A stretch of DNA of 18,030 nt from positions 1-18,030 of the forward strand of contig CAYNQI010000021.1 of the NCBI GenBank assembly GCA_964399335.1, read 5' to 3'. The position numbers and the translations under genes were made by a program. This document shows, one piece after another, positions 1 through 18,030 of the stretch. Positions within the stretch are counted from its first letter, which is position 1, and the number at the start of each line of letters is the position of its first letter. Origin of the DNA: an uncultured Thermoplasmata archaeon. Its GTDB lineage: Archaea; Thermoplasmatota; Thermoplasmata; Halarchaeoplasmatales; Halarchaeoplasmataceae. Under the pieces are notes generated by a model. That model searched no databases, was not told the origin of the DNA, and worked only from the letters and a program-made list of their open reading frames with translations.

Positions 1-337
1 CAAGTTCATCGACGGTGAGATCATTAAGGTAAGGACTGTCCGGACTGCTGCAGGAAAGTGAAGCGTTCTGACAGAACTCGCATCTGAAGTTACATCCCAC
101 CGTTCCAAAAGAAAGCACTTTCGATCTAGGTTTAAAATGATAGAGTGGTTTCTTCTCTATAGGATCGATAGCCACCGACGCTATTTTACCGTAGATCAAA
201 GAGCACAATTTACCATCTTGATTCTCTCTGACACCACATATACCTCTCTTCCCCTCTTTGATAACACAGTGATGTCCACACAAGTGGCACTGGACCGACT
301 TACCATCTCCCGTCTCCCAGAACATCGCTTCTTTCAT
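1..337 (-). CDS. amrS: AmmeMemoRadiSam system radical SAM enzyme, N-terminal 112 aa (runs off the window's left edge)
   Basis: Manual translation from ATG at 337: MKEAMFWETGDGKSVQCHLCGHHCVIKEGKRGICGVRENQDGKLCSLIYGKIASVAIDPIEKKPLYHFKPRSKVLSFGTVGCNFRCEFCQN... It has the CxxCxxxC-x9-C N-terminal cluster, the DPIEKKPLYHF family motif and the radical SAM CxxxCxxC (CNFRCEFC). Absent from the ORF track. Confidence 0.93.
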   Translation of the reverse strand, partial: MKEAMFWETGDGKSVQCHLCGHHCVIKEGKRGICGVRENQDGKLCSLIYGKIASVAIDPIEKKPLYHFKPRSKVLSFGTVGCNFRCEFCQNASLSCSSPDSPYLNDLTVDEL

Positions 338-379
338 ATCTTTAACACTTCTATCAATCTACAAATATGTTTTGGAATG

Positions 380-1336
380 TCATTTCATCAAGTCAGGTGG
401 TGGGGGAGGAGAATCCTCCATAGTTTCTTTAGCAACATCTGGTCTTCCCTTTAGATAATGGACAGTTATACAGACCCCTATAAAACTCATAGTAAATAGA
501 GTTACAATACCGGTTATGATCGGGGTTATGATCACTTCTGTCGAGAGTGAGATGATATCTCCGGTTATGAAGAAAGAAAAAATCGAAGAGATTATACTAC
601 CGGCGATGTTAACTGCGATCAAAACTCCTATCAAAGCTAGGGTAAATTTTATCGTACTGTTATCTTGTGCAAATTCTTTGCTCGAAGACAGTGAGTTCAA
701 GATGTTTTTACCTTCTATGACTATGATCGGTAAGGCAAATAGCCACCAGTAGCATAAAACAAGGCCGGGAATTATACATAATACCAGTCCAAAATTTACT
801 GCCAAAGTTATCAATATACTAGCCCCTATGATCCCCAAAGGATGTTTTTTGATGGATCCGAATCCAGTTTTATAAGTTGTCTTCCCGGTATAGTAGGCTT
901 CTTTTGCCATACCAACTATGCCCCCGATAAAGATCAATTGTATAATGGTACTCATTAGGGAAATTGGAACGAGTATCGTGATGGTACGGATCATGTGATC
1001 CATGATCACAGACAGATCGCCGACATCTTCAAAAGCTGTAGCCATCTCCATCAACATGTACTGCTGGATGAACGTTAATATGATGATGATCAGAACGGGC
1101 ACGATCCAGTAGATGAAAATCGAACCTAGATTATCCATCAAAATCTCGTAACTTTTAGAAAGTGTATCAGAGGTACTTAGTTTTCTCTTATAGTATTGAA
1201 ATCCCTGTTGAACTGTAGTTTTAGACCAGTCCATGGCTAATTTTGATCCGCAGTATGGGCAGAATTTACCCCTTTCCTCTTCGGGGATTTCAGCATCGCA
1301 GTTAGAGCATTTTACCACTTTGGCCACCTTCTTCAC
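380..1336 (-). CDS. Zinc-ribbon domain polytopic membrane protein, function unknown
   Basis: GTG start. N-terminal CSNC...CPYCG zinc ribbon, about 6 hydrophobic helices and a C-terminal SPPPPP tail. Confidence 0.8.
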   Translation of the reverse strand: MKKVAKVVKCSNCDAEIPEEERGKFCPYCGSKLAMDWSKTTVQQGFQYYKRKLSTSDTLSKSYEILMDNLGSIFIYWIVPVLIIIILTFIQQYMLMEMATAFEDVGDLSVIMDHMIRTITILVPISLMSTIIQLIFIGGIVGMAKEAYYTGKTTYKTGFGSIKKHPLGIIGASILITLAVNFGLVLCIIPGLVLCYWWLFALPIIVIEGKNILNSLSSSKEFAQDNSTIKFTLALIGVLIAVNIAGSIISSIFSFFITGDIISLSTEVIITPIITGIVTLFTMSFIGVCITVHYLKGRPDVAKETMEDSPPPPPDLMK

Positions 1337-1375
1337 TGTATTATCAAACTGATAGATAATAGTTTTGTGAATGAT

Positions 1376-2368
1376 CTAAAAAACGTTGACATCTGCCACT
1401 ACGTGAAATACGTGCGGTGCGTAGGATTTGATCTTTCTGATCTCAGTGATCTCGAAATCCTTCCCAATATTATCAGCCAGTTCTCTCTCGACCTGCTCCG
1501 GAAAATTCACATCCTCTGCCCTTGTGTGATAGTGTATAAAACCTTCACCGTCAAGAAGTTCGACCGCCTTCGGTAAAAACTTCCACGTGTCGTGCAGGTA
1601 CCCCATAACGACTCTATCTGCGATATCACTTTTGGAAAATTCTCGATTATCGCCGTTCCAAGTCTCTACGACCTCTTCAACCCCATTCAATTCTACATTT
1701 TCATTCAAATATCCGTAAGCCAATTCGTTGATCTCCAGCGAATAGATCTTCTCCGGTTTAGAGTGAACGGCCATGGGCAGTGTAAAGTAGCCTATACCTG
1801 CGAACATATCCACTATTGTTTCTCCATCCTCTGGCATTCCCGCCATTAGCACACGCTCGTCTATGTTCCCGCTGGAAAACATGAGTTCTGCCAGGTCGAG
1901 TTTGTATTTGATACCGTTCTCAAGGTGCACCGTTTCAGTCTCTTCACCATAAATAAGCTCCACTTCGGGTTCCCTCTTTGTACCGATTATACCTCCCTGG
2001 ATAAGAACGCTTTTCATACCCAATACTTCTGCATAGACTTTTCCGATATACTCTTTTTTACCATCCAATTCCCTAGGTAGCTTGATCAGTAAAACATCTC
2101 CTACCATCTCCCACCTATCCGGTAATTTTTCTTTCATATGTTCCGGGATATCGACAATATTTTGGATCTTCTGGAAGGGAGTAGGCCTGTCCATCCTTTC
2201 CTCTAAGATATCTTCCACAGTCCCTTCCTTGACAGGTATTATGAGTTCTCCATCTCTCTCCTCGATCCTCCTCCTCCCATCTAGTCTGTCTTCTTCTTTG
2301 AGTCTTTCAAAGACTTCCTGCCCTTTATCTTTCTCGACCTTGACGACCGGCCCTTTCTTCGAAGGCAT
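1376..2368 (-). CDS. taw2: tRNA wyosine-pathway aminocarboxypropyltransferase Taw2 (Met-10+/Trm5 superfamily)
   Basis: Motifs VDMFAGIGYFTLP, FSSGNIDER, ADRVVMGYL and IHYH, and a C-terminal RKIKSYAPHVFHVVAD. MGY in place of the Trm5 NLP motif points to Taw2. Confidence 0.82.
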   Translation of the reverse strand: MPSKKGPVVKVEKDKGQEVFERLKEEDRLDGRRRIEERDGELIIPVKEGTVEDILEERMDRPTPFQKIQNIVDIPEHMKEKLPDRWEMVGDVLLIKLPRELDGKKEYIGKVYAEVLGMKSVLIQGGIIGTKREPEVELIYGEETETVHLENGIKYKLDLAELMFSSGNIDERVLMAGMPEDGETIVDMFAGIGYFTLPMAVHSKPEKIYSLEINELAYGYLNENVELNGVEEVVETWNGDNREFSKSDIADRVVMGYLHDTWKFLPKAVELLDGEGFIHYHTRAEDVNFPEQVERELADNIGKDFEITEIRKIKSYAPHVFHVVADVNVF

Positions 2369-2411
2369 AGGTAAACCTTTATATCTAATCGCATAAGTAT
2401 TTTATACCCTT
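2369..2411. promoter_or_regulatory. Compact divergent archaeal promoter (taw2 / exported protein)
   Basis: On +, AAACC-TTTATAT (TATA 2378-2384) lies 27 nt before ATG 2412. On -, TATAAAAT (2399-2406) lies about 30 nt before ATG 2368. Spacing fits leaderless or near-leaderless mRNAs. Confidence 0.6.
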
Positions 2412-3233
2412 ATGAATTTAGAGGATGTAATGGATCACAAACCGTTAGTATTGTTCTCAGTGTTGTTGATATTGACCCCGATCGTTTTCTTAGGGGTAAC
2501 ATCAGCACAGGTTACTGAAGTCTCTGATCCCGGTAGAGTTAACAAGATACTCAGTGATTTTTCTACACCTATCATCCAGCCTGGGAACGAAGGCAATCTA
2601 GATTTCAATTTAACCAACCCATATGAATTCGATATGGAGGACGTAGTTCTGACCGCCGAGGTATACGCATACGCTGACTTGGATGAACAGAAGGAGATAT
2701 ATGAGGTCGACGACCCACCTGTTTTCAAACTTCAAGGTACGACTATGAGGTCATCTAGGTTGGACGCTCTCTCATCTGATCGAGTACTTCCCCAGCGCTT
2801 CAGCATACAAACATCCGATGATACGGAAAAAGGGGTGTATTTTGTCCGATTCCAGATGGAATTCGACCATTCAGAAGATGAAAACCGAAGTATCATGCGT
2901 TCTAAAGGTCACTTCACCGATTCAGAATGGGAAAACGCTACCAAAAGGCCAGGAACATCCGACGAACCCTATTATGCGGGTAGTATCAACATAACGATGT
3001 TGGGTGTGAACGGTATCTTACCGGATACAAGTTTCACCGTAAAAACACCAATCCCTCGATGGCCGCAGTACCTGTTAGGCGGTTTAGCAGCATTCTTTGG
3101 GATATTTGCTGTGATGCTTTACATGCAGGAAGAGTACAATTCATTCCCGTGGTTAGAAGATATTCTTGATCATTGGTCCGGCAAATTTAATCAGTTTAGG
3201 AGACGCCTTAAGCACAGGCTTCGCAAGCGTTGA
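2412..3233 (+). CDS. Exported protein with C-terminal membrane anchor, probable Ig-like/S-layer-like domain, function unknown
   Basis: N-terminal hydrophobic signal, beta-rich acidic middle (NLDFNLTNP, KGVYFVRFQMEF), C-terminal TM helix (YLLGGLAAFFGIFAVMLY) and a basic tail. Confidence 0.75.
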   Translation: MNLEDVMDHKPLVLFSVLLILTPIVFLGVTSAQVTEVSDPGRVNKILSDFSTPIIQPGNEGNLDFNLTNPYEFDMEDVVLTAEVYAYADLDEQKEIYEVDDPPVFKLQGTTMRSSRLDALSSDRVLPQRFSIQTSDDTEKGVYFVRFQMEFDHSEDENRSIMRSKGHFTDSEWENATKRPGTSDEPYYAGSINITMLGVNGILPDTSFTVKTPIPRWPQYLLGGLAAFFGIFAVMLYMQEEYNSFPWLEDILDHWSGKFNQFRRRLKHRLRKR

Positions 3234-4292
3234 CGGGTAATCGATATCACCGACCTCTTCAACTACTCTTTTGACTTTTTCGTTTTTCAGTGCGTTTATC
3301 ATGTCGCTCATTTCTTTATCTGTGATCCCTTTGAAGATCTTCCTCATCCACATGCCTTTAGAAATTTCGGAACCGATATCTTTCTGCCATCGTTTGTGGT
3401 ATTCCCGGAGTTTTTCTTCGGAGGTATCTTCGTTTTCCAGTGCATCGATGGCGACTTCAGCACATATATCCGCTGAAAGGAGTCCCGGAAACAAACCTCC
3501 TCCTGAAAGAGGTTTTACCTGGCAGGCGGCGTCACCGACCAACATAAGACCATCTGTAACGCTTTTTTTAATATGGCCTAAAGGTATTGTTCCTGCGGAG
3601 TACCCGATTATTTTAGTTTCATATCCCCTTTTTTTAATCAAATTTTTAAGATGTCCGTAGGCATTACCATCATTACTAGCCACACCCACCAAAGTTCCTG
3701 AAGGATGTGGTAACTCCCAACCGAAGAAATCAGGTGAAACATCCTTACCTAAAAATATGTGTATATCTTCTGATTCTCTCGCGATGATAGACTGTATTCC
3801 AACAAGCATCTCTTTTGGTCCGGGGAGTCCTGTCCTTTTACGCATAATAGAATTTGGACCATCTGCCCCGATGACTAGATCAGCATTGATTTTATTCAAT
3901 TTACCCGATTTTCTATAAGTGATCTCTCTAGTATCATCATAGGACGTGTTAACGGCTTTAGCTCCTAGGATCAATTCTGCTCCGTTATCAACTGCTTTCT
4001 CAGCCATCTCACGATCGAATCCGACTCTATCGATAACATAAGCCCTTGGTTCTGGAGCTTCTAAGATCAGTTCATTCCCATTTGGAGGAGATATCACTGC
4101 CTTATATCCTTCTTTGACCACGGAACCAGTTTTTGTCATGGAAACTACTCTCGGGCTGACAAGGCCGGCGCATCGTACAGGTTTACCGATCTCGCGATTT
4201 GCTTCTAATACGATAGTTTCGAAACCAGCTTCAGCAAGCTGTTTTGCAACTCTTGTTCCTGCGGGTCCTCCGCCTATCACTGCAACATCCAT
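3153..4292 (-). CDS. Geranylgeranyl reductase family flavoprotein (probable digeranylgeranylglycerophospholipid reductase)
   Basis: FAD-binding DVAVIGGGPAG, PVRCAG (PxxC motif), DRVGFD, LVIGADGPNS and LVGDAACQVKPLSGGG. Confidence 0.9.
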   Translation of the reverse strand: MDVAVIGGGPAGTRVAKQLAEAGFETIVLEANREIGKPVRCAGLVSPRVVSMTKTGSVVKEGYKAVISPPNGNELILEAPEPRAYVIDRVGFDREMAEKAVDNGAELILGAKAVNTSYDDTREITYRKSGKLNKINADLVIGADGPNSIMRKRTGLPGPKEMLVGIQSIIARESEDIHIFLGKDVSPDFFGWELPHPSGTLVGVASNDGNAYGHLKNLIKKRGYETKIIGYSAGTIPLGHIKKSVTDGLMLVGDAACQVKPLSGGGLFPGLLSADICAEVAIDALENEDTSEEKLREYHKRWQKDIGSEISKGMWMRKIFKGITDKEMSDMINALKNEKVKRVVEEVGDIDYPSTLAKPVLKASPKLIKFAGPMIKNIF

Positions 4293-4350
4293 GATATCTT
4301 CGGAGAATGTAGAGCGGTACTCTTTTTAATTTTATCCCTGCAAAAACCTT

Positions 4351-4374
4351 CGAAGACTTTATAAACCTTATATA
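4351..4374 (+). promoter_or_regulatory. tbp promoter candidates (BRE + TATA)
   Basis: CGAAGAC-TTTATAAA (4358-4365, a perfect palindrome so usable in both directions), followed by a second AAACC-TTATATA (4368-4374). Confidence 0.55.
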
Positions 4375-4413
4375 GCTTCGGTATTTAAACTGATTAAAGA
4401 AGAAGTGATAATT

Positions 4414-4962
4414 ATGGAAGGACTAAAGATAGAAAACGTAGTAGCATCCTCTTCTATGGAACGTAATTTAGACCTAGAAGAAGCGTCAAGAGTACTAGAT
4501 GGCTCAGAGTATGATCCAGAGAAGTTCCCCGGTCTCGTTTATAGGGTAAGTGAACCAAAGACGGCGATCTTACTTTTCACCAGTGGTAAAGTAGTATGTA
4601 CTGGAGGTAAAACTGTCGAGGAAGCCAGGACGAGTGTCAACAAAGTCAAAAAATTACTCAATAAAAAAGGTATAGAAACTGCTGAAGACATCGACGTCAC
4701 TGTACAGAACATAGTCGCATCTTACGGCTTAGGTGCTGATCTGAACCTCAACTCAGTGGCTATCACACTTGGCTTGGAGAGGGTCGAATATGAACCCGAA
4801 CAGTTCCCTGGTCTGGTTTACAGATTGAGAGATTCCGACGTCGTTCTACTGCTCTTCGGCTCAGGCAACATGGTATGTACCGGTGCCAAAGAGATACAGG
4901 ACTTGGAAGAGGCCGTTGATCATATAAAGGACGAATTGAAAGGTGCGGGATTGATCCATTAG
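4414..4962 (+). CDS. tbp: TATA-box-binding protein
   Basis: Two internal repeats (KIENVVAS...YDPEKFPGLVYR...LLFTSGKVVCTG and TVQNIVAS...YEPEQFPGLVYR...LLFGSGNMVCTG). ATG 4414 preferred over GTG 4405 because AGAAGTGAT reads as the RBS. Confidence 0.98.
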   Translation: MEGLKIENVVASSSMERNLDLEEASRVLDGSEYDPEKFPGLVYRVSEPKTAILLFTSGKVVCTGGKTVEEARTSVNKVKKLLNKKGIETAEDIDVTVQNIVASYGLGADLNLNSVAITLGLERVEYEPEQFPGLVYRLRDSDVVLLLFGSGNMVCTGAKEIQDLEEAVDHIKDELKGAGLIH

Positions 4963-5803
4963 TCGGATTCCGATATTCGATAACCATATACATCTCCAGC
5001 AACGCGGAGACAATGTAGATTCGGTTAAGAGATTTGAAAGAGTAGGAGGAACACACCTCGTCCTCTCTCATCTACCTTATCATGATTTAAGGGAGTGGGA
5101 TGTGAATGGGTACGGACCTATTTATGACCGTACCGTAGCTTTAGCTCACAGATCTATGAAGAATACCGATGTCGAAGTGTACGTGACATTGGGTCCTTAT
5201 CCCGTAGATCTAGTCAACCTTGAAAAGGAAGTGGGTTTGGAGAAGGCTAAGAAGATCCTCATAGCCGGGATGGATTTGGCTGCGGAGTACGTTCAAGAAG
5301 GAAAGGCTCTAGCACTAGGTGAGATAGGCCGGCCTCATTTTGAAGTATCTGATGATATCTTTGAAGCTTCAAACGAGATAATGAAATATGGTATGGAGCT
5401 TGCAGTCGATCTAGGATGTGCAGTTATACTTCATACTGAGAGTACGGACCCCGAAACCTGTGAAGAATTCGGTAAGATGGCAGACGAAGTGGGTTTGGAT
5501 AGAGGTAAAGTCGTTAAGCATTACAGTCCACCTCTGATAACTTTTGAAGAGAACAAAGGACTTTTTCCTTCAGTACTTGCAAGCGAGAAGAACTTGAGAG
5601 CCGCTGCTGAAAAGGGTAACCGGTTCGTGATGGAAACTGACTTTTTAGACGATCCACACAGGCCGGGAGCTGTTTTAGGTATCAAGAATGTCCCTAAAAA
5701 AACCAAGAAACTTTTGGAAGAAGGAGTTCTTACTGAAGACGATGTCTGGAAGATCCATAAAGAGAATCCTGAAGAGATCTATGGAATAGAAGTCGAGCTA
5801 TAG
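4958..5803 (+). CDS. TatD-related metal-dependent hydrolase (COG1831-like); true start upstream of the ORF-track GTG, candidate ATT at 4958
   Basis: The frame is open from 4955: ISRIPIFDNHIHL... gives the DxHxH metal motif, followed by GEIGRPH, ILHTE, VVKHY and METDFLDD. No ATG/GTG/TTG in frame before 5102. Gene call is confident; the start is uncertain. Confidence 0.88.
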   Translation: MSRIPIFDNHIHLQQRGDNVDSVKRFERVGGTHLVLSHLPYHDLREWDVNGYGPIYDRTVALAHRSMKNTDVEVYVTLGPYPVDLVNLEKEVGLEKAKKILIAGMDLAAEYVQEGKALALGEIGRPHFEVSDDIFEASNEIMKYGMELAVDLGCAVILHTESTDPETCEEFGKMADEVGLDRGKVVKHYSPPLITFEENKGLFPSVLASEKNLRAAAEKGNRFVMETDFLDDPHRPGAVLGIKNVPKKTKKLLEEGVLTEDDVWKIHKENPEEIYGIEVEL

Positions 5804-5932
5804 TTCCAGTTCTTCCTTTATCAGAAGCGCTAGTTTTTTCATGCATTTTTCGCAGATGGATTTGTCACCCACTCTTTTATACTCTTTCGTCCAGTTCCGG
5901 CAGAAATGACATCTATCGGCATCTATTGGCAT
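5798..5932 (-). CDS. 44-aa C4 zinc-finger microprotein (unannotated)
   Basis: MPIDADRCHFCRNWTKEYKRVGDKSICEKCMKKLALLIKEELEL*. CxxC-x15-CxxC, with its own BRE/TATA (AGAAAG-TTTTATAG, 5962-5969 on -) about 30 nt upstream. It fills an otherwise empty gap. Confidence 0.78.
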   Translation of the reverse strand: MPIDADRCHFCRNWTKEYKRVGDKSICEKCMKKLALLIKEELEL

Positions 5933-5954
5933 GATATCAATATCTGATAGTGTT

Positions 5955-6033
5955 TGTTTGCCTATAAAACTTTCTTATTACGATCAAATTCCCCCATCTA
6001 TTTTATAAGTACGTAGCCCTATATCTAATTCGG
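5955..6033. promoter_or_regulatory. Divergent promoter (zinc-finger gene / STAND ATPase)
   Basis: On -, TTTTATAG at 5962-5969 with an A-rich BRE. On +, TTTTATAA at 6001-6008 lies 25 nt before ATG 6034. Confidence 0.6.
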
Positions 6034-9000
6034 ATGGAAACCTCTCAAAGATTCAAAATTCCTTTACTAGGTAGAAAAAAAGAGATCTGCAATTTCTTAA
6101 AATATTTAAATAAAATCAAGGATACAAAAGGAGGCACGTTATCTCTAATCGGAGATGCTGGTATCGGAAAGAGTCGATTAGTTGAAAAGTTTAAACATAT
6201 TGCTGAAGAGGAGGGAATTGAAGTCTTAAAGGGAGCTGCGGATAAACAATCAAGTGATCCCTTCCACCTTTTCATTCAAGCTTTGAAAGATGAAGTTGTA
6301 GTCCCTTTTGTGCGTTTGGAGAAAACCACTTCTTTTGCTGAAATATTTGCGGTAAATGATGGGGGGATGCTACTAGCCACTGCTCTACCTGAAGATGAAG
6401 AAGAAATCGATGGCGATATCCTAGCTGGGATGCTATCAGCGGTTCAAAATTTTGTAAAAGATTCTTTCGGTGGATCCAGTTCCTCAGAGGAAGGTTTGGG
6501 TCGACTCGAATACGGTGATATGAAGATACTCATCGAACATGGAGAAGGGATCTATGTAGCTGCTGTGATTAAAGGAGAAGAACATCCCGATATGAAAAGG
6601 TCTTTGAAGCGGACTGTAAGGGATATCGAACGCGAAGATTCAGCCTTAGTCGAAGAATGGTCAGGAGGGATGGATGAGATGGAAAGTATACAGAGAAAGA
6701 TATCTCTCCTTTCCAAAACGAAATATCTTGTAAGAAGGGAACTAGATGATGTGAAACTAGAGAACGAACGTATCAAGATCGCAGATAGGATTTTAAAAAT
6801 ATTTTCAGATAAGGATGACCCGGTTGTTATAATATTAGAAGATCTTCACTGGAGTGATGAATCGTCACTCTTTGTTCTTGATTATTTGTCTAGGAGCATC
6901 CATGATAAAAAGATATTGATTTTGTGTACTCGTCGTCCCCAAGAAAGCACTCTGGCAGATAATGTAATAGAAATGCTTCAAAAGGACGGGTTTTTAACTG
7001 ATACGGTTTTGCAAAAGTTGAGGCCAGAAATTGTAGGAAGTTTGGTAGACGAACTTTTCAGCCCTAATAAATTCCCCGAATCACTCGTATATCGACTTTC
7101 AGATGAATGCAGAGGAAATCCATTTTTCATCATCGAGATGCTTAAACAGATGGAAAACGAAGGGGCTATAGGATATATTGATGGACATTACAAATTGCTA
7201 GTTGAAGATTTTACAATACCTTCAAGTTTAGAGGATGTGGTTTACAAGCGTTTAGAGCTACTCGATCCAGATTCTTTGTCTTTGATCGAATACATGTCCT
7301 GCGAGGGTGTAGAAATAGATATAGATATCCCAGAGAGTTTGAATAGACAACCTGAAATCGAAAGGCCTATCGGTTCTTTGATCAAGTCTGGAATCCTGCT
7401 TCCGTCTAAGGACTATCTGAGCTTCAGCCACGCTATATTCCGTGACGTCATATACGAAAGTTTGTCGAGATGGTGGAAGAACTCGTATCACCATCGGTTG
7501 GGGGAGTTCTATGAGAGAAAATATCTAGGCTGTATATCTGATGTATATTACGACCTTGCTCGACATTTTTCCAATACAATAGATCACACGAAAGCTCATG
7601 ACTACTCTTTTAAGGCAGGGGAGAAAGCTGAGAATGCACTGGCTCCGGAAAGGGCGATAGGATTTTATCGAAGGTCTCTAGAGGCCCTGGATAATCTTAG
7701 TGATATGGACGGTAAAGTGATACGGAGATGTGACATCTTAGAAAGAATGGGTGATATGAAAGCCCTTCTAGGTGATTTTGAAGATGCTGTGGTGGAATAC
7801 AATAAAGTGTTAGAGGATGTTAAGGATAAAACAACTAAAGCGGTATTACATCGTAAACTGGGAAACGTTTTCATGCATACTAGTGATTATGAACTAAGTT
7901 TAAGGGAATGCAATTCCGCTCTAGAAATACTCGATCAGACCGACCCAGAAGCTGCTAAGGTCAAACGTGTAAAAGGAAGGACTTATATGAGAACAGGTGA
8001 CTATGACGTTTCCCTGGACCTATTGAACCAGGCATTGGAAATCGCCAAGAATAACAGCGATGAAAAAGAGATGTCTGAGATAGCTCACAATCAGGGAACT
8101 GTACAGTGGTATAGGGGGGAATACGAAGGAGCATTAGAACGGCTCGAATTCTCCCTCAGTGTTAGAGAGAAACTTGATGATACTAGAGGTATCGCTCGGT
8201 CATTCACCAATATTGGATTGGTATACTACTCAAAGGGAGATAAAATAAAGGCTTTAGAAAACTATGAAAAGGCACTAGTATCTTTTAAAAAGATCGGAGA
8301 TAAATTAAATATAGCTACAGTCATAAATAACATGGGGATGGCTTACTTCTACCTTGGAGAACTTGATTACGCGGTAGGATGTTTTGAAGAGTGTCTTGAC
8401 ATGTTTAAGATGATTGGAGACAAAGGTAGTGTTGCTTCCTCTTTGAGCAATCTCGGTTTGGCTATGGATGATTTAGGAGATCCTGCCAAAGCCTTGGAAT
8501 ATCATCTAGATAGTTTACAAATAAAAAAAGAGATCGGTGATAAAAATGGTATGGCCACATCCTTATACAATATCGGGAAAGTCTATGTGGATGCTGGTCG
8601 ATTGGTCAAGGCAATCGAGCACTTGACCAGTGCATTAGACCTTTCAAACGAAATCGATGATTTGTTTCTATCTACTGAAATAAGATTAGATCTAACCCAT
8701 GCATACATCAAAATGGGAGAGATCGACACTTCACTACAGACAGCAATGGATGCGCTTGAGATTTCTTTGGACATAAGAAGCAGTTCTCTTGAGGGGGAGA
8801 GCAGGCGGATGCTAGGAAAAGTATACTTTAAAATGAATATGTTTGATAAAGCTACCAAAGAGTTCGATAAAGCGAAAATGATTTTTGAAAAAATCGGTGA
8901 AAAAGTTGAACTCAGTTACGTATTAGTGGATTATGGTATTCTTTTCGACAAAATGGGCAAAGATAAGAAGGCCAGCTACTACCTAAAAAAAGCTTTAGAG

Positions 9001-9075
9001 ATCCAAAAAGACCTTAATTTAGATAATGATGTGAGTGAAACACAAAACATTTTGGAAAAGATTGGAACAAGTTAG
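6034..9075 (+). CDS. STAND-class ATPase (AAA_16-like) with inserted longin-like domain and C-terminal TPR array
   Basis: Walker A GDAGIGKS (aa 40-47), Walker B IILEDLHWSD (aa 266-275), sensor ILCTRR, GNP motif (CRGNPFF), helical IPSSLEDVVYKRL, then roughly a dozen about 40-aa TPR-like repeats. Confidence 0.9.
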   Translation: METSQRFKIPLLGRKKEICNFLKYLNKIKDTKGGTLSLIGDAGIGKSRLVEKFKHIAEEEGIEVLKGAADKQSSDPFHLFIQALKDEVVVPFVRLEKTTSFAEIFAVNDGGMLLATALPEDEEEIDGDILAGMLSAVQNFVKDSFGGSSSSEEGLGRLEYGDMKILIEHGEGIYVAAVIKGEEHPDMKRSLKRTVRDIEREDSALVEEWSGGMDEMESIQRKISLLSKTKYLVRRELDDVKLENERIKIADRILKIFSDKDDPVVIILEDLHWSDESSLFVLDYLSRSIHDKKILILCTRRPQESTLADNVIEMLQKDGFLTDTVLQKLRPEIVGSLVDELFSPNKFPESLVYRLSDECRGNPFFIIEMLKQMENEGAIGYIDGHYKLLVEDFTIPSSLEDVVYKRLELLDPDSLSLIEYMSCEGVEIDIDIPESLNRQPEIERPIGSLIKSGILLPSKDYLSFSHAIFRDVIYESLSRWWKNSYHHRLGEFYERKYLGCISDVYYDLARHFSNTIDHTKAHDYSFKAGEKAENALAPERAIGFYRRSLEALDNLSDMDGKVIRRCDILERMGDMKALLGDFEDAVVEYNKVLEDVKDKTTKAVLHRKLGNVFMHTSDYELSLRECNSALEILDQTDPEAAKVKRVKGRTYMRTGDYDVSLDLLNQALEIAKNNSDEKEMSEIAHNQGTVQWYRGEYEGALERLEFSLSVREKLDDTRGIARSFTNIGLVYYSKGDKIKALENYEKALVSFKKIGDKLNIATVINNMGMAYFYLGELDYAVGCFEECLDMFKMIGDKGSVASSLSNLGLAMDDLGDPAKALEYHLDSLQIKKEIGDKNGMATSLYNIGKVYVDAGRLVKAIEHLTSALDLSNEIDDLFLSTEIRLDLTHAYIKMGEIDTSLQTAMDALEISLDIRSSSLEGESRRMLGKVYFKMNMFDKATKEFDKAKMIFEKIGEKVELSYVLVDYGILFDKMGKDKKASYYLKKALEIQKDLNLDNDVSETQNILEKIGTS
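8173..8652 (+). repeat. 120-nt periodic coding repeats (40-aa TPR units)
   Basis: In-register ATCGGAGATAAA (8293), ATTGGAGACAAA (8413) and ATCGGTGATAAA (8533) encode IGDK at exact 120-nt spacing. Confidence 0.8.
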
Positions 9076-11144
9076 AAGTTGACAGTCCAATCAACCGGAT
9101 AACTAGCATTATTGTAAATCCAGTAAGCATTTCCCGGTTCGAATTTGAAAGTGCTGGTATTTGAAACATATCCAATATTGTATTCCTCTTTTGAATCAAA
9201 ATAACCTATATTCGTTACTTCAACGGGTAGACCATTGTTTTCTATCAAAGTGCTGGGATATCCGACCATGTTCCATCCAGAGTAAAGTGTTATATTTGTG
9301 CAGTCTGGCTCTACGCCGATTATAGTGAGAGTATCCTCAGTATTCATCCTTATCCAGAGTCCCATTGTGTGATCCCATGTGTTTATATTGTTAAAATGAG
9401 CGGCTCGACCCGGTATATAACTCGCCCATCTATCGATAGAAGCATCATAATAAGTTACCTTGTCATAACTACCATCTATACCGTGAACCGGGTCGTTGAG
9501 AATAATCTCCAAGTCCATATCATAGGGGATTACCATCGGTGAGATAAAGCTCCAACCATCGGCTTCTGAATTCTGGGTGATGGTAATATTGTATGTAGTG
9601 TAGGATTTCGCTGAAACCTCTTGGCTTGGATCACTTTCTCCTAGAGTATTTTGGGCGGTTAGGAAATAGTAGTACGAATCACTTCCAATAGATGTATCGT
9701 TATATTCATGGATATCTGGAGATATTGTTTTATAATAGCTCTGACCTCCTGAAACGGTCCCTCTATATAAGAAATATTTACCTATTGGTTCACCTCCGTC
9801 ATTGGGTGGTGGGTCCCAACTGATGAAAATGTTGTTGATACCCGGTTCAGCATCGACATTGATGGGTGCTTCTGGGGGTCCTTTTGGAGTTGCTGAATCT
9901 GTATTACTAGCTGGTCCTGTGCCTCCTGCATTTTGAGCTCTAACAAAATAGTCGTAAGTTATTCCATTTAAAACGTCATCATCATTATATATTGTCGTTG
10001 GAGCGCTTACATGTACATAGTAACTTCCATCACGATAGATTCTGTAATATTCAATAGGTGCACCCCCATCATCCAAAGGCTCTTCCCATTTGAGTTCCAC
10101 ATTTGTATCATAACCACAGGCAACTAGGTTTCTTGGCTCCGACGGCGGATCTATAGACTCTGTTGGGATGACTGTTCCCCCTCTACGACTAGAAAAGGGC
10201 GTTATACTTCCTCCACCTGAATTTTGAAGGTCGTTATCGATGGATTTTTCTTCTTTATCACCAAGACCTCCACCATAACCCCAAACCGGGCCGTTAACTG
10301 GAGCGTCTAAGGTACGGAAGTTCGGCATCACCATGAACTCATATTCATAACCTGGTTTCAGGTCCTCTGCTATAAAGTACTGGGAGCCGGTGTTGATCTC
10401 ATTAGGGTTTATCTTATCATTGGCTGCCGGGATAGGTTCATCGGTGTACTCATTATTTGGATCTACTTTTGAATTGCCGATATACTTCCATTCTTCTTCC
10501 TTCGATGAACTTATGAAGATCGCATAACTTTGAAGCAGATCGTAAGTTCCTCTTCCTGTGGGTTCTAGATTGGTGTTACTACTGGTGTACTTGAAATGAG
10601 GAATCGATATATTGATCCATGTGGGACCGATAGGATCGTCGGAATATTTTTCATTTAAAACAGGTCGTGGGATGGGTTCGTACCTAACCACATGTTCATC
10701 CATGGTTGGAGGTGTTTCTTTACTTTCCGCAACAAAATTAGATGCCCAAGTATAGTTTATGTATTCATCATGTTTCTCATCGTAATGTTGATATTCAGCT
10801 AGGAACATTATGTTGTCCCCTTCCTCTGGAGACATTTTATACCACTGGTGCGGTTTTTCTCCTGGTGTAGCATCCCATCGAAATTCCTTTTCCTTTCCGA
10901 TATTGTATGTACCATCGTTGATAGCATCATTTGCACCTCTCTGACTCATCTTTGGTTGGTTGATATTAATAGCGGTAATATTTCCAGAATAAACTCCTTC
11001 CCTATGCCATACAGCGTTCCCGTCATAGCTGTCATAAGAATACCCTTGAAGATAAATTGCATAATCTTCCCCCTCTACAGTTCCACTAGGTATGGTCAGT
11101 AACAAAAGCAGTAGAACTATCATAATCGATGAAATTTTTTCCAT
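9072..11144 (-). CDS. Secreted fibronectin type III domain protein with uncharacterised N- and C-terminal domains
   Basis: Signal peptide MEKISSIMIVLLLLLLTIPSGTVEG. Two clear FN3 units (PPSEPRNL...WEEPLDDGGAPIEYYRIYR...YDYFVRAQN and PPEAPINV...WDPPPNDGGEPIGKYFLYR...YYYFLTAQN). C-terminal module with two GW(S/N)xxxP repeats. Confidence 0.88.
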   Translation of the reverse strand: MEKISSIMIVLLLLLLTIPSGTVEGEDYAIYLQGYSYDSYDGNAVWHREGVYSGNITAININQPKMSQRGANDAINDGTYNIGKEKEFRWDATPGEKPHQWYKMSPEEGDNIMFLAEYQHYDEKHDEYINYTWASNFVAESKETPPTMDEHVVRYEPIPRPVLNEKYSDDPIGPTWINISIPHFKYTSSNTNLEPTGRGTYDLLQSYAIFISSSKEEEWKYIGNSKVDPNNEYTDEPIPAANDKINPNEINTGSQYFIAEDLKPGYEYEFMVMPNFRTLDAPVNGPVWGYGGGLGDKEEKSIDNDLQNSGGGSITPFSSRRGGTVIPTESIDPPSEPRNLVACGYDTNVELKWEEPLDDGGAPIEYYRIYRDGSYYVHVSAPTTIYNDDDVLNGITYDYFVRAQNAGGTGPASNTDSATPKGPPEAPINVDAEPGINNIFISWDPPPNDGGEPIGKYFLYRGTVSGGQSYYKTISPDIHEYNDTSIGSDSYYYFLTAQNTLGESDPSQEVSAKSYTTYNITITQNSEADGWSFISPMVIPYDMDLEIILNDPVHGIDGSYDKVTYYDASIDRWASYIPGRAAHFNNINTWDHTMGLWIRMNTEDTLTIIGVEPDCTNITLYSGWNMVGYPSTLIENNGLPVEVTNIGYFDSKEEYNIGYVSNTSTFKFEPGNAYWIYNNASYPVDWTVNF

Positions 11145-11274
11145 TTCCTACTCGACATCATTAGTACATAAGAACTATTTAATATTTGAGATGTATATAA
11201 GGCATTATATTTTATATAACCAATACTTGTAGTGATTGAACAGTTTAATCGACCAATAATTATATACCAGTGAA

Positions 11275-12096
11275 CTATGATTGCGAAACTACCGTTGCCA
11301 GCATCGTACAGGCTCTGAATACCTTGTAGTTCGTTTCTATATCCCCGGTATCGATGATGAACTCTTTCGGGCCAGTCCTTTCTATGGATGGAAGTAGTTC
11401 ACAGTTATCCAGCTTACCGGCATCTTTGAATCTTACGTGGAATGTAGAACTTTCCGGTTCGATCACTTTACCTTTTTTCTTTTTGATAGCTTCCGTAACA
11501 GTATCTCTGATCTCCTTTCTAACAACTTTTGGATGCCTGCACTTTGCACTGTACCTACCCGTTGGTGTTTTTGTTACTACGTAGGGGATGTCCGGATATA
11601 GTTCTTTAGCCTCTCTGATTATTTCAGTATCTCCTGCCAGGAAAAAAATAGGTACGTCGTATTTGGAAGCTAGATAAGAGTTCATAGCGAATTCACTGAC
11701 CTTCTTACCACCTATCTTGAGATCGTCGACCACCGCACCGGAGTAAGTGTGAGATAGAGTTCCTCTAGAATGTGCGGAACTGTGATACCCGACATATCCT
11801 ACTGCTTCGATATCCTTTTCGTTCAACCCTTCCATCTGGGAAAGTAATTTCGGTCTTCCACTGAAAAGTTCAACTCTTTCGTCAAGATCTTCTAGAACGA
11901 TATTCCTCATCTTTCCGTGACCATCGGTTACGTAAACTTTCTCTTCACCTGCATCGAAAGCCCCTAGTGCCGCTTCGTTAGCCTCCTTTGTCATAAGATC
12001 TCTTGCTCTATCATATTCCTTAGAATCCATAGCACCCTGCTTAGCTGAGACCACTCCCGAGATCCCTTCTATATCGACTGAGAACAGATATGTCAT
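11275..12096 (-). CDS. dppA: M55 family metallopeptidase (DppA-like D-aminopeptidase)
   Basis: Zn ligand motifs SVDIEGISGV, DGHGKMRNI, GYHS and SHTY, plus LAGD. RBS GAGGT upstream. Confidence 0.92.
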   Translation of the reverse strand: MTYLFSVDIEGISGVVSAKQGAMDSKEYDRARDLMTKEANEAALGAFDAGEEKVYVTDGHGKMRNIVLEDLDERVELFSGRPKLLSQMEGLNEKDIEAVGYVGYHSSAHSRGTLSHTYSGAVVDDLKIGGKKVSEFAMNSYLASKYDVPIFFLAGDTEIIREAKELYPDIPYVVTKTPTGRYSAKCRHPKVVRKEIRDTVTEAIKKKKGKVIEPESSTFHVRFKDAGKLDNCELLPSIERTGPKEFIIDTGDIETNYKVFRACTMLATVVSQS

Positions 12097-12153
12097 TTTT
12101 TATACCTCTATGACAGGATAGTTCAGTCCGTAAATAAAATTTTTGAAGCGTGT

Positions 12154-12720
12154 TTAGTGTATCTCATCGATGGTTTTTTTGATGTGTAACATACGATCTC
12201 TATATCGTCTGGTCAAATTTCCACCCGGTTCTTCTACAGGTGATGATACCATACCTTCATTATTGTTATACAAATAGGTTTCTAGAACGTTAGCGGCTGC
12301 GGTGAGACCTATGAATAAGACAAATGCAGATGGCAGTAGAGTAGAGTCGAAAGTATATTCTTGTAGTGTGATAGGATAATAGAGCATAACAGGGGTGTCA
12401 CCTGTGAAAGTATCTAGCACTAGGTGACCTAGTGCCACTATAAGAAAAAATATAGATATCCTGGTAAGGATACTCGTATCTTTTTTCCTTTCGTAAAGAT
12501 GTGCGCCAATCAAGATCAAAATCGGTATATAAAGCATCCCGATACCAGTATGAAAGTACCTCAACTCCATGACACCATATCCTTTTAATAGGTAATCCAA
12601 GTCCAGTAGTCCGTTGACTGCCAATGAACCTAGTACTACTATCAAGTACTTTCTCTTGGAGTGGAACCCCATCCCTAGACCGATTAATATCGATATGGCT
12701 ACATGGATAATGGGATGCAT
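12154..12720 (-). CDS. Membrane-bound metal-dependent hydrolase (YdjM/DUF457-like)
   Basis: HPIIH, LLDLD, RYFHTG and GHLVLD motifs between TM helices. ATG 12720 preferred to the track start at 12735. Confidence 0.75.
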   Translation of the reverse strand: MHPIIHVAISILIGLGMGFHSKRKYLIVVLGSLAVNGLLDLDYLLKGYGVMELRYFHTGIGMLYIPILILIGAHLYERKKDTSILTRISIFFLIVALGHLVLDTFTGDTPVMLYYPITLQEYTFDSTLLPSAFVLFIGLTAAANVLETYLYNNNEGMVSSPVEEPGGNLTRRYRDRMLHIKKTIDEIH

Positions 12721-12795
12721 ATTTATATAAATCAATCCTTATGATTAAATACTTTTTGCACTCCTATCAGTTTAGTAAACTTTTTAACAGGTGTG

Positions 12796-12802
12796 TTTAT
12801 AT
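12796..12802 (+). promoter_or_regulatory. TATA box for the RDD gene
   Basis: TTTATAT 22 nt before ATG 12825, consistent with a leaderless transcript. Confidence 0.45.
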
Positions 12803-12824
12803 TCCCCCTCAATTCGGTGCAAGA

Positions 12825-13418
12825 ATGGTAGATATGGACGAGATGGAAGAAAAATTATTATCAGCAGAGGCGAAGAAAGAGAGACACGTCTCTATAATAG
12901 ACGCGGGGTTTTTTTCACGCTTACTTGGATTTTTTATCGATTATACCATCCTAATGTTATCAGCCCTTTTGATCTTGATATTATTTGCAGGTTTAGGTTG
13001 GGTATCCCCAGAATCGGTGTTCCAGATATTCTGGAATAGGACAAATGTCTATGAGAATATATCACTCATAGCTTTGGTCACATCTACCCGCAATATTCTG
13101 ATCCATATCAGTTATAGTCTGTATTTCATCTTCTATTTTGTAATATTGGAATCGAAATACCTTTTGGGTACCAGCCCTGGTAAACGATTGTTGAAGTTAT
13201 CCGTCGTAAATGCAGATGCAGATAAATTGACTTTGAAAGAATCCTTTATAAGGAACGTTACAAAGTATTTACTCCGTCCACCTATCATCGGAATAATCTT
13301 TGGTTTTTTGGAGATCTTTCTAGTGATGTTCTATTCCAAACGGACCGGTGATATGCTGGTTGGCACCTTTGTAGCAAAGGATGTTCATAAAGGTAAATAC
13401 TACGAGGATCAGGATTGA
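12825..13418 (+). CDS. RDD family membrane protein
   Basis: AGFFSRLLGFFID (R, D), GTSPGKRLLKLSVV, FIRN and RTGDMLVGT (D). ATG 12825 chosen because the upstream extension overlaps the promoter region. Confidence 0.88.
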   Translation: MVDMDEMEEKLLSAEAKKERHVSIIDAGFFSRLLGFFIDYTILMLSALLILILFAGLGWVSPESVFQIFWNRTNVYENISLIALVTSTRNILIHISYSLYFIFYFVILESKYLLGTSPGKRLLKLSVVNADADKLTLKESFIRNVTKYLLRPPIIGIIFGFLEIFLVMFYSKRTGDMLVGTFVAKDVHKGKYYEDQD

Positions 13419-13463
13419 ACTAGTAAAAAATTTAAAATAATTTATATCCTTTCACTTTTAAAA

Positions 13464-14561
13464 GTGATCGCTTTGGGATGGCCAGCCATTGAACGTGAAA
13501 AGCAAAATCAATTGTCAGATATGATCGTCTTTTTATTAGGTGGGATTTTATTGGCTTTGGGAAATCTTTCGTTTCAATTTGTTTTCGTTGCCTGGATGGG
13601 AGCGGTATTATACATTTGGAGGGCTAGATCTTTAAGAGTATTTTTTGGTTTGTTGATGATGATATTATTTTTACCAGTCATTGTCTTATTGATGTCCACG
13701 TTTCCTATGATTTTATTCTATTGTGGTGTTATCATTACCTATCTAGCATATTTGAATTTGGAATCTCAATTTGATAAAAAAGAGTGGTATTATCTAACTG
13801 TTTTATCTATATTTTACATCTTGATCAGTACATACAGTATTCTGATAACGGATGGCATGAGTTTAGGACTTGACATGGAGGATCCGTTATCTTTACTTTC
13901 CTTCCTTTCTTTTGTTATCATCTTAGTTTGGACTTTGATAAGGGTAAAGATCGGCAATATTACGCTTATCGCTTCTCCCGAATCGGACAAAAATTTATAC
14001 TCCGAACCCGGTCCTTTTTCTCCCTATGTGATAGGAGGATCTATGGTGTCTTTATCCTTTTTGGCGTTGGGTATCAGCGGTTTGTTCCAAATATTTTTTA
14101 ACACCTATGGTGGCTATTATTATGGATTTTTATGCTGTTTCTTGGCATTGCTGTTTATTTTATCAGGGATAGCTTTACTAAGTATCCCTTCTAAAAATAC
14201 CTCGATCCCTTTTGGTGTGTTGGGTTTCGTGTTGATCTCTGGAACAATATTTTTTTGGCTCTTTGACGCTCATACCCATTTACCCGAGCCGAACTGGATA
14301 ACTTTTTTATTTTTGATAATATCCGGGATCACATTGTCAATCGTTGGATATGACATCGACAATTTACCTTTAACTGAGTTAAAATCTCAGTTGTTGATCG
14401 TGGTGTCTTTCATACCTTTGATTGGAATGGGGATATACTGGCATATAGCTGATGGTATCGATGGATTCTCTCTTGAAAACCATGTTTATGCCTTTCTATT
14501 TTTGGGCACGATCATTTTTTTCAAAGTGATATACACATCGATGTATCTCGAGTCAAGTTGA
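13464..14561 (+). CDS. Polytopic membrane protein (about 11-12 TM), function unknown
   Basis: Long ORF of mostly hydrophobic helices with no family motif recognised. Start uncertain (GTG 13464, TTG 13473 or ATG 13521). Confidence 0.7.
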   Translation: MIALGWPAIEREKQNQLSDMIVFLLGGILLALGNLSFQFVFVAWMGAVLYIWRARSLRVFFGLLMMILFLPVIVLLMSTFPMILFYCGVIITYLAYLNLESQFDKKEWYYLTVLSIFYILISTYSILITDGMSLGLDMEDPLSLLSFLSFVIILVWTLIRVKIGNITLIASPESDKNLYSEPGPFSPYVIGGSMVSLSFLALGISGLFQIFFNTYGGYYYGFLCCFLALLFILSGIALLSIPSKNTSIPFGVLGFVLISGTIFFWLFDAHTHLPEPNWITFLFLIISGITLSIVGYDIDNLPLTELKSQLLIVVSFIPLIGMGIYWHIADGIDGFSLENHVYAFLFLGTIIFFKVIYTSMYLESS

Positions 14562-14565
14562 ACTT

Positions 14566-15177
14566 TCACGGTTCCCACATGGGGCTACCCAGTGGTAAGA
14601 TCTCTTTTTGAGCCATACTGTTCAAAAGAACGGCTGCTGCTGCGTAGAAAGAGAGTGCTGAAGTGATCAGTAAAAATACCCCTGCATATACCGCTGATAG
14701 ATCATACAGGTAATGAGCCATCAGAAGAGGGAGTGCGATATCAACGGCCACTACGATGGTGAAAAGTACCTTGTTAGTCATCATCGATGCGAATGTGACT
14801 ATTATCAAAAACACCATCACAGCTACTAGCCCTGCCACGTAGTGATTCGTATCTACTGTAACGTCGGTGAACGTGTTGATGTATCCTGTTAGAGCTATCG
14901 AATACATAGCCAGGGAAAAGAAAGTGAAAACAGTAGCACCGAATATATTGTTACGTTTGAATTCCATCAATCCTGCTACGAACTGTGCCGTAGCCCCGAA
15001 GAACAGTATCCATGGTATCATCAGGGCGCTGTTCTCTGCAGAAGCTAGTCCTAAGTCAGTAACCGCCAATAATAGAGCGGCCACGGCTAACCCGAAAAGA
15101 CCTAAAGCAGCGGGTTCAGTCGATAATTCCGGTAATTCTTTTATGAATATATCTCGAGATCGATTATCATCTGTCAT
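14566..15177 (-). CDS. satP: Acetate/carboxylate transporter, GPR1/FUN34/YaaH (SatP) family
   Basis: EPAALGLFGLA (variant of NPAPLGL), FFGATAQFVAGLMEFKRNNIFGATVF, 6 TM helices and a C-terminal ILPLG. Confidence 0.85.
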   Translation of the reverse strand: MTDDNRSRDIFIKELPELSTEPAALGLFGLAVAALLLAVTDLGLASAENSALMIPWILFFGATAQFVAGLMEFKRNNIFGATVFTFFSLAMYSIALTGYINTFTDVTVDTNHYVAGLVAVMVFLIIVTFASMMTNKVLFTIVVAVDIALPLLMAHYLYDLSAVYAGVFLLITSALSFYAAAAVLLNSMAQKEILPLGSPMWEP

Positions 15178-15235
15178 GGGTTTGGATTATTAAGGGGTTA
15201 TATTTAGTAATAATGCTCTACTTTTACATATTCAA

Positions 15236-15283
15236 CTATATTATATAGATGTAGTACCCTATCTAATAAGTTAAAAAGGTGAG
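15236..15283 (+). promoter_or_regulatory. Palindromic TATA element and RBS for the methyltransferase gene
   Basis: CTATATTATATAG palindrome (15236-15248) and AGGTGAG SD (15277-15283) before ATG 15287. Confidence 0.55.
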
Positions 15284-15286
15284 ATC

Positions 15287-16147
15287 ATGGTAAATGTATT
15301 GGAAGAGGGGCAGTTGGATTTTAACAGGTTGAAAGAATTGTCCGGTAAACCTTCTTTATTCGAGCCAGGAGACGGTGAGATTTGGACAGATAAACACATC
15401 TCCGAGTATCTACTTCGAGCACATCTAGATCCTCAACGTGATATGGCCAGCCGCAGGAACGAGACCATAAAGCAGTCATGCCGGTGGATCGTATCGAGAT
15501 GTGGATTAGGTGAAGGTTCGAAAGTCATCGACCTGGGCTGCGGTCCCGGACTTTACTGCAGTGAACTGAGCCGATATGGTCTTAAAGTCATGGGTGTTGA
15601 TTTTTCTAAGAGATCTATAGAGTACGCTGAAAAGTATCGTGATACTGATATAGAATTCATACACGGGAATTATTTGAACGTCAAGATCTCAGGAAAGTAC
15701 GATGCTGCTTTGATGATCTACTATGACTTCGGTGTATTATCTGAAGAGGAGCAAGATCAATTATTGGAAAGAATAAATTCACTGCTCAAAGAAGATGGTT
15801 ATTTCGTTTTCGATGTTCTCACGCCGTCACATCCTGAAGCTGATGATGAAACTACACGATGGACATTCCAAGAAGACGGAGGTTTCTGGAGTTCTGATAG
15901 TTACATGGAATTGTTCAACCGATATTATTACCCTGATGAACAGGTGAAGTTGGACCAGTATGTGATCATAGATAAAAATGGAGAGGCTAGTGTTTACCGT
16001 ATATGGCATCGATTCTTTACCCCCTCTCAGATCTCAGGATTACTCAAAAAAAACGGTTTTGAGGCCGAAGAGTTCTATGGGGACTTGACAGGGAAACCTA
16101 TAGAGGCAGGAGCAGAGGCCATGGGGATAGTTGCAAGGAAGAGTTAG
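15287..16147 (+). CDS. Class I SAM-dependent methyltransferase
   Basis: VIDLGCGPGLY (motif I), GVDFSKRSIEYA, YDAALMIYYDFG and LLKEDGYFVFDV. Confidence 0.92.
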   Translation: MVNVLEEGQLDFNRLKELSGKPSLFEPGDGEIWTDKHISEYLLRAHLDPQRDMASRRNETIKQSCRWIVSRCGLGEGSKVIDLGCGPGLYCSELSRYGLKVMGVDFSKRSIEYAEKYRDTDIEFIHGNYLNVKISGKYDAALMIYYDFGVLSEEEQDQLLERINSLLKEDGYFVFDVLTPSHPEADDETTRWTFQEDGGFWSSDSYMELFNRYYYPDEQVKLDQYVIIDKNGEASVYRIWHRFFTPSQISGLLKKNGFEAEEFYGDLTGKPIEAGAEAMGIVARKS

Positions 16148-16647
16148 ATCAGTTTCAAAGTTTCTCTCATGAACGCTGGTAGATCACCAGGGTGCCTAGA
16201 TGTTACCAGTCTTCCATCGACCACCACTTCTTCATCCAAGAATTTTGCTCCAGCATTCTCCATATCTGTTCTTACGGAGTAATAGCAGGTGGCCTTTTTA
16301 CCTTCTAAGAGATCAGTTTCTATCAGCAGCTGTAATCCATGGCATATCGAAGCGATGACTAGATCGTTGTCAACGGCATCCTGGGCCAATTTTACTATAG
16401 ACTCCTTGATCCTCATCCTGTCCGGAGCTCTTCCACCCGGGACGACCAGTAGATCGTAATCAGATACGTCCACGTCTTCTGCAGCTTTATGCGAATTTAA
16501 CTTCTGCCCGTTCTTACTCTCGTAGGTAGTTCCCTCTTTTTCACCCACTAAATCAACTTCAAAACCGGCTTCTTGGAGTCTGAAATACGGATATGTCAAT
16601 TCAGTATCCTCGAAACCGTTCTCTATCAGTACGATAGCTTTTTTCAT
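16144..16647 (-). CDS. pfpI: PfpI/DJ-1 family protein (type 1 glutamine amidotransferase-like; protease/deglycase)
   Basis: FEDTELTYP (catalytic Glu), VVPGG, nucleophile elbow SICHG and LVTSRHPGDLPAF. RBS GGTGTGAT. Confidence 0.93.
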   Translation of the reverse strand: MKKAIVLIENGFEDTELTYPYFRLQEAGFEVDLVGEKEGTTYESKNGQKLNSHKAAEDVDVSDYDLLVVPGGRAPDRMRIKESIVKLAQDAVDNDLVIASICHGLQLLIETDLLEGKKATCYYSVRTDMENAGAKFLDEEVVVDGRLVTSRHPGDLPAFMRETLKLI

Positions 16648-16733
16648 GTTATCACACCGTTCTATTCTCTAGGAGTTTTATCAATCTTTTTACCAAATCT
16701 AACAAAAAAAGGGGAGGGAGGGTGATTATCGTG

Positions 16734-16799
16734 ATGTATGAAACACTTGGTTATGATGTATGGTCTTGTTATAATCTTCGCACGGCTTTAGAAATTTGA
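16734..16799 (+). CDS. Possible 21-aa small ORF
   Basis: MYETLGYDVWSCYNLRTALEI*, preceded by a strong SD (GGAGGGTGAT, 16717-16726) and a possible TATA TTTTATCA (16676-16683). No homology recognised. Confidence 0.3.
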   Translation: MYETLGYDVWSCYNLRTALEI

Positions 16800-16814
16800 T
16801 TGCATATCCATATC

Positions 16815-16832
16815 GTAAAAAAACTTTAATAT
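16815..16832 (+). promoter_or_regulatory. BRE + TATA for the PRC-barrel gene
   Basis: GTAAAAAAAC-TTTAATAT, followed by RBS-like GAGGGA before ATG 16869. Confidence 0.55.
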
Positions 16833-16868
16833 ACATGTACTCATTTACTTATAAGCAGAGGGATAAAT

Positions 16869-17441
16869 ATGGAAACATTAGATGATATAAAAGGAAAAGA
16901 AATTTTGAGCAGTGACGGAAGATCGATGGGTAAATTAATCAATTTTACAGTAGACGGTGATTTTAGGATAGATGATGTCGTAGCCAAAATGAATAAAGAT
17001 ATAATCGAAGATCTAGGAGAGGATAAACCGTTGTTCTCATCGCTCAAATTAGGGATATCGGTAAAACATGTAAAATCTTTTACGGACAACATAGTACTTA
17101 AAACTCCCTTAAATAAACTGCATCTACATTTTGAAGATGTTACTGATAAGAACTTGGCTAGCTCTATAATAGGTATGGAGATCTCAGGCAGCCAAGGTAA
17201 TTACGTTGGAAAAGTAGAGGATATTTTGGTCGATACAGAGTCTTTAGGTAGATTATCCATGCTGGTCAAAGTGAATAAAGATATCTTAGAAACCTTAGAC
17301 CTTGAGAAACCTCTACTTTCAAAAACAAGATTAGGTATATCGATGAAGCATGTAACGAGTGTAGGCGATAAAATCATGCTGGACACCTCAATCGAAGGTA
17401 TGGGAGAGATCATACTAAAGGAACCTATCAAGAAGATGTAA
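16869..17441 (+). CDS. Tandem (2x) PRC-barrel domain protein
   Basis: Two 94-aa-offset repeats: IKGKEILSSDGRSMGKLINFTVD / IIGMEISGSQGNYVGKVEDILVD, and NKDIIEDL..KPLFS..LGISVKHVKSFTDNIVL / NKDILETL..KPLLS..LGISMKHVTSVGDKIML. Confidence 0.85.
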   Translation: METLDDIKGKEILSSDGRSMGKLINFTVDGDFRIDDVVAKMNKDIIEDLGEDKPLFSSLKLGISVKHVKSFTDNIVLKTPLNKLHLHFEDVTDKNLASSIIGMEISGSQGNYVGKVEDILVDTESLGRLSMLVKVNKDILETLDLEKPLLSKTRLGISMKHVTSVGDKIMLDTSIEGMGEIILKEPIKKM

Positions 17442-17445
17442 AAAC

Positions 17446-18030
17446 CTATCTTGACCTTTTTAATTTTTTTAATTCACTTTTTGCCTTTTTAACCCAAAGG
17501 ATCAAATCCATCTTTTCAAACAAATCTAAGGCTTTTTTAAGGAATTTTTCACCCTTTAAAAACACACCATATTCGTAATAAGTCCTAGATAAATACCGTG
17601 TCTCTCCCGTATTTTTAAACACATCGATAGCATTTTCAAAATTTTGGACAGCTCTTTCCTCTACTCCAAGATTTGCAAACACCATCCCTAAAACACGGTA
17701 ACATGTCCCCTCCTCAGATTTACCATCGATATCCAAGGATATTTGAAGGGCCTTCTCTGCATATCCTTTAGCTTTATCAAACATCCCTTTCATAAGATAT
17801 ACTTCTGCAAGTCCACAGAGATCGTAAACTGATATAATATGTTCTCCGACTTTTTCAGCCATCTCTAGACTTTCCTCGTAATATCTTAAAGCTTTAGATA
17901 TATCTCCTTTATATTGGTGGATAAGTGCTATACTGTTCAAAGAATAAGTTATCCCTACCCTATCTCCGATCTCCCTTTCAATCTCTAAACTCTGGTTATG
18001 ATATTCTAATGCTTTATCGAGTTCGTAAAG
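17446..18030 (-). CDS. TPR-repeat protein, C-terminal part (5' end outside the window); paralogous to the tail of the 6034-9075 protein
   Basis: The frame stays open from 17940 to the window edge (LYELDKALEYHNQSLEIEREIGDRVGITYSLNSIA...), so the track start is not real. 40-aa TPR units are collinear with the STAND protein C-terminus. Confidence 0.85.
   Translation of the reverse strand, partial: LYELDKALEYHNQSLEIEREIGDRVGITYSLNSIALIHQYKGDISKALRYYEESLEMAEKVGEHIISVYDLCGLAEVYLMKGMFDKAKGYAEKALQISLDIDGKSEEGTCYRVLGMVFANLGVEERAVQNFENAIDVFKNTGETRYLSRTYYEYGVFLKGEKFLKKALDLFEKMDLILWVKKAKSELKKLKRSR
17457..17490 (+). terminator. Oligo-T terminator candidate for the PRC-barrel gene, inside the opposite gene
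   Basis: Four T-tracts (T5, T7, T5, T5) start 15 nt after the TAA at 17441. Confidence 0.5.

Follow-up and report, generated by a model that had tools for sequence, protein, structure and literature searches.

A predicted longin-type domain inserted in the ATPase core of a Thermoplasmata STAND protein belongs to a family associated with Ras/Rab-like small GTPases

What is the role of a self-contained folded domain lodged between the Walker A and Walker B motifs of a signalling ATPase? The question arises from a gene of 1013 codons' worth of protein (6034..9075, forward strand; 1013 aa, from the ORF list and its translation) in an 18,030-nucleotide stretch of DNA from an uncultured Thermoplasmata archaeon, referred to here as the window. 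The product matches Pfam AAA_16 (PF13191) with 69.3 bits against a cut-off of 32.6 and TPR_12 with 189 bits, combining a GxxxxGK[ST] Walker A, an hhhhD[DE] Walker B and a C-terminal repeat arm, the features of an AAA_16 STAND protein. Walker A, GDAGIGKS (aa 40-47; 6151..6174, forward strand), contains G40, G43, G45 and K46, invariant in 48 homologues. The Walker B strand, VVIILED (aa 264-270; 6823..6843, forward strand; model strand 264-269), contains the near-invariant E269 and D270 and is overlapped by ILEDLHW at aa 267-273. The first-pass annotation had located Walker A identically and Walker B at aa 266-272, the latter now being moved to aa 264-270. CTRRP (aa 298-302; 6925..6939, forward strand) follows model strand 294-300 and includes R301, invariant in the 48 homologues and probably a sensor-1-like arginine, judging by its position in STAND NTPases. 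The TPR array (about aa 540-1010; 7651..9063, forward strand), matched by Pfam TPR_12, TPR_1, TPR_2 and TPR_MalT, is the presumed ligand- or protein-binding sensor arm. The predicted function, regarded as probable, is that of a cytoplasmic signal-transduction STAND ATPase built from an AAA_16 nucleotide-binding core, a helical arm and approximately twelve TPRs. More than 300 full-length homologues carrying the insert were found in Thermoplasmata MAGs, and the window also includes part of a second, paralogous gene product (17446..18030, reverse strand), namely its TPR C-terminus, truncated by the contig end and sharing 32% identity over 195 aa with the C-terminus of the STAND protein by sequence comparison (E 4e-26).

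The insert spans about 139 aa between Walker A and Walker B (aa 96-234; 6319..6735, forward strand), as supported by AF2 models, Foldseek and VIA-align, its terminal strand pairing with its entry strand. A segment of about 130 aa had been proposed here at 6325-6717 (aa 98-228); the segment is real, with its limits now widened. AAA_16 matches the protein in two stretches, the first covering aa 11-124 (profile positions 2-111) and the remainder resuming past the insert. The suggestion of an intact P-loop core around the insert is borne out. The AlphaFold2 model of the N-terminal region, based on the 48-sequence alignment (pLDDT 82), agrees with a domain looped out of an intact core, leaving it between strand 2/helix 2 and the helix preceding the Walker B strand. 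The placement of the insert relative to the ATPase core is uncertain in this model (pTM 0.60), and the insert modelled alone reached a pLDDT of 87.4 and a pTM of 0.80.

Comparison with related ATPases places this arrangement in context. Both Walker motifs, an invariant arginine following strand 4 and a TPR array at the C-terminus are common to this protein and AAA_16/MalT-AfsR-type STANDs, but in ordinary members a short linker takes the place of the 139-aa folded domain. Judged by sequence, the domain is a true insertion, because at this site two AAA_16-TPR paralogues on another contig of the same genome (C8) have nothing but some 45 aa of low-complexity linker. RuvBL1 and RuvBL2, the top Foldseek matches of the 340-aa N-terminal model, similarly loop out their domain II between Walker A and Walker B, where it serves as a partner-binding module; they belong to a different ATPase clade (AAA+) and carry an OB fold rather than a longin, making the analogy architectural only.

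In longin domains, the sheet carries a single helix on one side and two helices on the opposite side. In the AF2 models, DSSP assigned strands at 96-99, 101-108 and 113-117 and a helix at 127-146 to the first half of the insert; in the second half, three strands (157-160, 163-169 and 173-180) are followed by two helices (185-208 and 213-228) and a last strand (231-234). The beta-beta-alpha-beta-beta-beta-alpha-alpha order proposed from the sequence, that of a longin, thus recurs in the models. Foldseek on the insert, run in expectation of longins, returned longins as the top structural matches, including the Sec22b longin (E 4e-5), AP sigma, Mon1-Ccz1 and TRAPP. VIA-align ranks 1-16 were all longins, with Z scores of 11.8-9.6 over 118-140 residues, led by the VAMP7 longin (Z 11.8, 119 aa, rmsd 3.3) and including synbindin (Z 11.4), AP-3 sigma (Z 11.2) and a Lokiarchaeal longin (Z 10.3). 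The predicted structure therefore has a longin-type fold, as far as models can establish it. Readings of the insert as a PAS/GAF sensor or a helical AAA_16 insert ranked low, the former with such folds missing from the top structural matches and the latter on both Pfam and structural matches.

A Roadblock/LC7 domain of the MglB type, which would make the system an ordinary archaeal MglA-MglB relative, is the closest structural competitor. A helix before strand 1 separates Roadblock from longin domains, and the insert model opens with strands, without such a helix, as in longins; in receptor-like relatives, the domain begins soon after the transmembrane (TM) helix. MglB and other Roadblock structures do match the insert at Z 8-9.5, and longin and Roadblock have a common core (PMC10933270), but Roadblock matches are confined to model residues 8-118, leaving the two C-terminal helices unaligned, whereas longin matches extend over residues 10-142. 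Five true Roadblock genes are present elsewhere in the genome, yet PF03259 (Roadblock/LC7), which detects them, is silent on the insert. MglB-MglA of Myxococcus and Thermus also pairs a prokaryotic small GTPase gene with an adjacent profilin/longin-superfamily partner of similar structure (Z about 9.5), with MglB differing by its N-terminal helix and its lack of the two C-terminal helices. The GTPases linked to the present domain family are of the Ras/Rab (Rup) type with a G3 aspartate (DxxG), unlike the MglA type (PMC4316618), and no MglB coupling is known for Rup-type GTPases (Table 1, PMC4316618). The Roadblock reading is consequently considered very unlikely, and none of the outcomes that would have spoken against a longin (roadblock, PAS or helical AAA_16 insert) was seen, with longins outscoring Roadblock in the structure comparison.

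At the sequence level, Pfam and NCBIfam models gave no match to the insert, with aa 98-228 lacking any Pfam hit at E<=1 and none of the sequence-defined longin families (Longin, Sybindin, Sedlin_N, Clat_adaptor_s, Fuz_longin_1 and others) above threshold. The insert profile found nothing significant among PDB sequences, TRAPPC1 alone appearing at E=2, and no relation to a solved longin or Roadblock. In the ESM Atlas, an Asgard cluster bearing Fuz_longin_1 appeared at rank 14 (score 0.87) and serves as a lead only.

Within the N-terminal region, conservation is highest in the insert, exceeding that of the ATPase core, with an identity of 0.675 over aa 126-184 versus 0.35-0.42 in the flanks. Its helix alpha-1, DGDILAGMLSAVQNFVKDSFG (aa 126-146; 6409..6471, forward strand), is the most conserved motif of the domain family, with D126, A136, Q138 and F140 invariant among the 48 STAND homologues, and the motif D-x-D-I-x-x-G-M-L-x-A-V-Q-x-F-V-x-D-S-F is common to STAND inserts, receptor tails and stand-alone forms. 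Alpha-1 is the candidate partner-binding face of the insert.

Two further readings were considered. The protein could be an antiviral, Avs-like STAND sensor whose insert recognises or mimics a viral protein, AAA_16 plus TPR being a common defence architecture and the genes being multi-copy and dispersed, with fast-diversifying paralogues. An insert that is the most conserved rather than the most variable part speaks against this, as do the lack of an effector domain in Pfam, PADLOC matches restricted to generic TPR models with none for the core plus insert (aa 1-340), and the absence of observed defence-island neighbours, leaving the proposal highly improbable. Alternatively, the insert could act without a protein partner, sensing a small molecule or a lipid or serving as a passive structural spacer; profilin-like alpha/beta sandwiches are able to bind ligands, and polar residues (D126, Q138, E183 and H184) are invariant within the STAND subfamily. 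H169 and H184, however, are not conserved outside that subfamily, PAS, GAF and other ligand-binding folds are absent from the top structural matches, and the GTPase association described below would be left unexplained, so that this role is scarcely probable.

The domain is not confined to the STAND protein. The family comprises 3248 cluster representatives at E<=1e-3; besides STAND inserts, it includes stand-alone proteins, the cytoplasmic tails of receptor-like membrane proteins and copies arranged in tandem within giant proteins, with many paralogues of both the STAND and receptor-tail kinds per genome. In receptor tails, about 10-25 aa separate the TM helix from the start of the domain. 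The statement in the first-pass annotation that similar segments form cytoplasmic tails of membrane-anchored Thermoplasmata proteins is thereby confirmed. As far as searched, the family is seen only in the phylum Thermoplasmatota. In the domain tree, STAND inserts form one clade (99/90), with GTPase-paired copies from G130 and G145 at its base. The signalling system had been put forward as undescribed, and no published description of the domain or architecture was found in the literature searched, nor does a Pfam or NCBIfam model match the domain.

The domain family is strongly associated, genomically and phyletically, with Ras/Rab-like small GTPases. In a phylum sample of 151 genomes, 25 carried both domain and GTPase, 124 neither, and two were discordant (1+1); in a class sample of 121 genomes, the domain was present in 83 and the GTPase in 87, with near-identical patterns per family, although these co-occurrences track phylogeny and represent far fewer independent events than the genome counts. 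Several families have 25-45% of their GTPase genes adjoining a domain gene; the counts were 4/10 in G001, 7/27 in G031, 2/5 in G042, 5/12 in G010 and 3/10 in G055. Circular-shift p values for adjacency were 0.003 (G031) and 0.004 (G042); in G022, the sole GTPase lies directly upstream of the sole domain gene, a single pair for which an analytic estimate gave about 0.005. In G130 and G145, representing two other lineages, intact Walker-A STAND-longin-TPR genes stand head to head with TPR-Ras fusions. The genome under study encodes five Ras-like GTPases, at 15290-15874 and 16030-16506 of contig C15, 2525-3013 and 3684-4157 of contig C69 and 477-1076 of contig C187, and the two on C69 have a longin-TPR derivative without a P-loop next to them. 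The catalytic Gln is missing from some of the paired GTPases, a feature predicting that a residue would be supplied in trans. Among the 30 GTPase loci of the class with the highest scores, none had a longin-like domain within 1.5-kb flanks; the association is therefore limited to part of the GTPases, and a neighbouring domain partner for each and every GTPase is no longer assumed.

No GTPase gene was found in the 18-kb window, and in a survey restricted to STAND-type loci, covering 77 canonical loci in 32 genomes, a GTPase lay within 10 kb in 3/77 and no conserved neighbour emerged. The tie to small GTPases suggested earlier stands for the domain family, by adjacency and co-occurrence, and not for the neighbourhood of this gene and most of its canonical relatives. 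Recurrent neighbour clusters in the survey comprised antisense ORFs, parts of ABC transporters and a secreted FN3 protein whose recurrence reflects local synteny among the closest orthologues.

An insert serving purely as a dimerisation handle would pair with receptor longin-like tails or other STAND copies and recruit the ATPase to the membrane without GTPase contact. Longin and Roadblock domains are typically homo- or heterodimers (PMC10933270), receptor-like proteins carry the same domain directly after the TM helix, and each genome has many paralogues of both kinds. Against it, the minimal systems of family f8 consist of one receptor tail and one GTPase with no second domain gene, and the GTPase therefore appears to be its main partner; an alpha-1 motif common to all contexts also fits one conserved partner type. 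As an exclusive role, dimerisation is considered unlikely, and it is compatible with GTPase docking, the two not being mutually exclusive.

The preferred reading, considered probable, is that a small GTPase docks on the insert and is thereby coupled to the ATP switch. One of the Ras/Rab-like GTPases of the genome would bind, probably via the conserved alpha-1 face, by analogy with the longin/Roadblock platforms of Mon1-Ccz1, TRAPP and MglB. Because the ends of the insert are anchored beside Walker A and Walker B, docking would be coupled to the conformational or oligomeric switch that ATP drives in the STAND protein, with GTP-bound GTPase licensing STAND activation, or with the ATP state making the insert a GEF/GAP-like platform. 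Receptor-like membrane proteins with the domain as their tail, encoded beside GTPases, may provide these GTPases with input from the cell exterior. The TPR arm may bind a further ligand or client.

Control of small GTPases by longin and Roadblock platforms is considered a hallmark of Asgard archaea and of membrane traffic in eukaryotes, where the longin fold docks Rab/Ras switches, and the prokaryotic Ras/Rab-like (Rup) GTPases have no known archaeal partner. Eukaryotic and Asgard platforms (Mon1-Ccz1/Ypt7, TRAPP Bet5-Trs23/Ypt1, AP sigma/mu N-domains, Sec22b/VAMP7 and the Lokiarchaeal Roadblock-Longin PDB 8YQG) have the same fold and strand/helix order as those predicted for the insert, at Z 10-11.8 over about 120-135 residues, without a detectable sequence relation. 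Both groups are tied to Ras/Rab-like GTPases, here by gene adjacency and co-occurrence alone, but the present host is Thermoplasmata, and the domain lies inside a P-loop ATPase core or forms a receptor tail. It is tentatively suggested, as a possibility, that Thermoplasmatota, a non-Asgard phylum, run a eukaryote-style network in which longin-tailed surface receptors and longin-insert NLR-like STANDs dock Ras/Rab-like GTPases, with ATP and GTP switches physically coupled via one domain; the longin-GTPase partnership would then be older or wider in archaea than the Asgard-eukaryote lineage.

GTPases of the same kind have been described as Rup or archaeal Rab-like GTPases (PMC4316618, PMC4915359), with a single Rab-like copy noted earlier in a Thermoplasmatales archaeon and in Aciduliprofundum, and no partner was reported for the archaeal proteins by Wuichet and Sogaard-Andersen 2015 (PMC4316618) or Surkont and Pereira-Leal 2016 (PMC4915359). 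To these reports, the present analysis adds a candidate partner domain in a non-Asgard archaeal phylum, its contexts as receptor tail and insert of an NLR-like STAND ATPase, and phylum-wide co-occurrence. Should binding be confirmed, a STAND/NLR-type ATPase would prove to be connected to a small GTPase in a prokaryote, systems with just one GTPase and one receptor would become available as simple models of how these platforms work, and the result would inform the question of when longins and small GTPases first became partners. The domain merits a family model of its own; thousands of proteins of the family currently stand under generic labels, merely as "tetratricopeptide repeat protein" or "hypothetical".

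The STAND ATPase gene (positions 6034-9075, + strand), delimited from the ORF list and its translation, encodes a protein of 1013 aa whose nearest homologues belong to Thermoplasmata MAGs. Its match to the Pfam AAA_16 profile (69.3 bits; cut-off, 32.6) is split in two, with aa 11-124 aligning to profile positions 2-111 and the remainder further on, and the protein carries a long TPR array at approximately aa 540-1010. Against NCBIfam, it gives partial matches to TPR and STAND regulator models, every one below the cut-off. Walker A (GDAGIGKS) occupies aa 40-47 and Walker B (VVIILED) aa 264-270, while R301 corresponds to an invariant arginine after the strand following Walker B in an alignment (A1) of the first 340 aa with 47 homologues.

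Within this N-terminal region, conservation is highest between the Walker motifs, with a mean identity to the query of 0.54 over aa 96-234 and 0.675 over aa 126-184, compared with 0.35 and 0.42 in the flanks. The first-pass annotation had proposed that a self-contained segment of beta-beta-alpha-beta-beta-beta-alpha-alpha order splits the two motifs; a folded domain does lie between them, at aa 96-234 (nt 6319-6735), and AlphaFold2 reproduces that order. Strands are placed at aa 96-99, 101-108, 113-117, 157-160, 163-169, and 173-180, helices at 127-146, 185-208, and 213-228; the domain closes with a strand at 231-234. The model built on A1 (pLDDT 82, pTM 0.60) shows, as anticipated, an intact P-loop core from which the conserved longin-fold domain is looped out between Walker A and Walker B, the placement of the insert relative to the core being uncertain. 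Modeled alone from a 36-sequence alignment, the insert reached a pLDDT of 87.4 and a pTM of 0.80. Sequence comparison shows that the segment is genuinely inserted, in a loop of an AAA_16-TPR family, since two AAA_16-TPR paralogues on contig C8 of the same genome (L008, L009) have at this site only a low-complexity, Ser/Thr-rich linker of approximately 45 aa. The top PDB matches of the 340-aa model are RuvBL1/2, AAA+ proteins in which an inserted domain likewise separates the two Walker motifs, a likeness that is an analogy of architecture only.

Structural comparison places the modeled topology within the longin/Roadblock/profilin superfamily as longin-type, because no helix precedes strand 1. 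Foldseek against the PDB, from which a longin had been expected, gives the Sec22b longin domain as its best match (E 4e-5), followed by AP-2, AP-1, and AP-3 sigma, zeta/delta-COP, Mon1-Ccz1, and TRAPP longins, with MglB and Roadblock proteins appearing below the longins from E ~2e-3 onward. VIA-align of the insert model against 48,161 representative chains agrees, giving Z scores of 11.8 for the VAMP7 longin (119 aa), 11.4 for synbindin, 11.2 for AP-3 sigma, 10.5 for Sec22, 10.4 for Mon1-Ccz1, and 10.3 for a Lokiarchaeal Roadblock-Longin protein (131 aa). A Roadblock assignment was considered and judged unlikely: the top Roadblock, MglB, scores lower (Z 9.5) and aligns to model residues 8-118 only, missing both C-terminal helices, and Roadblock identity is likewise at odds with a first strand that has no helix before it. 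At the sequence level, the insert is an orphan as judged from profile searches, having no Pfam match at E<=1 and nothing significant when its profile is compared with PDB sequences. In the ESM Atlas it sits among unnamed archaeal clusters, an Asgard cluster with Fuz_longin_1 appearing only at rank 14.

When the insert by itself served as query, a full HMMER scan retrieved 3248 cluster representatives at E<=1e-3, 714 of them at E<=1e-10. The domain belongs to a mobile family, occurring in STAND proteins of about 1000 aa, in tandem within proteins of 1300-2400 aa, as stand-alone proteins of 100-230 aa, as the tail of multi-pass membrane proteins, and as a C-terminal tail directly after a TM helix in proteins with Ig, PKD, CARDB, or cadherin-like ectodomains; the membrane-protein tails mentioned in the first-pass annotation are thus real. 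Common to these contexts is a motif in helix alpha-1 and the next hairpin, D-x-D-I-x-x-G-M-L-x-A-V-Q-x-F-V-x-D-S-F, then L-x-Y-G and later W-x-G. In the window's own genome (1.57 Mb, 212 contigs, 80% complete), the insert is present in five STAND genes (C21, C48, two on C88, C117); the domain further occurs once as a receptor tail (C15) and once in a derivative that lacks the P-loop (C69). The Ras-family GTPases of this genome number five (PF00071, E 1e-30 to 1e-34). Five stand-alone Roadblock/LC7 genes (PF03259; L010-L014) encoding 120-139 aa are also present, on contigs C7, C1, C19, C121, and C44.

Gene neighborhoods show the domain family to be a regular partner, at gene level, of Ras/Rab-like GTPases. 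On C69 (L020, 48-4178), the gene for a 277-aa Ras-like GTPase lies head to head with that for a 788-aa product lacking Walker A, with a longin-like domain at aa 64-217, a core remnant, and TPRs; a second, convergent GTPase gene (282 aa) comes after the first. Each of these GTPases has a C-terminal extension of approximately 100 aa without a Pfam match. In the C15 cluster (L021, 2356-11245), two Ras-like GTPases are accompanied by a DUF835 protein, by a beta-propeller/PKD protein that carries a signal peptide, and by a 1477-aa protein with a signal peptide, Ig/cadherin-like ectodomain, TM helix, and longin-like tail. In other genomes of the phylum, GTPases adjacent to a domain gene number 7 of 27 in G031 (three loci), 2 of 5 in G042, 5 of 12 in G010, and 3 of 10 in G055; in G001, 4 of 10 lie less than 500 bp away, one operon pairing an 8-TM longin-tail protein with two GTPases. 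In G022 (L141, 1509-6125), the only GTPase (179 aa) is directly upstream of the only domain gene, encoding a 1352-aa receptor-like, longin-tailed protein with predicted TM segments. Circular-shift tests gave p = 0.003 for G031 and p = 0.004 for G042, with an analytic estimate of p ~0.005 for the single G022 pair. GTPases next to longin-like genes have canonical G1, G2, G4, and G5 motifs (alignment A5: L019, L020, L021, L099, L100, L101); the catalytic Gln of G3 is missing in some members of each GTPase pair (IMGEKD, IMGESG, and IIGSKG versus DxxGQ), which hints that a catalytic residue may be supplied in trans.

The phyletic patterns of domain and GTPase nearly coincide, and this recurs in many families. 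Across 121 genomes of the class, 87 have the GTPase and 83 the domain; each occurs in at most one genome of the same families (0/12, 0-1/11, 0/9, 0/1), and all other families have both. The phylum sample (151 genomes, each at least 85% complete) contained 25 genomes with both, one with a weak domain match alone, one with a weak GTPase match alone, and 124 with neither, counts that overstate the number of events because related genomes are not independent. All ten sampled genomes of family f8, to which G022 belongs, have exactly one GTPase, and nine of them exactly one domain gene.

The genomic link to small GTPases, through adjacency and co-occurrence, applies to the family, but the STAND form is its weak point for the window's gene: the 18-kb window contains no GTPase, and among 77 canonical STAND-longin loci (32 genomes) a Ras-like GTPase lies 10 kb away or less in only 3. 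No other conserved neighbor of these 77 loci was found, and none of the 30 best-scoring GTPase loci has a domain gene within 1.5 kb. Three findings speak for such a link nonetheless. In G130 and G145, from two other families of the phylum (L137, 1234-4983; L138, 1-3868), an intact STAND-longin-TPR protein of 890-901 aa, with Walker A, insert, and TPRs, is encoded head to head with a 335-aa fusion of three or four TPRs and a Ras domain, the layout also seen for the C69 derivative. In a midpoint-rooted domain tree with several long branches, the STAND inserts group together (support 99/90), the G130/G145 copies branch off at the base of this clade, and the C69 type belongs to a second one. The simplest reading would be one ancient insertion into a GTPase-linked STAND protein, followed by spread as dispersed paralogues acting on GTPases in trans.

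In MglB-MglA, TRAPP-Ypt1, and Mon1-Ccz1-Ypt7, the alpha-1 face of longin/Roadblock dimers forms the GTPase platform. Such platforms are also treated in PMC10933270. By analogy, the insert probably docks a small GTPase via its conserved alpha-1 face. Since the insert is anchored at both ends to elements beside the Walker A and B motifs, GTPase docking would be expected to affect the ATP-driven switch and vice versa, with either direction of control conceivable. We argue that a GTPase, and not a second longin protein, would be the primary partner, since the minimal systems comprise one receptor tail and one GTPase.

Published work found on longin domains and their GTPase links is set in eukaryotes and Asgard archaea. 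One preprint states in general terms that profilin-longin-like domains associate with GTPases across life, and another that many longin/Roadblock structural clusters are common to other prokaryotes. Earlier surveys noted one Rab-like gene each in Aciduliprofundum and a Thermoplasmatales archaeon and report no partner for archaeal Rup GTPases (PMC4316618, PMC4915359). In the literature covered on longins in relation to Thermoplasmatota, STAND, or NLR proteins, no published description of the STAND-longin architecture was found. The present survey of domain and GTPase covered the window's phylum alone; what is new is the way established modules are combined and the lineage in which they occur.

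Upstream of the STAND gene lie ordinary archaeal genes for TBP, a geranylgeranyl reductase, a Trm5-like methyltransferase, and a TatD-like hydrolase. Downstream and convergent, with stop regions overlapping by 4 nt, is the gene for a 690-aa secreted FN3-domain protein (9072-11144, - strand); a homologue accompanies the closest STAND orthologues in 8 genomes, and this proximity may be local synteny only. At the contig end, a truncated gene (17446-18030, - strand) encodes the TPR C-terminal end of a second protein, which is probably a further paralogue of the STAND family, because it shares 32% identity with the STAND C-terminus over 195 aa.
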